Source: an uncultured Candidatus Saccharibacteria bacterium
Lineage (GTDB): Bacteria; Patescibacteriota; Minisyncoccia; Phycocordibacterales; UBA2100
Assembly: GCA_964589005.1 (NCBI GenBank)
Contig: CAZPQI010000001.1
Span: forward strand, 67,675 to 131,674
Direction of reading: 5' to 3'
Length of the DNA stretch: 64,000 nt
The notes below the pieces were generated by a model that saw only the letters and a list, made by a program, of their open reading frames with translations, had not been told where the DNA came from and made no database searches. A program made the position numbers and the translations under genes. Positions 1 through 64,000 of the stretch are shown piece by piece. Within the stretch, counting starts at the first letter, position 1. Every line of letters starts with the position of its first letter.

Positions 1-1288
1 ATTGTCCGATTGCCGTGTGGTACGTGTTCCCAAGACGCCAGGGATTTTCTTCTCCAAACACTTCTTTTTTCCATGCAGGTGTCGGCACAACTCCACGTCC
101 TTCAGCGCCTAATTCAATTCCAGTTTTTTTACCAAGGCCAAAGCGAGAAGCGTATGCGGCGAGTTTTTCTATTCCCAACCCTTCCTGATCTTCGTATCCT
201 CCTCCCACAGCATAAAAATATACGTTAGAAGAAACTGCTAATGCTTGAGTAACATTCACCCATCCGTGTACCTTCCAATCACGAAATATCGAATCGTTTC
301 CCGGTGAATAAGGATTAGGAATTCTAATTTCACCTGTAGAAAGAATTGACGTACTCGGCGTCACCAAACCTTCAGCAAGTGCTGCTGCTGCTATATAGGG
401 CTTCACGATTGATCCCGGAGTATATTCTCCCAATACTGCACGATTTAAAAATGGCTGTTGCTCGTCCACTGAGTAGCTACCTATTTTTTGAGTATCTGAA
501 CCATCGGTCATTATTTGTGGAGAATATTCTGGATAACTAGTCATCGCTATAATCGCCCCTGAGGTAACATCCATAATGAGTCCAGCGCCTCCCACAAAAC
601 CAGCTGTACGTGCACCTTCTTTTACCGCCTTAAATAAAGCACTTTGCACTTGCGCATCGATATTAAGCATGACACTCTCTCCGTCAATTGGATCTTCGAT
701 AGTATTTTCTGATTGAATATTATTTAGAGCATCTACCTCGATAATACGAACGCCGTTTGTTCCTTGCAAGATACTATCTAAACTACTCTCTATTCCATCT
801 TTACCAACATACTCTGTGCGCCACCAATATCCGCTCGCATCTTTTTCTGGATACCCTACAAATCCTAAAATATGGCCAAACCCCTCTGCACTAGTATACG
901 AGCGCAGTGAATACGAATCAAAAATATCTTCTCCTTCTTCAGGTAAGGGTGGTACATTCCACGCAAGCTCGTTGTTGTTTCTATCGTAGACATTTCCTCT
1001 TTCTGCAAACAACACTTCGTGATCAAGACGATTTTTCTGAGAAAGAACAGAGAATGCCTCCCCTTTTGCAATTTGCAAATTCCAAACTTGAAATGCAAAT
1101 AGCAATAAAATCAGCACCGTTGCAACTCCAACAAAATGCGGAACCATGCCATGAATAGAGCGCTCGACTCGCCCTTCGAACTGGTTAGTGTCAAAAGCAG
1201 GTAGATTAAAAGCGTCGAGTAAAACCTCGTCGGGATCTATTCCAGTATTTTTAATAAATCCTGTTGGTCCTTTTTTTCTTCCAAACAT
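1..1288 (-). CDS. mrdA: penicillin-binding protein 2 (peptidoglycan transpeptidase), C-terminus runs off window start
   Basis: Translating the minus strand from the ATG (revcomp of cat at approx 1286-1288) gives MFGRKKGPTGF..., a transmembrane segment, then the SIVK (SxxK) and SSN transpeptidase motifs. Open to the window edge. Not in the ORF track because no stop lies in the window. Sits directly downstream of mreBCD. Confidence 0.85.
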   Translation of the reverse strand, partial: MFGRKKGPTGFIKNTGIDPDEVLLDAFNLPAFDTNQFEGRVERSIHGMVPHFVGVATVLILLLFAFQVWNLQIAKGEAFSVLSQKNRLDHEVLFAERGNVYDRNNNELAWNVPPLPEEGEDIFDSYSLRSYTSAEGFGHILGFVGYPEKDASGYWWRTEYVGKDGIESSLDSILQGTNGVRIIEVDALNNIQSENTIEDPIDGESVMLNIDAQVQSALFKAVKEGARTAGFVGGAGLIMDVTSGAIIAMTSYPEYSPQIMTDGSDTQKIGSYSVDEQQPFLNRAVLGEYTPGSIVKPYIAAAALAEGLVTPSTSILSTGEIRIPNPYSPGNDSIFRDWKVHGWVNVTQALAVSSNVYFYAVGGGYEDQEGLGIEKLAAYASRFGLGKKTGIELGAEGRGVVPTPAWKKEVFGEENPWRLGNTYHTAIGQ

Positions 1289-1341
1289 TCACTTAGAATA
1301 AAATGTATGCGTCAATAGAGCAAGTTTTACTCATATCAATA

Positions 1342-1602
1342 TTATGAACTCCAAAAAAGCCTGTTTCGAACATATTCAATAAGTACTGTACTTACTAAAA
1401 AGAGGCTGGTATAGAAACCTCCAAAAAAAACTGCGTCACCCGTAACCGCAAACAAAAAATCGAGTAGTAGTCCGGTTACTACCACAAAGTAAGAGCGCTG
1501 TATCAGTAGACTTGCTAGTCCAAATAACACAATCATCCACCACATTCCTGCAATTGCGCTGGCAGTAAATATTCCCAATAAAAAAAGGTGGCAAGATTTC
1601 AT
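1342..1602 (-). CDS. mreD: small polytopic membrane protein, likely MreD-like
   Basis: 86-aa hydrophobic ORF immediately downstream of mreC in the mreB-mreC order. No recognisable motif beyond hydrophobicity and position. Confidence 0.45.
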   Translation of the reverse strand: MKSCHLFLLGIFTASAIAGMWWMIVLFGLASLLIQRSYFVVVTGLLLDFLFAVTGDAVFFGGFYTSLFLVSTVLIEYVRNRLFWSS

Positions 1603-1604
1603 AT

Positions 1605-2411
1605 TTACTGGCGCACTCGAGTGAATCGAATAGTCTCTAAATTAAGAGGTGTACGAACCCGAACATGTTGAAATGCGTCGGTTGGTTTTGTTTCTATATC
1701 TCCAATAAATCCAACTAACGCAGATCCTTCAGTAACCAATATAATAGGATCATTTATTTGTATAGGTACGTCGCGCGGTATTTTTGTAGTCATATTGCCA
1801 TTTCCTGTGCCAACCAAAAGCGCCTGCGTTACGCTTTCTCCGCTTCCGATAAGCACTTGTGTTTCTTCTCCTGCTGCTGAAAACAAAGTAACAAGTGCAC
1901 TTTTTTTATTACTTTCAGTAATCGAACCTATAACAACATTAGACGCACCGAAAACCAGTGACCCAACAGCCAACGGCGCACTACCAGAGTTTGCAACAAC
2001 GATAGTACCGTATGGATTTTCTCCACCGCGCGAAATAACTTGCGCCAAAATTCCTATGTTTGTGTGCGAGCTAGTGCCCGCAAGGAGTTTCCTCAACTCT
2101 TCGTTTTCTGTAACCAAAATTAAATTATTCAGCGAATACAACTCTAGCTCACGCACACGCTCTTTTAATATACGCATCTCTTGTTGTAAAGCCTTTTTTG
2201 AGGCTAGCGCAGTGTTCCATGTACTCAATGTATTTCCAAACACTCCTTCGATTCCCCAAAGTGATGCAGCTGGCGTTCGCACTACATTTGAAATTGACCC
2301 GCTAGTAAAAAAATTTACGGTGAACAACAGAACTATAACTATAGAAAAACCAAAAAATAATTTCTCTTTCGCTGGTTTTTTGTCTTTTTTATTCTGTAGG
2401 AGAGAGTTCAT
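1605..2411 (-). CDS. mreC: rod shape-determining protein MreC
   Basis: 268 aa with an N-terminal TM segment, a coiled-coil region (LKERVRELE...), then a beta-rich C-terminal domain. Lies between mreB and the mreD-like ORF. Confidence 0.8.
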   Translation of the reverse strand: MNSLLQNKKDKKPAKEKLFFGFSIVIVLLFTVNFFTSGSISNVVRTPAASLWGIEGVFGNTLSTWNTALASKKALQQEMRILKERVRELELYSLNNLILVTENEELRKLLAGTSSHTNIGILAQVISRGGENPYGTIVVANSGSAPLAVGSLVFGASNVVIGSITESNKKSALVTLFSAAGEETQVLIGSGESVTQALLVGTGNGNMTTKIPRDVPIQINDPIILVTEGSALVGFIGDIETKPTDAFQHVRVRTPLNLETIRFTRVRQ

Positions 2412-3477
2412 GTGTTTGTGTTATTAGTGATTCTTCATACAACTCTAAGTCTTCTAATATCATTCCCGTACCTCGTACCACGGCCGTCATCGGATCGTCT
2501 GATACGTATACCGGCACACCTATATGTTCGCTTAGCAACCCCGACAAGCCACGTATAAGAGCGCCTCCGCCAACTATGTATATTCCACGGCGCATCACGT
2601 CCGATATAACTTCAGGAGGTGCTGTTTCAATAACTTCCTTAACTGCATCTACCAATTGGTCAATCGAACCAGCAATAGCCTCGCGTATATCTGTATCAGT
2701 AATAATAACCTCTCGCGGTAATCCAGTAATTAAATCGCGCCCTCGCACTGTTCCTTCTAGTGGTGTCTCTCCTTCCACAACGCTCGCAGCTGTAATCTTT
2801 AGTTCTTCTGCTGACTTTTTCCCGATGAGAATCTTAAATTCGCTACGAATGTAATTCATAATGTCGTCGTCGAGCTTGTCTCCTGCAATTCGCACGTTTT
2901 TGGAGTTCACAATCCCCCCTAGAGAAATAATACCGATATCCGTTGTGCCACCACCGATGTCTATAATCATAGAGCCCGAAGGTTCTTTAACTGGTAAACG
3001 AATTCCGATTGCGGCTGCCATTGGTTCTTCCACAATAAACACTTCGCGCGCACCTGCGTTTCGTGTAGCGTCTTGTACGGCTCGGACTTCAACCGAGGTT
3101 ATACCTGAAGGAACACCAACGACAACACGAGGCCCTAAGAGACGAGTTTTTCCATCCTGCGCCTTACGAATTAAATAGCTAAGCATTTCTTCGGTAACTT
3201 CAAAGTCTGAGATCACTCCATCAACTAACGGCTGAACTGCAACAACATGCGCAGGGGTTCTACCCAACATGCGTTTAGCATCAGCTCCTATCGCCACTAC
3301 CTGACCAGTTTTTTGATTCAATGCAACCATCGAAGGTTCATTGAGAACTATTCCGCGGCCATTTACATACACCAGCGTGTTCGCAGTTCCTAAGTCAATT
3401 CCAATATCATCGGAAATCAATCCCATCACACGAGTGGAGAGATGCTTGAACCATGCCCGAAGTCGTTCCATACGCAC
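2389..3477 (-). CDS. mreB: rod shape-determining actin-like protein MreB
   Basis: 362 aa. Motifs GIDLGTANT, DIGGGTTD and VVRGTGM. The true start may be a few codons inside the tracked ORF. Confidence 0.95.
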   Translation of the reverse strand: MRMERLRAWFKHLSTRVMGLISDDIGIDLGTANTLVYVNGRGIVLNEPSMVALNQKTGQVVAIGADAKRMLGRTPAHVVAVQPLVDGVISDFEVTEEMLSYLIRKAQDGKTRLLGPRVVVGVPSGITSVEVRAVQDATRNAGAREVFIVEEPMAAAIGIRLPVKEPSGSMIIDIGGGTTDIGIISLGGIVNSKNVRIAGDKLDDDIMNYIRSEFKILIGKKSAEELKITAASVVEGETPLEGTVRGRDLITGLPREVIITDTDIREAIAGSIDQLVDAVKEVIETAPPEVISDVMRRGIYIVGGGALIRGLSGLLSEHIGVPVYVSDDPMTAVVRGTGMILEDLELYEESLITQTHELSPTE

Positions 3478-3478
3478 T

Positions 3479-4753
3479 TTAGATATTTAAAAGCTCCTGT
3501 TCGGTAACAAAGGTAGATGTACCAGTAGCTCGAGAAACAAGCTCGTACTCACCTGATTGCAGTGTTTTTTCACTTACGATTACACGTTTCGGAATTCCAA
3601 TTAAATCGGAGTCAGCAAATTTCTCACCCGCTCTAGCCTCGCGATCATCAAACAATACTGACATTCCGCGCTCTTCCATCTCTTTAAATAATCTTTCAGC
3701 ATCTTCTTTCACATCAGCATTTCCGTTATCAAGCGAAATTAAGTGATACGTAAACGGAGCAATTTCTTCTGGCCACACAAGGCCTTTGTCGTCAGAAAGC
3801 AATTCGGCAACAGTTCCCATGGCACGTGCTGGTCCAATACCGTACGAGCCCATAATAACCGGAATATTCTCACCTTCCTCGTTTTTAAAATTTAAACCAA
3901 GAGCTTCTGAAAAACGTGTACCCAGTGGAAAAATGTTTCCAACTTCGATTGCTTTTTCTTCACGCAATGCAACTCCTTCCCATCCAAGGTCTTTTATAAC
4001 CTCTTCGGTGTTCACTTCTTTGTTCAAGGCAGTACCCGTTTCGTCATTAATATAAATAAGGTCTTCTCCTGCATCAGATATTGTTTGGAACTCATCACTA
4101 AATTTTGAAAAAGAACCTCCGCTTGCAAATGTGCGATAGGTTTTATCTCCAATTCCCAATCGATTAAAAATTTTAGTGTACGCTGCCGCACAGCTTTCAT
4201 AAAATTCTCTAAATCCTTCTTCGTCGCGGTTGAATGAATACAAATCTTTCATCACAAATTCTCGAGTACGCATAATGCCGCTTTTTGCTCGAGTTTCGTT
4301 TCTGAACTTTGTTTGAAATTGATAAATGTATTTAGGTAAATCTTTGTATGAAGAAATGTGTTCCTTAAGAAGCCTCGTGAGTGGCTCCTCGTGAGTGTTT
4401 GCTAACCCAAGCTCTGAACCTGTGTGATATTCATCGCCTTTGTGTAAATTCGTTTTAAACCATACGTCAACTTCAGAATCCTCCCAACGTCCAGATTTTT
4501 TCCAAATTTCTGGGTCTTGCAATGCAGTCATGTCTATTTCTTGTCCGCCAATTGCGTCCATTTCCTCCCGAATCACCTGCACTACTTTATTAAAGGTGCG
4601 CAACCCTAGAGGTAGCAACGTATACACCCCCGCCATTTCTTTATGAATATAGCCAGCTTGAATAAGTAATTGAGCGTTTTTTGAAACCTCGTCTTTCGGA
4701 GCTTCCTTTCGAGTCTTGGTGAAAAGTTTAGATTGGCGAAGTGTTTGAGTCAT
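3479..4753 (-). CDS. proS: prolyl-tRNA synthetase (compact form)
   Basis: Class II aaRS motifs (FRNETRAKSGIMRTREF, GSYGIGPAR) and a C-terminal anticodon-binding domain. The start is taken at the internal Met (MTQTLRQSKLF); the upstream 27 codons look like a spurious extension. Confidence 0.93.
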   Translation of the reverse strand: MTQTLRQSKLFTKTRKEAPKDEVSKNAQLLIQAGYIHKEMAGVYTLLPLGLRTFNKVVQVIREEMDAIGGQEIDMTALQDPEIWKKSGRWEDSEVDVWFKTNLHKGDEYHTGSELGLANTHEEPLTRLLKEHISSYKDLPKYIYQFQTKFRNETRAKSGIMRTREFVMKDLYSFNRDEEGFREFYESCAAAYTKIFNRLGIGDKTYRTFASGGSFSKFSDEFQTISDAGEDLIYINDETGTALNKEVNTEEVIKDLGWEGVALREEKAIEVGNIFPLGTRFSEALGLNFKNEEGENIPVIMGSYGIGPARAMGTVAELLSDDKGLVWPEEIAPFTYHLISLDNGNADVKEDAERLFKEMEERGMSVLFDDREARAGEKFADSDLIGIPKRVIVSEKTLQSGEYELVSRATGTSTFVTEQELLNI

Positions 4754-4914
4754 ATGTCTGGCAAGTTTATCAGAAAACGTGACTAAACAAAACATTGACG
4801 TCCAGAACACTAGTGATACGCTGTAATAAATCAAGAACCATAAAGAGTCTCAAGGTGTGCATATAAACTTTGTATTCGCACCCTGCGGCTCCCTGTGGAT
4901 TGGTGCAAAAAAAA

Positions 4915-5011
4915 CTTCGAATGAACAGGGGAAGTCGCGAACGCCAGATCTCATTCGAAGTTAACGAGAACGGTCTTGGACATATGTAAGTATGCCCAAG
5001 ACCACTTTTTT
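4915..5011 (+). ncRNA. candidate structured small RNA / orphan plus-strand terminator between two minus-strand genes
   Basis: Two hairpins. The first is cttcgaatga...tcattcgaag, a 10-bp stem with a 26-nt loop. The second is ggtcttgg...ccaagacc, followed by ac+TTTTTT. Both flanking genes are on the minus strand, so the structure is unexplained by them. No conserved SRP, tmRNA or RNase P motif was recognised. Confidence 0.25.
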
Positions 5012-5039
5012 ATGTATCTGATTATTGCCAATACCAAAA

Positions 5040-6149
5040 CTACGAAAATAATTTCGCGATATCGTAATAGCTAACTACTAACATCAACAAGATTAATAGC
5101 GAGAAACCAATAATATTAAATATAGTGCTGACTTTTTCATTCATTGGTTTTCCCGAAATTGCCTCGATAGCAATAAACAGAAGTCGTCCACCATCAAGTG
5201 CGGGGAGTGGGATAAGGTTAATAACAGCAAGATTCACAGAAATAAAAGCTGTAAAATATAGTAAGTAGACAAAGCTAACCGAAGACGCATCCCCAACCAA
5301 CCCAGCAATACCTATTGGACCAGCAACCTGAGACCAGTCGGCAGACACGGTCACCACCGAAAGTAGAAAACCTCCCAAGCCTATAGTTACTGCTTTTAGT
5401 GCCTTCATAGTGCCAGTAAAACCTTGTGCGACTGCTTGTGTAAACGGTAGCGATTGATCTGCAACCAATGCCATGGCTATACCAACTGCTGGAGTACCTA
5501 GAGTTTCGTTGATTACACCATGAGCTGGAGTTAGCGTGACTGTTTCTACTGTCTTAACTTTCGAATTGCGTATATACGAAACTACAATCGCTTGCCCCGC
5601 TCTTTCTTGAATAAACGCAGAAATCGTACTTGGTAAAAGCTCCTGCAAGCTCTCGTTTTTGTCTTTTAACCCCACGAGCTCGTCTCCCGCTGCCAAACCA
5701 GCTGCCGCCGCTGGAGACCCCGAAATAACTGAACTAACGATGAGTCGTGTTTCCAAACCAACTGCATCTGCTTCGTCTATCGCAGTAGGAGCGCCAATCA
5801 TTAACGTCGTCGAAAACAACAGCCACGCAAATAGGAGGTTAAATGTAACCCCAGCAATTAACACCGCGGCCTGCACCAACTTTGGTTTATAGACAAATGC
5901 ACGCTTCTTATCTTGCTCGCTATATTTTTCGCTTATACTTTCGCCGAATATCTTTACAAATCCACCAAAAGGAAGCCAATTGATTGTATAGACCGTGTCT
6001 CCTAACTTTCCAATTGTAAATGCGCGCGGCGGGTAACCAATGCCAAACTCATCTACTTTAATACCAAATAATTTTGCAACTAGAAAATGTCCAAGCTCAT
6101 GGATTACAATGAGCACGACGAGGACTGCGATAAAAAGAACAAATGACAT
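5040..6149 (-). CDS. rseP: RIP zinc metalloprotease RseP/site-2 protease
   Basis: HELGHF (HExxH) near the N-terminus, a PDZ-like central region, multiple TM segments and a C-terminal LDGG motif. Confidence 0.9.
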   Translation of the reverse strand: MSFVLFIAVLVVLIVIHELGHFLVAKLFGIKVDEFGIGYPPRAFTIGKLGDTVYTINWLPFGGFVKIFGESISEKYSEQDKKRAFVYKPKLVQAAVLIAGVTFNLLFAWLLFSTTLMIGAPTAIDEADAVGLETRLIVSSVISGSPAAAAGLAAGDELVGLKDKNESLQELLPSTISAFIQERAGQAIVVSYIRNSKVKTVETVTLTPAHGVINETLGTPAVGIAMALVADQSLPFTQAVAQGFTGTMKALKAVTIGLGGFLLSVVTVSADWSQVAGPIGIAGLVGDASSVSFVYLLYFTAFISVNLAVINLIPLPALDGGRLLFIAIEAISGKPMNEKVSTIFNIIGFSLLILLMLVVSYYDIAKLFS

Positions 6150-6242
6150 AATTTATTAGTAGTTAGTTATTAGACGTTAGTCGTTATAGTAAAATTAATC
6201 AAAATATTGTAGTACATTTCCCTAGATACTAGCGACTAATGT

Positions 6243-6791
6243 CTACTGGCTAATTTCTATTTCTTTTTTCTTAAATAATTCTTCTAGCGAACTATTTCCT
6301 GTATCAATATGTTTTTGTAGTTCGTCTTTAGCGCCAAATTTTTCGTCTTCGCTCATGTCTCCTGCTTTTTCTTTTGCTTGAATATCTCCCCACGAATCTT
6401 CGCGTGCACCGCGCAAACTTTGGCGTGCGTCTTCCAATTTGTCTTTAGCAATTTTTATAAGCGAGTCGCGGCGCTCGGACGTAAGCTCAGGAAACGAAAT
6501 TCTAATCCCTTTGTCATCAACACCCACCCCAACACCAAAATTTGCGTCGTTAATTGCTTTCTCAATTTCTTTTATTTGCGAAGTGTCCCACGGAACAATG
6601 CGTAGCGTTCGTGCGTCCTCAACACCAATATTTGCCACTTGATTAAGGGGCATCCGTGAACCGTAGCTATCTACTTGAATTGAATCCAGTAGCGTTGGTG
6701 TTGCGCGCCCCGTGCGAAGTCCCTGATACTCTTTACGCAGCCATTCTTCCCCTTCAGTAATTTTTAACTGCAATTCTTTGAAATCGTACAT
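6243..6791 (-). CDS. frr: ribosome recycling factor
   Basis: 182 aa of typical Frr sequence (LRTGRATPTLLD..., VPWDTSQIKEIEKAI). Confidence 0.95.
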   Translation of the reverse strand: MYDFKELQLKITEGEEWLRKEYQGLRTGRATPTLLDSIQVDSYGSRMPLNQVANIGVEDARTLRIVPWDTSQIKEIEKAINDANFGVGVGVDDKGIRISFPELTSERRDSLIKIAKDKLEDARQSLRGAREDSWGDIQAKEKAGDMSEDEKFGAKDELQKHIDTGNSSLEELFKKKEIEISQ

Positions 6792-6863
6792 GCTGCATAG
6801 TATATAGTATTTTTAATTTTATTTACATTTATTTATATTAAACACCTTGAATACAAACACTTA

Positions 6864-6889
6864 AAGTGTATCGGTTAACCGATACACTT
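6864..6889. repeat. 26-bp perfect palindrome aagtgtatcggttaaccgatacactt (copy 1 of 2)
   Basis: Read directly from the sequence. An identical 26-mer occurs at 48616-48641. Confidence 0.85.
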
Positions 6890-6894
6890 CTCTT

Positions 6895-6944
6895 AAATAT
6901 TAAATACCCATTTTAATATATATTAAAATGGGTATTTAATATTT
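6895..6944. repeat. 50-bp perfect AT-rich palindrome
   Basis: aaatattaaatacccattttaatatatattaaaatgggtatttaatattt. Every position was checked base by base against its reverse complement. It lies in the 550-bp frr-holB intergenic region. Confidence 0.85.
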
Positions 6945-7341
6945 GAGTAAAAGAATAAAGAAAATTTGAGTGTCAGGAAACTTAAAAACAAAAAAGTGGT
7001 GTCGAAACACCACTTTTTAAGATTTTAACCAAAGTGCCGAATATTAAGTACGAAGCAAATATTTTTCGGCTTTTCGAGTCATTAAATTCAGCTTTTGTGC
7101 TGGTATTAGTGCAGCGTTTTCCTTATCCGCACGAAACACAAAGTAACGTAAACGCCACGGCCATGTCCTTGCGAGATATGGAAACTTTTTTGCCAACCAC
7201 CCCTTCGGTTTTTCCCATTGCAGATACAACTTCCTCTCATTCGAAATTGTCGAAATGCGTCTGTGTGTAGATTCGCTCATTTAATTAATCCCTCTTCGTA
7301 AGTTTCTGCTAATAAAACTATACCATTCCAAGTCAAGATAG

Positions 7342-7995
7342 TCAATTCTTTGGTACAACTAATGCAACACTTTCCATAAGTGTTTTAAGTGATGCTCCTT
7401 TGTCTTGTAAAACTTTTCGTACATCAATAATATGCTGCAGTGCAAGTGCGGTAATTTCCGTGTTCTTAGTATTCTTCGTACTATATAATTCTGCTTCAAT
7501 ATTTTTCAAAAGTTCCCCTGCCTCTGATACACTTTTTTCTTTAAGTATTGGCTCCAGTAGTTCTAACCGAGCGCCTGCAGATGCATGTAAAAATTCTTTT
7601 CCAGAAGTGCTTTCTTTTGTCGCCGTAGTCGAGTTTACCACCCAAACGCGAGAACGAAGCGTCGGTAATACATTTTGTATGCCTGTGAGACAGATAAAAA
7701 AGTGTGTTCGCTCTGGTGGCTCTTCAAAAAGTTTCAAGAGTGCATTTTGTGCCTCTCGCGTGCACGACTGCGCTCGATATATAAATAACTGCGTTCCTAG
7801 TGAACGCATACCCGCCATATGAATAAGTGCACGACTGTCATCAATCCCCAACGTTTCAAATTCGCGAACATGCACCTCAGCATCTTTGTGAGAACCTTTC
7901 AGTAATTCCTGCAAACCAATAAAAATCCCCTCGTCATCCTCAAGTAAATACGCATGGTGTAGATTTTTTGTGTCAATAGTTTTGAGAGATTCCAT
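7342..7995 (-). CDS. holB: DNA polymerase III delta-prime subunit (short form)
   Basis: Motifs HAYLLEDD, AQNALLKLFEEPP and LPTLRSR. The usual N-terminal P-loop region is absent or shortened. Confidence 0.8.
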   Translation of the reverse strand: MESLKTIDTKNLHHAYLLEDDEGIFIGLQELLKGSHKDAEVHVREFETLGIDDSRALIHMAGMRSLGTQLFIYRAQSCTREAQNALLKLFEEPPERTHFFICLTGIQNVLPTLRSRVWVVNSTTATKESTSGKEFLHASAGARLELLEPILKEKSVSEAGELLKNIEAELYSTKNTKNTEITALALQHIIDVRKVLQDKGASLKTLMESVALVVPKN

Positions 7996-8084
7996 TGTGT
8001 AAGTATACCGCTGTATACAAACTTACAAAAATAACAATTACGTGTTATACATTGACTAGAAAACACACAACTGGAGGAAAGAAT

Positions 8085-8630
8085 ATGCTTACAACATTTC
8101 GCACTGTCGATATATGGATTCTTGAAAAAGTTGTGGAGCCTTTTTCGTGGACCATTGAATCATTTACCAACTTTAGCAATTTTAGACAAGCACGAGTGAC
8201 ACTTCTGGCATTTTTTGTTTCCTCTTATGGATTGAATACCTCAGGTAGTAGCTTGAGTGTAGTGGAATTGATATCAATGGTTTTTGCTGTTGTTTTATTA
8301 TATTTCCATTCAAAATGGCTGGAAAAAACAAGAAACAGTGGCACACTTAGTATTGCTCGCACAGCGTGGTATCACGTTCATGGGCGATTAATGGGCTGGG
8401 CTCTTGTATTTGTACTTTTGCTCCTAACTATTGCCATGCTAGAACGTAGTGACGAAACTGGCTATCGGAAAGTAGAATTTTTGAGATCCGAATCTGATTT
8501 ATGGTTTAATCTGTTTCTACTGTATGTATACCCATTGTCGGCGCTTTTGTATAGTTATTTTTTAGCATGCAGTTCTATGCCAGCAAAATATGAGCGACAC
8601 TTATCGTCAAAAGAAGTGTATTCTTCTTAA
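8085..8630 (+). CDS. hypothetical membrane protein
   Basis: ATG preceded by GGAGGA at a 6-nt spacing. Several hydrophobic helices. A weak hairpin plus T-run follows the stop. Confidence 0.5.
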   Translation: MLTTFRTVDIWILEKVVEPFSWTIESFTNFSNFRQARVTLLAFFVSSYGLNTSGSSLSVVELISMVFAVVLLYFHSKWLEKTRNSGTLSIARTAWYHVHGRLMGWALVFVLLLLTIAMLERSDETGYRKVEFLRSESDLWFNLFLLYVYPLSALLYSYFLACSSMPAKYERHLSSKEVYSS

Positions 8631-8880
8631 AGACGCTCGACCAAAAGACCCTGCAGAAATGTGGGGTTCTTTTTTTATGTAATTTTTTTAAAATTGATAC
8701 GTACAGGTGAAGTTATCTTGCGAATACCGTGCTAGGAACACGAGTAAAATTTAGGTCATAGCGACTTTTATTTTTGGATGTAGTGCAAGGCGCAGGAGAA
8801 AAACAAAAGAGACGTATTAACAATACGGCGAGTGAAGTTTTTTGAACTGTAACGCAGTAATGCGCCAAAAATAAAAGCCT

Positions 8881-9897
8881 CTACCTCTTGGAGATGATTG
8901 CCTTTTTATAGACGTCTAAATGTTGTAGTGCTATTCCCGTCCCCTTCGCCACACTATACAGTGCATCATCGGCAAGAACTGCTTTCACTCCAGTACGCCG
9001 ATACACCAACTCTGGCAAGTTACGCAACTGCGACGATCCTCCCGACATGGTAATTCCGTTGTCGATAATGTCTGCCGCCAACTCTGGCGGTGTCTCCTGT
9101 AAAACGTCCCTAATAGCCTTTACAATTTCGCGTAGTTCCCGACCAATAGCTTTTACTATTTCATTTGTACTCATCTCAACCGAACGTGGCAACCCTGTTA
9201 AATAATCCCTACCTTTAACTGTCATTGTTAGCTCTTCTTCCATTGGCAAGGCTGAACCAATTTGGGTTTTTACATCTTCTGCCGTTTTGTCTCCTATAGC
9301 TAGATTAAATGTTTTTTTGATATGCGCGGCGATAGCTTCGTCGATGCGATTACCCGCACACTTTACTGAAGTAGAAGCAACAATTCCACCAAGTGAAATC
9401 ACCGCGACATCAGTGGTTCCTCCACCAATGTCAACAATCATATTTCCTTGAGCCTCATGAATAGGGATACCTGCGCCAATTGCGGCCAAGATCGGCTCTT
9501 TTACCACTTGTGCTGTTTTAGCTCCAGCTTTTACTGCTGCTTCAATAACCGCTCGGCGCTCGGCAGATGTAACTCCAGCTGGAACTGAAATCATCACATC
9601 AGGGCGAAAAAAGCTCCACCAGCTTGTTGCCTTGCGCATATAGTAGCGAAGCATTGCTTCAGTTACTCTATAATCTGCAATGACTCCGTCTTTCATAGGT
9701 CGATACGCAATAATGTCATCAGGGGTTCTTCCAACCATTTCTTTCGCTTCATCCCCCACTGCTAGAATTTTATTTTCCTGTTCAGACACCGCCACGACTG
9801 AAGGCTCCCTAAGCACAACGCCTTTCCCAGGAACATAAATAAGAGTATAGGTCGTTCCTAAATCTATTCCCAATTTTGGTGTTAGTGAAAATTCCAT
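8881..9897 (-). CDS. second MreB/Mbl-like actin homolog
   Basis: 338 aa with GIDLGTTYT, DIGGGTTD and VAKGTG motifs. A paralog of the mreB at 2389-3477. Confidence 0.85.
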   Translation of the reverse strand: MEFSLTPKLGIDLGTTYTLIYVPGKGVVLREPSVVAVSEQENKILAVGDEAKEMVGRTPDDIIAYRPMKDGVIADYRVTEAMLRYYMRKATSWWSFFRPDVMISVPAGVTSAERRAVIEAAVKAGAKTAQVVKEPILAAIGAGIPIHEAQGNMIVDIGGGTTDVAVISLGGIVASTSVKCAGNRIDEAIAAHIKKTFNLAIGDKTAEDVKTQIGSALPMEEELTMTVKGRDYLTGLPRSVEMSTNEIVKAIGRELREIVKAIRDVLQETPPELAADIIDNGITMSGGSSQLRNLPELVYRRTGVKAVLADDALYSVAKGTGIALQHLDVYKKAIISKR

Positions 9898-10030
9898 AAT
9901 GATTTACTTTCAATGTAAAGTCGTATGGTGATTGTACTCGCTTCAAAGTTTTTTACAAATTTAAATGAGATAATAATTCTTTATACTAATTTTCTTTGCA
10001 TTTATCTCAAAAATTGTTCTAATGCCACAC

Positions 10031-10786
10031 ATGAAGCGCAAAATACAGAGAAAAACCATTCTAACAGGAGGTAGTATCCTTGCGGTATTCATATTGCTCT
10101 TCGGAGCGTTCAGCCAGGCTGGCTTTGTATTCGCTGGGCCGTATCTAATAACTAAAGGAGGGACACTACTAATAGAACAAGCTCGGCCACAAAGTAATGT
10201 CTTCATAGACAACAGGCAAGTTGGCATCGTTGACGCTAAGGGCAAAGCTACATTCGCTCGAATCAAACCCGGTAAGAGAAATATTATAGTGTCAAACGAA
10301 AGTGCATGGCCATGGACATTTGAATTCGTTAGTATTTCAAGCGAATCTATTACTCTTGAACCTTTGCAAGTTAATGTAAAAACAGACGGAGAAGTTATAA
10401 CTGATACGGAAAACCCTCTAAACAGTATCGCTATTGAAGCATTCAAAAACTACCAACCGCCTACACAAGCAAATCCGTTAGAGCGCAGTACTCGAAAAAT
10501 TTGGGTTGTCGGTTCAAATATTTTTATGCAACAAGAGAACGGCGAAGTAATAAATATTTACGCCTCACAAAATACCATTAGAAACATTTTTTGGTATGGA
10601 GATCGTGATGGCATCTTAATCATCGCATCTTTAAATAATGTATTCGCTTTAGATGTAAGAGAAATTCCTGTTAAAAATTTCCAACCGATTTATACAGGCT
10701 CCGCGCCCGAGGCAGTCGACGACGAATCAACATACGACAAAATATTTATACACGACGCCGACGGCTACCTATATATCACTATTTAG
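10031..10786 (+). CDS. hypothetical exported protein (signal peptide; PEGA-like beta region)
   Basis: N-terminal basic and hydrophobic segment (KRKIQRKTILTGGSILAVFILLFGAFSQA) consistent with a signal peptide. No catalytic motif recognised. Confidence 0.45.
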   Translation: MKRKIQRKTILTGGSILAVFILLFGAFSQAGFVFAGPYLITKGGTLLIEQARPQSNVFIDNRQVGIVDAKGKATFARIKPGKRNIIVSNESAWPWTFEFVSISSESITLEPLQVNVKTDGEVITDTENPLNSIAIEAFKNYQPPTQANPLERSTRKIWVVGSNIFMQQENGEVINIYASQNTIRNIFWYGDRDGILIIASLNNVFALDVREIPVKNFQPIYTGSAPEAVDDESTYDKIFIHDADGYLYITI

Positions 10787-10789
10787 AAT

Positions 10790-12313
10790 TTAAATATCAC
10801 TCACTATTTCTATCTGTGCCCCAATATCTGCGAGGCGCTCGGCAATACGCTCGTACCCTCTTTCAATTGAATATACGTTTCGCAATAAAGAAGTTCCCTC
10901 TGCTGCAAGCATGGCAATAAGCACCACCACCGCAGGACGAAGAGCAGGTGGACACACTACCTGTGCAGCTCTAAGTTCTGTTGGTCCTGTTACAAATACG
11001 CGATGTGGATCGGCAAGTTTTACATCCGCTCCCAAACGATTAAGCTCAGTAAAATAAATAGCTCTTCCTTCCCAAGCCCAATCGTGGATTAGAGTAGTGC
11101 CCTTTGCTTGTGTCGCAATAGGAACAAAGAACGGTAAGTTATCAATGTTAAGCCCTGGATACGGTAGCGGATGTATTTTTATGGGAGACGCTTTCAACTC
11201 CGATGGATATATCGTAAGGTCTACAAGTTTCGTTTTTCCGTTTTTGGAAAAATACACTTTACCTTGTTCATACTTTAATCCCATGTATGTAAGCTTAAGT
11301 AACTCGACTTCAAGAAACTCAATGGGGCACCTTTTTATTTGCAGTTCAGACTTCGTTACTGCTGCGGCACTTATAAACATCATCGACTCTATCGGGTCTT
11401 CGCTATTGTAGTGTGTAATTTTTTTGTCTATTTCGTCTACCCCATACACGGTTAGAGTCGTTGTTCCTACCCCATCAATACGTACGCCAAATTGCCGCAA
11501 CAAAAAACAAACGTCTTGTACTTGGTAATTAGGTGGAGCGTACTTTATTACTGTTTTTCCAGGAATCAGCGCCGCTGTCATCAGTGCGTTAATCGCAGCA
11601 GTGTCACTCGCCTCATACATAACAATTTCTGTAGGCTTCAATTTTTTTACTTTAAATGAATAGTGATTTTCGTGGGTTCCTACACGAACACCAAGAGATT
11701 CAAGGGCGTGCTTGTGTGCAGCTATTGTTCTATCACCCATATTACATCCACCAGCGTGTGGAAGCGTAAAATCGCCTTTACGATGCACCATTGCGGGAAT
11801 AAGCATAAGTACCGATCGCATTTTGCTTGCAGCACTTTTGTCTATACTGGAAAGTTTAAAACTTTTCGGGGGGGTGATATGTAATGTGCACTCGTTAAGA
11901 GCATCAACTTGCACGCCAATGCTTTTAAATACCTCAATCAGTCTATGAATTTCTTCTATGCGTGGAATTCCATGTAGCACTGTCGGAGCCTTGTTTAAAA
12001 GAGACGCACACATCAAAGCAAGCGCGCCGTTTTTGGAAGTGTTAGTAACTGCTGTTCCATGTAACTTTTTTCCACCGGTAACTTTAAAGTCTAAACCTTC
12101 TTTTAAACCAACAACTTGATGTTGTAATACATCGCTTATTTTCAATAGTTGTGTTGTAGAAAGGTTCTGGTCACCCTTTTCCATGCGCGCAACTGCCGAC
12201 TGCGAAGTTTGCATTGCTTGTGCAAACGCTTTCTGAGTTAACCCGCGCTTACGACGAAGATCTTTGATAAAAAGTCCAATTTTACGATGTGATTCTGAAG
12301 ACATGGGGTTCAA
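10790..12313 (-). CDS. murA: UDP-N-acetylglucosamine 1-carboxyvinyltransferase with an N-terminal XRE-family HTH domain (fusion)
   Basis: Residues 1-65 form an HTH_XRE domain (LRRKRGLTQKAFAQAMQTSQSAVARMEKG). From about residue 70 the sequence is MurA-like (KVTGGKKLHGTAV...NGALALMCASLL), including the active-site Cys loop HAGGCNMGDR. It is a single uninterrupted ORF. Confidence 0.8.
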   Translation of the reverse strand: MNPMSSESHRKIGLFIKDLRRKRGLTQKAFAQAMQTSQSAVARMEKGDQNLSTTQLLKISDVLQHQVVGLKEGLDFKVTGGKKLHGTAVTNTSKNGALALMCASLLNKAPTVLHGIPRIEEIHRLIEVFKSIGVQVDALNECTLHITPPKSFKLSSIDKSAASKMRSVLMLIPAMVHRKGDFTLPHAGGCNMGDRTIAAHKHALESLGVRVGTHENHYSFKVKKLKPTEIVMYEASDTAAINALMTAALIPGKTVIKYAPPNYQVQDVCFLLRQFGVRIDGVGTTTLTVYGVDEIDKKITHYNSEDPIESMMFISAAAVTKSELQIKRCPIEFLEVELLKLTYMGLKYEQGKVYFSKNGKTKLVDLTIYPSELKASPIKIHPLPYPGLNIDNLPFFVPIATQAKGTTLIHDWAWEGRAIYFTELNRLGADVKLADPHRVFVTGPTELRAAQVVCPPALRPAVVVLIAMLAAEGTSLLRNVYSIERGYERIAERLADIGAQIEIVSDI

Positions 12314-12335
12314 GGGTAATTTCTAATGTAAATAT

Positions 12336-12359
12336 GTTATATCATATATGATATAACAC
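12336..12359. promoter_or_regulatory. 24-bp perfect palindrome tgttatatcatatatgatataaca in the divergent murA/priA promoter region
   Basis: Read from the sequence. It lies 23 bp upstream of the HTH-murA start on the opposite strand. Proposed as an operator candidate. Confidence 0.5.
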
Positions 12360-12366
12360 AAGCACC

Positions 12367-14316
12367 ATGACACCTATGGTATGCTGTGCGCATTGGAGAT
12401 TACCGTCTCCAAAACTCTGTATGTTTATCATCCACGTTACACCAGTTGCCAAAGGAGGCATACATCAACTCTCCTACTTTTCGTCCCAAGAGTTTCCTGT
12501 GGGCACTATTATTCAAGTTCCCTTACGTAAGAAAGAAATCCCCGCATTGGTGCTAGAGCGCGAAGACGCGCGCGCAGTTAAATCAATTTTGCGCACAAAC
12601 GTATACGAAACTCGAAAAGTACGAAAACAAGAAGCCGTGCATATATTTTCTCCTGAGTTTGTAAGAGCAGCACAAACTACTGCGGCGTACTTTGCAACAT
12701 CTGTTGGAAGTATCATTCACAGTTATGTTCCTGCTGCTATTTTAGCTGCTCCGAGTGGAAAAAATTCGCCACAACAAATACCTGGAAAAGATTCCGTACC
12801 ATTTGAAAGATGTGTGCTTCAAGTTCCCCGCCACGCTCGCGTCGAAAAATATAAAGTGCTTATTCGAAACCGATTCGCAAAAGGGGAGTCGGTATTGCTG
12901 TGTGTGTCCACTCTTCGAGAAGCTCGGTTCTTTTACGAGCAATACAGTCGCGGTATTGAAAAATATTCGTTTTTGCTTGAAAGTTCGCAAACTAAGAAGG
13001 TTCAACAAGAAACATGGAATGCGGCTCTTTTGGAAAAACACCCTGTACTGATAGTTGCTACTCCTACGTTTATAAGTATCCCCCGTGGTGATATTTCGCT
13101 TTTTATTTTGGAACACGAGATGTCGTCGGCATATAAACAACAAACGCGACCGCGCGCAGATGCTCGTATAGTAATAGAAAACGTCGCTCGCGAAACTAAC
13201 AGCACCCTACTATACGCCGGAACTACTGTGAGTGTGCGAGTACACAAGTTGCTGCACGATGGTAGTGCACACGAACTCGACGAACAGGTACGCAAGTTAC
13301 GCACCGAAAATACCGTTACCATAGTCGATAGTAAAAAATCTCGTCGCAGCGCACGAGAGGAAAAATTAGATTTCCCCGTGCTCTCTGTACAGTCGCTCTC
13401 TGAGTTGTACGAATGCCAAAAAAAAGGGAGGCTCTCTTTCGTATTCACTGCGCGGCGAGGCATAGCATCACAAACAACGTGCAATGATTGCGACACGACA
13501 ATAAAGTGCGTGCACTGCGAGTCGCCAATGGTACTACACGAAAGCCGCGGGCAGCGCGAATTACTTTGTCATCGTTGTGGAAGCATGCGCGATGCAAACG
13601 AAACGTGTGTCTTGTGCGGTAGTTGGAACTTAGTACCACTTGGTATTGGATCAGAACGAATCGAGCAATTTTTAAAAAAACATCTTCCCGATTCCAAGCT
13701 CTTTGTACTTACCCGCGATACTGCCTCGACACCGACGAAAGCAAAAAAGATAATCGAAGAGTTTTATGCAACCCCTGGAGCAATTCTCATCGGTACAGAA
13801 ATGGCACTCCCGTACCTCACCATTGAAGTTTCGTGCAGTATTATGAGCTCAATAGATTCCTTATTGTGTATTGCCGACTTCCAAATTGAAGAGCGAATTT
13901 TTTCAATCATTGCAATGTTGCGCGAACGAACCAGTACCATTTTACTTATTGAAACTGGATCCCCAGAAAACCCAATGCTCAAACATGCTCAAAATGGTGC
14001 ATTAGCTGAGTACGCAGAAGAAGAACTAAAACTACGCGAACAGCTGCGCTACCCTCCGTATGCTCATATTATAAAAATAACGTATACGGGAACAAAAGAA
14101 GCTGCCATACAAAATATGCAAAAATTTGTGGAATGTACGTACGCAAAATACAAACCACGCGTTTTTTCTGGCTTCATACAAAAAGGTCGCGACGTGCAAC
14201 TCCACGCACTTATACGAATACCAGTGGAGAATTGGCCAGATACAGAACTCGCTGCAATTTTAGAAAATTTACCACTTTCTTTTACTGTTGATGTAAATCC
14301 TGAACGAACTCTTTAA
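12367..14316 (+). CDS. priA: primosomal protein N' (PriA) homolog with degenerate ATPase motifs
   Basis: N-terminal 3'-DNA-binding-like region and a Cys4 zinc-binding insertion (CNDCD...CVHCES...CHRCGS...CVLCGS). Helicase-core colinearity (LLESS..ETW, LIVATPTF) is kept. Where Walker A (GxTGSGKTEVY) should be, the sequence reads QVPRHARVEKY. Where DEEH should be, it reads LEHE. The real start may be at the Met 18 codons downstream. Confidence 0.8.
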   Translation: MTPMVCCAHWRLPSPKLCMFIIHVTPVAKGGIHQLSYFSSQEFPVGTIIQVPLRKKEIPALVLEREDARAVKSILRTNVYETRKVRKQEAVHIFSPEFVRAAQTTAAYFATSVGSIIHSYVPAAILAAPSGKNSPQQIPGKDSVPFERCVLQVPRHARVEKYKVLIRNRFAKGESVLLCVSTLREARFFYEQYSRGIEKYSFLLESSQTKKVQQETWNAALLEKHPVLIVATPTFISIPRGDISLFILEHEMSSAYKQQTRPRADARIVIENVARETNSTLLYAGTTVSVRVHKLLHDGSAHELDEQVRKLRTENTVTIVDSKKSRRSAREEKLDFPVLSVQSLSELYECQKKGRLSFVFTARRGIASQTTCNDCDTTIKCVHCESPMVLHESRGQRELLCHRCGSMRDANETCVLCGSWNLVPLGIGSERIEQFLKKHLPDSKLFVLTRDTASTPTKAKKIIEEFYATPGAILIGTEMALPYLTIEVSCSIMSSIDSLLCIADFQIEERIFSIIAMLRERTSTILLIETGSPENPMLKHAQNGALAEYAEEELKLREQLRYPPYAHIIKITYTGTKEAAIQNMQKFVECTYAKYKPRVFSGFIQKGRDVQLHALIRIPVENWPDTELAAILENLPLSFTVDVNPERTL

Positions 14317-14346
14317 CACTATGGTCTTTCAAGGTATAGTCCCTCT

Positions 14347-14880
14347 ATGCGAAATATCGTACACATAGGCAGCCCCGTACTGCGCAAAATTGCTCACGAG
14401 GTTGCACCTGGTGATATTCAAAGTGCGGAAATTCAGAAAATAATACAAGATATGAAAACTGTTCTTTCGAGCGAGAAATTTGGTGTAGCTATTGCAGCTC
14501 CGCAGATAGGAGAATCTCTGCGAATTTTTGCTGTGGGCGGTCCCGTGTTCGCATCGAGAGAAAAAGTAGATTTTGATCCAAAGTTACACCTTGACCAAAT
14601 ATTTATAAATCCCGAGATTCTTAAGGTTTCTAAAAAAACAAAAATCGGCGACGAAGGATGTCTTTCGATTCCTGGAAAATACGGTTCAAAGGTTCTACGA
14701 AACGAAAAAGTTTCGATTTCGTATTATGATGAATTTGGAATCAAAACCGAGCGTGGCGCGTCTAGTTTTCTTGCTCGAATTTTTCTTCACGAAATTGACC
14801 ATTTAAATGGAATACTGTATGTAGACGAAGCTCTCGAGGTAATCGATGTAGACGACGATCTTAAACCTCTCAAAAAATAA
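14347..14880 (+). CDS. def: peptide deformylase
   Basis: Motifs GVAIAAPQIG, EGCLSIPG and HEIDHLNG. Confidence 0.95.
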   Translation: MRNIVHIGSPVLRKIAHEVAPGDIQSAEIQKIIQDMKTVLSSEKFGVAIAAPQIGESLRIFAVGGPVFASREKVDFDPKLHLDQIFINPEILKVSKKTKIGDEGCLSIPGKYGSKVLRNEKVSISYYDEFGIKTERGASSFLARIFLHEIDHLNGILYVDEALEVIDVDDDLKPLKK

Positions 14881-14889
14881 AATAAGTGT

Positions 14890-15747
14890 ATGCAAAACTC
14901 TGATATCAAATTTGTATTTTTTGGCACACCAGAAATAGCAGCAACTATTTTGGATGAACTCAAGATGAAGGAGTTAACTCCTTCACTAATTGTTACCGCA
15001 CCTGATAGGCCCGCAGGACGCGGAATGAAGCTTACGTCCCCTCCTGTAAAAGTGTGGGCTGATGAAAATAGGATTCCAACCCTGCAACCAGAAAAATTAG
15101 ATGAAGATTTTATTGCGAAACTTAAGGAAGACAAATGGGATTTGTTTGTGGTATTCGCCTTTAGTTCAATTTTAAAGAAAGAAGTGATTGAAATACCCAT
15201 TCACGGAACCATAAACCTCCACCCTTCACTTCTGCCGAAACTTCGTGGACCATCACCGATAGTGAGTGCTATTCTTACCGATGCAAAAACTACTGGAGTA
15301 ACTGTAATTCAAATAGATGAAAAAATGGACCATGGCTCTATTCTTGCCCAAGAAGAAATTACTCCCGAAACATGGCCACTTCCTGTTACAGAATTGGAAG
15401 AAACTCTTATGAAAATAGGAGGAGAGCTACTTGCAGACACTATTCCAAAAATTATTAGTAAAGATGTGGAACCACGCGAGCAAGACCACTCCGATGCGAC
15501 GTTTTGTCATATGTTAAAAAAAGAAGACGGACTAATTGACCTAAACGACGACCCCTACCAAAGTCTGTTGAAAATCAAAGCTTACGCAGGCTGGCCAGGA
15601 ACCTATTTTTATGTGAAGAAAAATGGAAAGGAAATTCGTGTAAAAATAACCGAAGCTCGCCTAAGCAGCGACAAGCGTTTACTTATTGAGCGCGTTGTTC
15701 CCGAAGGTAAAAAAGAAATGTCGTACGTAGATTTTTTAAAGTCTTGA
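14890..15747 (+). CDS. fmt: methionyl-tRNA formyltransferase (short)
   Basis: N-terminal formyltransferase fold (VFFGTPEIAA, HGTINLHPSLLPKLRGPSPI) and a C-terminal Fmt domain. Forms a def-fmt operon. Confidence 0.9.
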   Translation: MQNSDIKFVFFGTPEIAATILDELKMKELTPSLIVTAPDRPAGRGMKLTSPPVKVWADENRIPTLQPEKLDEDFIAKLKEDKWDLFVVFAFSSILKKEVIEIPIHGTINLHPSLLPKLRGPSPIVSAILTDAKTTGVTVIQIDEKMDHGSILAQEEITPETWPLPVTELEETLMKIGGELLADTIPKIISKDVEPREQDHSDATFCHMLKKEDGLIDLNDDPYQSLLKIKAYAGWPGTYFYVKKNGKEIRVKITEARLSSDKRLLIERVVPEGKKEMSYVDFLKS

Positions 15748-15798
15748 TGTTTTCTATACTCGTGCAATAGTTATAGTGCTGGGGAAAAGGAGTACGTC

Positions 15799-15969
15799 AT
15801 GCGTATAAAAGATGTATCTTTTGCCGATTCCGTGCGTGCACGAAACTTGGCCAGCCACAGAGTTAAAGGAAAATTTCGCCTTCTAGAATACGTCGAAACC
15901 GCCAACACTTGGATAATAGAAATTGTTCTCGAGTCTGGTGAACACAAAACGATTAAAGGCAGTATATAA
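15799..15969 (+). CDS. small hypothetical protein (56 aa; below ORF-track cutoff)
   Basis: ATG preceded by AAAGGAG. MRIKDVSFADSVRARNLASHRVKGKFRLLEYVETANTWIIEIVLESGEHKTIKGSI. Followed by a hairpin terminator. Confidence 0.35.
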   Translation: MRIKDVSFADSVRARNLASHRVKGKFRLLEYVETANTWIIEIVLESGEHKTIKGSI

Positions 15970-15987
15970 AACTCTGAAAGTAACTGC

Positions 15988-16018
15988 TACCCCACCTATG
16001 AGGCGCTTTTGCGTCTCA
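15988..16018. terminator. hairpin (tgaggcgc tttt gcgtctca) plus T-run between convergent genes
   Basis: Near-perfect inverted repeat with one G:T mismatch, followed by tttgttt. Lies between the small ORF on the plus strand and hpf on the minus strand. Confidence 0.5.
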
Positions 16019-16035
16019 TTTGTTTACTTACATGT

Positions 16036-16398
16036 TTACTCCCAAAACTTTAGCATTTTCTTAATTCTGGCTCCCCCTTCGCGTAAAGAATCGAGACGTT
16101 TTGTTTTACCGCGTCGCAGACGTCGCGCAAGTTCATCTTTCGATTCGTCGATTGCCGCGAGTACCGACTCACCGTGCCCTACTGCGTGTGTTCTGTCGGC
16201 TCCTGCGTGAATAGTAATATCGGCTCTAAAAATTTCACCGCTTTGTTGATTTTGTTTTTTATCTAAGCTTACTTCCACTTGTACATTTTCTAACTCTACG
16301 TTTTGCAGTAACTTAACGAGCATCCCTACTTTTTCTTCTGCGTATGAGCGAATTGTATCGGTAAGTTCTATTGTAGTCGCCTTAAAATCTATGTGCAT
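16036..16398 (-). CDS. hpf: ribosome hibernation promoting factor / RaiA family
   Basis: 120 aa typical of YfiA/HPF (MHIDFKATTIELTDTIRSYAEEK...). Confidence 0.85.
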   Translation of the reverse strand: MHIDFKATTIELTDTIRSYAEEKVGMLVKLLQNVELENVQVEVSLDKKQNQQSGEIFRADITIHAGADRTHAVGHGESVLAAIDESKDELARRLRRGKTKRLDSLREGGARIKKMLKFWE

Positions 16399-16414
16399 AA
16401 TTTTATGTTAGTTA

Positions 16415-16654
16415 CTAAGACTTCTCTGGAACAATTGTAAGCACTTTCTTTCGTGCTCGATGTCCTGTTTTAATTATAACTCTCTCTTTCGGTACACCAA
16501 AATGCTCCCCGATGCATTCTCGTACGCGAATATTCGCCATATTGCGCTGTGCTGCTTCACGGACGTATATTTCAAAAGTCCCATCGGTATGGTGAATAAC
16601 TTTCTCTTTTTTGGAGCTCGGAAAAACTTTTACGTTTACCACTGTCTCTACCAT
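16415..16654 (-). CDS. DUF167/YggU-family small protein
   Basis: 79 aa. The pattern (KVFPSSKKEKV...FEIYVREAAQRNMAN..IRVRECIGEHFGVPKERV) resembles the UPF0235 family. Confidence 0.55.
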   Translation of the reverse strand: MVETVVNVKVFPSSKKEKVIHHTDGTFEIYVREAAQRNMANIRVRECIGEHFGVPKERVIIKTGHRARKKVLTIVPEKS

Positions 16655-16774
16655 TACTTTCTATTATATCACGTTGAAAAAACACTTTTCTCGTGTAGAA
16701 TACGGCTCAGTTCTTTCCAAAGTTATATAGATTTTTTCGCTCCGCGGTAGCTCAGTGGTAGAGCAATCGACTGT

Positions 16775-17026
16775 CGAAGGCAGCCTTTGGTAGTAATATC
16801 AAAGTGAAGAACGAGGTGAATTGACTGGAAACCCTAACGTAAAGGCGAGGGCAATCAGCAGCCAAGCTTAATTGAAGGTTCAGAGACTATTCCGAAAGGA
16901 AGTACTATCCATTGTAATTATTTTGCAACTGGACGGGAAGCGCCTCGCATCCTAATCCGATCACGTCAGTGATTTAGGATGGATGATGATATAGTCCACC
17001 CCTTTTGGAAACAATTGGAAAAGGTG
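16775..17026 (+). mobile_element. putative group I intron (approx 252 nt) in the tRNA-Asn anticodon loop
   Basis: The 5' exon ends in U and the intron ends in G. An internal guide GCAG can pair with exon CUGU to form P1. GGAAACCCUAACG, CCAAGCUU and AGAGACUA match elements I recall from small bacterial tRNA group I introns of the Azoarcus tRNA-Ile / cyanobacterial tRNA-Leu type. A GACGGG...AUAGUCC P7-like pairing is present. The size fits that class. Confidence 0.6.
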
Positions 17027-17046
17027 TAATCGATTGGCCATAGGTT

Positions 17047-17064
17047 CGAATCCTATCCGCGGAG
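17047..17064 (+). repeat. direct repeat copy A (tRNA 3' end gaatcctatccgcggagc)
   Basis: An identical 18-mer recurs at 17445-17462. The pair flank the HNH ORF. Confidence 0.75.
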
Positions 17065-17102
17065 CGAAGTAATCTATACTTAAAGAGTGGTAGACTTAAT
17101 AG

Positions 17103-17435
17103 ATGTCTACCACTAAGAAACGAAAAGAAAAACGTACGTACGCCGATCGTCGTGAGTACATGATAAAGGCAGTCGCTAAACGACGCAGAAAGTTACGAAC
17201 TATGGCTTTAGAGCATGGAGGTGGTAAGTGTACGATTTGTGGGTATAAGAAATGCACTAGAGCGCTCACTTTTCATCACCTGGATCCATCTAAGAAAAAG
17301 TTCGGATTATCTGCCAGAGGGATAACTCGCTCATGGGAAAAAACTAAAGCAGAGTTAGAAAAATGTGTTTTGCTATGTATGAACTGCCACATGGAAATAC
17401 ATGATGGAGTTACTAAAGTTCCAAAGAAAAGGTAA
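17103..17435 (+). CDS. HNH endonuclease
   Basis: 110 aa with CxxC...HHLDP...N...CxxCH, a His-Me finger. Lies immediately 3' of the intron-containing tRNA, bracketed by duplicated tRNA 3'-end sequence. Confidence 0.8.
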   Translation: MSTTKKRKEKRTYADRREYMIKAVAKRRRKLRTMALEHGGGKCTICGYKKCTRALTFHHLDPSKKKFGLSARGITRSWEKTKAELEKCVLLCMNCHMEIHDGVTKVPKKR

Positions 17436-17444
17436 TTTTACGTT

Positions 17445-17462
17445 GAATCCTATCCGCGGAGC
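17445..17462 (+). repeat. direct repeat copy B (partial tRNA 3' end)
   Basis: gaatcctatccgcggagc preceded by gtt. One base of the tRNA T-loop (c) is missing. Looks like an att-site-style duplication. Confidence 0.75.
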
Positions 17463-17489
17463 CATCGACATGCAAAAATATTTTTCAAT

Positions 17490-17517
17490 CCATATTTAAT
17501 TACGTAATTAAATATGG
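17490..17517. promoter_or_regulatory. 28-bp perfect palindrome ccatatttaattacgtaattaaatatgg, with a second aattacgtaatt immediately after
   Basis: Lies about 35 bp upstream of the AbrB-like ORF. The TTACGTAA core is present twice. Operator candidate. Confidence 0.5.
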
Positions 17518-17551
17518 AATAAATTACGTAATTCTGCTAAAATCAAAAATA

Positions 17552-17728
17552 ATGGGACGACGCAAACTAAGTGACAAAAACATACGAAAACTAAGTAAAA
17601 TTGGTGGCAAAAGCATCGGTGTCACGATTCCTATTGAAATGGTGCGTAAATTAGGATGGAGAAGTAAGCAAAAGGTTGTTGTAGAAGAAAGAGGCAAGAC
17701 CATTGTCATCAAAGATTGGAAAAAATAA
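17552..17728 (+). CDS. AbrB/MazE/SpoVT-like small DNA-binding protein (58 aa; below ORF-track cutoff)
   Basis: MGRRKLSDKNIRKLSKIGGKSIGVTIPIEMVRKLGWRSKQKVVVEERGKTIVIKDWKK. The pattern (K.G.s..vtIP.e....lg...g..v.v...g..ivI) matches the swapped-hairpin AbrB/MazE fold. Confidence 0.45.
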   Translation: MGRRKLSDKNIRKLSKIGGKSIGVTIPIEMVRKLGWRSKQKVVVEERGKTIVIKDWKK

Positions 17729-17777
17729 AAATCTTAAATTTTTAGAACAAAGGCTTCTAAACCCTTTTTAGATTTTT

Positions 17778-18173
17778 CTATAAAATTTCTTTGTATTCTA
17801 TATAGTTAGTTTGAATCATTTTCTTCCACCAGACAGTCTCGTTATTACCTCTAATGTCATTCTTACAATAAACTAACAATATTTTAACTTCTTTTTTTGT
17901 TTTGTATTGAGCAACAATACATCTATTCCCAGAGGCTTTTGCGGATTCACTTGGTAAAATTTTAAATTCGCACTTATAGATGACAATGTCACTATCCAAA
18001 TCAGAAATAGAACTAGTTACACTCCGATCAATCATTAAATCAAACTTTCTAAGCATCAGAATAAAAGCTGACCACGGAGTGTTAAAAGAACTTTTATATT
18101 TTTTGCGCAAACTCTTTAAGTATAATTTTTCAGCAACACTTTCTGTAGAGACATCGTAATAATTAGTAGACAT
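17778..18173 (-). CDS. hypothetical 131-aa protein, candidate toxin partner of the Panacea-domain protein
   Basis: Overlaps the upstream HTH-Panacea gene by 11 nt, so translational coupling is likely. A weak RelE/ParE-like C-terminal pattern (NRCIVAQYKTKKEVKILLVYCKND). No confident family assignment. Confidence 0.4.
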   Translation of the reverse strand: MSTNYYDVSTESVAEKLYLKSLRKKYKSSFNTPWSAFILMLRKFDLMIDRSVTSSISDLDSDIVIYKCEFKILPSESAKASGNRCIVAQYKTKKEVKILLVYCKNDIRGNNETVWWKKMIQTNYIEYKEIL

Positions 18174-18858
18174 GCTCTGGGTCTTCTTGGGTTATAAGTT
18201 CGTACGGAATAATTGACCCTTTATCGGCAAAAATATATGGTATCTGCTCATGAGTAAACCTTACAATATCCTGCGTATTTGATTTTTTCCAATTATCCCA
18301 GACGTCGTGCATAAGTTTCTCCTCTGCTTTAGAAATAGAGTTTAAAGAATTTTTTTCTGAACCTCGAGTTTCAGAAAAAGAATATGTATCTTTTCCTTCG
18401 TCACTTTTGTGACTTACCACGATACTTCCGTCATCTTCTAATTCTTGAATTGCACGAAAATACGCATCCGGAACTGGGCCGAATTCAATTTTACGATATG
18501 GCATTCCACTTATGCTCTCTTGATGCTTGTAGTACCAAGCGAAGTCAGCAAGATACAAAAGTTTAGCTAGTTTAGTTTTCTTCAATACCTGCCCACTTTT
18601 TTTTGCATCGCGTAAATACGATAGAATCATCTGCTTATACTTTTCATAGTTAGGTGCTTGATTAGATAGAAGCTCTTGAATAGAGATACCAAACATGTCA
18701 GATAGCTTTTGTGCCTCCAGTAAACTAAGTTCTTTTACACCTTTTTCTAAAGAAACGTAAGATGGTCTAGAGATGCCAATCCTCTCAGCAACTTCACCTT
18801 GCGAAAACTTACGGTCTAAACGAAGACTCTTTATAAATTTAAAATAAGTATTACTCAT
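18163..18858 (-). CDS. XRE-HTH + Panacea (DUF4065/SocA-like) domain protein, putative PanA antitoxin/regulator
   Basis: N-terminal HTH (SQGEVAERIGISRPSYVSLEKG). The C-terminal region carries KLAKLLYLADF...GMPY...FGPVPDAY, the conserved core of DUF4065. Confidence 0.65.
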   Translation of the reverse strand: MSNTYFKFIKSLRLDRKFSQGEVAERIGISRPSYVSLEKGVKELSLLEAQKLSDMFGISIQELLSNQAPNYEKYKQMILSYLRDAKKSGQVLKKTKLAKLLYLADFAWYYKHQESISGMPYRKIEFGPVPDAYFRAIQELEDDGSIVVSHKSDEGKDTYSFSETRGSEKNSLNSISKAEEKLMHDVWDNWKKSNTQDIVRFTHEQIPYIFADKGSIIPYELITQEDPEHVY

Positions 18859-19002
18859 AGAAACAGTATACTACATACAAATTATGCTACGTCAACATCT
18901 TATCCACAGGATGTCACCTTTTTGACATCCTAAACGTTACTTGGTAAAATACAAACCACTTCGAGTGCAACGGAGGATTATTAGTTAAGTTTCTCAAAAT
19001 AT

Positions 19003-19146
19003 ATGGGACACAAGAAAGTAACAAGCAAGAGTATGTCTACCAAGGCAAGCAAGGCTTTGCGTAGCGGAAGCACAGGAAAAACTACGAAGTCACTTGCTGG
19101 CTCTACTCTATCGCAAAGCAAGGGGAAACACAGGAAAGGTAAATAG
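19003..19146 (+). CDS. possible 47-aa Lys/Ser/Thr-rich basic peptide (low confidence)
   Basis: MGHKKVTSKSMSTKASKALRSGSTGKTTKSLAGSTLSQSKGKHRKGK, followed by a hairpin (aaaaccga..tcggtttt) plus a T-rich tail. No clear RBS. Confidence 0.2.
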   Translation: MGHKKVTSKSMSTKASKALRSGSTGKTTKSLAGSTLSQSKGKHRKGK

Positions 19147-19289
19147 TAGAAAACCGACCTAAAGGATCGGTTTTCTACAAAAGTTTTATTTCAAGGTCGT
19201 GCGGAAGGGTGACTTTGTTTTTATATACTAGCAATGAATTAGATGTTTAACTAAGAAAATCGTAGGACAAATGTTAATTTGTTTTAAAA

Positions 19290-20453
19290 TTACCGATTTC
19301 CTTTTGCGCGATTGTGTGTTTTACACAACATCTGGCAATTTTTTAGTGAAGTTGCACCACCCTTGCTCCATGCGGCTACGTGATCAGCGTCCATATCACT
19401 CAAGCTCCATACCTTATCCTTGTTAACATCGTGTCCAATAGCACAATGCTGGCAATTTGATTTCCCTTTGGTTTTGGCTGTCTTTGTTTGCGAGGCATAG
19501 ACAGATTTTTTTGTGGCTTCATCAAAAACTCGAACATCAAGAAGTTTTGTATCTTTTTCACCACCTAAAATATATTCAAATACTCCCCTATGATTTCTAA
19601 CATAAGGGTCTGCATATAATTTGTGAACTGTATCAGATAATTTTTTTGGGTTATATCCTTTCTTATGATGTTCTTCATAGAGCCTTCCCCACTCCAAACC
19701 TTTCATTTCACTTTCTATATCGATAAAAGTTTTAGAAACCCAATCAATTACACTACTAAAGTACGTTTCTAATTCACTGATATTAGCATCTTGTCTATGT
19801 TTACTCATATAATCTCCAACTTTTCCACGACTTACCCAATCAAGTGCTTTTGCCAAAAAATCTTGTCTATTAACACTACCCTTGATGTACGCACCCCATT
19901 TCAGAACATTAGAATTTCGTGAATTACTAAACTCTTCTTTTGCAAGTGTTACAAATGGTCCAGAATATATCGCATTGAGAAGTTCTTGTTCGTTTAATGG
20001 CACTCCTGCAATATTAATTGTCTTAAACCACTCTTTTATTTCACTTTCCTTTCCCATGCATTCATAAATTGTTAATTTAGTTTGCATTATTTCTTCTTGT
20101 TTGTCTTTTGAAATACCACTGAAATATTGCTCCATGCCGTTTTCATCTTTAACGGCAAATTTATTAGTTACATATCGTCCAAAGCTAGTGATTCTTTGTT
20201 GTCCATCCAAGACCTCCAAATTATCTTTTCCAACTTTATTGAAATAAATCAAACCTATTGGATAACCTTTCAGAATTGACTCAATTACAGCCACATCTTT
20301 TTTCCCATCAGCATAAATATAATTCCTTTGATACTCTGGCTGAATTTTTAATTTCCCATTTATCCCGAAAAGTCCTTTTCCCTCTAACTCATTATAAACA
20401 AATCCTTCGCAAATCTCTTTTACAGTGTATGTTGTTTTTAGTATTGTTTTCAT
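19290..20453 (-). CDS. DUF262 (ParB-like NTPase, DGQQR motif) + C-terminal HNH nuclease; restriction/defence endonuclease candidate
   Basis: [12 protein letters not shown] is the DUF262 signature. The C-terminus carries CQHC...[12 protein letters not shown]...[15 protein letters not shown], an HNH motif. Its start lies 1 nt after the stop of the upstream methyltransferase. Confidence 0.8.
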
Positions 20454-20454
20454 T

Positions 20455-21618
20455 TTATTTTTTGTGTTTGATTATAATTCTTGAGTATGGAACAACAGCT
20501 TTATCACCAACCATAATATAAAATCTCCATACAGAAGAATGACCTGGAAGAGACTTGTCTATTTCTTTTGGTATAGGAGTTATTCCCAATTTTTTTCCTA
20601 ATGCCCCAATTCCAATTCCAATTATTTCAAATTGTTCTGGGCAATATTTATCCATAAATGATACTGGCACACCCATTTCTCCCTTATAATCATTTGGAAT
20701 CGCTCTTACCATTGGGATATCAATCGCGTCATAATTAGCATATTTTGGATAATAATCTACTTCATACTTCTTTTTTAAATTATTTAATAGAGTAGTATTA
20801 AATTTAAGATTGTCTTTTTCAGACATTAACTGCAGGGGATGGTGCCTAACTCCATGGTCAATATTTGTATACCACCTTATACCATTTACTCTCCAATAAA
20901 ATTTACCATCTTTTATATATGCATTCTTTTCGTCAGACATTTTTTGTGAATCATATAGTTCTTTTGGAGCAATAAAATATGCTGCTCCCCCATTAAAGTA
21001 TGTAGCACCAAGCCACATAATATTATCTTTAATTAAAGGAAAGATTTCTTTATTCGCAATTGTGTTCAAATTCCCTATAATTACAAATTTTTTATTTGCT
21101 TCCAGTATCCAAGCTAAAAACTCTCTAAATAAACTAAATGGAGGATTTGTAATAATTATATCTGCTTCATCTCTTATCTTTTTTACTTCGCTGCTTCTGA
21201 AGTCTCCATCCCCTTTCATGTATTTCCAGTCTAAATCATCTATATCTATCTTATTATCTCCTGTTTTATCTTTTGTAAGAGTAAAAATCTTCCCTTTTAT
21301 TCTGGTTTTCTTTTTGTCAAACCTTGAACTTTTTTCTTCAAAAAGTGTTGTTTCGTATCCCTCCTTATATTTTTTACTTTCTACAGCATAACTTGTAGAA
21401 ACCAATTTTTTTAATTTAAATTTCTCAAAATTCTGTGCAAAGTATTTAGTGAAGTCGCTCCATTCAGGGTCATCGCAAGGTAAGAGAATAACTTTATCTT
21501 TAAAGACATTGGGGTTATATTCAAGATAAGCATTGATCTCTTTTTCAATGTCTTTATATTGTGTATAAAACTCATCGTTTTTTGCATTCTTCGCATCTGC
21601 CAAATTACTTTGTGCCAT
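20455..21618 (-). CDS. DNA amino-methyltransferase (N6-adenine or N4-cytosine), NPPF motif IV
   Basis: [11 protein letters not shown] is the catalytic motif IV of amino-MTases. The N-terminal DEFYT region is present. GC is very low, about 28-30% in sampled stretches. Confidence 0.8.
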
Positions 21619-21688
21619 AATGATTTCAAAACAATCGGGACTAAACCGATTTTATTATTACCAATACTACTCTTTTTGTACAAAAAAG

Positions 21689-22123
21689 CTAAGTTTTGCT
21701 TGAAAAATGCCGTGCAATGAGTTCATGTAAATGCTCCGGATTCTTTACCAAATCAACCAACACTAAACTCTCGGAGACTCCGTTGCGTTCGAGTTCATCT
21801 ACTTCACCCTGTGACGGATCATTATCGAACCAGACGAAGGGTTTTGAAAAGTCGATAGCTTCGGTTTTGTTTTCGCTCCACGTTGTTGGTTTGTATGCGA
21901 GAACATACTGAAAAAGTTCAGACGGGAATATTTTTTGCAGGTGTCGTTGAGCGTTAGTCTCGTCTCCGTGGCGACAGTGTGTAGTAAGCCAATACACATT
22001 GTGGAGCGAGAGAGCTTCCAGAAATTCTTCCAAATGCGCAGCTGGTTTATTGTAATTCGCCAAATCCTCGTGGATTATTGTTCCGTCTATATCTAGGTAG
22101 ATATTTGTTTCTTTGTTTAACAC
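21689..22123 (-). CDS. HAD-superfamily hydrolase (DxDxT motif; nucleotidase/phosphatase-like)
   Basis: IYLDIDGTII matches HAD motif I. 144 aa. Confidence 0.55.
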   Translation of the reverse strand: MLNKETNIYLDIDGTIIHEDLANYNKPAAHLEEFLEALSLHNVYWLTTHCRHGDETNAQRHLQKIFPSELFQYVLAYKPTTWSENKTEAIDFSKPFVWFDNDPSQGEVDELERNGVSESLVLVDLVKNPEHLHELIARHFSSKT

Positions 22124-22162
22124 ACCTTCATTCTAACAGTTAATATTTGCTACACTGGGCAC

Positions 22163-22408
22163 GTGAGAAACAACATGACAATACGAGCGCACGATGAAAA
22201 CATCTTCGCCGAAGGAGGTGGACATTATGTGAGAACTATACCAACACGTGGCCCGAGAGCTCCCTACATTGGATTTATAAAAACAACGCTTGGCGAGGCA
22301 GAGGTTGAGTACGACAACAAGGTGGTTTTTGAAGTGTTGGTGAGTGGCGATGAAATTACCGAGGAAGAGTACAATGATGCTGAAGTAACAGTCTTTAATG
22401 ATATATGA
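22163..22408 (+). CDS. hypothetical 81-aa protein, coupled to the downstream DUF2779 gene
   Basis: ATGA stop/start overlap with the next ORF. Acidic C-terminus. Confidence 0.3.
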   Translation: MRNNMTIRAHDENIFAEGGGHYVRTIPTRGPRAPYIGFIKTTLGEAEVEYDNKVVFEVLVSGDEITEEEYNDAEVTVFNDI

Positions 22409-23889
22409 CCAAAATAAACCTTACAAAAACGGATTTTAAGGAGTACCTACTCTGTAATAAGTGCTTGTGGTTGAAGAAGAAAAAACCAGATGAGTATATA
22501 GATGGGGAATTTTCGCAATTCCTTAAAAAACTGATAAAAGATGGTTACGAAGTTGAAAGGTACGCTCAGGGGTTGTTTCCTGGTGGGGTTTTTGTTTCCG
22601 GGGATAAAGAAACACTAATTAAAAAAACAAAGGAGCTACTAAAGGGCACAAAACCAATTTTCCAAGCGACATTTGAAACTATTGAGGGTCTTTTTGCAAA
22701 AATTGATATTCTCAATTTTAATGAGGAAACTAAAAAGTGGGATTTGTATGAAGTTAAAGCGAGCTCGGACATAAAAACTGATATCCAACACAATCACGTA
22801 AAAGACCTTATATTCCAAACTATTTTGCTAGAAAACGCGGGAGTAGACTTGGGTGAGAGTTACATAATTCACCTCAACAAAGAATACAGGCGTAATGGTG
22901 AAGTAGATATTCATGAGCTTCTTACTACTGAAAACCTAAAAGAGGAAGTGGGCGAGCAAAAAGAAGAAGTGCGAGACGAAATGAACCAAGCGTTAAAACT
23001 ATTGGCAAAAGACGAAATTGCGCTTGATAGTTGCGACTGTTTATATAAAAGCAGTGGTCAACACTGCGACTGTTTTGCAAAGTTTAATCCGCAAGTGCCT
23101 GAATACTCAGTGCACAATATTTTAATGGGTAAGAAGCTTAAAGCTTTGGTGGATGACGGAATTGTAGACATTACAAAAATCCCAGAAAACTTTGAACTTA
23201 CTGATATTCAACAGCAAAAAGTAGATTTACAAAAAGACGAACAGCCGATTATTAATCGCGAAGCAGTGGACGAAGCACTCTCGGGGCTGGTGTATCCAAT
23301 ATACTTTTTCGACTACGAAACGTACCCCTCGCCCATTCCTCCGCTTGATGCGTACAAACCAAACCAACACTTTGTATTTCAGGTTTCTATTCATGCCTTG
23401 CATGAAGACGGAGAACTAGAGCACTTTGAATTTTTAGCAGAAGAAATGGAAGGCTCGACAGAAGCGTTGGTGAATATGATGCGCGATAGTATTGGTGACA
23501 CTGGCAGTATTGTGGTTTGGAACGATGTGTTTGAGAAAGGTAGAAATATAGAACTCGCGGAGCTACACCCAGAAGAAAAGGACTTCCTGCTTGGGTTGAA
23601 CGAAAGAACGTTTGATTTAATGAAAGTATTTAAACGCGACTATACTCGCCCAGATTTTTACGGAAGCGCCTCTATTAAAGCTGTATTACCCGCTATGGTG
23701 CCCGAACTCTCGTACAAAGATTTGGAAGTACAGAATGGAACAATGGCAATGAGTGAGTGGAAAAAGATTATCGATGGTGAACTGGGCCTAAAGAGCGCAC
23801 AAAAGGCTCGTAAAGACTTACTCGACTATTGCGGGTTAGATACGTTCGCAATGGTAGAGATATATAAGAAGATTAAGGAAGAGTCGTAA
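22405..23889 (+). CDS. DUF2779-like protein: N-terminal Cys-containing PD-(D/E)xK-type nuclease region + C-terminal DnaQ-like 3'-5' exonuclease region
   Basis: N-terminal LLCNKCLWL with additional Cys (CDCLYKSSGQHCDC). C-terminal YFFDYETY resembles Exo I (DxE) and LDYCGLDTFAMVEIYKK resembles Exo III (YxxxD). Confidence 0.55.
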   Translation: MTKINLTKTDFKEYLLCNKCLWLKKKKPDEYIDGEFSQFLKKLIKDGYEVERYAQGLFPGGVFVSGDKETLIKKTKELLKGTKPIFQATFETIEGLFAKIDILNFNEETKKWDLYEVKASSDIKTDIQHNHVKDLIFQTILLENAGVDLGESYIIHLNKEYRRNGEVDIHELLTTENLKEEVGEQKEEVRDEMNQALKLLAKDEIALDSCDCLYKSSGQHCDCFAKFNPQVPEYSVHNILMGKKLKALVDDGIVDITKIPENFELTDIQQQKVDLQKDEQPIINREAVDEALSGLVYPIYFFDYETYPSPIPPLDAYKPNQHFVFQVSIHALHEDGELEHFEFLAEEMEGSTEALVNMMRDSIGDTGSIVVWNDVFEKGRNIELAELHPEEKDFLLGLNERTFDLMKVFKRDYTRPDFYGSASIKAVLPAMVPELSYKDLEVQNGTMAMSEWKKIIDGELGLKSAQKARKDLLDYCGLDTFAMVEIYKKIKEES

Positions 23890-23934
23890 ACGTATCGAAG
23901 TTGTTGTTTTAATTTCATAATATATTGCAAGGAT

Positions 23935-24333
23935 ATGAAGAAGAGAAAATCATTACCTAAAAAGCTTCAACTCGAAATATATAATCGAGATTACTGGACT
24001 TGCCAGTATTGTGGAGATCCTGTGTTTTATGTTCAAACCTTGAAACTATTAGAAAAACTCAGTCCAGACTGCGGATACTATCACCCTAATGGTAAATCAG
24101 AGAAAATGCTAAAGCTGTTTTTTAATAAATGGGCTAGTATTGACCACGTAAAACCATTTACAAAATACGGTGAAGACTCACTTGAAAATCTCGTAACAGC
24201 TTGTTGGGAATGCAATCTTAGAATGGGCAACAAAGATGATAAGCAAGGCAAAAGAAAGCCCAGAAAGATCAAAAAGCATCAAAAAACTAAATCTTGGGAT
24301 GGTCTTTACTCCCTTTATGAGAAGCTAAGATAA
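23935..24333 (+). CDS. HNH endonuclease
   Basis: CQYCGD...IDHVKP...N...CWECN. Confidence 0.8.
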   Translation: MKKRKSLPKKLQLEIYNRDYWTCQYCGDPVFYVQTLKLLEKLSPDCGYYHPNGKSEKMLKLFFNKWASIDHVKPFTKYGEDSLENLVTACWECNLRMGNKDDKQGKRKPRKIKKHQKTKSWDGLYSLYEKLR

Positions 24334-24383
24334 AATGAAGAATCTTAGACTCAAAGTGCTATACTAAACGAACAATTGAATAA

Positions 24384-24526
24384 ATTATCAAGAAAGATGT
24401 GAAGGGACTAGCCTTATGACCATCTTAGCAACCTGTCTCTTCGTCCAGATAAGGTGCTCCATCTAGCCTGTATAGGAAAGATAACAATGCATCAGCATCT
24501 TACCCTTCACAGGAAAGATGTTTTTT
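24384..24526 (+). promoter_or_regulatory. SAM-I (S-box) riboswitch with terminator in the metK leader
   Basis: UUAUCAAGAAAGAUGUGAAGGGACUAGCC...GCAACC...AGAUAAGGUGCUCC...AUCUAGCC...GGAAAGAUAA matches the SAM-I consensus blocks (YUCUUAUCAAGAG..GGAGGGACUGGCC...GCAACC...AAGGUGCUAA..CCAGC..GAUAAGA). It is followed by the hairpin catctt...aagatg plus TTTTTT just before the metK start. Confidence 0.8.
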
Positions 24527-24539
24527 AGTGTTAAAAGAT

Positions 24540-25478
24540 ATGAAGAAAACAGCAGAATTCGTAAGTCCAAAGCATCCAGATAAAATATGCGACTATATAG
24601 CGGATATTATATTAGATGCTTACTTGGGTGATGATAAAGATAGCAGAGTGGCCATCGAGGTTATGGGTGGCCACAATCTTGTTACCGTAAACGGAGAAGT
24701 AACGAGCAAGACAACCATAGATATTGAGGGGCTTATAAAAAACATAGTAGGCTCAGATTACAAAGTGATATCTAATGTCGTAGCACAAAGTAGCGAAATA
24801 GCGCGCGGTGTAGACACTGGAGGTGCAGGTGACCAAGGAATAATGAAGGGTTACGCAACAAGCGAGACAGAAAGCCTAATGCCATTAGAGTACGAACTTG
24901 CTCGAAACTTATGTATGAAAATTTTTGAGGTTTATCCTTATGACGGCAAGACTCAAATTACAATCGATGGAGAAAAAGTTACGTCGGTAATTGCTAGTTT
25001 TCAAAATTCTAAAAGTGATGAGCTGTTATCATTAGTAAAAAGTATTATTCAGTCCGAAGAGTACTTCATAAACCAATCAGGAGAGTGGTCGCAAGGTGGA
25101 TTTGATGCAGATACTGGGCTCTCGGGACGAAAACTTATTGTAGATAATTATGGCCCTGAAGTGACCATAGGAGGTGGCTCCTTTTCTGGAAAAGATTACA
25201 CAAAAGTGGACCGCTCGGGAGCATATATGGCTCGAAAAATATCTGTTGACTACCTAAAGAAGCGCTCAGCCAAGGAAGTACATACGAAGTTAGCATATGC
25301 GATAGGAAAACCTGAACCAGTTATGGCAACTGCTATTATAGACGGAAAAGAAATTCCAATAGAGGGGTACAATTTAACACCTGCTGGGATAAGGAAATTA
25401 CTGAAACTAGATAAGCTAAAGTTGTCGACAACCTCTAACTGGGGCCATTTTGGTAGAGGTTTTGAATGGGACGTTTAG
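24540..25478 (+). CDS. metK: S-adenosylmethionine synthetase (compact)
   Basis: Motifs KHPDKICDYIAD, GAGDQG and GGGSFSGKD. The first ATG lies 4 codons inside the tracked ORF, which is GTG-initiated. Confidence 0.93.
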   Translation: MKKTAEFVSPKHPDKICDYIADIILDAYLGDDKDSRVAIEVMGGHNLVTVNGEVTSKTTIDIEGLIKNIVGSDYKVISNVVAQSSEIARGVDTGGAGDQGIMKGYATSETESLMPLEYELARNLCMKIFEVYPYDGKTQITIDGEKVTSVIASFQNSKSDELLSLVKSIIQSEEYFINQSGEWSQGGFDADTGLSGRKLIVDNYGPEVTIGGGSFSGKDYTKVDRSGAYMARKISVDYLKKRSAKEVHTKLAYAIGKPEPVMATAIIDGKEIPIEGYNLTPAGIRKLLKLDKLKLSTTSNWGHFGRGFEWDV

Positions 25479-25615
25479 TAAATAACTCCATACGCAAGCC
25501 AAAGCGCGCTTTTAGCAACCTCCAATAAATTGTTCTGAGTGCATTTTTTAGTTGGAGCAAATAAAATTGGCCACGTGTGATATATTAATCTTATCAATAA
25601 TGAAAATATAAAAAT

Positions 25616-26095
25616 ATGGAATTCTCAAAAGAAATCACTATAAATGCACCGGCTGAGAAAGTTTGGGATATTCTCGCACATCAATTTGCCGATGTTGGTA
25701 GTTGGGCACGCTCAATTTCAGAATCATCAGTAAATCGCGATGCACAAAACGTTGGTAACTCCCCTGTCGGTGGTCGCGTATGTTCGACCAGTATTGGTCA
25801 CATCTCTGAAGAATTTATTGATTACGACGAAGAGGGTATGACATTTAGCTTCAAAGGTGTTATCACCTCAAAAATGTTTACGAGTGTAATTAGCACAAAC
25901 CTTGTTACGGCTATAGACGATAACACGTCGAAGGTCACCGTAACTCCGAGCATCAACCTAACGCCTTTGGGGATGTTAATGTATCCGCTGATTAAAATGA
26001 ATCTCAGTAAAACAATAAACGAAGTTTTACTAGACTTAAAATACTTTGCCGAAAACGACAAGCCTTCGCCCGAAAAAAACGCTACACAAAAATAA
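25616..26095 (+). CDS. SRPBCC (Bet v1-like/polyketide cyclase-like) family protein
   Basis: The INAPAEKVWDIL opening is typical of SRPBCC proteins. Confidence 0.6.
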   Translation: MEFSKEITINAPAEKVWDILAHQFADVGSWARSISESSVNRDAQNVGNSPVGGRVCSTSIGHISEEFIDYDEEGMTFSFKGVITSKMFTSVISTNLVTAIDDNTSKVTVTPSINLTPLGMLMYPLIKMNLSKTINEVLLDLKYFAENDKPSPEKNATQK

Positions 26096-26133
26096 TAACA
26101 AACTAACACTATAGATGTGGAACATATGTTACT

Positions 26134-26167
26134 TGACACAAGTTTATCTTAAGATAAACTTGTGTCA
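26134..26167. promoter_or_regulatory. 34-bp perfect palindrome tgacacaagtttatcttaagataaacttgtgtca abutting the phd start codon; TTGACA..16..TAAACT promoter-like element inside it
   Basis: Read from the sequence and checked against its reverse complement. Operator candidate for TA autoregulation. Its geometry implies a leaderless or near-leaderless phd mRNA. Confidence 0.55.
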
Positions 26168-26436
26168 TGAATGCAAACTTAACAAAAAAAAATACCGTGG
26201 GTCTTAAAGAACTGCGCGAGAACATCGAAACATACATTAAACGTGTGAGTAAAGGCGAAGTACTCACTGTTTTTAGACGCTCTACTCCCCTTTTCAAAAT
26301 ATCCCCAGTCGACGCGGAAGAAACTGGCTGGGAAACCATAGTAGATTTCACCAAAAAAACAGGACACGGCGTCCCTGTTGAAGAACTACTAGCCTCAATG
26401 AAAAAGATGCATGGACAAAAATCAAAAGTTTCTTAA
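26167..26436 (+). CDS. Phd/YefM-family antitoxin
   Basis: VGLKELRENIETYIKRVSKGEVLTVFRRSTPLFKISP. Confidence 0.75.
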   Translation: MNANLTKKNTVGLKELRENIETYIKRVSKGEVLTVFRRSTPLFKISPVDAEETGWETIVDFTKKTGHGVPVEELLASMKKMHGQKSKVS

Positions 26437-26653
26437 ACGACTCAGTACTAAAGAATTCTCATCTGTAGAAAAAGCCCTGCATAAAATTAATGTTGGTGAT
26501 ACTAAAAATCTTGATATAAAAAAGTTAACAGGATACCAAGACGTATATAGAGTACGAATTAAAACAATTCGAATTATTTTTCTCATCAACGAAAATCGCA
26601 TTGACGTGCTTGAGATTAGTAGACGAAATGAGAAAACGTATAAAAAATTCTGA
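26411..26653 (+). CDS. RelE/ParE-family toxin
   Basis: YRVRIKTIRIIFLINENRIDVLEISRRNEKTY. Overlaps the phd gene by 26 nt. Confidence 0.75.
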   Translation: MDKNQKFLKRLSTKEFSSVEKALHKINVGDTKNLDIKKLTGYQDVYRVRIKTIRIIFLINENRIDVLEISRRNEKTYKKF

Positions 26654-26728
26654 TATCGTCCTAATTCCATAAGGACAAAATTTCTTACTTATGCTATATT
26701 TTTCATGTTAGTAATAAATACAAAAAAT

Positions 26729-26929
26729 ATGAAAACTCTTAAATGTGATTTATGTGAAGTAACAGCAGACGGCGAGACATTCGAAGAATGGATGAAAGCA
26801 CTTCATCCTCACTATATGGAGGCTCACGCTGATATGATGAAAGGAATGGAGGGAATGAGCGAAGAAGATAAGAAGGAACATATGAAAAAGTGGATGGATG
26901 AAAACAAAGCACGGTTTGACGCTGAATAA
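26729..26929 (+). CDS. DUF1059-like small metal-binding protein
   Basis: MKTLKCDLCEV...HMKKWMDEN. The start is taken at an internal Met. A perfect hairpin terminator follows. Confidence 0.5.
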   Translation: MKTLKCDLCEVTADGETFEEWMKALHPHYMEAHADMMKGMEGMSEEDKKEHMKKWMDENKARFDAE

Positions 26930-26950
26930 CGCGAGACTGTCACAATAGTA

Positions 26951-26976
26951 AAAAGCACCGAGCTCGGTGCTTTTTA
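26951..26976 (+). terminator. rho-independent terminator (aaaagcaccgagctcggtgcttttt)
   Basis: Perfect GC-rich hairpin with a T-run. Confidence 0.8.
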
Positions 26977-27090
26977 CTTTGCTAAATGGCAACTATATAC
27001 TGTGTAGAAATTGTTTATGAGTATCTGAATACTTGTGCATATATTTGAACATTGCTAAAATATAATAATTAAAATTAACTAGAAAATCGT

Positions 27091-27948
27091 ATGAGTAATA
27101 CAAATACATGGGTTACTGGAATTGTTCTTTTAGTAATTGGATTTTTTGTAGGATCCTACGGATTAGGTATAGGAAGCTCAGCAAAGAATGTAGCTGTAGC
27201 ATCAGAAATGTCTGCAAGTGCTGATGGGTTAGCTTTATGGCAGTTCCCTGACAAACGGGCGCTCGATCCAGAAATATTCGGGACTCCACAAAATCCACTA
27301 AATAGTGACTTGCTTCCATTGAGCAAACGGGACGTAAACACAGCTGGAACAGCATATACAACAATAAAACAGCCAGCCATGTTTTCAAATAAAACAAAGC
27401 AAACTACCGGCTCGATAACTATTTCTGTTTCAGATTTGACAGCAAAAGATGGACCGAATTCAAAAGATTCTGCAGAAGTGGAAGCTAACTTTAAGGGACC
27501 AAATGGCGAGAAATTTAGAGTAGTTCTTAATAAACTCATATCAAAAGGTGGAGAACACCAGATGTTTGGTGGAGTAGGCACAAACGTGCTTATGCATGGT
27601 GCAACGGGTATTGGGACTCCCCTTGTTGCTGAAGAGTTCTCATACATTACCCTCTGGGGTACTGGAGACTTCTACAAAGACGGAGAACTTGTAGATGAAA
27701 ACCGAATAATTCATATTATGGTCAGTGAGCGCACACGAGATGCTGATTTCAAAGTTGGATTTGGTGTAGCGCAACCTGACAAACTGGAAATTCACTTAGC
27801 AATGCCTCCAAAGAAGGGAACGCCATCAGGACCAGTTGACAGTCCATTGCCAACGGGAGTTATTTTACCTAACGGAGTCGAACAGCCCTTCATACACACA
27901 AACTTCTATGGAAACATAGAATTGAATGGCAACCAATTTGTGCAGTAG
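27091..27948 (+). CDS. hypothetical exported protein (285 aa)
   Basis: N-terminal TM segment/signal peptide (WVTGIVLLVIGFFVGSYGLG). No recognisable domain. Confidence 0.5.
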   Translation: MSNTNTWVTGIVLLVIGFFVGSYGLGIGSSAKNVAVASEMSASADGLALWQFPDKRALDPEIFGTPQNPLNSDLLPLSKRDVNTAGTAYTTIKQPAMFSNKTKQTTGSITISVSDLTAKDGPNSKDSAEVEANFKGPNGEKFRVVLNKLISKGGEHQMFGGVGTNVLMHGATGIGTPLVAEEFSYITLWGTGDFYKDGELVDENRIIHIMVSERTRDADFKVGFGVAQPDKLEIHLAMPPKKGTPSGPVDSPLPTGVILPNGVEQPFIHTNFYGNIELNGNQFVQ

Positions 27949-27971
27949 AAATAGCGGAAACACATTCATTT

Positions 27972-27999
27972 AAAAACATCCTTACACAAGGATGTTTTT
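27972..27999 (+). terminator. rho-independent terminator (aaaaacatccttacacaaggatgttttt)
   Basis: Perfect hairpin flanked by an A-run and a T-run. Confidence 0.8.
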
Positions 28000-28107
28000 A
28001 ATTCAGTACAAAGGTGTGCAAAATTACTGCTACTGCTTGCGTATATGCCTAAAAACGTTAGGATAACGTATCGAACATTGAAAACTGATTAGTTAAAACT
28101 CATATTT

Positions 28108-28251
28108 ATGGCAAAACGAGCAACAGGTATTGAAAAAGGTAAAAAATCCCATTCACGAAAAACAAAAAAACGTCTTGACGTAAAGCACGCAATGCTTGAG
28201 AAAAAAGCAGAAAAAAATAAGTATAAGAACAAAAATAAGGGAAAAAGATAG
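28108..28251 (+). CDS. possible 47-aa highly basic peptide (low confidence)
   Basis: MAKRATGIEKGKKSHSRKTKKRLDVKHAMLEKKAEKNKYKNKNKGKR. Followed immediately by a very strong terminator. Confidence 0.25.
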   Translation: MAKRATGIEKGKKSHSRKTKKRLDVKHAMLEKKAEKNKYKNKNKGKR

Positions 28252-28261
28252 ATTTTTACCT

Positions 28262-28301
28262 CAAGCAAAAAGGAGCTCGCGTCGCGAGCTCCTTTTTGCT
28301 T
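28262..28301 (+). terminator. strong rho-independent terminator (caagcaaaaaggagctcgcg tc gcgagctcctttttgcttg)
   Basis: 19-bp perfect stem. Confidence 0.8.
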
Positions 28302-28329
28302 GACATATGCACCCTAATGCTATTTAATA
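28300..28329 (+). promoter_or_regulatory. sigma70-like promoter (TTGACA..17-18..TTAATA) with a roughly 175-nt 5'-UTR upstream of csp
   Basis: The -35/-10 elements were read by eye. A long 5'-UTR is characteristic of cold-shock genes. Confidence 0.4.
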
Positions 28330-28504
28330 CCTCTTAATCAAGTAGCTCCTATAGAGGAAAACCAAGTCGAGTTTGATTTTTTGGGTTGTTTACTGTGACT
28401 AGCTAGGAGAATCGCGAAAGCTTGCTTTCACGATATCCGAGTTACGGCACAATATGGAACGAATTCCATATTTGAAGTATTATAAATTTTTTGTTCAAAG
28501 AAAA

Positions 28505-28705
28505 ATGACACAAGGAACTATCGCTCGCATCATGGATAAAGGCTACGGCTTTATCAAGGTTGAAGGGCAAGAAAAGGACCTTTTCTTTCACTCTAACGAA
28601 CTTCAAAACGCTTCGTTTGACGACCTACAAGAGGGAGACAACGTAGAGTTCGAAGTTACAGAGGGAGAAAAAGGACCACAAGCTGTGAACGTTAGCAAAG
28701 TCTAA
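28505..28705 (+). CDS. cspA: cold-shock protein (CspA family)
   Basis: 66 aa. MTQGTIARIMDKGYGFIKVEGQEKDLFFH... carries the RNP1/RNP2-like motifs. Confidence 0.9.
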   Translation: MTQGTIARIMDKGYGFIKVEGQEKDLFFHSNELQNASFDDLQEGDNVEFEVTEGEKGPQAVNVSKV

Positions 28706-28875
28706 CTAGAGCATATTTGAAAACTTCATTCCGGCTCTGTTTTCACGTATTTCCCCCGACTACTCGTAAGAAAATTTTTGAAATATCTCGATATTCCTCT
28801 AACTTTCTTGCTTCGTATCGAACGAAATACGATAAAACATCCTCGAAAGCAAGTTTTCAAACAAGCTCTCACAAC

Positions 28876-28907
28876 AAAAACCCCGCGGGCTAGCCCGCGG
28901 GGTTTTT
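28876..28907. terminator. bidirectional terminator (aaaaaccccgcgggctagcccgcggggttttt)
   Basis: Perfect GC hairpin flanked by A5 and T5. Confidence 0.8.
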
Positions 28908-28966
28908 GTTTTTCTACTCCGAAGATCCACACTAGTACACACGTGCAAATACTTTATACTGTTGAG

Positions 28967-29566
28967 GTGAAATCTTTTTTCCAGGAGCTACTAAGTACAC
29001 GGAGAGGAAAATTTTGGGCACTATTCTTTATTTTGGTACTCCTTTCACTGTTTTTCCAAATAGTACATTTTGGTGAACATATAATCCAAACTGTAGCTTG
29101 GATTTTTGGATACCGTGGCGCTCCATACGTTACAACTACTGGCCATTACTTGATTCAAACATTGGGTACCATAGCAGCTCCTACAGCTGATGCGGCTCGT
29201 CAATTTCTTATGGGAAACGAAATCTTGCACCTCATCGGAAACGCAATCTATGCCTTTGGAACCGTGGGATTACTCTTTTTTATTCGTATCAAAGTTGCTA
29301 TAACAGCTGCACTTATAGAAGTGTTTCATCTCTACGAACATATTTCTCTAACCCTTTCTGCCGCAATAATGAGCTCTCCTATTGGTATGAGCACTCTTTG
29401 GGGGCTAACTATGGATCCAGCAATTTCAGTAACCATTCGCGTATGGTGGCATTTCTCCATGAATGCTATTCCAACATTCTTATCGATACTCGCTCTTTAC
29501 TTTGTGTATAAATCAGTGAAGCTCAAAAATAAAAAGCGTAAAGACTCTGCGATTGAAACTCTATAA
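28967..29566 (+). CDS. hypothetical polytopic membrane protein (start uncertain)
   Basis: The tracked ORF (28778-) reads through the terminator at 28876-28907, so its N-terminus is rejected. GTG at 28967 or a downstream TTG/ATG are candidate starts. Multiple hydrophobic helices. Confidence 0.35.
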   Translation: MKSFFQELLSTRRGKFWALFFILVLLSLFFQIVHFGEHIIQTVAWIFGYRGAPYVTTTGHYLIQTLGTIAAPTADAARQFLMGNEILHLIGNAIYAFGTVGLLFFIRIKVAITAALIEVFHLYEHISLTLSAAIMSSPIGMSTLWGLTMDPAISVTIRVWWHFSMNAIPTFLSILALYFVYKSVKLKNKKRKDSAIETL

Positions 29567-29602
29567 TAGCGATGCGAAAACAAGTCTTCGCGCCGTATTT
29601 TT

Positions 29603-31408
29603 TTACTTCTGATTATTCTTTTGGTTGCTCGTTGCCATTTTTCTGTCGGTTTCGGTGAGGTACTGCTTACGTAAGCGAATATCACTCGGCGTTACCTCCA
29701 AATACTCATCTGCGCCCATATACCCCATCGCTTTTTCTAATGTTAACTCTAGTGGCGGTGCAAGCTTTATATTTTCATCCGTCCCTGACGCACGCATATT
29801 TGTAAGTTGCTTGCCTTTTGTAGGGTTTACCATCATATCTTCTCCTTTAGAAGTATTACCGACTACCATTCCTTCATATACTTCAGTAGTGGGAGCGATA
29901 TACAATACTCCTCTCTCTTGCAAATTTGCCAATGAAAAACCAAGTGCTTTCCCATTTGCCATTGAAACCATCGAACCAAGTTCTGTTTTCTGAATTTCTC
30001 CAGCGTATGGTCCAAAGTGACTAAATATAGATGTCATAATTCCCTCTCCTTTTGTGTCGATGATCATTTCGTTTCTATACCCTAAGAGTCCTCGCGTAGG
30101 AACTTCTAACGTAATACGCACCTCTCCGTGCTCTTGCACCATACCTGTCATAACACCACGACGCTTTCCCAATTTTTCAATAACCGCTCCAGAGAATTCG
30201 TCTGGGACCAAAATGCTCACATCTTCATACGGTTCCAATTTTTTACCATCTTTTTCTTTAAAAATAACTTCAGGTTGCGAAACAGAAAGCTCGAATCCTT
30301 CACGACGCATATTTTCTATTAGAACTGCAAGATGCAATTCCCCTCGTCCGTACACCTTCATTCGTGCGCCCTCTAGAAAGTCTACACGAAGCCCGACATT
30401 TACTTCTAATTCTTTTTCTAAACGCTCTCGAATCTGTCGTCCAGTTACATACTTTCCTACGCGTCCTGCAAATGGGGAACTATTTACAAACATAAAGAAG
30501 GAGATCGTGGGCTCATCCACTGCAATAGCGGGAAGTGCTTCGCCTCCGGCAACTTGCAAAAGTGTGTGACCGATAAAAATTTCTGGGATACCCGCAATCA
30601 TCACAATGTCACCTGCGCTAGCCTCTTTAACTTCTTTTTTGGTCATACCTTCAAACGTAAAAAGTTTTGCTACTTTCCCCTTGAACTCATTGCCCGTAGC
30701 ATCTTTAAGAAAAATGTCTTGCTTCTCTTTAATAGTTCCTTCATAAATGCGCGCCACACCCATACGTCCGAGAAAATTATCATGCGCAAGGTTGAATACT
30801 TGGCTAGACAGAGCCTTGTCTTTAAGGTTATCTCCCGAAGCTGCGGGGATTTTTTCTAGTATTGTGTCGAGTATTGGAGTTAAATCCACGGCGTTGTCTT
30901 CCATTTTACGCTTTGCCACACCATCGCGCCCAATAGCGTATAGCGTCGGAAAATCCAATTGTTCGTCAGTCGCTCCAAGATCTAAAAAGAGTTCGTATAC
31001 AGCCTCCTGAGCTTTATCCACATCCGCTGCTGGTTTATCAATCTTGTTTAAAATAAGTATCGGCTTGAGTCCAAGCTCGAGCGATTTCTTCAATACAAAT
31101 TTTGTTTGTGGCATTGGACCTTCGGCTGCGTCTACTACCAATAAAACAGAATCGATCGAACGCAGTACACGTTCAACTTCTGAACCAAAATCGGCGTGCC
31201 CAGGCGTATCGAGGATATTTATCTTGGTGTCTTTATAGAATACGCTAGTATTTTTTGCATAGATTGTAATACCCCGTTCCATTTCCAGTGCATCAGAATC
31301 CATAGATACTCCTTCTTTTCCAGCACCAGTTTGCGCAAGAAGAGCATCAGTAAGTGTTGTCTTACCGTGGTCTACGTGGGCTATGATTGCTATGTTTCGT
31401 ATTTCCAT
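29603..31408 (-). CDS. typA: translational GTPase TypA/BipA
   Basis: AHVDHGKTT, DTPGH and NKIDK G-motifs with EF-G-like domains. The start is taken at MEIRNIAIIAHVDHGKT. Confidence 0.95.
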   Translation of the reverse strand: MEIRNIAIIAHVDHGKTTLTDALLAQTGAGKEGVSMDSDALEMERGITIYAKNTSVFYKDTKINILDTPGHADFGSEVERVLRSIDSVLLVVDAAEGPMPQTKFVLKKSLELGLKPILILNKIDKPAADVDKAQEAVYELFLDLGATDEQLDFPTLYAIGRDGVAKRKMEDNAVDLTPILDTILEKIPAASGDNLKDKALSSQVFNLAHDNFLGRMGVARIYEGTIKEKQDIFLKDATGNEFKGKVAKLFTFEGMTKKEVKEASAGDIVMIAGIPEIFIGHTLLQVAGGEALPAIAVDEPTISFFMFVNSSPFAGRVGKYVTGRQIRERLEKELEVNVGLRVDFLEGARMKVYGRGELHLAVLIENMRREGFELSVSQPEVIFKEKDGKKLEPYEDVSILVPDEFSGAVIEKLGKRRGVMTGMVQEHGEVRITLEVPTRGLLGYRNEMIIDTKGEGIMTSIFSHFGPYAGEIQKTELGSMVSMANGKALGFSLANLQERGVLYIAPTTEVYEGMVVGNTSKGEDMMVNPTKGKQLTNMRASGTDENIKLAPPLELTLEKAMGYMGADEYLEVTPSDIRLRKQYLTETDRKMATSNQKNNQK

Positions 31409-31595
31409 ATGTATAACTTTCATAACTACGTATATTTTGAATGAAGAAATAAACGTAGTGATTATTCTGAATTTATGTCTCGATTTCTCCCCGCTTTTCT
31501 TAGGGAGAAATTGCTAGACCACAATTACCACTAACAATCCCTCACGCCTCGAACTGTACGTAGTTCTGCAACTTCTACACTAGTTGCATTTAAAC

Positions 31596-31660
31596 AAAAA
31601 AACCCGCACTAGCGGGTAATGTGTGCAAACTATACAACACTTGCACTATTAATTCAATAT
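31596..31660 (-). promoter_or_regulatory. minus-strand promoter (TTGAAT..17..TATAGT), followed within about 10 nt of the predicted +1 by a terminator-like hairpin (acccgcactagcgggt plus U7), about 200 nt upstream of typA
   Basis: Elements read from the sequence on the minus strand. Their function as an attenuator or 5' stabiliser is inference. Confidence 0.3.
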
Positions 31661-31701
31661 GTGCGCTATACTAAACTTATATTAAGTAATTACGTACGTG
31701 T

Positions 31702-32085
31702 ATGTTGGAATCTATTATTATAAACGTAAATTGGGTCGCGACTCTTGTCGGAGCAGTCGTAGCCTTTGGTGTTGGATGGTTGTGGTACTCACAAAAAATG
31801 TTTGGTACTAAATGGGCAGAAGGAATCGGATTAGTTGGAGATCACAAACCAACGACGCACGCAATGGTTGCGCAAGGTGTTGGAACTTTTCTTCTCGCAT
31901 GGGTTATCGGTGTTACTGAAACCACGGGAGCAATTGCTCTTGCTATTCTTATTGCACTTACCATTTCGGTTCTTATAAAAGCCAACGGCTTTTGGTCCCA
32001 AAAAAGTAAGTATGCAATTGCTGTTGAATCGGGATACATTCTCGTTATGGTGATCATTATGATCGCCGCACACGCATTTTTGTAA
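31702..32085 (+). CDS. small hydrophobic membrane protein
   Basis: 127 aa with four predicted TM helices. Confidence 0.45.
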   Translation: MLESIIINVNWVATLVGAVVAFGVGWLWYSQKMFGTKWAEGIGLVGDHKPTTHAMVAQGVGTFLLAWVIGVTETTGAIALAILIALTISVLIKANGFWSQKSKYAIAVESGYILVMVIIMIAAHAFL

Positions 32086-32188
32086 GAATTTTAAAAAATG
32101 GCACAGGTCAAGCTAAAAACAAAAGGACACTGCGAAGCGTCTCTGATTTTCTTAATGGAATCAAGAAAAGCGCGCAGCTACAAAGACG

Positions 32189-33250
32189 ATGGGAGATAAC
32201 ATAAAAAACCAATTTCGTCCGTATATGAAATACATACCGACGGCTGCACTAGCATTCGGTCTGGTTTTCGATATTTTTACAATCGACCGACCAGACGCAC
32301 TATTTGAAAACGTAACCATCATTGGTTACTTAGTACTCAGTGCTCTTGCGATGCTCGCTCTACAAGCTCGTATACATAAAGAAAGCGAAAATAAAAGATT
32401 ACTACTACTTGGTATTTTACAATTTAGTTTCGGAAACCTAGCGAGCGCACTTATGGTGCTTTACGCACGTAGTGGAACACTAGCTGGAAGCGCAATTTTT
32501 ATTATTATTCTTGCGCTTTTATTAATTGGAAATGAAGTACTTAAAAATAACTACGCACGAACTCATTTGCGAATTGTGATTTGGTTCACACTCCTGCTTA
32601 CTTACAGCACACTCGCAGTTCCAATACTTTTAAACAGCATCGGTGTAATGACATTCTTTGTAAGTATTCTCATAGCACTTGGTCTTGCAGCGTTTTTTGT
32701 CTTTCTTCTTTCTCGAGTCGTACGTAACTCATTCAAAAGTCGTGCTCGTCGTGCGTTAGTTTCGGTCGTGCTGGTAGCAACAGGCTTTAGTGGCTTGTAT
32801 TTTGCTAATCTTATCCCTCCTGTACCACTCGCACTAAAATCTATCGGCATCTACCACTCAGTTGAACGAGTAGACCAAGTGTATAATGCGCAATACGAGG
32901 CACCGCGATGGTACGAATTTTGGCGAGAAACTAACAAAACATTCAGCTATAAAGCAGGTGATCTTGCGTATTGTTTTTCTTCAGTATTTGCACCACGTGA
33001 TTTAAAAACTGAAATCCGCCATCGATGGGAAAGATATGACGAAACAAAAAAGGAATGGCGAACTGTTGCGCGTATTCCATTTCCCATCCTTGGCGGTCGC
33101 GATGCTGGGTTCCGAGGCTATACACAAACTTCACAAATATCTGAGGGCACATGGCGTTGCGGTGTTGAAACTGCACGAGGTAATTTAATTGGACGCACCA
33201 CATTTATAGTAGAAAACGGGACTCAAAAAATAAAATCTACCACTCTATAA
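32189..33250 (+). CDS. hypothetical membrane protein (polytopic N-terminal half, soluble C-terminal domain)
   Basis: 353 aa. Hydrophobic segments run through about residue 210. The C-terminal region is rich in W/R/Y. Confidence 0.45.
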   Translation: MGDNIKNQFRPYMKYIPTAALAFGLVFDIFTIDRPDALFENVTIIGYLVLSALAMLALQARIHKESENKRLLLLGILQFSFGNLASALMVLYARSGTLAGSAIFIIILALLLIGNEVLKNNYARTHLRIVIWFTLLLTYSTLAVPILLNSIGVMTFFVSILIALGLAAFFVFLLSRVVRNSFKSRARRALVSVVLVATGFSGLYFANLIPPVPLALKSIGIYHSVERVDQVYNAQYEAPRWYEFWRETNKTFSYKAGDLAYCFSSVFAPRDLKTEIRHRWERYDETKKEWRTVARIPFPILGGRDAGFRGYTQTSQISEGTWRCGVETARGNLIGRTTFIVENGTQKIKSTTL

Positions 33251-33908
33251 CTTTTTCATTTTTTTCATGCAGATACTTATTTGCCTGACTAAAATGTTTG
33301 CAGCCGAAAAAACCATTATATGCAGAAAATGGTGACGGATGCGAAGCCTCAAGCACCAAGTGTTTTGCCCAGTCGATGTCACTCCCCTTCTTTTTTGCGT
33401 AGTTTCCCCACAACATAAATACAATTCCTTCGCGTTCGTCAGATAACTTCTTAATTATCGCATCAGTAAATTCTTCCCAACCTTTTCCTTGGTGCGAGCC
33501 AGCTTCGTGAGCTTGAACTGTAAGAGTAGAATTAAGAAGAAGCACCCCTTGTTTCGCCCATCTCTCTAAATCACCACCACCTTCCAGTAATGATGGACAT
33601 CCGATGTCCATCATTATCTCTTTATATATGTTTTGTAGTGAAGGGGGAAGCCGCACACCCTCGCTGACCGCAAAACATAAACCATTTGCTTGTCCTTCGC
33701 CATGGTATGGATCTTGCCCAAGAATAACAACTTTAACGTCATCAAACGGACATAGGTCTAAAGCTCGAAATATGTTTTTTGGATGAGGGTATACTTTTCT
33801 CTCAGAATATTCTTCGTGTACGAATTCGCACAAATTTTTAAAGTACGTTTTATTAAACTCACTTTTTAGTTTAATTCCCCACGATTTTTCAATTTGAACA
33901 TCTTTCAT
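33237..33908 (-). CDS. ung: uracil-DNA glycosylase (family 1)
   Basis: Motifs GQDPYHG and HPSPFS. 223 aa. Confidence 0.95.
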   Translation of the reverse strand: MKDVQIEKSWGIKLKSEFNKTYFKNLCEFVHEEYSERKVYPHPKNIFRALDLCPFDDVKVVILGQDPYHGEGQANGLCFAVSEGVRLPPSLQNIYKEIMMDIGCPSLLEGGGDLERWAKQGVLLLNSTLTVQAHEAGSHQGKGWEEFTDAIIKKLSDEREGIVFMLWGNYAKKKGSDIDWAKHLVLEASHPSPFSAYNGFFGCKHFSQANKYLHEKNEKVIEW

Positions 33909-33983
33909 AATTATCTAAAAGAGTACCACGTTGCATCAACCTCAATCACCTATTTTCGACGAGAATATAAAGAAAACAAAAAG

Positions 33984-34028
33984 CACTGTAAGTGATACGT
34001 CATAAAAAGTAACGTATCACTTACAGTG
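33984..34028 (-). terminator. 17-bp-stem hairpin (cactgtaagtgatacgt...acgtatcacttacagtg) with a T-run on the minus strand
   Basis: Perfect inverted repeat with an 11-nt loop. Lies downstream of the minus-strand ORF 34054-34431. Confidence 0.6.
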
Positions 34029-34053
34029 TATATATTGATTGAGCGCATTCACA

Positions 34054-34431
34054 CTAAACTGCTTCATCACCAACCACCTTTGTGCTGGTGATTAAATATC
34101 CTTTAAGCGTATTGGCGTACCTAACTTTTATAACCCTGTACGTTCCGAAGTCTTCGATTACATTTAGTACTGTAATGAGTCGGACAATCCTGATACATAG
34201 CAGATTACTGTTAAAAAGTTCCACACCCTTATTGAAATCCCTTTCAAACATTTTTCCGATTAAAATAGCAGTGTCCTTGTTCTGACAATACGGACCAGTA
34301 AAAAGAGTCATCTCACCAATCGTAAATGGTTTCTTATACTTTCGAGGATGGTAAGAAGCTGTGAGAAAGAAAATCATGGTGAAACTCAACGCAAGAGTAA
34401 TGGTTACCCTGCGAAACCTTTCCATATTCAT
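34054..34431 (-). CDS. hypothetical protein with N-terminal TM segment
   Basis: 125 aa. No motif recognised. Confidence 0.35.
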   Translation of the reverse strand: MNMERFRRVTITLALSFTMIFFLTASYHPRKYKKPFTIGEMTLFTGPYCQNKDTAILIGKMFERDFNKGVELFNSNLLCIRIVRLITVLNVIEDFGTYRVIKVRYANTLKGYLITSTKVVGDEAV

Positions 34432-34534
34432 TTATTTGCCTTTCTACAAAAAATTGCCCTTAAAAAAGAGCGACTATAGTAAGTAATATATAAATACTGC
34501 ACTTAGTCAATAAAATATGCATAACCGTACATAT

Positions 34535-34565
34535 AAAAACACTCGTCAATGACGAGTGTTTTTAT
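34535..34565. terminator. bidirectional terminator (aaaaacactcgtcaatgacgagtgttttt)
   Basis: Perfect hairpin flanked by A5 and T5. Confidence 0.8.
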
Positions 34566-34579
34566 ATGTATCACTACCG

Positions 34580-34849
34580 TTATTTACGGAAGCAATCACG
34601 ACACTTCAAATTGCTAGTGTCTCGAGGTTCAAATGGTAAGCTCGTAATGGCTCCCCCACAATCAGCACAAGTCCAGTTTCCTTCGTGCATTGCACGTTCA
34701 GGACGATCAGTTTGCCCTTTCTTGTGGCAGTCTCCGCATTTAAGCGAGTCTGCTCGCGCAGGATCTGGTTCGAATGGAAGTTCTGTAATTGCACCTCCAC
34801 AACTACCACATTTCCAATCTCCAGTGAACATTTTTCTTTCTTCGTTCAT
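34580..34849 (-). CDS. tandem zinc-ribbon protein (two CxxC...CxxC repeats)
   Basis: Repeat 1 is GDWKCGSCGGAITELPFEPD...LKCGDC. Repeat 2 is GNWTCADCGGAITSLPFEPR...LKCRDC. Confidence 0.5.
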   Translation of the reverse strand: MNEERKMFTGDWKCGSCGGAITELPFEPDPARADSLKCGDCHKKGQTDRPERAMHEGNWTCADCGGAITSLPFEPRDTSNLKCRDCFRK

Positions 34850-34976
34850 TGTAAAATATTTTTTCTATTAGTACGTTTTCAGTGTCGACGCGATTAGTGC
34901 ACACAAACTGCAGGCAAATCTATTTCGAAAACCATAATAAGCCTATCACGTATGATATACTCTCGCATACAAAATT

Positions 34977-35714
34977 ATGGATAGAGAAAAACCCGCACTC
35001 GAGATAAAAAATTTACACAAAGCGTACGGCAAAACAGTTGCTGTGGACGATATTTCTCTTACACTACCGCGTGGTGCTTTTTTAGGGCTCTTGGGACCAA
35101 ACGGTGCAGGTAAATCGACTCTTATAAACTGCATTGTAGGAGTAAACAAAATAACAAGTGGTACGATTAGCACTTTTGGGTTCGATGTCGAAAAAGACTA
35201 CCGTGAATCGCGCAGAACAATTGGCATCGCCCCACAAGAATTTAATGTGGATTTTTTCGCAAAAGTTTGGAAAGTCCTCGACTATGTAGGCGGGTACTAC
35301 GGTATGCGAAAAGAAGAGAGGGCACAACGTATCGAAGAACTCCTTGACCAATTTCAACTTCAGAAACATCGCGATAAATCGTTTAACGAACTATCGGGTG
35401 GATTAAAGCGACGTGTTGTGCTCGCTCGTGCACTCATACACGACCCTGAGCTCATCATTCTAGACGAGCCAACAGCAGGGATTGATGTTGAGCTCCGCCG
35501 TGAATTATGGGGACACTTACAAGAACTTTCAAAACGAGGAAAAACCATACTCCTTACATCTCACTACCTCGACGAAGTAGAGTTGCTCGCAGACCGTTTT
35601 GCTTTTATTAGCGACGGAAAAATAGTTGCACAAGGATCAAAAGAGAAAATGCTCACAGGAGGTAAAGACTTAGAAGATTTATATCTTGAATTAACTAGTA
35701 ATAACAACGTATGA
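34977..35714 (+). CDS. ABC transporter ATP-binding protein
   Basis: Motifs GPNGAGKST, LSGGLKRR and ILDEPTAGID. Confidence 0.9.
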   Translation: MDREKPALEIKNLHKAYGKTVAVDDISLTLPRGAFLGLLGPNGAGKSTLINCIVGVNKITSGTISTFGFDVEKDYRESRRTIGIAPQEFNVDFFAKVWKVLDYVGGYYGMRKEERAQRIEELLDQFQLQKHRDKSFNELSGGLKRRVVLARALIHDPELIILDEPTAGIDVELRRELWGHLQELSKRGKTILLTSHYLDEVELLADRFAFISDGKIVAQGSKEKMLTGGKDLEDLYLELTSNNNV

Positions 35715-36472
35715 ACTGGATAGGACTCTACACACTCGTGCGCAAAGAAATGGAGCGAACATTTCGCGTGGTTATTCAGACAATTTTTAGCCCTGTTATT
35801 TCTGCCACACTATTTATATTTGTCTTTGGAACAATCGTAGGGACACGCATCGACGAAATCGGAGGCGTACCATATATCGTATTCGTATTTCCAGGAATTT
35901 TAATTATGAATGTTCTTACGTCAGCGTTCTCTCACTCTTCAAGCGCAATATATTTTGCTCGGTTTATTCGTAACATCGACGAAATGCTTGTCGCCCCTCT
36001 TTCATACTTCGAAATTATGCTGGCTAATGTCATCAGTTCTGTAACGCGCGCCATTGTCGTTGGTTTTGTTATTGTGCTTGTGGGTATTCTTTTCGGCGCT
36101 GTTCAAATGCAAAACTTCTTTCTCTTTCTCATATATATTATCGCAGTTGCTGTTGTTTTTGCACTTCTTGGTATTATTACTGGTCTTGCCGCCAAAAGTT
36201 TTGAGCAACTTAATATTTTAAGCACGTTTATAATACTTCCTTTCTCATTTTTGGGAGGAATGTTTTACACACTCGATATGTTACCCGCTGCGGCACAAAA
36301 AGTAGCCGTTCTTAATCCATTCTTTTACTTTGTTGATGGAATTCGCTACGCAATGGTAGGTATTCACGACTCCAATCTGCTTGTCGGCGCTGGACTAATG
36401 CTTGCACTCATTCTTTCGCTAGGAGCCATAGTATGGTGGATTTTCTACACTGGTTGGAGAATTCGTGAATAG
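35711..36472 (+). CDS. ABC-2 type transporter permease
   Basis: Six TM segments. Coupled to the ATPase by an ATGA overlap. Confidence 0.8.
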   Translation: MNWIGLYTLVRKEMERTFRVVIQTIFSPVISATLFIFVFGTIVGTRIDEIGGVPYIVFVFPGILIMNVLTSAFSHSSSAIYFARFIRNIDEMLVAPLSYFEIMLANVISSVTRAIVVGFVIVLVGILFGAVQMQNFFLFLIYIIAVAVVFALLGIITGLAAKSFEQLNILSTFIILPFSFLGGMFYTLDMLPAAAQKVAVLNPFFYFVDGIRYAMVGIHDSNLLVGAGLMLALILSLGAIVWWIFYTGWRIRE

Positions 36473-36518
36473 AAGGAATTAACTCTAGAGTTAATTCCTT
36501 CATGGTATACTCCCCATT

Positions 36519-37043
36519 ATGAGCACAACACTACGCCTTTCGGGAGCTGTGATACTCTCCGTAATAGCGTTTATTCTTTGGGCGATTACTTCTCCTTCGA
36601 CGACAATAGAACCAATAGTTGCCGAGCCTGAGTCAGCAGTGGTAACACGAGTAATAGATGGGGACACCATAGTGATTACTGGTGCTGAAAAAGTACGACT
36701 TATCGGTATAAATACTCCTGAATTTTATGGAGATTCCGAAAGTAACGAATGTTTTGCGTTAGAAGCAAAATCGCTCATCGAACAACTTATCCTCGGAAAA
36801 AGTATACGTCTAGAAAGCGACGTTTCGCAGACCGACAAATATAACCGACTTTTACGATATGTATATATCGAAAATTCCCCTTCTTCTGATGCCGAAGATG
36901 TGTCAGTAAATGAAATCTTGGTGCAAGAAGGATTCGCACGCGCTCGTGCTTTTCCACCCGACACTAAACTACAAGCAGAACTAAAAGGACTAGAGCGCAA
37001 CGCACAAGAAAACAAACTCGGTTTATGGGGAGTATGTGAATAG
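36519..37043 (+). CDS. thermonuclease (SNase-like) family protein with N-terminal TM anchor
   Basis: VIDGDTIVI...RLIGINTPE...YNRLLRYVY...GLWG, typical of micrococcal-nuclease homologs. Confidence 0.8.
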   Translation: MSTTLRLSGAVILSVIAFILWAITSPSTTIEPIVAEPESAVVTRVIDGDTIVITGAEKVRLIGINTPEFYGDSESNECFALEAKSLIEQLILGKSIRLESDVSQTDKYNRLLRYVYIENSPSSDAEDVSVNEILVQEGFARARAFPPDTKLQAELKGLERNAQENKLGLWGVCE

Positions 37044-37055
37044 TGTTCGCCTTCC

Positions 37056-37463
37056 CTAACTCTTTACATGCGCAGGACACTTACATCCATGTGGTTTTAT
37101 AAATTCATCCACATATTCTTTTCCATAGTCGTATCCAAGTTCCTCTCCTACTGTAATATTTCTTGTTGCATAAAAGTTAAGTTGTCCTGCTTCGACTTCT
37201 ACCTCTGCATTTGGCTTACAAAAATGATTAATGTATCGCGCAGTATTCTCGCGTGTTGCTCCATCAATTGTATACCACTCGTTTATTTCAAATAAATATT
37301 TTGTCAGTCGTTTGTCTGCTTGCGCTGCTGAAATAAGCTCTCCAGTGTATTCAACTATAAATTCCCCTTTCTGTATTGGCGCTGTTGCAAAAAGACCAAG
37401 CCCCATACCCGTGCTGGCTCGTTTAACTGTAATTTTTGGCTGTGTACTTTGTGTATCTGTCAT
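37056..37463 (-). CDS. SET-domain protein (putative lysine methyltransferase)
   Basis: GLGLFA...IQKGEFIVEYTGE...ARYINHFCKPN...GEELGYDY...C.C post-SET cysteines. Confidence 0.8.
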   Translation of the reverse strand: MTDTQSTQPKITVKRASTGMGLGLFATAPIQKGEFIVEYTGELISAAQADKRLTKYLFEINEWYTIDGATRENTARYINHFCKPNAEVEVEAGQLNFYATRNITVGEELGYDYGKEYVDEFIKPHGCKCPAHVKS

Positions 37464-37485
37464 ATAAGCTGTAAAATATAAGCAC

Positions 37486-37728
37486 ATGGATATTTACACA
37501 AGTAGCTCGCTAGCACAAGCAAGTTCTGCCGCTTCCTCTGTGTGGGTACCAATGTTTCTTGCAATATTCGTATTTTTTGTACTCTATAGTGCGGTGCTCG
37601 TGTATCATTGGTTTACATACAGTATTCACGCACGTGCCGCCATTATGGCAACCACCGCTTATTTTATACTGAGTGCAGTGTTTCTTTTTTCAATGCTAGC
37701 GAGCGCCGTCACACTTTCAATTTTTTAA
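37486..37728 (+). CDS. small membrane protein
   Basis: 80 aa with two hydrophobic helices. Confidence 0.3.
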   Translation: MDIYTSSSLAQASSAASSVWVPMFLAIFVFFVLYSAVLVYHWFTYSIHARAAIMATTAYFILSAVFLFSMLASAVTLSIF

Positions 37729-37737
37729 TTTTTTATT

Positions 37738-38304
37738 ATGGTGCATAGATTACTACATAAAATAAGTTTGCAGCAAAACGAGAAGGTCTTGCTTATAGTA
37801 CGAAAACATTGGTTTACCTACTTTGTAAGCACACTAGGAATTATTGGTATCGGCATACTCCCCTTTATCGTCATCGCATTCGTTGCTCCCTTTATAGCCG
37901 CCAACCCTGCGGTGCCCGCTTTTTTTACCGCAGTATGGTTACTAGCTATTTGGATGATGTTTTTTACTGTCTGGACAAACTACTATTTAGACATATGGAT
38001 AGTTACCGACAAACGAATTATAAATATAGACCAAGTATATTTATTTAAACGCAACATATCTACACTGCGAGTTGAACGCGTGCAGGATATTAAAATAGAA
38101 GTCCATGGTTTTTTTGCAACGTTCTTTGATTTTGGAAATATACAAATTCAAACTGCAGGTCCAGAAGCCAGCTTTTATCTTATTAAAGGAATTCCTAATC
38201 CGAGCAATGTACGCAACGCCATTTTAGAGCGCGTTGATTTAACGACCGAACACAAAGACCGTTTCCAATACAACACCGATCAACGACCGTCGCAGAGCGA
38301 ATAG
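37738..38304 (+). CDS. bacterial PH-domain (YdbS/YdbT-like, DUF304) membrane protein
   Basis: A two-TM hairpin followed by a PH-like region (YYLDIWIVTDKRIINI). Confidence 0.55.
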   Translation: MVHRLLHKISLQQNEKVLLIVRKHWFTYFVSTLGIIGIGILPFIVIAFVAPFIAANPAVPAFFTAVWLLAIWMMFFTVWTNYYLDIWIVTDKRIINIDQVYLFKRNISTLRVERVQDIKIEVHGFFATFFDFGNIQIQTAGPEASFYLIKGIPNPSNVRNAILERVDLTTEHKDRFQYNTDQRPSQSE

Positions 38305-38351
38305 TAATATATGCAAGACACTGATTACGTTTTTTGCTATTATTGCTGCTA

Positions 38352-39596
38352 ATGAAACTTTCAACAGATAGCTACAAAGGAGTACGAGATTTTTATCCAC
38401 GCGATAAATTTGTACACGACTATATGGTAAATACTCTTTCGCAGGTGTGTGAGAGTTTTGGCTATGAATCTTACGACGCCTCAATTTTAGAACCTGCCGA
38501 GCTTTATAGAACTAAAACAAGCGATGAAATAGTCACTGAGCAAACCTATACATTTGAAGATCGAGGTGGCCGCGAAGTCACACTGCGCCCTGAAATGACT
38601 CCAACGGTAGCGCGCATGGTCGCTGGGAAATCGCGCGAGCTTGGCTTTCCACTGCGTTGGTACTCAATGCCAAACCTTTTTAGATACGAACGAGCACAAC
38701 GAGGTCGCCTTCGTGAGCATTGGCAACTTAACGCCGATTTATTTGGCATTGCTGGAGTAGATGCAGATGTGGAAATAATTTCGCTTGCATATAACCTTAT
38801 GACCTCCTTTGGTGCAACTGATGCTGATTTCGTAATTCGACTCAACGACCGAAGTGTCTTTGAACACATTTTTGACGAACTAAATATAGACTCAGGAACT
38901 CGCAAGGGTATCATGTCTCTTTTAGACAAACGCGCTAAAATAGACAACTTTGAAAGCGAACTCACAAAATTAACCGGAGACAAATCAAAAAAACTCATCG
39001 AGCTTCTTAATAGCGCCGCCTCCAACCCACTACTAGAAAACTTGCAATCACGCTTGGTTACACTTGGAATCACCAACGCTATCATCGACACTTCAATTGT
39101 TCGTGGTTTTGACTATTACACTGGTATGGTTTTCGAAATATTTGATACAGCGAAAGAAAATAATCGCTCACTAGCAGGTGGCGGCCGTTACGACGGTCTC
39201 CTTGAAATGTTTGGCGTTGACGCTATTCCCACTGTCGGTTTTGCGCTTGGTGATGTCACTATGAAAGATTTTTTGGAAACCCATGATCTCCTTCCTGAGT
39301 ACGTTTCGCCGACTGACATAATGCTGTGCGTCCTAGACGAAAATTCAACAGAATTTGCAAATCAAGTGGCGCAAAGTCTGCGTGACCAAGATATTAACGT
39401 TGCGGTTAATTACTCTTATAAAAAAGCAGGTGACCAAATCAAGCTCGCAGACAAAAAGTCGATTCCTTTCGCCGCGTGTGTTGGTGCAAAAGAGATAGAT
39501 AGTGGCAAACTTTCTGTAAAACATTTAGCAAGCGGTGACCAAAGCGAACTTTCGATTGAAGAAATAGCCGACCATATATTCACTCACGAATTATAG
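38352..39596 (+). CDS. hisS: histidyl-tRNA synthetase
   Basis: Motifs RGFDYYTGMVFE and GGGRYD with a C-terminal anticodon-binding domain. ATG lies 6 codons inside the TTG-initiated tracked ORF. Confidence 0.95.
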   Translation: MKLSTDSYKGVRDFYPRDKFVHDYMVNTLSQVCESFGYESYDASILEPAELYRTKTSDEIVTEQTYTFEDRGGREVTLRPEMTPTVARMVAGKSRELGFPLRWYSMPNLFRYERAQRGRLREHWQLNADLFGIAGVDADVEIISLAYNLMTSFGATDADFVIRLNDRSVFEHIFDELNIDSGTRKGIMSLLDKRAKIDNFESELTKLTGDKSKKLIELLNSAASNPLLENLQSRLVTLGITNAIIDTSIVRGFDYYTGMVFEIFDTAKENNRSLAGGGRYDGLLEMFGVDAIPTVGFALGDVTMKDFLETHDLLPEYVSPTDIMLCVLDENSTEFANQVAQSLRDQDINVAVNYSYKKAGDQIKLADKKSIPFAACVGAKEIDSGKLSVKHLASGDQSELSIEEIADHIFTHEL

Positions 39597-39692
39597 GATT
39601 CTCTACATGGGAAAACACAAGGGAATCAAACCAAAACTAACAGCAATAGATGCTTTATCGAGGCCAATAAAGAAATATGCTACACTAAAAAT

Positions 39693-39932
39693 ATGGACAT
39701 CGATAAACTTGCAATAATAATGAAAGATGGTTTTGACTCAGTTGATACACGTTTCGATTCCATCGAACAAGAACTACGAGAAATGCGTAACGAATTCAGC
39801 CAACAACTGAAAGAAGTAAGAAACGATATCGAAAACTTACAACAAATGCGTGGATACTCAAAAGAGATTGATACGCTTATAGGTCGTGTCGGAGAACTCG
39901 AAAAACAATTTAAGCAAAAATTCGCGTCGTAG
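39693..39932 (+). CDS. small coiled-coil hypothetical protein
   Basis: 79 aa, heptad-rich. Confidence 0.3.
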   Translation: MDIDKLAIIMKDGFDSVDTRFDSIEQELREMRNEFSQQLKEVRNDIENLQQMRGYSKEIDTLIGRVGELEKQFKQKFAS

Positions 39933-39960
39933 CCACTACTAATACTGTAATATCTCTAGG

Positions 39961-40536
39961 ATGCGTAAAATAGTTTTTGATATAGAAACGAGTAATACTT
40001 TTGGAGACGTGGGCTCGGGGAATCCCGCAGCGCTGGATATATCGGTTGTATGCTTGCATGATTCTGAAACAGACGAATACCATTCGTTTCTTCAGGAAGA
40101 TTTCTCGAAACTATGGAAATTTATTGAAGGAGCCGACATGCTTATAGGATACAATTCAGATCATTTCGATATTCCTCTTTTGGATAAATACTACCCTGGC
40201 GACTTAACTGCTATAAAAAGTTTAGATTTGTTGAAAGAAATTCACGCATCACTTGGACGTCGTGTTAAACTCGACGCAATTGCACAGGCGACCCTTGGAG
40301 AAAAAAAGAGCGGGCATGGCTTGCAAGCAATCCAGTGGTGGCGCGCAGGTGAAAAACAAAAAGTTATTGACTACTGTATTCAGGATGTAAAAGTAACCAA
40401 GAAAGTGTACGAATACGCACGTAAGCACGGAAAAGTGAAATATAAAGATTTAAGTACCATTAAAGATATTCAGCTCGATACAAGCACATGGGAAAACAAA
40501 GAAGATTCGTCGCTCACACATACTCTACCATTTTAA
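39961..40536 (+). CDS. DnaQ-like 3'-5' exonuclease (RNase H-like fold)
   Basis: VFDIETS (Exo I), YNSDHFDIPLL (Exo II) and YCIQDVKVT (Exo III, YxxxD). Confidence 0.7.
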   Translation: MRKIVFDIETSNTFGDVGSGNPAALDISVVCLHDSETDEYHSFLQEDFSKLWKFIEGADMLIGYNSDHFDIPLLDKYYPGDLTAIKSLDLLKEIHASLGRRVKLDAIAQATLGEKKSGHGLQAIQWWRAGEKQKVIDYCIQDVKVTKKVYEYARKHGKVKYKDLSTIKDIQLDTSTWENKEDSSLTHTLPF

Positions 40537-41462
40537 ATAAACACGATAATGATTCCAAGTGCGAGTAATAGCCTATACCAAACAAATATATAGAGGGTAT
40601 TGTTGCGCAGAAATTTCAGAAGGTAGTGGATTACAAAAATTGCTACAATAAAGGCTGTAAACGTTCCGATTAGGACATCAACCCCTATTTCACCGAGTCC
40701 CACATCAAATGCCTGCTTGGCGCCTGCGCCGATAAAAATTGGTATTCCTAGCAAAAAGCTAAACTTTGCAGACACAGCTCGCGGTAAGCCAAAAAACATT
40801 CCACCCGAGATAGTCATTCCTGAGCGACTCATTCCAGGAATGAGGGCGAGTGATTGAAACAATCCAATAGCCAACCCTTTCTTCCAACTTCCCTTCTCCC
40901 AAATGGTCAGGGAGCCTCCTTGACCATTTGAGTTACGAACTGTTGTGTATCGCTCGGCAGAGATCATAATTAATGACCCAATTATAAGAGCTACTGCAAC
41001 GAGTAACGGGTTCCGAAAAATCGTAGCCATAATATCTTCAAGAAAAAGTCCTAAAATTACTGCTGGTATTATTCCAACAATAAGTGCGTATAACATTTGC
41101 TTGTCCTCTTCGGCAACCTCAATCCCAAAAGGAGTAATCCGATTACTACCGTTTGGCAGCAGTCCGGTTACTACCGTGTAAAGAGTTGCTGTTAATTTCA
41201 AAATATCACGCCAAAAATAAACAACTATTGCGGCAGCTGTGGCAAAGTGTAGAAATGAATCAAATGTTAGGTCAAGTACCCCCGCAGACCCTAAAAATTC
41301 ACGTGCGAGAATTAAATGCCCCGAAGAAGAAATTGGTAAAAACTCGGTAAGTCCCTGTACGATTCCTAGTATTATATTTGTAAAAATTGTTGGTTCAATC
41401 ATATATGAACCATATCGTACAACACTAACGTATTTCAACAAAATTTCTTTATTCGTCATCAA
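40533..41462 (-). CDS. uppP: undecaprenyl-diphosphatase
   Basis: GLTEFLPISSSGHL and SRSGMTISGG motifs. Eight TM segments. Confidence 0.9.
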   Translation of the reverse strand: MMTNKEILLKYVSVVRYGSYMIEPTIFTNIILGIVQGLTEFLPISSSGHLILAREFLGSAGVLDLTFDSFLHFATAAAIVVYFWRDILKLTATLYTVVTGLLPNGSNRITPFGIEVAEEDKQMLYALIVGIIPAVILGLFLEDIMATIFRNPLLVAVALIIGSLIMISAERYTTVRNSNGQGGSLTIWEKGSWKKGLAIGLFQSLALIPGMSRSGMTISGGMFFGLPRAVSAKFSFLLGIPIFIGAGAKQAFDVGLGEIGVDVLIGTFTAFIVAIFVIHYLLKFLRNNTLYIFVWYRLLLALGIIIVFI

Positions 41463-42318
41463 CTAAACCAAAACGATAGACATCAAAAGAATCCTCGCCT
41501 TCAAACATGTCGGAGGGATTCGGGAGATAAATACGTTTACGTGTAATTTCTTTTGTCGCGTCGTTTATGAGCTTGTGAAAAACTTTAAATTCCTCTTTGC
41601 ACTCATCAAAATTAATTACATGCTTGCGCATTTGGCTTCTCCCGTCTGCATTTCTAGTTTTTTTACATTCAAAAAAAATAAAACGCTTTACTGGTTTTTT
41701 AAATTCCTGCGAAACGGTGTAGTAATTAAAAATTGCCTGTAATACAAAAAGTGTTTTGTCTTTCCCCTTTGAGCTGAAAAACGCAACAAATTTGTGATCA
41801 ACAATATCAACCGCACCTTTATTTCCTCTCGATTCCACAACTAAATCTGAAACTGCTTTCACAGGAAGTGCTAACCCTTTTACTTTTGCATATCCTTTAA
41901 CTTCAACTCCAAGCACTTTATGCCTAGGAGGGCGTGCGAGATAAAAACCAACTGAACGTAAATACTCTTTCTCCATCACTAATCTTTTCTTTTTTTGCGC
42001 TCCGCGCGTCTTGTGGACACCAAAGTTTATTTCGAAATTTGGTACGTCGCGTAGATATTCAAGTCCAATATCAATTGCCTCATCTTTAGGTACTCCCTCG
42101 TAAAAATGCTGTAGCGCAACATGTCCAGCTCGGCCTGTAATGCCGGCAGGAGAGCTCGGAGTGTCGTATATATGCTCAACATAGCGCTTGTACCACGCCA
42201 GTGGGTTGCGCAGCAATGCCATCAAAGAAGAGTGGCTCCAGTATTTTATGGGAGGTTTTCTTCTTACCCTGACTTTCGTCTTCTGTATAACTTTCTGTTT
42301 CTTTTTCGCTCGCACCAT
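41449..42318 (-). CDS. PD-(D/E)xK-superfamily nuclease-like protein
   Basis: GRAGHVALQHF plus D...VDIVDHKF-type motifs. The N-terminus is Lys/Arg-rich. Confidence 0.5.
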   Translation of the reverse strand: MVRAKKKQKVIQKTKVRVRRKPPIKYWSHSSLMALLRNPLAWYKRYVEHIYDTPSSPAGITGRAGHVALQHFYEGVPKDEAIDIGLEYLRDVPNFEINFGVHKTRGAQKKKRLVMEKEYLRSVGFYLARPPRHKVLGVEVKGYAKVKGLALPVKAVSDLVVESRGNKGAVDIVDHKFVAFFSSKGKDKTLFVLQAIFNYYTVSQEFKKPVKRFIFFECKKTRNADGRSQMRKHVINFDECKEEFKVFHKLINDATKEITRKRIYLPNPSDMFEGEDSFDVYRFGLVDDE

Positions 42319-42333
42319 AGGCAGCAGTATACA

Positions 42334-43497
42334 TTACGAGTTTGCCACGGCACCAGAAACCGCTTCCACTATCCCCTCGTCAAATGGTTCAGGAATTATT
42401 TTTTCTGCTGTTGGCTCTTTAACAAGTGCTGCGAGGGCTTCAGCTGCTTTAATTTTCATATCGTCGGTAATTTGCGAAACTCCTGAATCAAATGCTCCTT
42501 TAAATATTCCAGGGAATACTAATGAATTGTTTATCTGATTTGGTTGATCCGAACGGCCCGTGGCTACTACTGTAGCTCCCGCATTTCTTGCAACATCTGG
42601 ATCAATTTCAGGCACAGGATTCGCAAGTGCAAAGATTATTGGTTCTGAATTCATAGTCGCAACCATTTCTTTCGTTAAAATATTCGGTGCTGAAACCCCT
42701 ATAAATACATCCTTACCAACTACGGCTTCCTCTAACCCGCCACAAATTTCGCTAATAGCACAACATTCCAGTATCTTTTTCTGAGACACATCTAAGTCTT
42801 CGCGACACTTTGAAACAATACCTCCTCCGTCAACAATAGTTACTCGAGGAAAACCGTACTTCTGCAATAGCGAAACTATCGCAATACCTGCCGCCCCAGA
42901 ACCAGTAACAACAATTTTCAAATCATCTTTAATCTTCCCAGTAACCTTAAGTGCATTAATGAGTCCTGCCAAAACTACAATAGCGGTGCCGTGTTGGTCG
43001 TCGTGAAATACAGGGATATCGAGTTCTGCTTTTAATCTTTCCTCAATTTCAAAACACCGTGGTGCAGAAATATCTTCAAGATTAATACCACCAAATGTAG
43101 GAGCAATATTCTTAATCGTCTCTACTATTTCGTCAACATCTTGTGTGGCAAGAGCTATAGGAAAAGCATCCACACCAGCAAAGGTTTTAAACAGTGCACA
43201 TTTGCCCTCCATAACTGGTAACGCCGCTTCTGGGCCAATATTGCCCAAGCCAAGCACTGCTGAGCCATCTGTGATGACAGCCACCATCTTTTTAGTCGCG
43301 ACTAAATCGCGTGCTCGTTCAGGATTTTTGGCAATCAATTCTGAAACTGCTGCCACGCCTGGCGTATAGGCGATTGAAAGCTCCTCTTTGTTTGTAACGG
43401 GGAATATACTTTCAATGCGAATCTTTCCACCCTTTTCTTCGTGCTGCCTGATTGATTCCTCTCCGTAATTCATTCGGGCAAGTATATCACGCAGCAT
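42334..43497 (-). CDS. NAD(P)-dependent malic enzyme (short form)
   Basis: YTPGVA, the GSGAAGIAI Rossmann motif, and ALANPVPEI. Confidence 0.9.
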   Translation of the reverse strand: MLRDILARMNYGEESIRQHEEKGGKIRIESIFPVTNKEELSIAYTPGVAAVSELIAKNPERARDLVATKKMVAVITDGSAVLGLGNIGPEAALPVMEGKCALFKTFAGVDAFPIALATQDVDEIVETIKNIAPTFGGINLEDISAPRCFEIEERLKAELDIPVFHDDQHGTAIVVLAGLINALKVTGKIKDDLKIVVTGSGAAGIAIVSLLQKYGFPRVTIVDGGGIVSKCREDLDVSQKKILECCAISEICGGLEEAVVGKDVFIGVSAPNILTKEMVATMNSEPIIFALANPVPEIDPDVARNAGATVVATGRSDQPNQINNSLVFPGIFKGAFDSGVSQITDDMKIKAAEALAALVKEPTAEKIIPEPFDEGIVEAVSGAVANS

Positions 43498-43589
43498 TAT
43501 ACAGCACAGCCTTTGCAGAAAGGTGCTCTTAGTGATAAAATCGCTCGGTACATTTATCCGTTACTAGCTTAATAAAGGACAGGGAACTT

Positions 43590-44015
43590 ATGAATACCGA
43601 AGTAGCACAAGAAAAACAATACGACGTCGAACGAATCGAAACACCGCTCGACATTGCACGTGGAAATTTCGAGAAATGGAACGAAGCTCTGCAGAGCAAA
43701 GATCCAGCTATTGTGTCCGCACTTTATACAGAAAGTGCATCATTTCTTCCCACTATGGAGGTGACAAAAAGTGGTCGTGCTGAAGCGGAACAATATTTTG
43801 TTCATTTTCTTGACAAATTACCACTTGGTACTATTACAGAAGATACCGTGCAGCAAATAACCAACGATACTATCGTCCACTCAGGCCTTTATGACTTTGA
43901 ACTTGGTCCAGAAAATAACCGAAGTATCGCACATGCTCGCTTTACGTTTGTTTGGACACAAATAGACGGTTCGTGGAAAATCTTACACCACCATTCGTCT
44001 GTTGTTCCACAGTAG
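43590..44015 (+). CDS. NTF2-like/SnoaL-like (DUF4440-type) protein
   Basis: 141 aa. The pattern (ALYTESASFLPT...WKILHHHSS) fits the NTF2-like fold. Confidence 0.45.
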   Translation: MNTEVAQEKQYDVERIETPLDIARGNFEKWNEALQSKDPAIVSALYTESASFLPTMEVTKSGRAEAEQYFVHFLDKLPLGTITEDTVQQITNDTIVHSGLYDFELGPENNRSIAHARFTFVWTQIDGSWKILHHHSSVVPQ

Positions 44016-44078
44016 GAGCCTAACGAAATAATGTTGTACAAAAACCCTTGCTTAAGTGCGAGGGTTTTTATATTAAGA

Positions 44079-44699
44079 TTAAACAATTTCTTTTTCCTCA
44101 GGTTTCAGTTCTCTCAATTTTTGGTCTTCTTGGTACAGTTTGTAAAGTTCATTCATTGCTCGTTGTATCATTTCTTCATCATACGCATCGAAAAATTTCT
44201 CAAGCCTATGCACGAGTCTACGGACGCTATCGGCTATTAACCCCTCTATATTTTCTTCTAACTTCTCTCCAAGCACATCCTCTCTTCCAAAGGATCTCTC
44301 CATTTTTATATACAAATCATCGATATTTTCAAGTTCTCGGATCGCCTGAGCAATCAGAATATTTTCTTCAGAACTGAGTTCCTTAGACTCATACGTTTCG
44401 CTCCTTGCTACGGCACTAATTTTTCTCATGCGTGCTGAAAGTGCATTAATTTCCTGAAGTAATTTTTTTGCAGCCTCTGTGTCAAGACGGGGGACTATTG
44501 GTTTTTCTGGAAATAAATCTTTCACAAAGCCAGTACTGTAATGAGCTTGGCTCTCATTTGGACTCGTTGAAATACTTGCTTGAGCATTACCTTCTGGAAC
44601 AGCAAGTGCTCCAAAAAGTGCTGTGGCAAATATAGCCGCCTTTTTCCCGTTGACCTTTTTACCTTTTTCCGGATTTTCGTTACCAATTTTTTCGATCAT
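44079..44699 (-). CDS. hypothetical secreted coiled-coil protein
   Basis: Signal-peptide-like N-terminus (KKAAIFATALFGALAVP) followed by an E/K-rich coiled coil. Confidence 0.4.
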   Translation of the reverse strand: MIEKIGNENPEKGKKVNGKKAAIFATALFGALAVPEGNAQASISTSPNESQAHYSTGFVKDLFPEKPIVPRLDTEAAKKLLQEINALSARMRKISAVARSETYESKELSSEENILIAQAIRELENIDDLYIKMERSFGREDVLGEKLEENIEGLIADSVRRLVHRLEKFFDAYDEEMIQRAMNELYKLYQEDQKLRELKPEEKEIV

Positions 44700-44740
44700 A
44701 TTAAAAATTATCGCCTAACTCGTATCGAAAGTATACCAGA

Positions 44741-45682
44741 TCATAAATTAGAGGAACGATTCAATATAACTAAAAGTGCCATCCTAACCCATAAACCATT
44801 TTGAGCTTGCTCGAAGTGGCGTGCGTGCGAGTCGTTGTCCACCTCCACTGCCATTTCATCCACTCTCGGCAATGGATGCATAATAATTGCATCGTCCTTC
44901 ATTTGTTCAGCTAACTTTTTTGTTAATACATATTTTCCTTGAGCTTTTTCGTATTCTTCTTCACTCCCAAAGCGCTCCTTTTGTATTCGAGTCATATAGA
45001 GTACGTCTACTTTTTTAATGACTTCCTCAATCGTCTGCAGTTCCATATATGGAACTGCATTCTCTTTTAAATGTTCTTTCAGACTCTCCTTAAGCGAGCA
45101 GCTCTTTGGAGCAACAAAGCTAAAAGAATTTCCTGTGAATTTGGCAAGAATATACACCATCGAATCACACGTGCGCCCGTTGAGTAAATCGCCCACTCCT
45201 GCGATATGTAAGTTCTCGAGCGTTCCATGCTCGCGCCAAATGGTGTACACGTCAAGAAGCCCCTGCGTTGGATGCTGGCTACGCCCCGAGCCTGCGTTTA
45301 TCAATGGAACAGAAACTGTGGAGAGTGCTTTTATAGATGCGTCATCTTCGTGATGTCGCATAATAATCATATCGCTGTACATCGAAATAATACGAATAGT
45401 ATCTTCAATAGTTTCTCCTTTAGATACTGAAGAAGAACCTCGGGCGTTTTCAGTGGAAATTATAGAGCCACCCAGGCGAGCTATTGCAGACTCGAACGAA
45501 AGGCGCGTGCGAGTTGAGGGTTCATAAAAAAGCGTGGCAACTACTTTGCCACGCAATTCATTTTGGTATTCCTGAGGATTTGTCCGAATATCGTCAGTAA
45601 GAGCAAATAATTCCGCTAGAAACTCCGGCGTAAATTGCTGCGCGAGTATAGTGTGTGTATACGGACTCGGGTACGTACCCAT
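44741..45682 (-). CDS. pyrB: aspartate carbamoyltransferase catalytic subunit
   Basis: Motifs STRTRLSFE, HPTQ and HPLPR. The start is taken at the internal Met (MGTYPSPY). Confidence 0.95.
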   Translation of the reverse strand: MGTYPSPYTHTILAQQFTPEFLAELFALTDDIRTNPQEYQNELRGKVVATLFYEPSTRTRLSFESAIARLGGSIISTENARGSSSVSKGETIEDTIRIISMYSDMIIMRHHEDDASIKALSTVSVPLINAGSGRSQHPTQGLLDVYTIWREHGTLENLHIAGVGDLLNGRTCDSMVYILAKFTGNSFSFVAPKSCSLKESLKEHLKENAVPYMELQTIEEVIKKVDVLYMTRIQKERFGSEEEYEKAQGKYVLTKKLAEQMKDDAIIMHPLPRVDEMAVEVDNDSHARHFEQAQNGLWVRMALLVILNRSSNL

Positions 45683-45783
45683 TAAAACTAAATGGTAACA
45701 TTGGGACTCACAAACCACAAATATTGTAAAAATAAATTACCCTCATTAGCTTGCTCTAGAGTAGTTTATTACTACGTAGTTAT

Positions 45784-46791
45784 CTACGTATTTAAATGCT
45801 GAGAAAAAGGGTGTATGCATTCTTTTAACTCATAAGCATCCCCATGTCCTAGTAAACCTAAGTACGATTGCAAAGTCTCTTGCTTTCCATCAGTTTCAGC
45901 AACCCTCTTTAACATCCTGCGTTTTGTTACACTGCGTAGCACACGATGGTTAGGAAAATGTACCCAACCTAAAAAATCTATCCCAGAAGCAAGTGTCTCA
46001 ACAGAAGTCTTTCGTTGATGTAATTCGAGCTGTAGTTTAACTTGTAAAAACCTTTCGATATATCGAAAGGTTTTTACAGGAACATTCCTATCGTGTGAAA
46101 GAAACATGAAATCGTCAGCATAACGAATATAGTATTTTGCTTTCAGTTTGTGCTTAACAAACTGGTCAAACTCATTCATATATATATTAACAAAAAGTTG
46201 CGAAGTGAGGTTACCAAGCGGTAATCCTTTTCCTTTCACCCCGGAGTTGAAGCTCCCCATAATTTCTGCCAAAAGTGCAATACTATCTTTGTCAGCGATA
46301 TGTTTCTTCAAAATATCCATTAAGATACTATGGTCAATAGAGGCAAAGAACTTTCGTATGTCGCTTTTAAATACCCATACTGTTTTCGTGTTGTTTTTGG
46401 AAACTTTGTTTGAAAAACTACGAAAACGATTCACCGCTTTGTGTGTTCCCTTATTACTTCTACAAGAATATGAGTCAGCGATGAACGTGTTGTCAAAATA
46501 TGGATAGAGTTGTCTATATAATGCGTGGTGAAGCAAGCGATCACGGACACTTGCCTTGTGAATATTTCTTGGCTTCGGGTCGGAAATATTAAAGGCTTCG
46601 TATTTGCCATGCTTGTATATTTTGTTTTTTAAATCTTGGTGTAATGAAAGTATGTTATCCATTAGATGTAATTGGAATTCCTGCACATCTTTTCGTTTTC
46701 TTTTACCATTGAGAAATTCCTTCCACGCACCAAGAAGATTTTCTACTGAGATGATATCATTGTATGTATGAGAAAATCTCAACATCAGCAT
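45784..46791 (-). CDS. reverse transcriptase, DGR-type
   Basis: YIRYADDFMF is the YADD catalytic motif. GLPLGNLTSQLFVNIYMNEFD carries the DGR-specific [I/L]GxxxSQ motif 4. The N-terminus is FENLLGAWKEFLNGKRKRKDV. No maturase/X or En domain, 336 aa. The start is at ATG (MLMLRF); the tracked ORF uses an upstream TTG through a G10 run. Confidence 0.9.
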   Translation of the reverse strand: MLMLRFSHTYNDIISVENLLGAWKEFLNGKRKRKDVQEFQLHLMDNILSLHQDLKNKIYKHGKYEAFNISDPKPRNIHKASVRDRLLHHALYRQLYPYFDNTFIADSYSCRSNKGTHKAVNRFRSFSNKVSKNNTKTVWVFKSDIRKFFASIDHSILMDILKKHIADKDSIALLAEIMGSFNSGVKGKGLPLGNLTSQLFVNIYMNEFDQFVKHKLKAKYYIRYADDFMFLSHDRNVPVKTFRYIERFLQVKLQLELHQRKTSVETLASGIDFLGWVHFPNHRVLRSVTKRRMLKRVAETDGKQETLQSYLGLLGHGDAYELKECIHPFSQHLNT

Positions 46792-46798
46792 AATACTA

Positions 46799-46808
46799 CC
46801 CCCCCCCC
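46799..46808. repeat. C10/G10 homopolymer in the 35-bp gap between the RT and avd start codons
   Basis: Read from the sequence. This is the only long G/C homopolymer noticed in the window. Confidence 0.8.
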
Positions 46809-46826
46809 GCAACTACTCAACCTAAG

Positions 46827-47180
46827 TTGATACCAGTGGTTTTAAGATTGAAGGATGTGTACGGTATATGGCAAGCATATCTTATACACTTCCCGAAACA
46901 AAATCGCTATACTCTTGGCTCAAAAATTGACGAAGTATTCTTGCTCGCTATAGAATATTGTTTCCTAGCTAGTTACGCCCCAAAAGATACTAAAATTATT
47001 CACCTCAACCGCTGTATATCGCGAGTTGACCTTCTTAAGTTACTTTTACAATTATCTTGGGAAATACAAGCACTGGACACTAAAAAATATACGGTACTTA
47101 GTGAACAACTACAGGAAGTAGGCAGAATGCTTGGCGGGTGGAGAAAGGGGTTGGAAGTTAAAAACTCCCCACAAAAGTGA
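46827..47180 (+). CDS. avd: Avd-like accessory variability determinant (four-helix-bundle, 23S rRNA-IVS protein family)
   Basis: 117 aa. YGIWQAYLIHFPKQNRYTLG..., the central LLKLLLQLSWEI, and the C-terminal EVGRMLGGWRKG line up with Bordetella bAvd (EVGRILGSWIARVNRKG). Initiates at TTG. It is encoded on the strand opposite to the RT, TR and target. Confidence 0.7.
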   Translation: MIPVVLRLKDVYGIWQAYLIHFPKQNRYTLGSKIDEVFLLAIEYCFLASYAPKDTKIIHLNRCISRVDLLKLLLQLSWEIQALDTKKYTVLSEQLQEVGRMLGGWRKGLEVKNSPQK

Positions 47181-47193
47181 GGAGAAAATGATG

Positions 47194-47309
47194 TGTTGCT
47201 TGACCACCAAGCGATGGCGAGAGTCCGCATTCCAGACGTTGTCATTGTCAAAGCGGTTCACGTTGACCTTGAGCTTACCAGCATTCACATTGACGTTAGC
47301 GACAAACAG
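47194..47309 (-). repeat. DGR template repeat (TR)
   Basis: The minus-strand reading frame is LFVANVNVNAGKLKVNVNRFDNDNVWNADSRHRLVVKQ, with 8 AAC/AAT codons. It is 100% identical to the VR except at 10 adenines. Confidence 0.85.
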
Positions 47310-47638
47310 AGACGATATGTGAAGTGTGCCATCCATACCACCAACATTTGATAGCGAATTAACAAATATTTGTATTTTATGCGAGACCTAAAAGTCTTCA
47401 GAGAACACCTCACCAACAAACTATTTTTTTAAAAGAAATAACGTAACCATGCTCCAATCAGTCGTAACTTTATGAACTCTAAACTACGTCTTCCTACACA
47501 CAAACTTCCAAAGCCGTGACCGTTGAAATATTATCTGTGGCTTCCTTAGTATACAAAAGAAATCCCTCGGGCGCCCATAAAAAATGAGAGCGTCCGAGGG
47601 ACTAAGGTTCAAAGGGTCAAAGACCAAAGTGCAAAGAA

Positions 47639-48295
47639 TCAAACAGTCTGTTGCTTGACCACCAAGCGATGGCGAGAGTCCGCACGCCAGACGTAGCCAT
47701 AGTCAAAGCGGTCCACGTAGACCTTGAGCTTACCAGCACTCACATCGACGTAAGCGACAAACAGTTCATCATTTACTTCAAACAAAAAGAAGGTGCCATA
47801 TCCTTCTTGCCGGAGCAAGTCGCGATGCGAGCGGCAAAACTCTTTTATCTGTCCCTGGGTGAGACAGAACTTGTGTGGGTCGCCGAGTGAGCTAAACAGC
47901 GTTTGATAGTTACCGTCGTGTGTCATTTCGTACACGTCAACGGCTGTTTTTTCGGTGTCTTCGCCGGGGACGTTCGTGCTCCAGTTTTTGAAGTCACTGT
48001 CAACCCATCCGTTGAAGACGTCGTTGGCTTTAGCGAGTGTGACCGCGCCCTTCGCGAAAGCGATGGTGGTACTTTCAAGATAATGGAGGTAATCGTTGTC
48101 CTTGGTAGGGGCGATGGCCTCTAAAAATGCCTCGATACCACATTCCATTGCTTCGGCTCCAGCCTGAGTGCCAAGACGATGAATCGCCTCATCACTTATT
48201 CCGTGTTCACGGAGTCCGTTGATAACCCCACCTGCAAACTGAACGAGCCAACCTGCACCAGAGATAATCTCGTGTGGTTTATTTTTGCTAGACAT
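47639..48295 (-). CDS. DGR target protein (218 aa) with C-terminal variable region
   Basis: No signal peptide (MSSKNKPHEIISGAG...). The last 41 residues (LFVAYVDVSAGKLKVYVDRFDYGYVWRADSRHRLVVKQQTV) are encoded by the VR. Confidence 0.8.
   Translation of the reverse strand: MSSKNKPHEIISGAGWLVQFAGGVINGLREHGISDEAIHRLGTQAGAEAMECGIEAFLEAIAPTKDNDYLHYLESTTIAFAKGAVTLAKANDVFNGWVDSDFKNWSTNVPGEDTEKTAVDVYEMTHDGNYQTLFSSLGDPHKFCLTQGQIKEFCRSHRDLLRQEGYGTFFLFEVNDELFVAYVDVSAGKLKVYVDRFDYGYVWRADSRHRLVVKQQTV
47649..47764 (-). repeat. DGR variable repeat (VR)
   Basis: Aligned to the TR, the substitutions are N>Y, N>D, N>S, N>Y, N>D, N>Y, D>G, N>Y and N>R (the last being 2 nt). Every changed nucleotide is A in the TR. 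Confidence 0.85.
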
Positions 48296-48615
48296 TTTAG
48301 TCCTTCCTATGGTTCAAATCTCATTCAGAACGTGTGTCCCAAACCTCATTCTCACCAATTTAAGTTGAAAAATACTACGCCACAATGGTCATAGCTACAA
48401 ATCACCTAAACTTAGGTACCTTGTAGCTATAACCAACAAAATCTCTTATGTAAAGAACTATGCGTATACTATACCACATTTTATAGAGTACGCAAGTTCG
48501 CAAGTCCTGAAAGACAGGTAGAAATACACAGGATGCACAAAAAAACTGTTTCGTAGTTACGTAGCGAATCCAGTGTTGGGTATACTGTATGAAGCTTCAA
48601 ATTCATACTAGATCA

Positions 48616-48641
48616 AAGTGTATCGGTTAACCGATACACTT
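48616..48641. repeat. 26-bp perfect palindrome aagtgtatcggttaaccgatacactt (copy 2 of 2), flanked by a 7-bp direct repeat actagat
   Basis: Identical to 6864-6889. actagat lies at 48607-48613 and at 48646-48652. Confidence 0.85.
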
Positions 48642-48669
48642 ATGCACTAGATTTTAAGATTAATTTTAG

Positions 48670-48707
48670 AAATAATACCGCACTTGTTAATAAGTGCGGT
48701 ATTATTT
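48670..48707. repeat. 38-bp near-perfect AT-rich palindrome (aaataataccgcactt gttaat aagtgcggtattattt)
   Basis: 15-bp arms. Lies directly after palindrome copy 2, mirroring the arrangement at 6864-6944. Confidence 0.75.
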
Positions 48708-48779
48708 AAGCTAGCAGCTCCAAGCTCACGACTACTTTCCCAAGGCGAGCAAGAGTGCTGCTAGTTCGAGGAGTATAAG

Positions 48780-48827
48780 AAAACTACTTCGAGATGTACG
48801 TCTTTGGTACTTCTCGAAGTAGTTTTT
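48780..48827. terminator. rpoD terminator: 15-bp-stem hairpin (aaaactacttcgaga...tctcgaagtagtttt) flanked by A and T runs
   Basis: Lies 40 bp downstream of the rpoD stop on the minus strand. Symmetric, so it could act bidirectionally. Confidence 0.7.
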
Positions 48828-48867
48828 GTAAATGCGACAAAGAAATAGTAGTGCTGTTGCTCGCCGA

Positions 48868-50148
48868 CTAGTAGTTTTTCAACTGAGCAGCCCTCTCGTG
48901 TAATCGTATTTTCTCAAGCGACTTTGCTTCAATTTGTCGGATACGTTCGCGCGTAACACCAAACATCTTTCCAACTTCTTCAAGTGTGTGGCAAATCCCC
49001 TCTTCGTTGAGGCCGTTACGCATTTCCAGAATTTTTCGTTCTTTATCTGAAAGTTCTTCAAGTACTGCAGTAATATGCTCTGAAAGAATACGACGACTCG
49101 CGGATTGGTCGGGGGACTCCATTCTATCGTCGGCAATAAAGTGCCCAAGTGTTGACTTGTCTTCGCCTTCATCACCCACTGGTGATTCCAAACTAATAGT
49201 TGCTTGGCTAATTTTCTGAATATGGTGAATTTTCTCAACATCTAAGTCCATTTCTACCGCGACTTCTTCTGGCATTGGGTCTCGCCCTAAGTGTTGCGAA
49301 AGCTCGCGCACTCGCTGTTTATACTTTGCGATTGTTTCCACCATGTGCACAGGAATACGAATCGTGCGCGACTGGTCGGCAAGTGCACGAGTAATAGCTT
49401 GGCGAATCCACCATGTTGCGTATGTTGAGAATTTATATCCTTTTGTGTAATCAAATTTATCAACTGCCTTAAACAGACCAAGGTTTCCTTCTTGAATAAG
49501 GTCGAGTAACGTAAGGTCGCTTGAACGTCCTACATACTTTTTGGCAATCGAGACTACAAGACGCAAGTTCGAACGAGCTAAAATACCGCGCGCCTCATCG
49601 TCGCCAACCTCAATACGCTTTGCGAGCTCTTTTTCCATATCAGCATTAATAAGTGGGTATTGACCAATTTCGCGCAAGTACATTTGTACTGAGTCGCGAG
49701 ACGCATCCGACCCTGAGCCAAACTTTTTCTTATCAAGAATAGTTTCGGTGTTATTTTCTAGAAGACCACCACTTTCGAGCACATCAATCCTCGCTGCTGC
49801 GAAACGTTCGTACAGTTCCTCAAGAAATACAATATCCTGCTCGATAGCGGGAAACTCTTTAAGAATCTCATCGTATGTAACATACCCGCGTTCGTGTCCT
49901 TTTTTCAATAGCTTTTCCGCTTGACGTTCCTTTTTTGACGCCCCTTTCTTTGGTGGTGTACGTTTTGGAGTAATTTTTTTAATCGCAGCTTTAACAACGG
50001 GTACAACCTTAGAAACAGCGGGTTTCTTCGTGATTTTCCTTACCGCTTTTTTTACTGACGTTTTTTTAGCAACCTTTTTGGTCACTGCTTTCTTCTTTAC
50101 TACTGCCTTTCTAGGGGCAATTTTCTTTGTGGTCTTCTTTTTGGCCAT
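48868..50148 (-). CDS. rpoD: RNA polymerase sigma-70 factor RpoD with Lys/Ala-rich N-terminal tail
   Basis: Regions 1.2 to 4 are all present ([21 protein letters not shown], the [14 protein letters not shown] -10 recognition motif and the 4.2 [21 protein letters not shown]). The N-terminal roughly 75 aa is about 35% Lys ([27 protein letters not shown]...). Confidence 0.95.
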
Positions 50149-50396
50149 ATATTTTAATTTCTAAACCTGTTCCCATATAATAATCTTCGCCTATTACGCT
50201 TAGTTCTGGCTACAACTTGCTTCGTAAACCTCACCAATACGGTGTATTGATTCAACTTGCTCAACTTCGTTTCGCTCAAAACGCCACGTAATATACTTCG
50301 AAGATTAAACGTGAACAGGTCTTACTTTATAGTGTTTTAAATAAAATTCAACTGTTTTGCTCCACTTGGACCTCCGACTTCCAAGTTGGCGTTATC

Positions 50397-52094
50397 TTAT
50401 AAATTTGCGAGCTTTATATGTAACTCTTGGCACTTCAGTGCCATTTCCTCTATTTTTTTTGCATTCCCCTCGCTTTCTGCTTTTTTAAGTTCTGCACTAG
50501 CTATTTCCAACTCTTTTCTAACTCCTCCATTTATTAAGCGCTCGAGTAAATCATTAATTGCGCTCCTTGTTGCGTCTTCTGTTGTATATAACAATTCGAA
50601 TCGGAACGCTGCTTCTGTATCACCTATTAATCTTTCTTCATGTGCTTTAAAACCAATTGGCGTAAGTGCATCTTCTATCTGTTTTTTAAATCTTTTAACA
50701 TCAACAAATGGTTCGCTAAGACTTTTTTGCCATAGGTACATTAACATCAACTCGTTTTCTACATTACGTACCTTCTCCATACGTTTTTCTTTATCACCCC
50801 CATTAGTAACTCCAGCATTTAATGGTGTCGCTTTTATTTTGGAAAGCTCTTGTCGTACCGCTTCTTCTTTTACTGCCAACTGAGCAGCAACTTTTTGAAT
50901 AAAGTGACTCTTGTCTATTTCGCTCGCAATGTCGTGTAAATATGGCAACACCTCTTTGGTTACGATAAGTTTAAATGCGCGGTCGTCTTTTGCATGCTCG
51001 CGATAATATTCTAGAAGAAACTCTACAACATGTTTAGAATCTTTTATCGCCTTCTTCCAATTATCTACGTCGCCTCTTCCAAGCATATCCGACGGATCCT
51101 CTCCTTCTGGCAAGGCAACTATCTTTACATCAAACCCGGCGCGCAGCGCAGCGCGAGCCGACTTCCCTGCACTTGCGATGCCTGCCTCATCTGAATCCAG
51201 TGCTAAGCAAAGATTATTCGACATTCGCCCCAGTAACACAATATGCTCGGGGGTCAGTGCAGTGCCCGAAAGCGCCACGGTGTTTGTATATTTCGCTTGA
51301 TGTGTCGCTAGCAAATCCATTTGACCTTCAACTAACACTGCAAAATTTGTTTTACGAATAGCCTGTCGTGCCCTATCGTAGCCGTATAAAATTTTCGATT
51401 TATGATACAGCGCAGTTTCAGGAGAATTTATATATTTCCCAGTGTTGTCGTCTTCTTTATCGAATATCCTTCCTGAGAACGCCACCACACGCCCTACACT
51501 ATCAGTAATGGGAAACATAATCCGTGAGCGAAAACGATCATAAAAGCCTTTATCTCCCTTTTTTATCAACCCCGCATCTTCAATATGCTTCTCACTAAAT
51601 CCAGCTGCCCTAAGATGGTCCAGTGCACCACTCCACCCATCGGGCGCAAATCCAACACGAAAAGATTCAATAGTTTCTTTAGTCAGACCGCGATCGGTTA
51701 AGTACTTGATCGCCTTTTTATTTTTCTTTAGGTTGTCTACATAATACGCAGTTACCGATTCAAGAATAGAAAACAAAGTATCTTTGTCGTCTTTCTGAAC
51801 TCCTTTGTCGAATGTTAACTCTACTCCAGATTTATCGGCGAGCATTTTAAGTGCACCTCTAAAATCAAGCCCCTCGATTTCTTGCACAAAAGTGAAAATG
51901 TCGCCGCCCACACCGCAACCAAAGCAGTGATACGTATCTCGCATAGGTGACACAATAAACGACGGGGTCTTTTCTGCGTGGAACGGGCACTTACCCTTCA
52001 GGTTACTCCCCGCTGCTTTAAGTTCAACGTACTGCCCTACCACTTCCTCGATAGAAAGCCGTTCTTTTATATTTTCTACATTTCCTATAGCCAT
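50397..52094 (-). CDS. dnaG: DNA primase
   Basis: CPFHAEKTPSF zinc ribbon, RNA-polymerase domain and TOPRIM (EGQMDLL, ALDSDEAG) motifs. Confidence 0.95.
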   Translation of the reverse strand: MAIGNVENIKERLSIEEVVGQYVELKAAGSNLKGKCPFHAEKTPSFIVSPMRDTYHCFGCGVGGDIFTFVQEIEGLDFRGALKMLADKSGVELTFDKGVQKDDKDTLFSILESVTAYYVDNLKKNKKAIKYLTDRGLTKETIESFRVGFAPDGWSGALDHLRAAGFSEKHIEDAGLIKKGDKGFYDRFRSRIMFPITDSVGRVVAFSGRIFDKEDDNTGKYINSPETALYHKSKILYGYDRARQAIRKTNFAVLVEGQMDLLATHQAKYTNTVALSGTALTPEHIVLLGRMSNNLCLALDSDEAGIASAGKSARAALRAGFDVKIVALPEGEDPSDMLGRGDVDNWKKAIKDSKHVVEFLLEYYREHAKDDRAFKLIVTKEVLPYLHDIASEIDKSHFIQKVAAQLAVKEEAVRQELSKIKATPLNAGVTNGGDKEKRMEKVRNVENELMLMYLWQKSLSEPFVDVKRFKKQIEDALTPIGFKAHEERLIGDTEAAFRFELLYTTEDATRSAINDLLERLINGGVRKELEIASAELKKAESEGNAKKIEEMALKCQELHIKLANL

Positions 52095-52162
52095 AGATAA
52101 TTCCTATGTTAGCACGCTTAACTAGCTTATTAGCCACTAAACTACGTAGATTTAAAGCCTAT

Positions 52163-55100
52163 TTATCTATCTCGCGGCGGTTCGTTTTGTGTAAGTTCCT
52201 TTTGTAAGTTTTTAATGGCATCGTACTTCTTACTTCCTTCAAATCCTGATCCTGCGGGAATAATTCGCCCAACAATCACGTTCTCTTTCAACCCAACAAG
52301 ATTGTCTTGTGCTCCACGAACGGCAGCTTCGCTTAATTTACGTGTAGTGTTTTGGAATGATGCTGAAGAAAGGAAACTATTTCGCGTAAGTGACGTTTCG
52401 GTAATACCAGTTACAACTTGGTCGGCAACGGCAACTATTCCCTTTGCCTCCTTAACCCTATCGTTTTCAATTTCTAATTGAACATCCTCAATCACCTGTC
52501 CCACAGAGAATTTCGTATCTCCTGAACTTTTGATTTTTCGACGTGAGAACATTTGCTTAATTACCACCTCAAGGTGCTTACGAGAAATCGAAATACCTTG
52601 GAGTTCATAAATCTTATTAATTTCAGTAATTATGTATTCTTGGGTGAGTTCCTTTCCTGCATAAAGGAAGAGTTCGGGAAGCTCTGCAGATCCGTCAGTC
52701 ATAAAATCTCCCTTAGTTACCGATTGCCCTTTCTTTACCAGAATCTGTCGCACGTGTGGAATTTTGTACTCCAATTCACGCTTCTTTGAACTCTTGCTTG
52801 TTCCTGTTGGAAGCAACGTAATAATCGTATCGTCTCCTTCTTTAATAAGATCAGAAACGACTCCGTCAATTCGTGCAAGAGTTGCCGGGCTCTTAGGTGA
52901 GCGCTTATCAAACACCTCTTCCACGCGTGGCAAACCTTGCGTAATATCTCCACCAATTGAGGCGGTACCACCTGCGTGCTTTGTGTTCATGGTTAGCTGA
53001 GTCGACGGTTCTCCAAGTGACTGCGCAGCAACCGTACCAACTGCTTCTCCAAGATCAACGAGTTCATTTGTAGTTAGGTCGTATCCGTAACACTGCTGAC
53101 ACACACCTTTGCGAGTTTTACATGTCATAGGTGAGCGCACCATAGCGCTTTCTATACCTGAATTTTCGATAACCTCTGCATCTATTGCAGAAACCAAGTG
53201 CCCTCGTTTAAAGAGTTCTTTCTTTCCGTCTATCAACGGCTCTGAAAGAGTACGTCCTTTTGTTGCACGTCCGATAGAAATTTCCATTCCTAATGCGTTT
53301 ATACGAGAAACTAATGCCCCATCTTTTGTTCCACAGTTCTTTTCGGTAATAACGATGTCTTGTGCCACGTCAAAGAGTCGACGTGTTAGATATCCGGCCT
53401 GTGCAGTTTTAAGTGCAGTATCGGCTAGGCCCTTGCGAGATCCGTGAGTCGTAATGAAGTATTCAATTGGTGTCATTCCCTCTTTATATGAAGCAATAAC
53501 AGGAGTTTCAATAATATCTCCTTTCGGGTTTTGAATAAGCCCCTTCATTCCTGTCATCTGAGTAAGCTGGCCAACTGAACCACGAGCACCTGAAGTAATC
53601 ATGTCACTTACTGAACCATGCGGGTCAACTGCGTCCATCACTGATTCTTCAATTTGAGTTTTCGCTTTTTGCCACAGTTCAATAGACATGCGACGTCGCT
53701 CTCCATCTGAAAGAAGCCCCTCGTTGTATTGTTCTCGAAGTTCAAGAACTGCTTTTTTTGTAACCTCAATTATTTCTTCTTTCTTAACTGGTGAAGCAAG
53801 GTCAGAAAGTCCCCAAGTAACGCCAGAGTGAGTAGCATATTTGAATCCAAAGACCTTAATTTTGTCGAGAATTTTTGGCATACCCTCAAGTCCGTACTGT
53901 GCAATAAGAGCGTCTACAAGTTTATTCATGTATCGGCGGTCGACAGTCTCGTTGATGTACGGGAAGTCTGTTGGCAACACCGTATTGAACAAAAGTCGTC
54001 CTACCGTAGTTTCGAATAGTTTTCCTTCAAATTCTTTGTATTTTTCTGAATCTCCAGGAAGAACCTGGATTTTTGAACGGAAGCCCACTATGTCGTAGTC
54101 GTATGCGCCAATAGCGCGGTTTGTAGTTTCAAATATCGCCCCTTCTCCTTTTTCTCCCTCAACAATTTTAGTCATCCAGTAAATTCCGAGGATCATATCC
54201 TGACGAGCGTTTGTTGTAACATCCCCCGATCCTGGCTTCAGAATATTCTTGTGTGACGACATAATAGTTCGTGCCTCAAACTGTGCTTCGTCACTAAGAG
54301 GCACGTGTACTGCCATCTGGTCGCCATCAAAGTCGGCGTTAAACGCTTCACACACTAATGGATGAAGTTGAATAGCACTTCCTTCAATAAGTACGGGGCG
54401 GAACCCTTGCATACTTTGACGGTGCAATGTTGGTGCGCGGTTTAGGAGTACGTACTTTTCTCGAATTACTTCTTCAAGAATCGCCCATACTTCTGGAATT
54501 CCTTCTTCTATAAGTCGCCCCGCTCCACGAATGTTGTATGCGATTTCTCGCTCAAGGAGTCCTGCAATAATAAACGGACGGAACAATTCCAATGCCATGT
54601 GCTTAGGAAGTCCACATTGGTCAAGAGAAAGATCTGGACCAACCACAATTACACTTCGTCCTGAATAGTCTACTCGCTTACCAAGTAAGTTTTGGCGGAA
54701 GTATCCCTGTTTTCCTTTAAGATAATCTGCAAGAGACTTAAGTGGTCGTGAGCGTTGCCCGCCAACTGAGTAGGCGGTGTTTCCACGGCGCACCGAGTTG
54801 TCGAGCAGTGCATCAACTGCCTCTTGCAAAATTCGTTTTTCGTTACGCAAGATTACGTCTGGTGCATAAATATCCTTAAGTTTTTTAAGTCGGTTGTTTC
54901 GGTTAATGACACGTCGGTAGAGGTCGTTAATGTCCGACGAAGCGTGTCGTCCACCCTCAAGTGCAACCATCGGTCGCAGAGCAGGTGGAATAATTGGAAG
55001 CCTAGTCATAAACATCCATTCGGGGCGAACATTTGCGTCGTGCATTTGTTTTACTAATGCAATACGCTTTTGTAGTTTTACTCGCTCTGCTGCTCCGGCA

Positions 55101-55828
55101 CTTTCACTTTTTTCTGTAAGAATTTTTAAAAATTCTGGAAGGTCGAGCTTTACAAAAATGTCGTATAGAGCTTCAGCTCCAATTTTTGCTTCAAAACATG
55201 CCGAATACTTAAGTGCAAATTTGTGATATTCACCTTCTTCAAGCACTACTCCTTCCTTGATACTTTCAATTTCTTTCTTCGCAACTGTTGCAAGCTCTTT
55301 CAAAACTTTCTTTGTTTTTTCATCTTTAACTTCCTTGCTCTTAGCCTTAAATTCGCTTTCCAAGTCTTTCAGCAATCGCGCTTTCTCATCGTTAATCACT
55401 TTCGTAATAATGTATCCCGCAAAATAGACTACCTTTTCCACTTCAGAAGCAGAGATACCAAGTAGTAATGCGATTCGTGATGGGATTCCACGATGGAACC
55501 AAATGTGCGCTACGGGTGTTGCAAGTTCGATGTGTCCCATTCGCTCACGGCGCACAACACTTCGCGTTATTTCTACGCCACATTTTTCACATACGATTCC
55601 TTTAAATCGGATGCCACGATACTTTCCACAATAGCATTCGAAGTCTTTTTCTGGACCAAAAATCTTTTCGTCGAAAAGACCATTTTTCTCTGGCCGTTGT
55701 GTACGGTAGTTAATTGTTTCTGGTTTGGTAACCTCTCCACGAGACCACTCCAGTACCCTCTCAGGTGACGCGAGTTTAAGCGTTACCTTGTCGAAATCAT
55801 TTATGAGCATTTCTTTGTTGGTTTTCAT
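52163..55828 (-). CDS. rpoC: DNA-directed RNA polymerase subunit beta'
   Basis: 1221 aa. CxxC zinc motif, NADFDGDQM catalytic loop, and the bridge helix and trigger loop regions. Confidence 0.98.
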   Translation of the reverse strand: MKTNKEMLINDFDKVTLKLASPERVLEWSRGEVTKPETINYRTQRPEKNGLFDEKIFGPEKDFECYCGKYRGIRFKGIVCEKCGVEITRSVVRRERMGHIELATPVAHIWFHRGIPSRIALLLGISASEVEKVVYFAGYIITKVINDEKARLLKDLESEFKAKSKEVKDEKTKKVLKELATVAKKEIESIKEGVVLEEGEYHKFALKYSACFEAKIGAEALYDIFVKLDLPEFLKILTEKSESAGAAERVKLQKRIALVKQMHDANVRPEWMFMTRLPIIPPALRPMVALEGGRHASSDINDLYRRVINRNNRLKKLKDIYAPDVILRNEKRILQEAVDALLDNSVRRGNTAYSVGGQRSRPLKSLADYLKGKQGYFRQNLLGKRVDYSGRSVIVVGPDLSLDQCGLPKHMALELFRPFIIAGLLEREIAYNIRGAGRLIEEGIPEVWAILEEVIREKYVLLNRAPTLHRQSMQGFRPVLIEGSAIQLHPLVCEAFNADFDGDQMAVHVPLSDEAQFEARTIMSSHKNILKPGSGDVTTNARQDMILGIYWMTKIVEGEKGEGAIFETTNRAIGAYDYDIVGFRSKIQVLPGDSEKYKEFEGKLFETTVGRLLFNTVLPTDFPYINETVDRRYMNKLVDALIAQYGLEGMPKILDKIKVFGFKYATHSGVTWGLSDLASPVKKEEIIEVTKKAVLELREQYNEGLLSDGERRRMSIELWQKAKTQIEESVMDAVDPHGSVSDMITSGARGSVGQLTQMTGMKGLIQNPKGDIIETPVIASYKEGMTPIEYFITTHGSRKGLADTALKTAQAGYLTRRLFDVAQDIVITEKNCGTKDGALVSRINALGMEISIGRATKGRTLSEPLIDGKKELFKRGHLVSAIDAEVIENSGIESAMVRSPMTCKTRKGVCQQCYGYDLTTNELVDLGEAVGTVAAQSLGEPSTQLTMNTKHAGGTASIGGDITQGLPRVEEVFDKRSPKSPATLARIDGVVSDLIKEGDDTIITLLPTGTSKSSKKRELEYKIPHVRQILVKKGQSVTKGDFMTDGSAELPELFLYAGKELTQEYIITEINKIYELQGISISRKHLEVVIKQMFSRRKIKSSGDTKFSVGQVIEDVQLEIENDRVKEAKGIVAVADQVVTGITETSLTRNSFLSSASFQNTTRKLSEAAVRGAQDNLVGLKENVIVGRIIPAGSGFEGSKKYDAIKNLQKELTQNEPPRDR

Positions 55829-55832
55829 ACGC

Positions 55833-58800
55833 TTATTTGTCGGTGTTAGAGCTACTAATAGGATTTTTTTCTAGGTTTATATCGAGTGCTAATCCACGCA
55901 GGTGACGAACCAAAACATTAAATGTCGCAGGTACGTTTGGCTCTCGTATACGCTCCCCTTTTACAATCGCATCGAATGCGGCTGAGCGTCCAAGAATATC
56001 GTCTGACTTAATGGTGAGCACTTCACGTAGTGCATACGCCGCACCGTAGCCAAGCATTGCCCACACTTCCATTTCTCCAATTCGTTGCCCCCCGTTTTGC
56101 GCTTTACCGCCAAGTGGCTGCTGTGTAGTAATAGAATATGGTCCCACACTACGCATGTGAATCTTATCTTCCACCATGTGGTGAAGTTTTAAGATGTACA
56201 TATTTCCAACGGCAATAGGTTGGTCGAATTTGTCTCCTGTTCGTCCATCGTAAAGTTCTAGTTTTCCTGTTTCGGGGAATCCGGCCTCTTTAAGTTCATC
56301 TGTAATTTCTTTTTCGGTCGTTCCCGAGAACGGTGCAACAATCGCCTGATACCCAAGCTCTTCAGCAGCGAGCCCGAGATGCATTTCCAAAATCTGCCCC
56401 AAGTTCATACGAGAAGGCACTCCGAGGGGTGTCAAAATAATATCAATTGGCTTTCCTTCTTTTGTATATGGCATGTCTTCTTCGGGAAGTACGCGAGAAA
56501 TAACACCCTTGTTACCGTGGCGTCCTGCAAGTTTGTCTCCCACTGAAATGTTTCGCAATTGCGCTACTTCGATGTGAATTCGCTTAATGATTCCACTTTC
56601 AAGTTGGTCACCGTTTTCACGAGAGAATATGCGAATTTTTACAATGCGTCCTCGTTTTCCTGCTTCCATTCGTAGTGATGTATCTTTAACATCTTTAGCT
56701 TTCTCACCAAAAATAGAACGAAGTAGTCGCTCTTCTGGTGTCAATTGTGTCTCACCCTTTGGCGTTACTTTACCTACTAGAATGTCGCCCGAGCGAACCT
56801 CTGCACCAATGCGCACAATTCCCTCTTCGTCTAAGTTTTTAAGTTTCATTTCCGAAACGTTCGGAATATCGTAGGTTGTTACCTCGGGGCCAAGTTTCGT
56901 GTCGCGAACATACGACACAAATTCTTCAACATGAATTGAGGTAAATTTACTTTCTTTCACGAGTCGTTCAGAAATAACAATAGCATCCTCGTAGTTGGAT
57001 CCCGCCCACGACATAAATGCAATGCGTGCGTTTTGTCCAATAGCAATTTGCCCATCAACACTTGAAGATGTATCTGCAATAATGTCACCAGTTTTTATTT
57101 TATCGCCAACATTTACTGCAACTCGTTGGTGGAACATAGACATGTCGTTGGTACGTGAAAATAAAACAAGTTTATACTCTTTTTCCTTTCCTTTTGTATT
57201 TTTAACAACTACCTTACGCGCGTCGGCGTAGGTAACGGTGCCAGATTCAGTTGCAATTATAAGACGGCCCGAGTCGCGCGCTGCGTTTTCTTCGATACCT
57301 GTGGCAACATACGGAATTTCAGGAATGACGCAGGGAGTTGCCTGCTTTTGCATGTTTGATCCCATAAGTGAGCGGTTTGCGTCATCGTGCTCCAAAAACG
57401 GAATCATGGTTGTTGCAACTGAAAATGCTTGTCCTGTAGCTACTTCAATATATTCAACTTCTGTTGGCTTCACAAAATATGGTTCTCCCTTTTTGCGTGC
57501 TTCAATAAGTTTTCCTTCTATTTTTCCGTTTTTGTCGCGATCGGTTGCAGCATGAGCGATAAAGTAACGCTCTTCCACAAGTGCATTCATGTAAACAATT
57601 TCGTTTGTAACCTTTCCTTTCTCTACACGCGCATACGGAGTTTCAATAATTCCAAAATCGTTTAGTCGTGCGTGTACTGCAAGACGCAGAATAAGTCCGA
57701 TGTTTTGTCCTTCAGGAGTTTGAATTGGACACAATCGTCCGTAGTGGCTCGTGTGCACATCGCGCACATCAAAACCAGCTCGCTCACGTGTAAGACCTCC
57801 GGGGCCAAGTGCACTTAAGGTTCGCAAGTGCTCAAGTTCAGCGAGAATATTGTGCTGATCCATGAACTGCGAAAGTTGGTTTGTGGAAAAGAATTCCATA
57901 ACCGCAGCTGAGAATGGCCGCGGGTTAATGAATTGTACGGGTAAAATAGTTTCTGCATCAACGGTCGACATTCTATCTTGAATGTTACGCTTCATACGAC
58001 TCATTCCGATTCGTACTTGGTGTTGCATCATTTCGCCGACATAGCGAACACGACGAAATCCAAGGTGGTCGATATCATCTTCTTGTGCTCCTTTTGTGTT
58101 GTTAAGTGTAATTATGTTCCCTACAATACGCACAACGTCATCTTTTGTAAGTGTTTGTTCTTCAAGTGCCTTAGGGGTAGTTTTAAGATCAAAACGGTGA
58201 TTAAACTGGTATCGTCCCACACGCGAGAAATCGTATCGTTCCTTGCTAAAAATTGTAGAAACAAATTCTCGTGCGCTGTCAGGTGTTGCTAGGTCTCCAT
58301 CGCGAAGTCGTTTATATACTTCAACAAATGCATCAGCTGTAGTTTCTGCAATGTCGTTCTCGAGTGACGCTTTAATTACTTCATCTGCCCCTTTCACGTC
58401 CTTAAACGCTTTAAGCATCTCCTTTTCAGTCTCAAGACCAAAAATCTTTAAGAATGTAGTTACAGGAAACTTTCTCTTGCGATCAATCTTTACGTAAATA
58501 GCTCCATCTGGTTCTGCTTCAATTTCTACCCATGCACCACGGGCTGGAATAATTTTTGCGCCAAAATATTTTGCTCCCTTTATTTCGTTCTTCAAGAAAA
58601 ATACACCGTACGAACGGGCAAGCTGTGGTACCACCACACGCTCAACACCATTGATGATAAACGTACCGTGGTCGGTCATATATGGGAAATCGGCTAGGAA
58701 AATCTCCTGGCTCTTTTTCTCTCCTGTAGTTTTATTAGTGAGCTTCGCTTCAATGCGAAGTGGAATCTTATAGGTAAGACGCTTAAATTTAGCGTAGTGC

Positions 58801-59021
58801 TCGTCGTACTCTGGTTTTCCAAATTTGAAGCTCGAGATGTCGAGATCAAACTTTTTTCCCGAGTAATCGGAAATTGGCGAGAACTCCTCAAAAACAGATT
58901 TAACTCCAACTTCGAGGAGTCGCTTGTACGAGTTCAATTGTTCACAAACAAGGTCAGGTGTTTCGGTCATGTTCGTGGTGAACTTCCCGAAATGTTTTTT
59001 GGGTAATTTTGTGTTACTCAT
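55833..59021 (-). CDS. rpoB: DNA-directed RNA polymerase subunit beta
   Basis: 1062 aa with the conserved beta-subunit blocks (GRHGNKGV, the rifampicin cluster region). Confidence 0.98.
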   Translation of the reverse strand: MSNTKLPKKHFGKFTTNMTETPDLVCEQLNSYKRLLEVGVKSVFEEFSPISDYSGKKFDLDISSFKFGKPEYDEHYAKFKRLTYKIPLRIEAKLTNKTTGEKKSQEIFLADFPYMTDHGTFIINGVERVVVPQLARSYGVFFLKNEIKGAKYFGAKIIPARGAWVEIEAEPDGAIYVKIDRKRKFPVTTFLKIFGLETEKEMLKAFKDVKGADEVIKASLENDIAETTADAFVEVYKRLRDGDLATPDSAREFVSTIFSKERYDFSRVGRYQFNHRFDLKTTPKALEEQTLTKDDVVRIVGNIITLNNTKGAQEDDIDHLGFRRVRYVGEMMQHQVRIGMSRMKRNIQDRMSTVDAETILPVQFINPRPFSAAVMEFFSTNQLSQFMDQHNILAELEHLRTLSALGPGGLTRERAGFDVRDVHTSHYGRLCPIQTPEGQNIGLILRLAVHARLNDFGIIETPYARVEKGKVTNEIVYMNALVEERYFIAHAATDRDKNGKIEGKLIEARKKGEPYFVKPTEVEYIEVATGQAFSVATTMIPFLEHDDANRSLMGSNMQKQATPCVIPEIPYVATGIEENAARDSGRLIIATESGTVTYADARKVVVKNTKGKEKEYKLVLFSRTNDMSMFHQRVAVNVGDKIKTGDIIADTSSSVDGQIAIGQNARIAFMSWAGSNYEDAIVISERLVKESKFTSIHVEEFVSYVRDTKLGPEVTTYDIPNVSEMKLKNLDEEGIVRIGAEVRSGDILVGKVTPKGETQLTPEERLLRSIFGEKAKDVKDTSLRMEAGKRGRIVKIRIFSRENGDQLESGIIKRIHIEVAQLRNISVGDKLAGRHGNKGVISRVLPEEDMPYTKEGKPIDIILTPLGVPSRMNLGQILEMHLGLAAEELGYQAIVAPFSGTTEKEITDELKEAGFPETGKLELYDGRTGDKFDQPIAVGNMYILKLHHMVEDKIHMRSVGPYSITTQQPLGGKAQNGGQRIGEMEVWAMLGYGAAYALREVLTIKSDDILGRSAAFDAIVKGERIREPNVPATFNVLVRHLRGLALDINLEKNPISSSNTDK

Positions 59022-59355
59022 AATTTTTATAACTTTCTTATTTGGCGTAGTTCGTTGTTACCGCACAAAAAACCCTCGCTCCCCATATTGCAATATGGCT
59101 CGCTCGATTTTCCGCTTGCGCCTAGAACTACATCCAAATGCGTAAGTTCTAGAATAACTACAAACTAGAACGACGACGCAGAATCCCGACCAAAGGATTT
59201 TCTACCTCGTTTAACTTACACACTATGTTTATAAAGGGGTCAGGTGGGACTGGGAGTTTAACCACCTAACTAAAGTATTAAAAAACACTTTTCATAACAC
59301 AGCTGGTGACAAGCACACAACTAGCCATAACACAATCGAACAAAAAGTTCCCGCC

Positions 59356-59383
59356 ATTTTACATGATGCAGGAATTTTGTCAA
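59356..59383 (-). promoter_or_regulatory. near-consensus sigma70 promoter TTGACA-16-TAAAAT upstream of rpoB
   Basis: Read on the minus strand. About 335 nt upstream of the rpoB start. Confidence 0.45.
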
Positions 59384-59396
59384 ACACCTCTACCCT

Positions 59397-59588
59397 AAAA
59401 ACACATGTCGTTGTGTCTGGGTGAATGTTTTTATTCTAAAAACCCAAAACAGACAGTTAACTGTCTGTTTATTCAAAATGCCCTAGGAGCCTCCTAGGGC
59501 ATTTTGATTCCTCCCAATCTTCAACCTGCCTGCCGGCAAGGCAGGTAATTATACGTTTACATTTTTCGTCGATGGTGGATTGGAGTTT
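59397..59588. repeat. R-family intergenic repeat copy 1 (about 192 bp) with three hairpins H1-H3
   Basis: Near-identical to 62099-62292. H1 is aaacagacagttaactgtctgttt at 59447-59470. H2 is aaaatgccctaggagcctcctagggcatttt at 59475-59505, a terminator-like hairpin flanked by an A-run and a T-run. H3 is a GC-rich hairpin at 59524-59546. The repeat abuts the pepE stop. Confidence 0.85.
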
Positions 59589-60239
59589 TTATACAACAAC
59601 ACTTTCGCCTTCTCCTACTATTTCAATTTCTCCGTCAGCAACTTTGATCGCTGAGTTGTCGTCAATTCCGTACAACGGAGTTTGCAAGTCTTCTATTGAT
59701 TCTAAAATTTCTTTTCTAGATTGTGGAAAGTGAGCTGAGTTGAGGTGAGGAATGACTATCAAGTCAACAAAATCTAAAGACGGCTCCAGTTCTTTTTCTC
59801 GTTGTTCTTTAGGATACACTTGTTTAAATACTTCACCTGGCATAAATTTCCCAGCCACCATGCTTCCTGCACTAATTCCCATAAACACACGGGTCTCTAA
59901 TAGTTCGGGAAGTGTTGCTCCCAACCCAGATTCACTAATCATTTTTGCTAAATACTGCTCATCGCCACCGCCAAAGCAAATCAAATTTGCTTTTTCTAGT
60001 CTTGGACGCCACTTGTCTTCAGGAATCGCAGAAATATCTACAATATCAATAAATCCATAATCTTGTTCTTGAAAATGTCGTAAGTCGTCGATGAGCCACC
60101 CCTTGCCGCTTTTTTCAAGATTTGCAGCTGTCGGAACAAATACTAATTTCACTTCATTGGCAGGAACACCAACAAGATCAAGAATTGCGTCTGCGATAGT
60201 TTTATTTCTAATCCCCGCCGATGTCAAAAGTAATTTCAT
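59589..60239 (-). CDS. pepE: peptidase S51 (dipeptidase E-like)
   Basis: MKLLLTSAG, GGGD and GISAGSM (Ser nucleophile) motifs. Confidence 0.85.
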   Translation of the reverse strand: MKLLLTSAGIRNKTIADAILDLVGVPANEVKLVFVPTAANLEKSGKGWLIDDLRHFQEQDYGFIDIVDISAIPEDKWRPRLEKANLICFGGGDEQYLAKMISESGLGATLPELLETRVFMGISAGSMVAGKFMPGEVFKQVYPKEQREKELEPSLDFVDLIVIPHLNSAHFPQSRKEILESIEDLQTPLYGIDDNSAIKVADGEIEIVGEGESVVV

Positions 60240-60250
60240 ATTTTCATTAT

Positions 60251-60350
60251 ACCAAACCAAACACCCATCCCCTAAAACACATCTTTGTTATATCCGATTG
60301 AATATTTTTTATTATAAAACTCCAAAACCTCCAGTTAACTGGAGGTTTTG
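60251..60350. repeat. S-family intergenic element copy 1: a gene terminator hairpin plus a conserved roughly 55-nt leader carrying TGnTATAAT about 7 nt from the pepE ATG
   Basis: Shares cctaaaacacatctttg.t....c.g.ttgaatattttt with 60950-61050. Hairpin aacctccagttaactggaggtt lies at about 60326-60347. Confidence 0.7.
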
Positions 60351-60380
60351 AGGTTTCTATATACAAGGGACGGCTCTTTG

Positions 60381-60926
60381 TCATGACTTATTGTCTTTAG
60401 GTTTTTTATTTGCATCTTCGATCCACTTCTGCATTTCAGTTCGAGTCATAATGCCATTAGCGGTACGTGCTTCATCAGTAACACCGGACTCTTCATCAGA
60501 GAGAATCTCTCGGAGAATTATATTTCCCTCTTCGTCTCTTCCCATCTGCGTTCCCCATTTCTGTTTTTCGTTTATTGAAAGCAAGTATCTATCCTCTGCA
60601 AGACACACAAAGTGCCGAGCAACCTCATATCCTCCGTCTACTGATTCCTGTGCGAGCTCTTGGGCTAATTGATAGTCTTTGGTTTTTTGTCCATGTTGGA
60701 ATAGTAAAGCAAGATGAAATAAACTCTTTGGTGAAAGAGGTGCCGTTTCCTTGTTTTCTACTATTTCTACCGCACGTGCGTATCGAACTTTATCACGTTC
60801 AAAGCAAAGTTGTGGATCTGTACTAAAAAGACCACTAGCCACTCTATCTCCCTGATCCTCCTCATACATCTTTTGTGTTTCTCGCTCGAGATCAGAAGTT
60901 ATTTCTGGTTCTTCAATTTCTTCCAT
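60381..60926 (-). CDS. hypothetical acidic protein (181 aa)
   Basis: No motif recognised. Flanked by S-family elements. Confidence 0.35.
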   Translation of the reverse strand: MEEIEEPEITSDLERETQKMYEEDQGDRVASGLFSTDPQLCFERDKVRYARAVEIVENKETAPLSPKSLFHLALLFQHGQKTKDYQLAQELAQESVDGGYEVARHFVCLAEDRYLLSINEKQKWGTQMGRDEEGNIILREILSDEESGVTDEARTANGIMTRTEMQKWIEDANKKPKDNKS

Positions 60927-60949
60927 ACAACAATCTTACCTCCACACAC

Positions 60950-61050
60950 CACCAAAACCAACTCCCTTCTCCTAAAACACATCTTTGGTGTGCTCGGTTG
61001 AATATTTTTGTTTGTAAAAAAATACCGCCGCCCGAGGTGGGCGACGGTAA
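60950..61050. repeat. S-family intergenic element copy 2
   Basis: GC hairpin accgccgcccgaggtgggcgacggt (about 61024-61048) followed by a T-run on the minus strand, then the conserved leader ahead of the 60381-60926 gene. Confidence 0.7.
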
Positions 61051-61074
61051 AATATAAATTTGTGGAAAATCTAG

Positions 61075-61992
61075 TTAGGCAATAATATTAAGTTTTTTCT
61101 CTTGTATACCTAACTTGATATATGTCCAAGCAGCTTCCGACGTTTGCCGATTAACAGAACCTCTTGCCGCGTCTTGCACAGTGGCGAACACAGAACCGCA
61201 ACTCTGTGTAGCAATTTCGTGCAGTTTCTTCCACGTCACTTCGTCCATTTCCATTGGACGGTGAGGGTCTGTAAGCATATTAAGACTCTCCGCTTGACAA
61301 ATCATTAATAAAACATTTGCCCGAGCATCCCCACAGACACGTAGTACCGATTCAACTATATGTGGATCAAGTAGCGAAGAAGATTTTAACGTAAGCGTTT
61401 CAAGCCCGTTACTCTTTGTTGGCTTCCACACCCAACGAACAAAAGACTCCCAAAAAGCAAACGTGACCGAAACGGCATGATCACTTCCAGAATTCTTCCA
61501 AGCTGGGCGCGGGATATTATAAGAACGTTCAGTTGGATCAAAAAACCACAGTAACTTTTCTAACAAAACAACACCGTAAGCGCCAGACTTTAAGAAGAGT
61601 TTCTCAAAATCATTACTGTGATTACACCCTTTGAAAAAATTTCTAGCAAGAGCGCGGTGTGCCTTTTTTACGACTGCTTGCAACGATTCGTGTTGTTCGC
61701 GAAGTCGAGAGTCCAGTCGACTGGATACACCAAACACGTCGTAGCCATTAGCAAGATCCAAGTAACGAATTATGCAATCAATTTCCAAATCACGTTTCTT
61801 ATCCCAATCGCTACCACTGAGCGTATTCATATCAAATCCTATATGGACTAATTCACTCACTTGCCATAGTGGAACCGGTTTTTGCAAAAGAACTTCATCC
61901 AAAGTTTCCCTCCACTGAGAGTACGTACATAGATGGCGGATATCACACCCATTAAGAGGATGTCCATCTTGAAGAATATTCGTATCTGCCAT
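61075..61992 (-). CDS. hypothetical protein (about 306 aa)
   Basis: The start is taken at MADTNIL, preceded by AAGGGAA. No motif recognised. Confidence 0.35.
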   Translation of the reverse strand: MADTNILQDGHPLNGCDIRHLCTYSQWRETLDEVLLQKPVPLWQVSELVHIGFDMNTLSGSDWDKKRDLEIDCIIRYLDLANGYDVFGVSSRLDSRLREQHESLQAVVKKAHRALARNFFKGCNHSNDFEKLFLKSGAYGVVLLEKLLWFFDPTERSYNIPRPAWKNSGSDHAVSVTFAFWESFVRWVWKPTKSNGLETLTLKSSSLLDPHIVESVLRVCGDARANVLLMICQAESLNMLTDPHRPMEMDEVTWKKLHEIATQSCGSVFATVQDAARGSVNRQTSEAAWTYIKLGIQEKKLNIIA

Positions 61993-62098
61993 TTTTCTAT
62001 TCCCTTTTTGTTTCAAGACCGAACCATTTACGATCTGTGCTTAGACTATGCTACTTTGAAATCCTTCTGTCAAGACTACTGCCAGAAACCAAATTTCA

Positions 62099-62292
62099 AA
62101 AAACACATGTCGTTGTGTCTGGGTGAATGTTTTTATTCTAAAAACCCAAAACAGACAGTTAACTGTCTGTTTATTCAAAATGCCCTAGGAGCCTCCTAGG
62201 GCATTTTGATTCCTCCCAATCTTCAACCTGCCTGCGCAGGCAGGTAATTATACGTTTACGTTTTTCGTCGATGGTGAGTTGAGGGTATTTTG
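62099..62292. repeat. R-family intergenic repeat copy 2
   Basis: Identical to copy 1 through H1 and H2. H3 is a perfect 20-bp palindrome acctgcctgcgcaggcaggt here. Abuts the doc stop. Confidence 0.85.
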
Positions 62293-62730
62293 CTAAGTGG
62301 ATATATTTTCTCGAATCCATTTCGCTAAATCTTTTTTAACTTCAAGAAAATCTTCTGACTTTGTTCGAGCTAACCAAAGCGCTTTATTGGTAAGTTCATC
62401 AGGATTTACAGTGAACCTTTGCTCATTAAGAGACAGGAACACCAAAAAAGAAATTGTAGACATGCGTTTATTACCGTTAGCAAATATCTGCCCTTTGCAA
62501 ATTGTGTAGAAAATAATAGCTGCCTTATCTTCAATATCTGGATACAACTCTGTACCGTAGGATGTGCGCTGAGGAACAGCAACAAGACGTTCTATTCCCA
62601 TATTATCTGCCAGTGAAAAATCTGGAATTGGCTCTCCTCTATCACCAGTCCAACTGGCGAGTAATTTATGGATACGCTTATAATCCTCTTTATCGAGATA
62701 CTGTATCTTTGACTTGTTCTCCCCGATCAT
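62293..62730 (-). CDS. doc: Doc/Fic-family toxin (death-on-curing)
   Basis: FANGNKRMS matches the Fic/Doc HxFx(D/N)GNKR core. 145 aa. Confidence 0.8.
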   Translation of the reverse strand: MIGENKSKIQYLDKEDYKRIHKLLASWTGDRGEPIPDFSLADNMGIERLVAVPQRTSYGTELYPDIEDKAAIIFYTICKGQIFANGNKRMSTISFLVFLSLNEQRFTVNPDELTNKALWLARTKSEDFLEVKKDLAKWIRENIST

Positions 62731-62842
62731 ATCGCGCCAAATCTTTAAAAGTCTTTTCGTATCGTTTTAATGCACTTTTACTCACACTTTTAATTGTGTG
62801 ATTCTGAACTGCTCTCTTTAGGATTTTTTTAATGGTGGTCAT
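62690..62842 (-). CDS. small 50-aa ORF overlapping the doc start, candidate cognate antitoxin (below ORF-track cutoff)
   Basis: MTTIKKILKRAVQNHTIKSVSKSALKRYEKTFKDLARYDRGEQVKDTVSR. Overlaps doc by 41 nt, in the usual upstream-antitoxin position. Confidence 0.35.
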   Translation of the reverse strand: MTTIKKILKRAVQNHTIKSVSKSALKRYEKTFKDLARYDRGEQVKDTVSR

Positions 62843-62925
62843 ATGAATGTATTAATAGTCATTATACACCAATCTAAAGCATTCAATCAACTAACACGAT
62901 GGATAGACACGTGTAAAACATACAC

Positions 62926-63022
62926 TTCAAAATGCCCTAGGAGCCTCCTAGGGCATTTTGACATCTTTCAATCTTCAATAATTATACGTGTACGTTTTTC
63001 GTCGATGGTGAGCTGGGGTTTT
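62926..63022. repeat. R-family repeat copy 3 (partial: H2 plus the 3' tail, H3 deleted)
   Basis: Carries aaaatgccctaggagcctcctagggcatttt and ...attatacgtgtacgtttttcgtcgatggtgag. Confidence 0.8.
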
Positions 63023-63210
63023 TAACTTCTAAATATTCTGTGCCAAAACAAAAACCTTGCGATTAATCGCAAGGTTTTTGTTTTCATATTACCCAAGAGG
63101 GATCTCTTAAACTCATATACCAGATGTTAATTGACTCATCGCTTAAAACGCGTCATCATCCTGCCAGAACAAAACAAATTGAAAACCAACTCATATGGAG
63201 GATATATATC

Positions 63211-63579
63211 ATGAGTTTTTTACTTTTTGGAATAACTTTAGGAAAAAAGCCTACCTCACAGCCAACCGAACCAGATCCTTGGGAAGGCAGCTCTGGTACG
63301 CACGTTAGCGTCTACAAGTCAGAGATACAGAATATTGCAGACTTTCTGTCTGATGACACACGAAAGGTGCTCACACGATTCGTTCGAGAAGAGAAATGTG
63401 CGGAACTTTATGTGGAGGGTGATGCCGATGGTTATGGAATTATTGCAAAAATACACATACATGTATCCAAAGGTGTTCCATATGAAGCGGTCGTAAATCC
63501 CGTAAACCTTAAGAAATCTGAGGAAATGGCGTTCATTAACAAAATACCTCTCTCTGTCGAATTTAAACGAGATTCCTAA
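63211..63579 (+). CDS. hypothetical protein with N-terminal TM segment
   Basis: ATG preceded by GGAGGA. No motif recognised. Confidence 0.4.
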   Translation: MSFLLFGITLGKKPTSQPTEPDPWEGSSGTHVSVYKSEIQNIADFLSDDTRKVLTRFVREEKCAELYVEGDADGYGIIAKIHIHVSKGVPYEAVVNPVNLKKSEEMAFINKIPLSVEFKRDS

Positions 63580-63595
63580 AAATTGCGGTATTCCT

Positions 63596-63633
63596 AAATC
63601 TCTCAGAAGTATAAGACTACTTCTGAGAGATTT
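63596..63633. terminator. bidirectional terminator (aaatctctcagaagta taagac tacttctgagagattt)
   Basis: Perfect 16-bp stem between convergent genes. Confidence 0.8.
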
Positions 63634-64000
63634 TTATTTTTTCTTTTCTTTTTGTTTTTCTTTCCACTCTTCGATATTTTTGTGATGACCTGAGAGCAAG
63701 ACACTGGGGACTTTATAATTTTTCCCTTTCCATTTTAATACTTCGGGTCGTGTGTATACTTCGGGGCTTGCGGTACGAGAATCCTCGAGTGACTCAACAT
63801 TACCAAGTACTCCAGGAACATTGCGTGTTATTGCGTCCGCAACCACAGCTGCGGGCAACTCGCCGCCAGTGAGTACATACGGGCCAATTGACACTGGTTT
63901 TGCTTTCAGTATTTTCACCACACGTGCATCGATTCCTTCGTAGTGGCCACAGAGAAATATGATGTGCTTTTTCTTTGCCGCAAGACGCACTGCATCTTTT
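63634..64000 (-). CDS. trmD: tRNA (guanine37-N1)-methyltransferase, N-terminus beyond window end
   Basis: C-terminal TrmD motifs (GHYEGIDARV, LTGGELPAAVVADAI). The tracked Met at 63990 is internal and the ORF is open to the window edge. Confidence 0.85.
   Translation of the reverse strand, partial: KDAVRLAAKKKHIIFLCGHYEGIDARVVKILKAKPVSIGPYVLTGGELPAAVVADAITRNVPGVLGNVESLEDSRTASPEVYTRPEVLKWKGKNYKVPSVLLSGHHKNIEEWKEKQKEKKK

Follow-up and report, generated by a model that had tools for sequence, protein, structure and literature searches.

The window, by which we mean the whole 64,000-nucleotide stretch of DNA analysed here, carries two exact copies of a perfect 26-bp palindrome, AAGTGTATCGGTTAACCGATACACTT, which we call P26. 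One copy is located at positions 6864-6889 and the other at 48616-48641, and near-identical JGI contigs span both sites. By the homologues of its Frr and RpoD proteins, the window belongs to Candidatus Kaiserbacteria (Patescibacteria/CPR).

Copy 1 is situated between holB and frr. Read along the minus strand, the order of features is holB, a promoter, the orphan reading frame orf78, a terminator, a 50-bp palindrome, P26, AT-rich DNA (about 72-73 bp up to the frr start codon) and frr. In five loci of relatives, whose Frr is 79-86% identical, the holB stop codon and the frr start codon are only 28-35 bp apart, and we thus regard a stretch of about 520-540 bp (6805-7341, minus strand), reaching from the holB stop to the frr -10 box, as an insertion specific to the lineage of the window. 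Within this insertion lie orf78 with its terminator, the 50-bp palindrome and the first copy of P26. Terminal inverted repeats at its ends are unconvincing, with 11 of 16 bases matching by eye in AT-rich DNA. The promoter motif of frr, TATACT-N7/8-ATG, is kept across the relatives and suggests that the frr transcript may be leaderless. The reading frame orf78 (7044-7280, minus strand; 78 aa) has a strong promoter of its own, TTGACT-17-TGgTATAGT, at 7345-7317, and is followed by a canonical bidirectional intrinsic terminator (6991-7018, minus strand) composed of an A-run, a 12-bp stem and a T-run. Among 5.8 billion proteins no homologue of orf78 other than itself was found; it matched no family, and its AlphaFold structure model is of low confidence (pLDDT 58.7). 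The assumption that orf78 encodes a P26-binding protein finds no support in any of these results and was abandoned.

Copy 2 lies in a variable region between rpoD and pyrB (45719-48867, minus strand), which has no homology to relatives and also holds a diversity-generating retroelement (DGR). Homology ends at the rpoD stop codon and restarts in pyrB. In the relatives, rpoD is followed by a canonical terminator and then by a convergent gene, either for a GNAT acetyltransferase or a cold-shock gene; in one of them (L035) the GNAT acetyltransferase occupies the place that the DGR has in the window. Here, the minus-strand order is rpoD, a nested hairpin structure, a hairpin at 48707-48670, P26, another hairpin and the DGR target gene. 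P26 is placed 227 bp after the rpoD stop and 320-321 bp before the start of the target gene, both genes being on the minus strand, and is surrounded by an array of five hairpins. This array includes the one at 48587-48608 and a long hairpin 3' of rpoD (48780-48826, minus strand), itself enclosed by a further outer stem, GGCGAGCAA...TTGCTCGCC.

The assignment of 45784-48295 as a complete DGR is clear-cut. It comprises the RT gene (45784-46812, minus strand), bAvd (46827-47180, plus strand), the TR (47194-47309) and the VR (47649-47764), the latter at the 3' end of the target gene (47639-48295, minus strand), whose 218-aa product matches no family. All 10 differences between TR and VR (10/10) fall on TR adenines. 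P26 was considered as a component of the DGR and rejected, as it stands on the 5' side of the target gene and not at the VR end, and is absent from nine related DGR loci in IMG/VR.

Both copies of P26 are therefore found in DNA missing from close relatives, namely the holB-frr insertion and the rpoD-pyrB variable region. The preliminary description of this DNA had proposed a comparison with related genomes, in order to learn whether the sites lie at insertion points. They do lie in lineage-specific inserted DNA, and it is whole segments that are missing from the relatives, not P26 alone.

The identity of a 26-mer at two distant loci, on which that description was built, is exact, and 100 sequence shuffles gave 0 matches to P26, so that the chance expectation is none. 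Even when up to 3 mismatches are allowed, the window yields no third copy, and the 16.8 kb of the source genome flanking it (2 x 8.4 kb) have no extra one, which makes a total of two copies in the 81 kb of the source genome examined. The identity of the two loci spans 27 nt (6863-6889 and 48615-48641) and then ends; alignment of both loci revealed no homology beyond it. As the flanks are unrelated while the copies are exactly identical, there seems to be a constraint on the sequence itself that goes beyond the formation of a hairpin. P26 reads A-AGTGTA-TCGGTTAACCGA-TACACT-T, and its inner 24 bp, AGTGTATCGGTTAACCGATACACT, form a perfect palindrome of the type AGTGTA-N12-TACACT. We regard P26 as a modest candidate for a protein-binding site and, most likely, as an ordinary kind of element in an unusual lineage, a palindrome to which a repressor would bind.

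We searched for P26 in the genomes of 185,579 species (one per species), and also in viral contigs, plasmids and phages. Its 22-mer core had no exact match in the species genomes, and the 18-mer core had none in the viral contigs, plasmids and phages; in the fetched loci of relatives, no P26 was found at up to 8 mismatches. The 18-mer core did occur 21 times among the species genomes, in no case (0/21) as part of the 22-mer, and 5 of these 21 matches are in Patescibacteria. One is carried by L011, the closest sequenced relative of the window, which belongs to the same assembly as L029; another, in a Kaiserbacterium (L002), is identical to P26 except for a symmetric G>A/C>T change. In L015, L021 and L005/L013, on the other hand, the 18-mer is part of plain terminator stems. 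Since this clade abounds in perfect palindromes with a GTTAAC apex, a handful of exact 18-mer matches is, by our estimate, to be expected by chance. As about as many as were found were estimated to arise in this way, we rejected a conserved P26 family in Patescibacteria as unproven. The L011 site is a 30-bp perfect palindrome with the 18-mer core (6323-6352). A HigB/ParE-like toxin gene precedes it at a distance of 8 nt, and at 51 nt it is followed by a gene for a 123-aa protein with a hydrophobic N-terminal segment and a winged helix of the DeoR/GntR-like type.

Outside the source genome, the 22-mer core was present in one metagenome contig only (L022). Its G+C content, 53% outside an AT-rich end, and the PEP carboxykinase that it encodes indicate an organism other than that of the window. 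P26 occurs twice in this contig, 50 bp apart from centre to centre (26/26 and 25/26 bases identical), in an AT-rich region with promoter-like flanks, and the L022 site shares 11 of 15 further bases with the window on one side. The pair forms the centre of a large imperfect inverted repeat (L022 30-450) with iteron-like GTGAAGC/GCTTCAC repeats. In the same interval a small hairpin occurs three times; its loop, CTTGATATTACTGG, is conserved, and its stem shows compensatory changes.

The location of both copies in inserted DNA and the presence of two copies in L022 make mobility a rival explanation that has to be considered. According to it, P26 would be a tiny mobile or recombination palindrome, a hairpin or cruciform for a recombinase, transposase or nuclease, which travels with or borders accessory cassettes and is exchanged between unrelated bacteria. 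This would fit with the complete identity of the copies and their sharp edges, as well as with L022, where both copies lie within a large inverted repeat in a GC-rich organism of another kind. Moreover, copy 2 is flanked by a 7-bp direct repeat, ACTAGAT (p of about 0.01); however, the three other copies (copy 1 and the two in the foreign contig) have no such repeat around them. It also agrees with mobility that the genome contains a separate repeat, a module of about 190 bp with 3-4 hairpins located just 3' of minus-strand genes including Fic (59397-59582, 62099-62281 and 62926-63015). Two of its copies are 100% identical over 137 nt and the third is partial, and it looks like a recently copied intergenic repeat. 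P26, however, is present only twice in 81 kb, its 22-mer core has no exact match in the species genomes and not even its 18-mer core matches the viral contigs, plasmids or phages, related DGR cassettes do without it, and among the ORFs that we read no transposase or recombinase was noticed adjoining either site. We also know of no mechanism that would mobilise a lone 26-bp unit. The tests proposed in the preliminary description speak against the mobile palindromic module that it suggested, with the 22-mer core in 0 of 185,579 species genomes, no P26 in the fetched loci of relatives and two copies in 81 kb. We therefore consider a mobile or recombination palindrome rather unlikely.

P26 was also compared with known elements of this kind. 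REP and BIME elements are short extragenic palindromes at unrelated intergenic sites, often 3' of genes and near other hairpins; REPs are imperfect palindromes, present in tens to hundreds of copies and paired with a RAYT transposase. P26 resembles them in being a short intergenic palindrome repeated at unrelated sites near other hairpins. It differs in being perfect and in having two copies, no RAYT or IS200/IS605 TnpA transposase was noticed among the ORFs read, and the many dispersed copies that characterise REPs and MITEs are not seen (two in 81 kb and none in the relatives' loci). The attC sites of integrons are imperfect palindromes of 57-141 bp with extrahelical bases, located at the 3' end of a cassette with an integrase nearby, whereas P26 is perfect, 26 bp long and has no integrase that we noticed adjoining it. 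P26 was also compared with parS, and no match to the canonical site was found. A more far-reaching idea, to which we give only a slight chance, is that P26 might be a portable protein-recognition palindrome which has passed between a CPR bacterium and an unrelated bacterium of high G+C content, perhaps the host of the former, and which marks where accessory cassettes (an orphan-gene cassette, a DGR) are captured next to core genes. If this were true, P26 would be a minimal recombination or insertion site of a kind undescribed in Patescibacteria.

Each copy of P26 has a second palindrome in its vicinity. At site 1, this is a perfect AT-rich palindrome of 50 bp (6895-6944), with 25-nt arms and no spacer, which starts 5 nt after P26, extends to 56 bp with one mismatch (6892-6947) and contains -10-like hexamers (TAAAAT, TAATAT) in both directions. 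At site 2, a hairpin with a 16-bp perfect stem and a 6-nt loop (48670-48707; alternatively 19-nt arms with 95% complementarity) starts 28 nt after P26. The perfect 50-bp palindrome at copy 1 and a second, different long palindrome within about 30 bp at both sites had been described before, and both are there. What had been read from them, namely a conserved arrangement of two palindromes, holds only in so far as each site has a partner. The intergenic DNA of the window, about 10 kb, contains 23 hairpins whose perfect stems are 10 bp or longer. For an intergenic position picked at random, the probability that another such hairpin lies within 35 bp is 11%, which gives about 1% for both sites together. 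With hairpins this dense, the pairing of P26 with a partner is mildly non-random at most. Alignment revealed no sequence relation between the two partners, and we thus rejected the idea that the second palindromes are part of a conserved module.

A further reading is that P26 has no function at all. In 19 of the 23 intergenic hairpins there are 0-1 nt between the arms, which makes them palindromic through the loop (for example 26947-26978, 28873-28910, 46043-46078 and 63045-63084, the apex often being TTAA or CTAG), and this is far more common than loop sequences would give by chance. Termination does not require self-complementary loops, and the loop-less hairpins therefore hint at a DNA-level process, possibly template switching, or at an unusual tolerance of long perfect palindromes. 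P26 might then be a functionless by-product of a process that perfects inverted repeats, duplicated by chance or by gene conversion, and its occurrence in the foreign contig a coincidence; as a rough estimate of our own, the probability that a given 26-bp palindrome recurs in a very large metagenome collection may be of the order of 0.01-0.1. Yet two identical 26-mers among the approximately 20 palindromes of the window are not a matter of chance, and L022 carries the site twice, with 11 of 15 further bases in common on one side. A functionless P26 thus appears to us highly improbable.

Another explanation is that P26 acts as an RNA hairpin only, whether as an additional terminator, as a stem-loop for processing or stabilisation, or by blocking 3'-exonucleases in the arrays after orf78 and rpoD, and that its duplication has no sequence-specific meaning. 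Both copies are in fact in the 3' zones of minus-strand units, among 3-5 strong hairpins (z = -8.1 and -9.1), and a terminator scan flagged copy 1 on the minus strand. Six perfect palindromes of the window have the GTTAAC apex, most terminators of the window are perfect palindromes, and the 18-mer forms obvious terminator stems in L021 and L015. The stem of P26 would form as well. Nevertheless, its tail at site 1 is poor and at best marginal (AAGTGTTTGT), while at site 2 a U-tract is absent and the scan was negative; moreover, canonical terminators precede both copies. The earlier view that P26 is not a chance terminator is reasonable in the light of these results, as neither copy has a proper U-tract. 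P26 can also be set beside the bidirectional terminators of the same genome (28873-28910, 63045-63084). All of them are perfect, spacer-less, intergenic palindromes, and those terminators often have a TTAA or CTAG apex; however, they have G+C-rich stems flanked by an A-run and a T-run, which P26 lacks. Each terminator sequence is also unique, except for the hairpins of the repeat module at 59-63 kb, whereas P26 is duplicated exactly. Structure alone would leave both the 26/26 identity and the two copies in L022 unexplained, and we find it doubtful that P26 is an RNA hairpin and nothing else. As to known RNA families, neither scanning the window at the gathering threshold nor scanning both loci by E-value returned anything for P26 beyond generic hairpin noise.

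Several other features of the window deserve to be mentioned at this point. A group I intron (77.9 bits) is located at 16725-17018, without a recognised host gene or tRNA call, and an HNH-like ORF (17103-17435) is found just downstream. A SAM riboswitch (24382-24487) precedes a metK-like gene. A strain-level length polymorphism was seen at 61354-61415 (62 nt), which corresponds to 43 nt (1607-1649) in L048, a JGI contig otherwise 100% identical to the window.

If the sequence of P26 itself matters, it is plausible to look for a protein that could recognise it, and the best resemblance that we found is to the operators of YtrA-type regulators. YtrA of B. subtilis binds AGTGTA-13bp-TACACT at exactly two loci (PMC8060467), and bacterial YtrA motifs are typically 24 bp long with distant half-sites (PMC6746942). 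According to another report, the YtrA subfamily has conserved GT and AC far from the dyad, and its genes are usually in operons with ABC transporters, the operators almost always lying in front of their own ytrA-ABC operon (PMC4494728). P26 and the B. subtilis box, whose likeness was recognised post hoc, have the same hexamer half-sites in a long palindrome (24-25 bp) with GT and AC far from the dyad, and in both organisms two loci carry the same inverted repeat. In form P26 corresponds to an operator of the YtrA class, being a palindrome about 24 bp long whose half-sites are separated by about two turns of the helix. The spacer, on the other hand, is 12 bp in P26 and 13 bp in the B. subtilis box. 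Unlike that box, the P26 copies have no adjoining ytrA gene or cognate ABC operon, and neither is in the position of an autoregulatory promoter, the neighbours being orf78 and frr in one case and rpoD and the DGR target gene in the other.

A second resemblance comes from Latescibacterota, in which a 32-bp perfect palindrome, TAT(C/T)ACTGTATCGGTTAACCGATACAGT(G/A)ATA, with a symmetric C/T...G/A change between species, is present in four genomes (L006 6727-6758, L007 5393-5424, L008 345-376 and L012 1621-1652). In all four, the palindrome comes immediately after the -10 box of a TTGACT-17-TATTAT promoter, and downstream of this promoter are a 126-aa GntR gene and then genes for an ABC-transporter ATPase and permease. 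The best family match of the GntR protein is a full-length one to PmtR, a short YtrA-type regulator (2.8e-20). This palindrome is a clean candidate for a YtrA operator. The central 20 bp of P26, TGTATCGGTTAACCGATACA, are identical in it, and both palindromes are perfect with distal GTA/TAC; however, the outer bases differ (CAC/TAC vs AAG), and P26 has no such neighbours as the strong -10 box and the GntR gene which the Latescibacterota palindrome adjoins. The 20-bp identity, which came from an exact-match search, could be coincidental, since palindromes with a GTTAAC apex are common and the 18-mer matches are at chance level.

From what is observed for P26, namely its sequence, exact duplication, form, match to the YtrA class and lineage-specific location, we infer that it may be a symmetric site for a dimeric protein, and more specifically the operator of a winged-helix repressor of the GntR/YtrA type or of one with the same geometry. 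We hold this reading tentatively, at somewhat less than even chances. What speaks for it is that the exact identity does not extend beyond the palindrome, that U-tracts are lacking, that L022 has a tandem pair and that the form is that of the YtrA class. Of the three possibilities raised in the preliminary description (a mobile module, a recombination site or an operator), the operator is the best supported, while the mobile module is not borne out. In the proposed scenario, each recognition helix of the dimer would read one of the distal half-sites, AGTGTA or TACACT, which are separated by about two helical turns. A bound repressor would stop transcription initiated in the AT-rich hairpin located just upstream on the minus strand; at site 1 this transcription would otherwise enter frr-rseP-proS, and at site 2 it would head for the DGR target gene.

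The promoters that such a repressor might control are of unequal quality. On the minus strand, an AT-rich hairpin with -10-like hexamers is located immediately upstream of each P26 copy. At site 2, a minus-strand promoter-like sequence, TTAACA-16-TAAAAT (48690-48663), overlaps the hairpin and ends 21 nt before P26, which would put copy 2 at about +15 to +40; upstream of copy 1, there are only weak -10-like hexamers. With regard to the best promoters downstream, copy 1 is at about -85, counted from the frr start, and copy 2 at about -167, counted from the promoter predicted for the DGR target gene. A geometry common to both sites, TAAAAT-N20/21-P26, was noticed and judged to be post hoc and not significant, and so was a -35-like TTAACC in the P26 dyad with TAT-hexamers 16-17 nt away.

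Against an operator we count the weak upstream promoters and the differing promoter distances, the absence of P26 in relatives, the spacer of 12 instead of 13, the fact that the 18-mer elsewhere is an ordinary terminator stem, and the lack of an adjoining GntR gene. As for the last point, a tblastn search of the window with the Latescibacterota YtrA returned no GntR/YtrA gene, Pfam and NCBIfam scans of selected window ORFs gave no match to the GntR family, and no YtrA homologue was noticed in the flanking 16.8 kb, hence none in the 81 kb inspected. The ABC transporter of the window (34977-36472) has no P26-like site. Upstream of this transporter there is a stretch of about 545 bp (34432-34976) with no convincing ORF, which begins with a 43-bp perfect palindrome (34528-34570); no Rfam match for this stretch reached the gathering threshold.

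That palindromes of this genome may serve as operators is made more plausible by two others in classic operator positions, which we count in favour of the operator reading of P26. The first, TGTTATATCATATATGATATAACA (12335-12358), lies between the divergent priA gene and a gene for an HTH_3-EPSP-synthase fusion. It has counterparts, with variation, in relatives (L029 3156-3183, L030 1795-1822, L025 5484-5501 and L031 5765-5782), and given this conservation it is likely the autoregulatory operator of the HTH fusion protein. The second, a 34-bp perfect palindrome (26134-26167), ends on the first base of a phd-family antitoxin gene (26167-26436) and is probably the operator of that gene.

What P26 means for the organism depends on which of these readings is right. 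If it is merely a hairpin, little follows. If it is a mobile or recombination site shared with a second phylum, it would be relevant to the way in which accessory DNA gets into reduced genomes. To our knowledge, transcription factors that can be recognised as such are very scarce in Patescibacteria, and hardly any regulatory sites have been mapped there. Should P26 prove to be a real operator, the ribosome-recycling operon and the DGR target gene would be joined in one small regulon, and a concrete bait would be at hand for the discovery of a regulator in this uncultured lineage.

Follow-up and report, generated by a model that had tools for sequence, protein, structure and literature searches.

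A Patescibacteria MurA Fused to a Helix-Turn-Helix Domain and Paired with a Conserved Palindrome, a Candidate Trigger Enzyme for Peptidoglycan Synthesis

Here, we report that the first peptidoglycan enzyme of an ultra-small Patescibacteria bacterium carries, as read from its sequence, a built-in helix-turn-helix (HTH) of the DNA-binding type. The protein (HTH-MurA) is probably a bifunctional enzyme-repressor ("trigger enzyme") for peptidoglycan genes (probability, roughly 0.78), and very probably acts as an on/off switch for cell-wall genes as well. Its predicted binding to a palindrome upstream of its own gene, and hence autoregulation, has strong comparative support, because the palindrome core is conserved upstream of orthologues, is not found in cases of a drifted recognition helix or a missing HTH, and turns up with the same helix type in unrelated toxin-antitoxin operons. 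MurA, the fosfomycin target, catalyzes the committed step in cell-wall synthesis.

Features of the window (the whole 64-kb stretch of DNA that was analyzed) are given in Table 1. The HTH-MurA open reading frame (ORF) has an alternative TTG start at 12313; in the alignment, homologues begin at the ATG and not at the TTG, and one public protein (P0001) is 100% identical. An earlier note had described about 65 extra N-terminal residues with an XRE-type HTH in frame with MurA, and Pfam agreed, matching HTH_3 (PF01381) to residues 13-61 above threshold (E 1.3e-11; 44.8 bits against a cut-off of 23) and EPSP_synthase (PF00275) to residues 76-491 (E 5.6e-46; model positions 2-417 of 417). No in-frame stop was present in the linker region, either in the window or in any listed orthologue. 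The AlphaFold model (monomer) has four helices in the HTH region (residues 2-19, 24-30, 35-43, and 50-60), with block-mean pLDDT of ~74-88 over residues 11-60. The nearest solved HTHs were the designed binder DBP48 (8tac, best match), C.BclI, C.AhdI, and HipB/Xre antitoxins, and the best NCBIfam HTH match was the Y4mF/HipB-type antitoxin model TIGR03070 (E 9.8e-11; 41.5 bits, below the cut-off of 71.65). Within the predicted recognition helix, T33, S34, S36, and E42 were invariant and Q35, A37, V38, A39, and R40 almost so across 30 orthologues (61-86% identity); the helix reads TSQSAVAR[MI]E in 55 of 78 loci.

Table 1. Positions in the window of the HTH-MurA gene, its parts, the palindrome, and neighboring genes
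Feature	Position	Strand	Details
mreB	8881..9897		1 kb from murA in window
HTH-MurA coding sequence	10790..12304	(-)	504 aa, ATG start, stop codon included; ORF list and Pfam/NCBIfam matches
MurA (UDP-GlcNAc 1-carboxyvinyltransferase) domain, residues 73-501	10802..12088	(-)	PRK09369, PDB MurA matches, Foldseek
Cys187 codon	11744..11746	(-)	GGC motif aligned to GGC of solved MurA structures
Short HTH/MurA linker, residues 62-72	12089..12121	(-)	Low-confidence segment 66-69 in AlphaFold model
XRE/Cro-C1 type helix-turn-helix domain, residues 13-61	12122..12268	(-)	PF01381
Predicted recognition helix TSQSAVARME, residues 33-42	12179..12208	(-)	Residue conservation among orthologues
murA/priA intergenic region holding the candidate operator	12305..12420	.	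priA homology starts at 12421
24-bp perfect palindrome	12335..12358	.	Conserved 18-bp candidate operator core TATATCATATATGATATA at 12338..12355
priA, divergent neighbor	12421..14316	(+)	ORF open from 12367; 36% identical over 642 residues to the PriA cluster representative (tblastn)

The protein scored 325.5 bits against NCBIfam PRK09369 (MurA; cut-off, 297) and 311.9 bits against the strict equivalog TIGR01072, below its cut-off of 392.7, so that by sequence the protein is a member of a divergent MurA clade. Matches to PDB MurAs reached E 2e-52, and the fold aligned to 1uae with a Foldseek TM-score of 0.92 (normalized to target). The main catalytic residues are retained (HTH-MurA/Escherichia coli equivalents K91/K22, N92/N23, R163/R91, C187/C115, R192/R120, D388/D305, R456/R371, and R482/R397), and the catalytic Cys loop, which the note had read as intact, is present as PHAGGC(187)NMGDR. 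By alignment, Cys187, invariant among orthologues, corresponds to Cys115 of E. coli MurA, the catalytic residue that fosfomycin targets. HTH-MurA thus shares with canonical MurA (E. coli and E. cloacae) the fold and the catalytic Lys, Cys, Asp, and Arg, and its orthologues lie among mur genes; it differs in 65-70 extra N-terminal residues, in a structural-alignment identity of only about 26-28% to solved MurAs, in its score below the TIGR01072 cut-off, and in the absence, throughout the family, of the acidic residue of E. coli D369, where an invariant PPALRP is found. The C-terminal 430 residues would form a working MurA, which carries out the first committed step toward peptidoglycan.

The fused architecture is conserved among relatives. 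All of the best 120 clusters (90% identity; 61-100% identical to the query) carry both PF01381 and PF00275, except for P0080, a truncated fragment, and among the best 80 of 571 species-level genome matches, 79 start at or before query residue 10, the single exception being cut at a contig end. Every carrier in these two sets belongs to the Patescibacteria/Paceibacteria. The possibility raised in the note, that relatives would have HTH and murA as separate genes, did not hold, the ~504-aa architecture being kept. The divergent arrangement of murA and priA that it described was confirmed by homology, which begins at 12421 although the priA ORF opens earlier. In the window, murA adjoins priA and a hypothetical gene but no mur gene, and the full 64 kb holds no murB, murC, or second murA and one full operator site only. 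Elsewhere, murB is the divergent neighbor in 29 of 80 related loci, with Mur ligases (MurC/MurD-type) downstream, and priA occupies that place in 7.

The palindrome itself (halves TGTTATATCATA|TATGATATAACA, a perfect match) was correctly described in the note as perfect and 24 bp long; its end coordinate had been set one base too far, and its distance from the gene, given as 23 bp, measures 30 nt to the ATG and 21 nt to the TTG. For a 30-bp duplex, the operator sequence is given as TGTTATATCATATATGATATAACA. A search for further copies in the window returned this single occurrence, even with 3 mismatches allowed, and 0 of 100 shuffles contained it. Since the window contains some 25 further perfect palindromes (arms of 10 bases or more), mostly terminator-like, a perfect palindrome alone is not special, and its significance comes from conservation across genomes. 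The best other operator-like site in the 64 kb was a 4-mismatch site at 34942, before an ABC transporter, which lacks the invariant positions. An RNA hairpin or riboswitch was considered and rejected, the sequence and not the pairing being conserved (54 one-sided changes versus 7 complementary two-sided changes, the latter mostly at the central pair); Rfam gave no match at the palindrome position.

Of 78 related loci, 72 have the core TATATCATATATGATATA (up to 2 mismatches allowed) upstream of the fused gene, regardless of the upstream neighbor; it lies within about 400 nt, mostly <100 nt, and conservation drops sharply at both edges of the 18 bp. Helix and operator are conserved together and lost together. 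The only lineage without the site (L008, L009, L012, and L014) has three drifted helices (TSTSTVARME, TSVSVVNKME, and SSISE[VI]TKIE), and the unfused close relatives P0122 and P0123, which have no separate HTH gene, likewise have no operator upstream. In locus L069, a symmetric operator change (TATAGCA..TGCTATA) accompanies an altered helix. A Fisher test of this co-loss gave p = 5e-5, which overstates independence because the loss cases come from one lineage.

The same pairing was met when metagenomes were scanned without bias for exact copies of the 18-mer. Of 125 sites, 28 had an ORF carrying the helix pattern no more than 1.2 kb away, compared with 0 in the more distant parts of these contigs, 457 kb in all. 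A Gp49 toxin was present at 16 loci, 14 of them with an XRE antitoxin whose helix reads T[TK]QSN[IV]AR.E.G.QN. XRE antitoxins of Gp49/HigB-type modules have in common with HTH-MurA a near-identical helix (T[STK]QS.[VI]AR.E.G.QN) and exactly the same 18-bp palindrome, which stands at the start of the Gp49/XRE-antitoxin operons. They differ in being standalone proteins of about 100 aa encoded after the toxin gene, whereas the HTH of HTH-MurA is fused to a 430-aa enzyme. HTH and operator were apparently borrowed from such a module. That HTH-MurA is itself a type II (HigA-like) antitoxin was rejected, since no Gp49-like gene or other toxin neighbors murA in the window, TIGR03070 scores below its cut-off, and the likeness is confined to helix and operator. 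About 80 of the 125 exact sites have no such HTH gene nearby, several of them in AT-rich, low-complexity DNA; a wider regulon was likewise rejected, as the genes beside the remaining exact 18-mers are unrelated (for example, an aldehyde dehydrogenase, a GntR regulator, and eukaryote-like repeats) and form no coherent set.

More distant fusions include paralogues without the catalytic Cys. A survey at 50% identity gave eight other full-length fusion clusters, six of which (P0129, P0131, P0136, P0141, P0144, and P0237) have lost the Cys loop; of four degenerate paralogues examined, three retain the operator at the start of their own genes, and two of these three lie opposite a standalone murA operon. 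Dead paralogues that keep both HTH and operator argue for a non-catalytic role of the MurA fold in the regulator.

We infer the following mechanism. The N-terminal XRE HTH, as a dimer, would physically bind TATATCA-YATR-TGATATA, at a position within or beside the promoter of the gene that encodes it. Occupancy of this operator would block RNA polymerase and so repress murA and its divergent neighbor, which is priA in the window and murB in most relatives, with murC, behind a variant site, as a further target in one subgroup. The MurA body is probably also the sensor, in that bound UDP-GlcNAc or UDP-MurNAc would alter the placement of the two molecules on DNA and tie mur transcription to precursor supply. 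The catalytically dead paralogues, which retain the MurA fold together with HTH and operator, give an indirect hint of such a switch. UDP-MurNAc is a known feedback ligand of MurA. It is a recurrent tight ligand, with UDP-MurNAc-bound structures from several species, five of which also hold a PEP-Cys adduct (PDB entries listed, 3su9, 3swd, 3swe, 3swg, 8d84, and 6q03), and the UDP-MurNAc-bound "dormant" form exists in many species by the PDB list. Against this mechanism, MurA enzymes are generally described as monomers, which leaves the pairing of two HTHs on a palindrome unexplained.

A related reading, which we consider unlikely, is that HTH-MurA binds the palindrome and activates, or alternates between activating and repressing in the manner of restriction-modification controller proteins. 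Such proteins activate at low concentration and repress at high concentration, and two of them, C.BclI and C.AhdI, are among the closest natural solved HTHs; moreover, the window site lies 30 nt upstream of the ATG with no clear -10/-35 pair found (a scan of 12150..12550 gave no canonical sigma-70 promoter). The site is single, however, and not the tandem OL/OR arrangement of controller proteins, and most sites lie 0-40 nt from the start codon or overlap it, a position at which binding normally occludes RNA polymerase. In L202, the site fills the gap between TTGACA -35 and -10 elements, again a position at which bound protein would normally exclude polymerase.

Somewhat less probable again is a promoter-only reading, in which the palindrome amounts to two extended -10 elements placed back to back, giving a strong and possibly bidirectional promoter, and the HTH has some unrelated function. 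Each half plus flank reads TGATATAnT on its own strand, T stands at position 20 in 45 of 72 sites, and the upstream gene is divergent in 43 loci, its start often exactly 8 nt from the site, as for leaderless transcripts. A promoter of this kind leaves several results unaccounted for. The left half-site is as well conserved in the 23 loci with a co-directional upstream gene as in the 43 with a divergent one (0.26 versus 0.21 mismatches per half-site), so divergent promoters do not account for the symmetry. Throughout 581 kb of loci and the window, the full 18-mer was not seen at other promoters except that of murC, nearly all other near-matches lying directly upstream of a murC-type ligase (8 loci); in relatives, the operator sits between murA and murB, and the variant site stands before murC. 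Furthermore, loss of the site coincides exactly with absence of the HTH or drift of its helix, the 18-mer in toxin-antitoxin operons overlaps the start codon itself and not a -10 position, and a recognition helix without a target would not remain invariant. Regarding promoter sequence, the right half plus flank (TGnTATAnT) forms an extended -10 element, and promoter conservation could explain part of the conservation; in the window, TGATATAAC on the murA strand resembles such an element when read by eye, ending in C (TATAAC).

It is very improbable that the HTH is a RodZ-like protein-protein module that tethers MurA to MreB filaments and does not bind DNA. The cytoplasmic domain of RodZ is an XRE-type HTH that binds MreB, and mreB lies close to murA in the window and near it in several relatives. 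Against this, HTH_25 (PF13413) was not among the 7 HTH families in the Pfam scan at E <= 0.01, MurA follows the HTH directly with no transmembrane segment, and a palindrome co-conserved and co-lost with the helix, and common to antitoxin HTHs, would be left unexplained. Finally, an assembly or frameshift artefact, or a functionless, decaying antitoxin remnant, for which only the rarity of the fusion in textbook bacteria speaks, can be practically dismissed, the helix residues being invariant at 61-86% overall identity and the ~504-aa ORF recurring in hundreds of independent assemblies from different projects.

Returning to the enzyme-repressor, a more far-reaching but tentative proposal, to which we give somewhat less than even odds, is that in a large part of the Patescibacteria MurA may be the master transcription factor of cytoplasmic peptidoglycan synthesis. 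The MurA fold, sensing UDP-sugar precursors, would gate the HTH, itself of antitoxin origin, at the fixed 18-bp operators of murA, murB, and murC and, after duplication, the enzyme-regulator would repeatedly have become a catalytically dead, dedicated repressor of a separate murA operon. If true, this would give a complete series from enzyme through trigger enzyme to pseudoenzyme regulator in an essential, antibiotic-target pathway. The dead-enzyme paralogues and the toxin-antitoxin link would then mark a route by which a metabolic enzyme becomes a transcription factor.

Known controls of MurA comprise ClpCP/ReoM/PrkA proteolysis (Firmicutes), CwlM (mycobacteria), UDP-MurNAc feedback, and CodY acting on murA transcription. 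They act on the same committed step, with a separate protein or small molecule as regulator, as does, to our knowledge, every known control of MurA; HTH-MurA differs in that the predicted DNA-binding function is part of MurA itself. A keyword search of a 2026 review of peptidoglycan regulation (PMC13204101) found only separate regulators for murA and gave no "helix-turn-helix," "Patescibacteria," or "autoregulat." Full-text literature searches, with the operator string included, found no published description of an HTH-MurA fusion. MurA here appears to carry its own repressor domain together with a precisely defined operator, which would be a very compact regulatory circuit in Patescibacteria, with their tiny genomes and few transcription factors. 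We know of no cultured representatives with their regulation worked out; given an operator and a recognition helix so clearly delimited and so well conserved, an in vitro test with synthetic DNA and recombinant protein is possible without culturing.

In a trigger enzyme, a single chain unites a catalytically competent enzyme with a DNA-binding domain, and an operator lies at the gene itself or at other genes of the pathway; HTH-MurA is predicted, from sequence and comparative evidence, to combine all of these. As with BirA (biotin protein ligase and bio operon repressor), PutA, and NadR, a palindromic operator lies in the promoter region of genes of the enzyme's own pathway, frequently between two divergent ones (as in bioA/bioBFCD). 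The regulatory logic of those three ties transcription to flux through the enzyme. HTH-MurA differs from them in its enzyme family (enolpyruvyl transferase), in its pathway (peptidoglycan), and in having, in its lineage, catalytically dead paralogues that retain HTH and operator; its DNA-binding fold is an XRE HTH, compared with a winged helix in BirA and a ribbon-helix-helix in PutA. An XRE HTH also stands N-terminal to an enzyme-derived domain in NCBIfam PRK08154 ("anaerobic benzoate catabolism transcriptional regulator"), which the HTH of HTH-MurA matches weakly (E 2.4e-07). There, the domain is shikimate-kinase-like and the protein is annotated as a regulator only, which places it closer to the degenerate paralogues than to the protein of the window.

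The predicted XRE helix-turn-helix (HTH) and MurA were read in frame by the earlier note, and Pfam found both HTH_3 (N-terminal) and EPSP_synthase in the one HTH-MurA ORF. An alternative TTG start at 12313, three codons 5' of the ATG, is less likely, because orthologues start at ATG. HTH-MurA scores above the cut-off of the NCBIfam MurA subfamily model PRK09369 (325.5 bits; cut-off, 297) and below that of the strict equivalog TIGR01072 (311.9; cut-off, 392.7). The catalytic Cys that the note read in MurA was borne out by alignment with solved MurAs and 30 orthologues, in which E. coli K22, N23, R91, and C115 correspond to K91, N92, R163, and C187, and R120, D305, R371, and R397 to R192, D388, R456, and R482; at E. 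coli D369, the family has no acidic residue and an invariant PPALRP instead. The AlphaFold model (mean pLDDT, 86.9) has an HTH of four helices, joined to a MurA fold (TM-score, 0.92 on 1uae, normalised to target) by a short linker modelled at low confidence (residues 66-69). Judged by sequence and model, the enzyme half looks functional.

Features of the window, with paralogue coordinates in their own loci
Feature	Position	Strand	Details
HTH-MurA ORF	10790..12304	minus	504 residues from ATG
HTH_3	residues 13-61 of HTH-MurA		Pfam, E 1.3e-11
EPSP_synthase	residues 76-491 of HTH-MurA		Pfam, E 5.6e-46
24-bp perfect palindrome, TGTTATATCATA/TATGATATAACA	12335..12358		30 nt from murA ATG
priA, divergent from murA	ORF opens 12367		homology from 12421
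Palindromes	6864..7018, 48616..48641, 59447..59507, 62149..62209, 62927..62961		
Group I intron	16725..17018	plus	Rfam RF00028, 77.9 bits
110-aa ORF, HNH-like Cys/His motif	17103..17435		3' of group I intron
Second XRE-HTH protein	18163..18858	minus	231 aa, long C-terminal domain
SAM riboswitch	24382..24487	plus	RF00162, 49.7 bits, above gathering score
Cys-loop-less paralogues with helix and operator	L201 3481..5003; L202 7972..9503 (also L203, L204); L206 1452..2952		

The fusion is real and widespread. The same architecture, which the earlier note had proposed seeking in relatives, was present (PF01381 plus PF00275) in every one of the 120 best protein clusters (90% identity; 61 to 100% identical to HTH-MurA, mostly 501 to 514 aa) except one truncated fragment. 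A scan in which each species was represented by a single genome gave 571 species with a relative; in 79 of the best 80 of these, the match began at query residue 10 or earlier, the sole exception ending at a contig edge. Obvious bin mislabels aside, the best 80 were all Patescibacteria, named as Paceibacterota and Kaiser-, Zambryski-, Uhr-, Jorgensen-, Yanofsky-, and Nomurabacteria. An identical copy of the window's protein is present in a JGI metagenome. In relatives, the gene adjoins murB and Mur-ligase (MurC/MurD-type) genes; upstream neighbours include a divergent murB (29 loci), a divergent priA, as in the window (7 loci), and a co-directional DUF3048 gene (6 loci).

The perfect palindrome reported for the murA/priA divergent gap is there, and a check for further copies found it unique within the window, even at ≤3 mismatches. 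The window also contains about 25 further perfect palindromes whose arms reach ≥10 bases, mostly terminator-like; a perfect palindrome alone is therefore not informative. Many, with an A-run, GC stem, and T-run, resemble bidirectional terminators. Some occur more than once (AAGTGTATCGGTTAACCGATACACTT and AAACAGACAGTTAACTGTCTGTTT twice each, TCAAAATGCCCTAGGAGCCTCCTAGGGCATTTTGA three times), and 6895..6944 is a perfect AT-rich palindrome of 50 bp. A canonical promoter scan of the murA/priA intergenic region gave no match. A weak operator-like site, CCTATCACGTATGATATA (34942..34959; 4 mismatches, without the invariant T1 and A2), begins 17 nt 5' of the ORF of an ABC-transporter ATPase (34977..35714) and is probably no more than an extended -10 promoter.

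By sequence comparison, the murA palindrome is a conserved, specific candidate site: of 78 related loci with upstream DNA, 72 have its 18-bp core, TATATCATATATGATATA (the operator), with ≤2 mismatches 5' of the fused gene, usually 0 to 60 nt from the start. Positions 2, 3, 6, 12, 13, 16, and 17 are invariant, the four central bases are variable (YATR), and conservation ends sharply beyond 18 bp. The symmetry is not a by-product of paired back-to-back promoters, because the murA-distal half-site is just as well conserved in either orientation of the upstream gene (0.26 mismatches in 23 co-directional versus 0.21 in 43 divergent loci). Almost all other near-matches in 581 kb (loci plus window) are the variant TATCTCATATATGGTATA, which lies 1 to 2 kb from murA, flanked by a divergent gene for a murC-type ligase and a small downstream gene that has a strong Shine-Dalgarno, and a few bases 5' of the ligase in eight loci (L073 [923..940], L019, L036, L044, L058, L063, L069, and L077). 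These sites suggest that Zambryskibacteria-like genomes have a small mur regulon. The start codon of a divergent murB very often lies exactly 8 nt from the operator edge or within the operator (e.g., L117, L128, L161, L176, and L177), and the 8-nt spacing would fit leaderless mRNAs initiated at the operator's own TGnTATA element.

The predicted recognition helix (TSQSAVARME in the window) is almost invariant, read as TSQSAVAR[MI]E in 55 of 78 loci. Four site-less loci of one lineage (L008, L009, L012, and L014) have helices drifted to three different sequences, and in L008 the fused gene overlaps the gene before it and has lost the promoter region of its own. Because these loci probably reflect one loss event, their independence is overstated by the Fisher test (p = 5e-5). 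In L069, a symmetric change in both half-sites accompanies an altered helix. Upstream of two close unfused MurAs (clusters P0122 and P0123; 53 to 55% identity), there is no HTH gene and no copy of the site.

Helix and site are common to two unrelated gene contexts, which is the strongest argument for thinking that this helix type may read the 18-bp sequence. When metagenome contigs were scanned without bias for exact copies of the 18-mer, at least 125 sites in at least 120 loci were found. Among the matches listed, 15 loci carried a full-length HTH-MurA and 3 more a contig-end-truncated one, while a Gp49/HigB-type toxin gene began at or inside the site in 16. The toxin's first codons, ATG-ATA-TAx (Met-Ile-Tyr), are the right half of the palindrome. 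A small XRE antitoxin (helix, T[TK]QSN[IV]AR.E.G.QN) adjoins the toxin in 14 of these 16 listed loci, and L102, L124, L148, L149, L163, L166, and L185 have a toxin reading Met-Ile-Tyr from the site, then an antitoxin with a near-identical helix. Helix-pattern ORFs lay ≤1.2 kb from 28 of the 125 sites and, among the matches listed, none was found further away in those contigs (457 kb). The sequences suggest that the MurA HTH and operator may derive from such a Gp49/HigB-partner antitoxin. About 80 remaining listed sites, beside unrelated genes or in low-complexity DNA, were taken as background.

Searching 50%-identity representatives gave eight other full-length fusion clusters (identity down to 32%). 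In six (P0129, P0131, P0136, P0141, P0144, and P0237), the GGC loop has been lost, in some together with Lys or Arg residues; all six keep TSQSA[VI].R[IM]E. Genomic context was viewed for P0129, P0131, P0144, and P0237. P0129 (L201) and P0131 (L202 to L204) are divergent from an operon that includes a standalone murA (438 aa, Cys loop intact) plus murB or a Mur ligase, with the operator in the 25- to 60-nt gap; in L202, it fills the space between a TTGACA -35 and the -10 element. The operator is 5 nt from the P0237 start, and none was found at the P0144 locus, a short contig. In the GGC-less paralogues, the enzyme appears to have given rise to dedicated regulators; this would give the MurA fold a regulatory role (e.g., sensing or dimerisation).

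We infer from sequence that an HTH-MurA dimer would bind the palindrome, with half-site centres 11 bp apart, and occlude the promoter or start region; negative autoregulation of murA and control of neighbouring mur genes would follow. Ligand control via the MurA body is plausible; MurA structures with bound UDP-MurNAc are available from several species. BirA, PutA, and NadR are DNA-binding trigger enzymes; HTH-MurA would have this logic in common with them, whereas DNA-binding fold, enzyme, and pathway all differ. No description of HTH-MurA was found in a full-text literature search, nor by keyword in a 2026 peptidoglycan-regulation review.

No rRNA or tRNA genes were detected anywhere in the window, which holds a group I intron and a SAM riboswitch. 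The second XRE-HTH ORF overlaps a 131-aa ORF (region 17778..18858), and the two look like a toxin-antitoxin pair; the XRE protein's helix, ISRPSYVSLEKG, is dissimilar to that of HTH-MurA.

Follow-up and report, generated by a model that had tools for sequence, protein, structure and literature searches.

A PriA ortholog lacking the catalytic helicase motifs throughout a lineage of Patescibacteria

Introduction

In nearly all bacteria, replication restart is initiated by PriA, whose helicase activity a 2017 review describes as conserved 'except in Deinococcus'. The PriA protein of Deinococcus radiodurans, which carries the same Lys-to-Arg change as the protein described here, has neither ATPase nor helicase activity but remains able to bind ssDNA and forks and to interact with DnaB (PMC4504706, Lopper et al. 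2015). In Escherichia coli, the corresponding mutant priA300 (K230R) assembled primosomes in vitro, and cells carrying it are almost like wild type (PMC5778457). This mutant needs PriB; the PriA–PriC route requires helicase activity.

Here, we analyse a priA gene located in a 64-kb stretch of DNA (64,000 nucleotides, referred to as the window). An initial annotation described its product as a PriA homolog with degenerate Walker A and DEEH motifs and predicted it to be ATPase-dead and kept for DNA or protein binding. Within the set of papers covered, literature searches found nothing relevant on PriA in Patescibacteria, CPR or Parcubacteria, and nothing on the motifs of actinobacterial PriA.

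Results

Identity, fold and gene order

The open reading frame at 12367..14316 encodes an ortholog of PriA (primosomal protein N′, TIGR00595 / PRK05580). It matches the NCBIfam model TIGR00595 (priA) with an E-value of 7.7e-62 and 209.5 bits, below the curated cutoff of 230.35; the clade to which it belongs straddles this cutoff, with one member (P0068) reaching 239.0 bits, and the PriA of Bacillus scores 776 bits. Comparison with the PriA chains in the PDB by phmmer yielded an E-value of 1.6e-30 and aligned motifs I and II without gaps. The AlphaFold (AF2) model of the 631-aa protein (pLDDT 89.5, pTM 0.89) contains the two RecA-like lobes of the SF2 helicase fold. All of the top nine Foldseek matches are PriA structures (best match 8fak_H, E 3.7e-39, TM 0.76), and the next match, Mfd, follows at a TM of 0.35; E-values are 1e-27 to 4e-39 for PriA chains and ~1e-9 for other SF2 helicases (Mfd, RecG, DEAD-box). 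Close relatives of the protein are named 'hypothetical protein' by NCBI.

Because none of the homologs conserves the first 18 codons (12367..12420) and MFI(I/V)HV is where they all converge, the translation start is probably the ATG at 12421, and the first 18 codons would be untranslated. The homologs span 97% of the reading frame, and their N-terminal extensions are unrelated in sequence. Residue numbers are counted from the ATG at 12421 throughout.

The gene holds the ancestral priA–def–fmt position, which establishes positional orthology with the PriA of Bacillota: Bacillus velezensis has the order priA–def–fmt and Listeria priA–fmt. The order murA–priA–def–fmt is conserved in the clade, def lying directly downstream of priA in 55/75 clade loci and fmt downstream in 61. 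A second PriA-like sequence was not found within the 64-kb window. The replicons of relatives are small, with chromosome-level records of 617 and 644 kb. All features are listed in Table 1.

Table 1 Features of the priA locus (window coordinates)
Feature	Position	Strand	Remarks
priA open reading frame as listed	12367..14316	+	649 aa, stop included
Likely true PriA coding sequence	12421..14313	+	631 aa; homologs begin at MFI(I/V)HV
3′-end DNA-binding domain (3′BD)	12421..12750	+	Residues ~1–110; Pfam PF17764
Short variable linker	12751..12804	+	Replaces winged-helix domain and LxxEQ (Q-like) segment
Former Walker A (P-loop)	12820..12843	+	Q134-V-P-R-H-A-R140-V vs E. coli G224-V-T-G-S-G-K230-T
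Former Walker B	13111..13122	+	E231-H-E-M vs D320-E-E-H323; clade pattern [DE]-x-E-x
Post-motif-II loop (aromatic-rich loop equivalent)	13132..13170	+	YKQQTRPRADARI; clade RP[FY][ILV]DxR vs canonical xPRYHAR
Former motif III	13216..13230	+	AGTTV (clade G-D-L-L-L) vs canonical GSATP
Motif IV, retained	13450..13467	+	ARRGIA; R345 and G347 invariant, R346 nearly so
Cys-rich region (putative two-zinc module)	13477..13626	+	4x CxxC: C354/357, C363/366, C383/386, C396/399
Motif V remnant	13789..13803	+	IGTEM; G, T and M kept, following KG lost
Former motif VI	13915..13938	+	MLRERTST replacing QVxGRAGR; arginine fingers lost
C-terminal domain (CTD)	14056..14313	+	Ends in conserved D-V-(D/N)-P; alignment to E. 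coli C-terminus
def (peptide deformylase)	14347..14880	+	Pfam PF01327, 5.9e-41
fmt (Met-tRNA formyltransferase)	14890..15747	+	Pfam PF00551/PF02911

Loss of the catalytic motifs

Profile and multiple alignment bear out the degenerate Walker A motif reported at QVPRHARVEKY: both phmmer (HMMER) against PDB PriA and MAFFT with E. coli PriA place this segment (12820..12852) ungapped on GVTGSGKTEVY. All three glycines are gone, Lys230 is replaced by Arg and Thr231 by Val. The initial annotation had raised the caveat of a shifted register with an intact GKT P-loop elsewhere; this is excluded, since HMMER and MAFFT concur and a search of the whole window protein with the regular expression G-x(1-4)-GK[ST] gave zero matches. 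Strings of the form G-x-GK[ST] occur in relatives, within the following helix (~residues 151–162) in L003 and P0131 and at ~residue 590 of the C-terminal domain in L049, and we regard them as chance occurrences. In the structure model, whose P-loop geometry the annotation had proposed to inspect, DSSP assigns a strand to residues 129–134 and a helix from residue 137, cutting the P-loop to 2 residues. From the sequence and the DSSP string of the model, the phosphate-binding pocket is predicted to be lost.

The DEEH motif is degenerate as claimed, with the register one residue off: DEEH aligns to EHEM rather than to LEHE. In the window protein, an acidic residue (Glu) persists in place of the metal-binding Asp, and His takes the place of the catalytic Glu; across the clade, the latter position is occupied by K, R, H or N. 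The flanking helicase blocks, initially described as conserved, are so only for motif IV (ARRG), the GT-M of motif V, YKQQ and YPP, whereas the Q-like LxxEQ segment, motif III and motif VI are missing. The deletion in motif VI amounts to 3–5 residues, varying with the alignment, and the canonical Gln of motif V is replaced by a Glu that is invariant in the clade. The catalytic SF2 motifs I, II, III and VI are thereby all absent, with QVPRHARV, EHEM, GTT and MLRERT at the aligned positions, and every lost motif is intact in 7/7 canonical PriAs from six phyla. This motif loss predicts the absence of ATPase activity.

Retained domains and the missing winged helix

The described colinearity with PriA holds for the 3′BD, the RecA-like lobes, the Cys-rich region and the CTD; the winged-helix domain between the 3′BD and the helicase core is absent. 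In its place, the linker comprises ~24+17 residues compared with 61–116+37–42 in the corresponding alignment columns of seven canonical PriAs, and it has the lowest pLDDT, the highest entropy and the highest dN/dS of the protein. The model superimposes on the structure of E. coli PriA without its winged helix (delta-WH, 6dcr) with TM scores of 0.76/0.76, equally well from both sides.

For the 3′BD, PF17764 matches the window protein with an E-value of 1.9e-4 and 21.7 bits, just below the cutoff of 22.7, and is precomputed for most homologs. In the alignment to E. coli PriA, where Tyr18 and Lys61 belong to the 3′-end pocket (PMC5778457), the equivalent of Tyr18 (Y19) is invariant and a basic residue occupies the position of Lys61. 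The loop following motif II corresponds to the ARL (aromatic-rich loop), whose role has been described (PMC5175346). The 'Cys4' insertion is conserved as noted, and it is larger than this name implies: it consists of four CxxC pairs (PF18319, E 0.0014) whose eight cysteines all align to E. coli C436–C479 and are conserved in 138–147/147 representatives, consistent with a putative two-zinc module. The CTD is modelled at pLDDT > 88 and aligns up to the last residues (DVNPERTL vs DVDPIEG); PF18074, the family of this domain, was found in two homologs. Read from the alignments, the pattern is a loss of the ATP-contacting motifs and a retention of the nucleic-acid-contacting ones, together with the zinc region, the 3′BD and the CTD.

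Distribution in the clade and selection

The survey of relatives suggested by the initial annotation revealed the same degeneracy throughout: the motor-less state is a lineage-wide trait and not the oddity of a single genome. It is found in all of the best 120 protein clusters at 90% identity, in 147 further representatives at 50% identity and in 80 GTDB species loci, in total in ~350 related sequences whose reading frame is intact and full length. These counts are lower bounds, since the three large searches list the best 80–150 matches and are saturated by the clade, the 150th representative still scoring 698 bits. The genome scan used the clade-specific peptide pattern LxGTEM..Y, with which canonical PriAs are not findable. 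Among 81 species-level sequences, Q134 is present in 81/81 and R140 in 80/81; in the 50%-identity set, 146/147 sequences have Arg where E. coli PriA has Lys230. In third-party co-assembly records, the titles of many loci give 'uncultured Candidatus Saccharibacteria'. We based no taxonomic assignment on these titles, since every independently named relative is of the Paceibacteria type (Kaiser-, Taylor-, Lloyd- and Yonathbacteria).

The gene is under strong purifying selection, with NG86 dN/dS values of 0.010–0.038 in eight pairs (dS ~0.13–1.7). The segment of the former P-loop (dN/dS 0.035) has the lowest entropy of all segments and is constrained as strongly as the zinc region. Very strong conservation is seen at the substituted residues Q134, R140, E233, D267 and E460. 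It exceeds the needs of a passive scaffold and, at the level of sequence, hints at an additional role for the former ATP cleft.

Discussion

We consider it likely that this PriA ortholog has become a pseudohelicase acting as an ATP-independent scaffold for fork recognition and primosome assembly. The retained 3′BD, motifs Ia, IV and V and Cys-rich region suggest that DNA binding is preserved, and the scaffold role would follow by analogy with two precedents, the K230R form of E. coli PriA and the PriA of D. radiodurans. The homology in profile and structure, the motif pattern, the ~350 sequences and the purifying selection support the initial prediction of an ATPase-dead PriA kept for DNA or protein binding. 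In the mechanism we propose, abandoned forks and D-loops would be recognised by the 3′BD through the Tyr stacking residue and the basic residue of the 3′-end pocket, and binding would be aided by DNA-contacting parts of the helicase core, i.e. motifs Ia, IV and V and the post-motif-II loop. Without translocation or unwinding, PriA could then serve as a platform through its Cys-rich region and CTD, bringing in the replicative helicase, either directly or by way of SSB, so that the replisome is rebuilt. The altered restart mechanism put forward at the outset is an overstatement, as K230R and D. radiodurans PriA show primosome assembly without a motor (PMC5778457, PMC4504706); a more apt description is a part of the known restart mechanism that does not depend on the helicase.

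A broader reading can be offered tentatively, and we hold it to be less probable than not by some distance: a whole major radiation, comprising, within the Paceibacteria, at least the Kaiser-/Taylor-/Lloyd-/Yonathbacteria (>150 clusters of proteins at 50% identity), would restart replication with a motor-less PriA whose ATP cleft has been rebuilt as a new, strictly conserved charged site. Equally speculative is the part of this reading in which the site formed by Q134, R140, [D/E]231, E233, D267 and E460 might lock the two lobes or bind a new ligand or partner.

The conservation of the cleft also bears on whether the protein still handles nucleotides. Binding of a nucleotide or another phosphate ligand without hydrolysis, with the cleft as a regulatory switch, would account for a selection on the former P-loop as strong as that on the zinc region and for the invariance of the charged residues which, in canonical SF2 geometry, border the cleft. 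We regard such a switch as improbable: the glycine-rich loop, the adenine-recognition (Q-like) element and the arginine fingers are all missing, and an inter-lobe salt-bridge network stabilising the fold explains the conservation equally well. It is very improbable that the protein remains an ATPase or helicase by means of a non-canonical site, for example with Arg140 in place of the Walker lysine. Arg140, [D/E]231 and E233 are almost invariant, so that the cleft is not decaying, and a second nucleotide site, weak and unlocated, is described for E. coli PriA in the review; yet the P-loop glycines are all gone and a helix extends over the loop in the model, deletions have removed the Q-like segment and motif VI's arginine fingers, and the catalytic Glu has given way to a variable residue (K, R, H or N). 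Experiments on other PriAs point the same way, as K230R alone kills the ATPase of E. coli PriA (PMC5778457) and D. radiodurans PriA with its Arg has no measurable ATPase (PMC4504706).

A neofunctionalised paralog with a job outside restart would require a canonical PriA elsewhere in the genome. The window covers 64 kb of that genome, and the clade-specific pattern of the genome scan is blind to canonical PriAs, which leaves room for one; on the other hand, the gene sits in the ancestral priA–def–fmt position, all non-catalytic PriA domains are kept in order, the window holds no second PriA match, and paralogs are seldom kept in genomes as small as the 617- and 644-kb replicons of the relatives. 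We judge a paralog to be quite improbable. A pseudogene in decay or an artefact of sequencing or assembly, which the score of 209.5 below the TIGR00595 cutoff of 230.35 and the 'hypothetical protein' labels of close relatives might bring to mind, has a negligible probability: it is ruled out by dN/dS values of 0.01–0.04 and by the intact, full-length frame in ~350 independent assemblies, and the structure model is confident. The scaffold PriA set out above remains our preferred reading.

The window protein would be a naturally occurring dead helicase, as already demonstrated experimentally in Deinococcus, and a new case within a known type. It adds a second lineage of motor-less PriA, one that is far larger and has been stripped down more radically, maintained under strong purifying selection in the genome-reduced, ultra-small Patescibacteria. 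As a natural minimal PriA of 631 aa without winged helix and ATP site, it poses the question of which parts suffice for fork recognition and helicase reloading. The clade also matters for annotation, because members passing the cutoff (such as P0068) can be named 'replication restart helicase PriA' yet are very unlikely to be helicases; the window protein and its closest relatives score below the cutoff and carry the label hypothetical. If the broader reading above is correct, motor-less PriA would, together with Deinococcota and Actinomycetota, have arisen at least three times, and the textbook statement 'except in Deinococcus' on helicase motifs would need revision.

The described systems differ from the window PriA in distinct ways. 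Canonical PriA (E. coli and Klebsiella pneumoniae 4NL4, 6DGD, 8FAK; TIGR00595) shares with it the domain order, the fold (TM 0.76), the zinc region, motif IV, the C-terminal packing motif and, in Bacillus, the neighbourhood priA–def–fmt; unlike canonical PriA, it has neither ATP-binding motifs nor a winged helix and scores lower on TIGR00595 (209.5 vs 776 for Bacillus). The PriA of actinobacteria (NCBIfam PRK14873, 'primosome assembly protein PriA'; for example Tsukamurella tyrosinosolvens WP_068739079.1) is likewise without Walker A, Walker B, motifs III, V and VI and the winged helix and keeps RRG and the eight cysteines, and its sequence shows that PriA has lost the motor repeatedly. This separate family has other replacement residues, and the Tsukamurella protein has lost the GT-M of motif V that the window PriA keeps. 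We rejected membership of the window PriA in PRK14873 on scores, as its best model of that family (NF011453) gives 81.7 bits against a cutoff of 812, compared with 209.5 bits on TIGR00595; Tsukamurella PriA reaches 913.9 bits on NF011454. The 8-mer PRHARVEK is identical in both proteins, located at non-homologous sites (Walker A in the window PriA, the end of the 3′BD in Tsukamurella; BLAST E 0.14), and is treated as chance.

The engineered E. coli mutants K230R and K230A/D are motor-dead as predicted for the window PriA, and K230R has the same Arg at the Walker lysine, but it carries one laboratory-made substitution in a helicase that is complete in all other respects, whereas the window protein is natural and multiply degenerate. 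The PriA pseudohelicase of Deinococcus-Thermus resembles it in its degenerate motifs I and II, in the Lys-to-Arg exchange at Walker A and in the retention of the gene; the window protein shows the Deinococcus-type Walker changes, with R140 on K230 and DEEH replaced by EHEM. The two belong to different phyla, the Deinococcus side being known from PMC4504706, and in contrast to the Deinococcus-Thermus protein the window PriA is short (631 aa) and additionally lacks the Q-like segment, motif III, motif VI and the winged helix.

Identity and genomic context of the window PriA

The NCBIfam priA equivalog TIGR00595 matches the window PriA with an E-value of 7.7e-62 (209.5 bits, slightly below its cutoff of 230.35), followed by nine PRK05580 sub-models, and phmmer searches of PDB sequences returned only the PriA proteins of K. 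pneumoniae and E. coli (E ~1e-30). We built an AlphaFold2 model with 79 homologs as input (mean pLDDT 89.5, pTM 0.89), for which the nine top Foldseek matches in the PDB are all PriA chains (8fak_H, E 3.7e-39, TM 0.76); Mfd, DbpA and RecG follow at E ~1e-9 and TM ~0.35. Gene order is annotated as priA-def-fmt in Bacillus velezensis and as priA-fmt in Listeria. In 55 of the 75 informative cases among 80 related loci, def immediately follows priA, and a murA homolog is found upstream in 68 of 69. The shared neighbourhood identifies the window gene as a positional ortholog of priA and rules out a stray SF2 protein.

The 18 leading codons of the ORF show no conservation, the N-terminal extensions of homologs are mutually unrelated and all homologs converge at MFI(I/V)HVTP. 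These features make the ATG at 12421 the most likely true start, which would yield a protein of 631 aa; residues of the window PriA are numbered from this ATG. The remainder of the window (GC ~0.40) carries holB, mreB, frr, hpf, typA, hisS, dnaG and rpoD and, judged by size and position only, probably rpoB and rpoC, and represents housekeeping DNA from a small-genome bacterium. MurA has the EPSP_synthase fold and, at its N-terminus, an HTH domain of the Cro/C1 type (HTH_3, 1.3e-11). The perfect 24-bp palindrome TGTTATATCATATATGATATAACA in the divergent murA/priA intergenic region is a candidate operator for this domain or a candidate shared promoter element.

Coordinates of priA, its neighbours and further elements in the window
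Feature	Position	Strand	Remarks
HTH-fused murA	10790..12313	-	divergent from priA, on its 5' side
Palindrome	12335..12358		24 bp
priA ORF	12367..14316	+	649 aa as listed
def	14347..14880	+	downstream of priA
fmt	14890..15747	+	after def
Split tRNA gene	16739..17066	+	
Group I intron	16725..17018		RF00028, 77.9 bits
18-nt repeat, first copy	17048..17065		last 18 nt of split tRNA
Small ORF	17104..17436	+	HNH-like by eye
18-nt repeat, second copy	17445..17462		exact, 397 bp downstream
Island	~17.8-24.3 kb		HTH-Panacea antitoxin, GmrSD-HNH, EcoRI-family methylase, DUF2779, HNH
SAM riboswitch	24382..24487	+	RF00162, 49.7 bits
S-adenosylmethionine synthetase	24528..25478	+	short, 316 aa
Diversity-generating retroelement	45784..48295	-	
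Retroelement RT ORF	45784..46812	-	RVT_1, 1.3e-22
Template repeat	47194..47309	-	116 nt
Variable repeat	47649..47764	-	3' end of target ORF 47639..48295

Loss of the ATPase motifs

The degenerate Walker A reported in the initial annotation is borne out by HMMER and MAFFT, which agree on an ungapped alignment of QVPRHARVEKY (12820..12852) with E. coli G224-VTGSGKTEVY. The substitutions remove each of the three glycines and replace Lys230 by Arg140 and Thr231 by Val. An intact P-loop hidden by a shifted register would have offered another explanation; no G-x-GK[ST] occurs elsewhere in the protein, which was scanned over its whole length, so a register shift is not the cause. A P-loop requires six to eight residues. 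In the AlphaFold2 model, DSSP places strand beta-1 at 129-134 and the next helix from 137, leaving a predicted loop of only two residues. Walker B is likewise degenerate, but the register first read as LEHE was off by one: D320-E-E-H aligns with E231-H-E-M (13111..13122), retaining the metal-binding acid as Glu and replacing the catalytic Glu by His. The Cys insertion is conserved, not as a Cys4 element but as the full PriA Cys-rich region with four CxxC pairs, all eight cysteines aligning to E. coli C436...C479.

We compared these sequences with seven canonical PriAs from six phyla (E. coli, Sinorhizobium, Parabacteroides, Listeria, Bacillus, Acaryochloris and Fusobacterium). All seven contain LxxEQ, G(V/I)T(G/S)SGKTE, VPE, DEEH, (R/K)(R/K)G, GTQ..KG and QVxGRAGR, together with motif III (GSATP, except VSATP in Sinorhizobium) and 61-116 residues in the winged-helix columns. 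The window PriA and its relatives have ~24 residues in these columns, lack the LxxEQ segment, read GTEM at motif V, where the canonical Gln is an invariant Glu and the subsequent KG is missing, and read MLRERT at the motif VI position, with an alignment-dependent deletion of 3-5 residues; the motif III position is AGTTV in the window PriA and G-D-L-L-L in the clade. Motif IV (ARRG) is retained, with R345 and G347 invariant and R346 almost invariant. Also kept are G-T-M of motif V, YK following motif II, G-x-G following the zinc region, DFR..E, YPP, the C-terminal D-V-(D/N)-P and, in most clade members, the Pro of motif Ia, which is Ser in the window PriA. Part of the post-motif-II loop survives: the canonical sequence xPRYHAR is RP[FY][ILV]DxR in the clade and RPRADAR in the window PriA. 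In E. coli PriA, this loop forms crosslinks with the junction of the fork and provides the coupling between DNA binding and ATP hydrolysis (PMC5175346). Conservation of the flanking helicase blocks, as initially described, thus holds for motif IV and part of motif V and fails for LxxEQ and motifs III and VI, with the winged helix lost as well. Which SF2 motifs contact ATP and which contact nucleic acid is well established for helicases, and at the sequence level the pattern of lost and kept motifs indicates that the ATP-contacting elements are gone, while the nucleic-acid-contacting ones are largely kept.

Distribution and selection

Sibling genomes share the degeneracy throughout: the P-loop is missing in 120/120 best protein clusters (90% identity), in all 80 GTDB species-representative loci listed and, among the matches listed, in 147 of 147 additional 50%-identity cluster representatives. 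P-loop loss is a lineage trait. Position 140 is Arg in 80/81 sequences of the species set and in 146/147 of the 50%-identity representatives, Q134 is found in 81/81 of the species set and E460 in 80/80 (81 rows, with a gap in one incomplete sequence). Named relatives comprise Kaiser-, Taylor-, Lloyd- and Yonathbacteria, Paceibacterota, the Parcubacteria group and Minisyncoccia, the closest among the matches listed being a Paceibacterota MAG (74% identity). With the 150th representative still at 698 bits, the clade extends beyond the set listed, which gives its minimum extent.

The gene is under purifying selection: the eight pairs with the highest similarity (dS ~0.13-1.7) have Nei-Gojobori dN/dS values of 0.010-0.038. 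With ten pairs pooled, the former P-loop and its helix give 0.035, at the lowest entropy of all segments, comparable to the zinc region (0.038); the linker replacing the winged helix (0.33) is the sole relaxed segment. The low dN/dS and entropy of the former P-loop suggest that the old ATP cleft has been rebuilt and fixed and is not drifting.

Two clade proteins, P0134 and P0139, combine an almost canonical Walker B (DEES and EEEN) with a fully degenerate Walker A, and 10/147 representatives carry Glu at the catalytic-Glu position; members with near-canonical Walker B may be less derived states, of use for ordering the losses. Many third-party co-assembly MAG records with this Paceibacteria-type PriA, among them those of loci L001 and L007-L010, bear the title 'uncultured Candidatus Saccharibacteria bacterium'. 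The name is probably generic or mis-mapped and no evidence for the trait in Saccharibacteria.

Other elements in the window

A tRNA gene is split in the anticodon loop by a group I intron; ARAGORN did not detect this tRNA on the genomic sequence. When the exons are joined in silico under U/G splice rules, the choice of splice point decides whether tRNA-Thr(UGU) or tRNA-Asn(GUU) results. Its last 18 nt recur exactly (0 expected by chance), flanking a small ORF and followed by a low-GC (0.33-0.36) defence-type island; repeat and island look like a tRNA-targeted integration. The SAM riboswitch lies directly upstream of the S-adenosylmethionine synthetase gene. In the diversity-generating retroelement, the template repeat differs from the variable repeat at ten positions and has A at every one of them.

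Proposed function and comparison with motor-less PriAs

Homology, motif loss, conservation and selection support computationally the earlier prediction of an ATPase-dead PriA kept for DNA or protein binding. The E. coli K230R mutant (priA300) has no ATPase, helicase or translocase activity, yet it still assembles primosomes in vitro and allows cells to grow almost normally; only the PriA-PriC route and certain special substrates depend on helicase activity (PMC5778457). By analogy, we infer that the window PriA most likely recognises forks and D-loops independently of ATP and provides a platform for assembly. The nascent 3' end would be bound by the 3'BD, which has an invariant Tyr18 equivalent, a basic residue at Lys61 and Ser for Asp17 in its pocket. 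Template DNA would be gripped by the dead helicase core together with the post-II loop, and surfaces for docking would be offered by the zinc region and the CTD.

D. radiodurans PriA has a natural Arg at the Walker lysine and lacks ATPase and unwinding activity; its Kd is 215 nM for ssDNA and 108 nM for forks, and it also interacts with DnaB (PMC4504706). The window PriA probably works like this pseudohelicase. Actinobacterial PriA (PRK14873) is also degenerate: the protein of Tsukamurella tyrosinosolvens (NZ_LR134460.1; locus L088:1937-3928; 913.9 bits on PRK14873) has neither Walker A nor Walker B, none of motifs III, V and VI and no winged helix, and keeps RRG and the eight Cys. The 8-mer PRHARVEK is identical in this protein and the window PriA but lies at non-homologous positions, and the match was therefore judged to be chance. 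The window PriA scores only 81.7 bits on PRK14873 versus 209.5 on TIGR00595, which argues from profile scores that the two degenerations are separate; PriA motor loss thus looks recurrent. We found no description of a motor-less PriA in Patescibacteria in the literature searched. Instead of the altered restart mechanism first proposed, the window PriA represents a new, unusually extreme case of the already known motor-less PriA.
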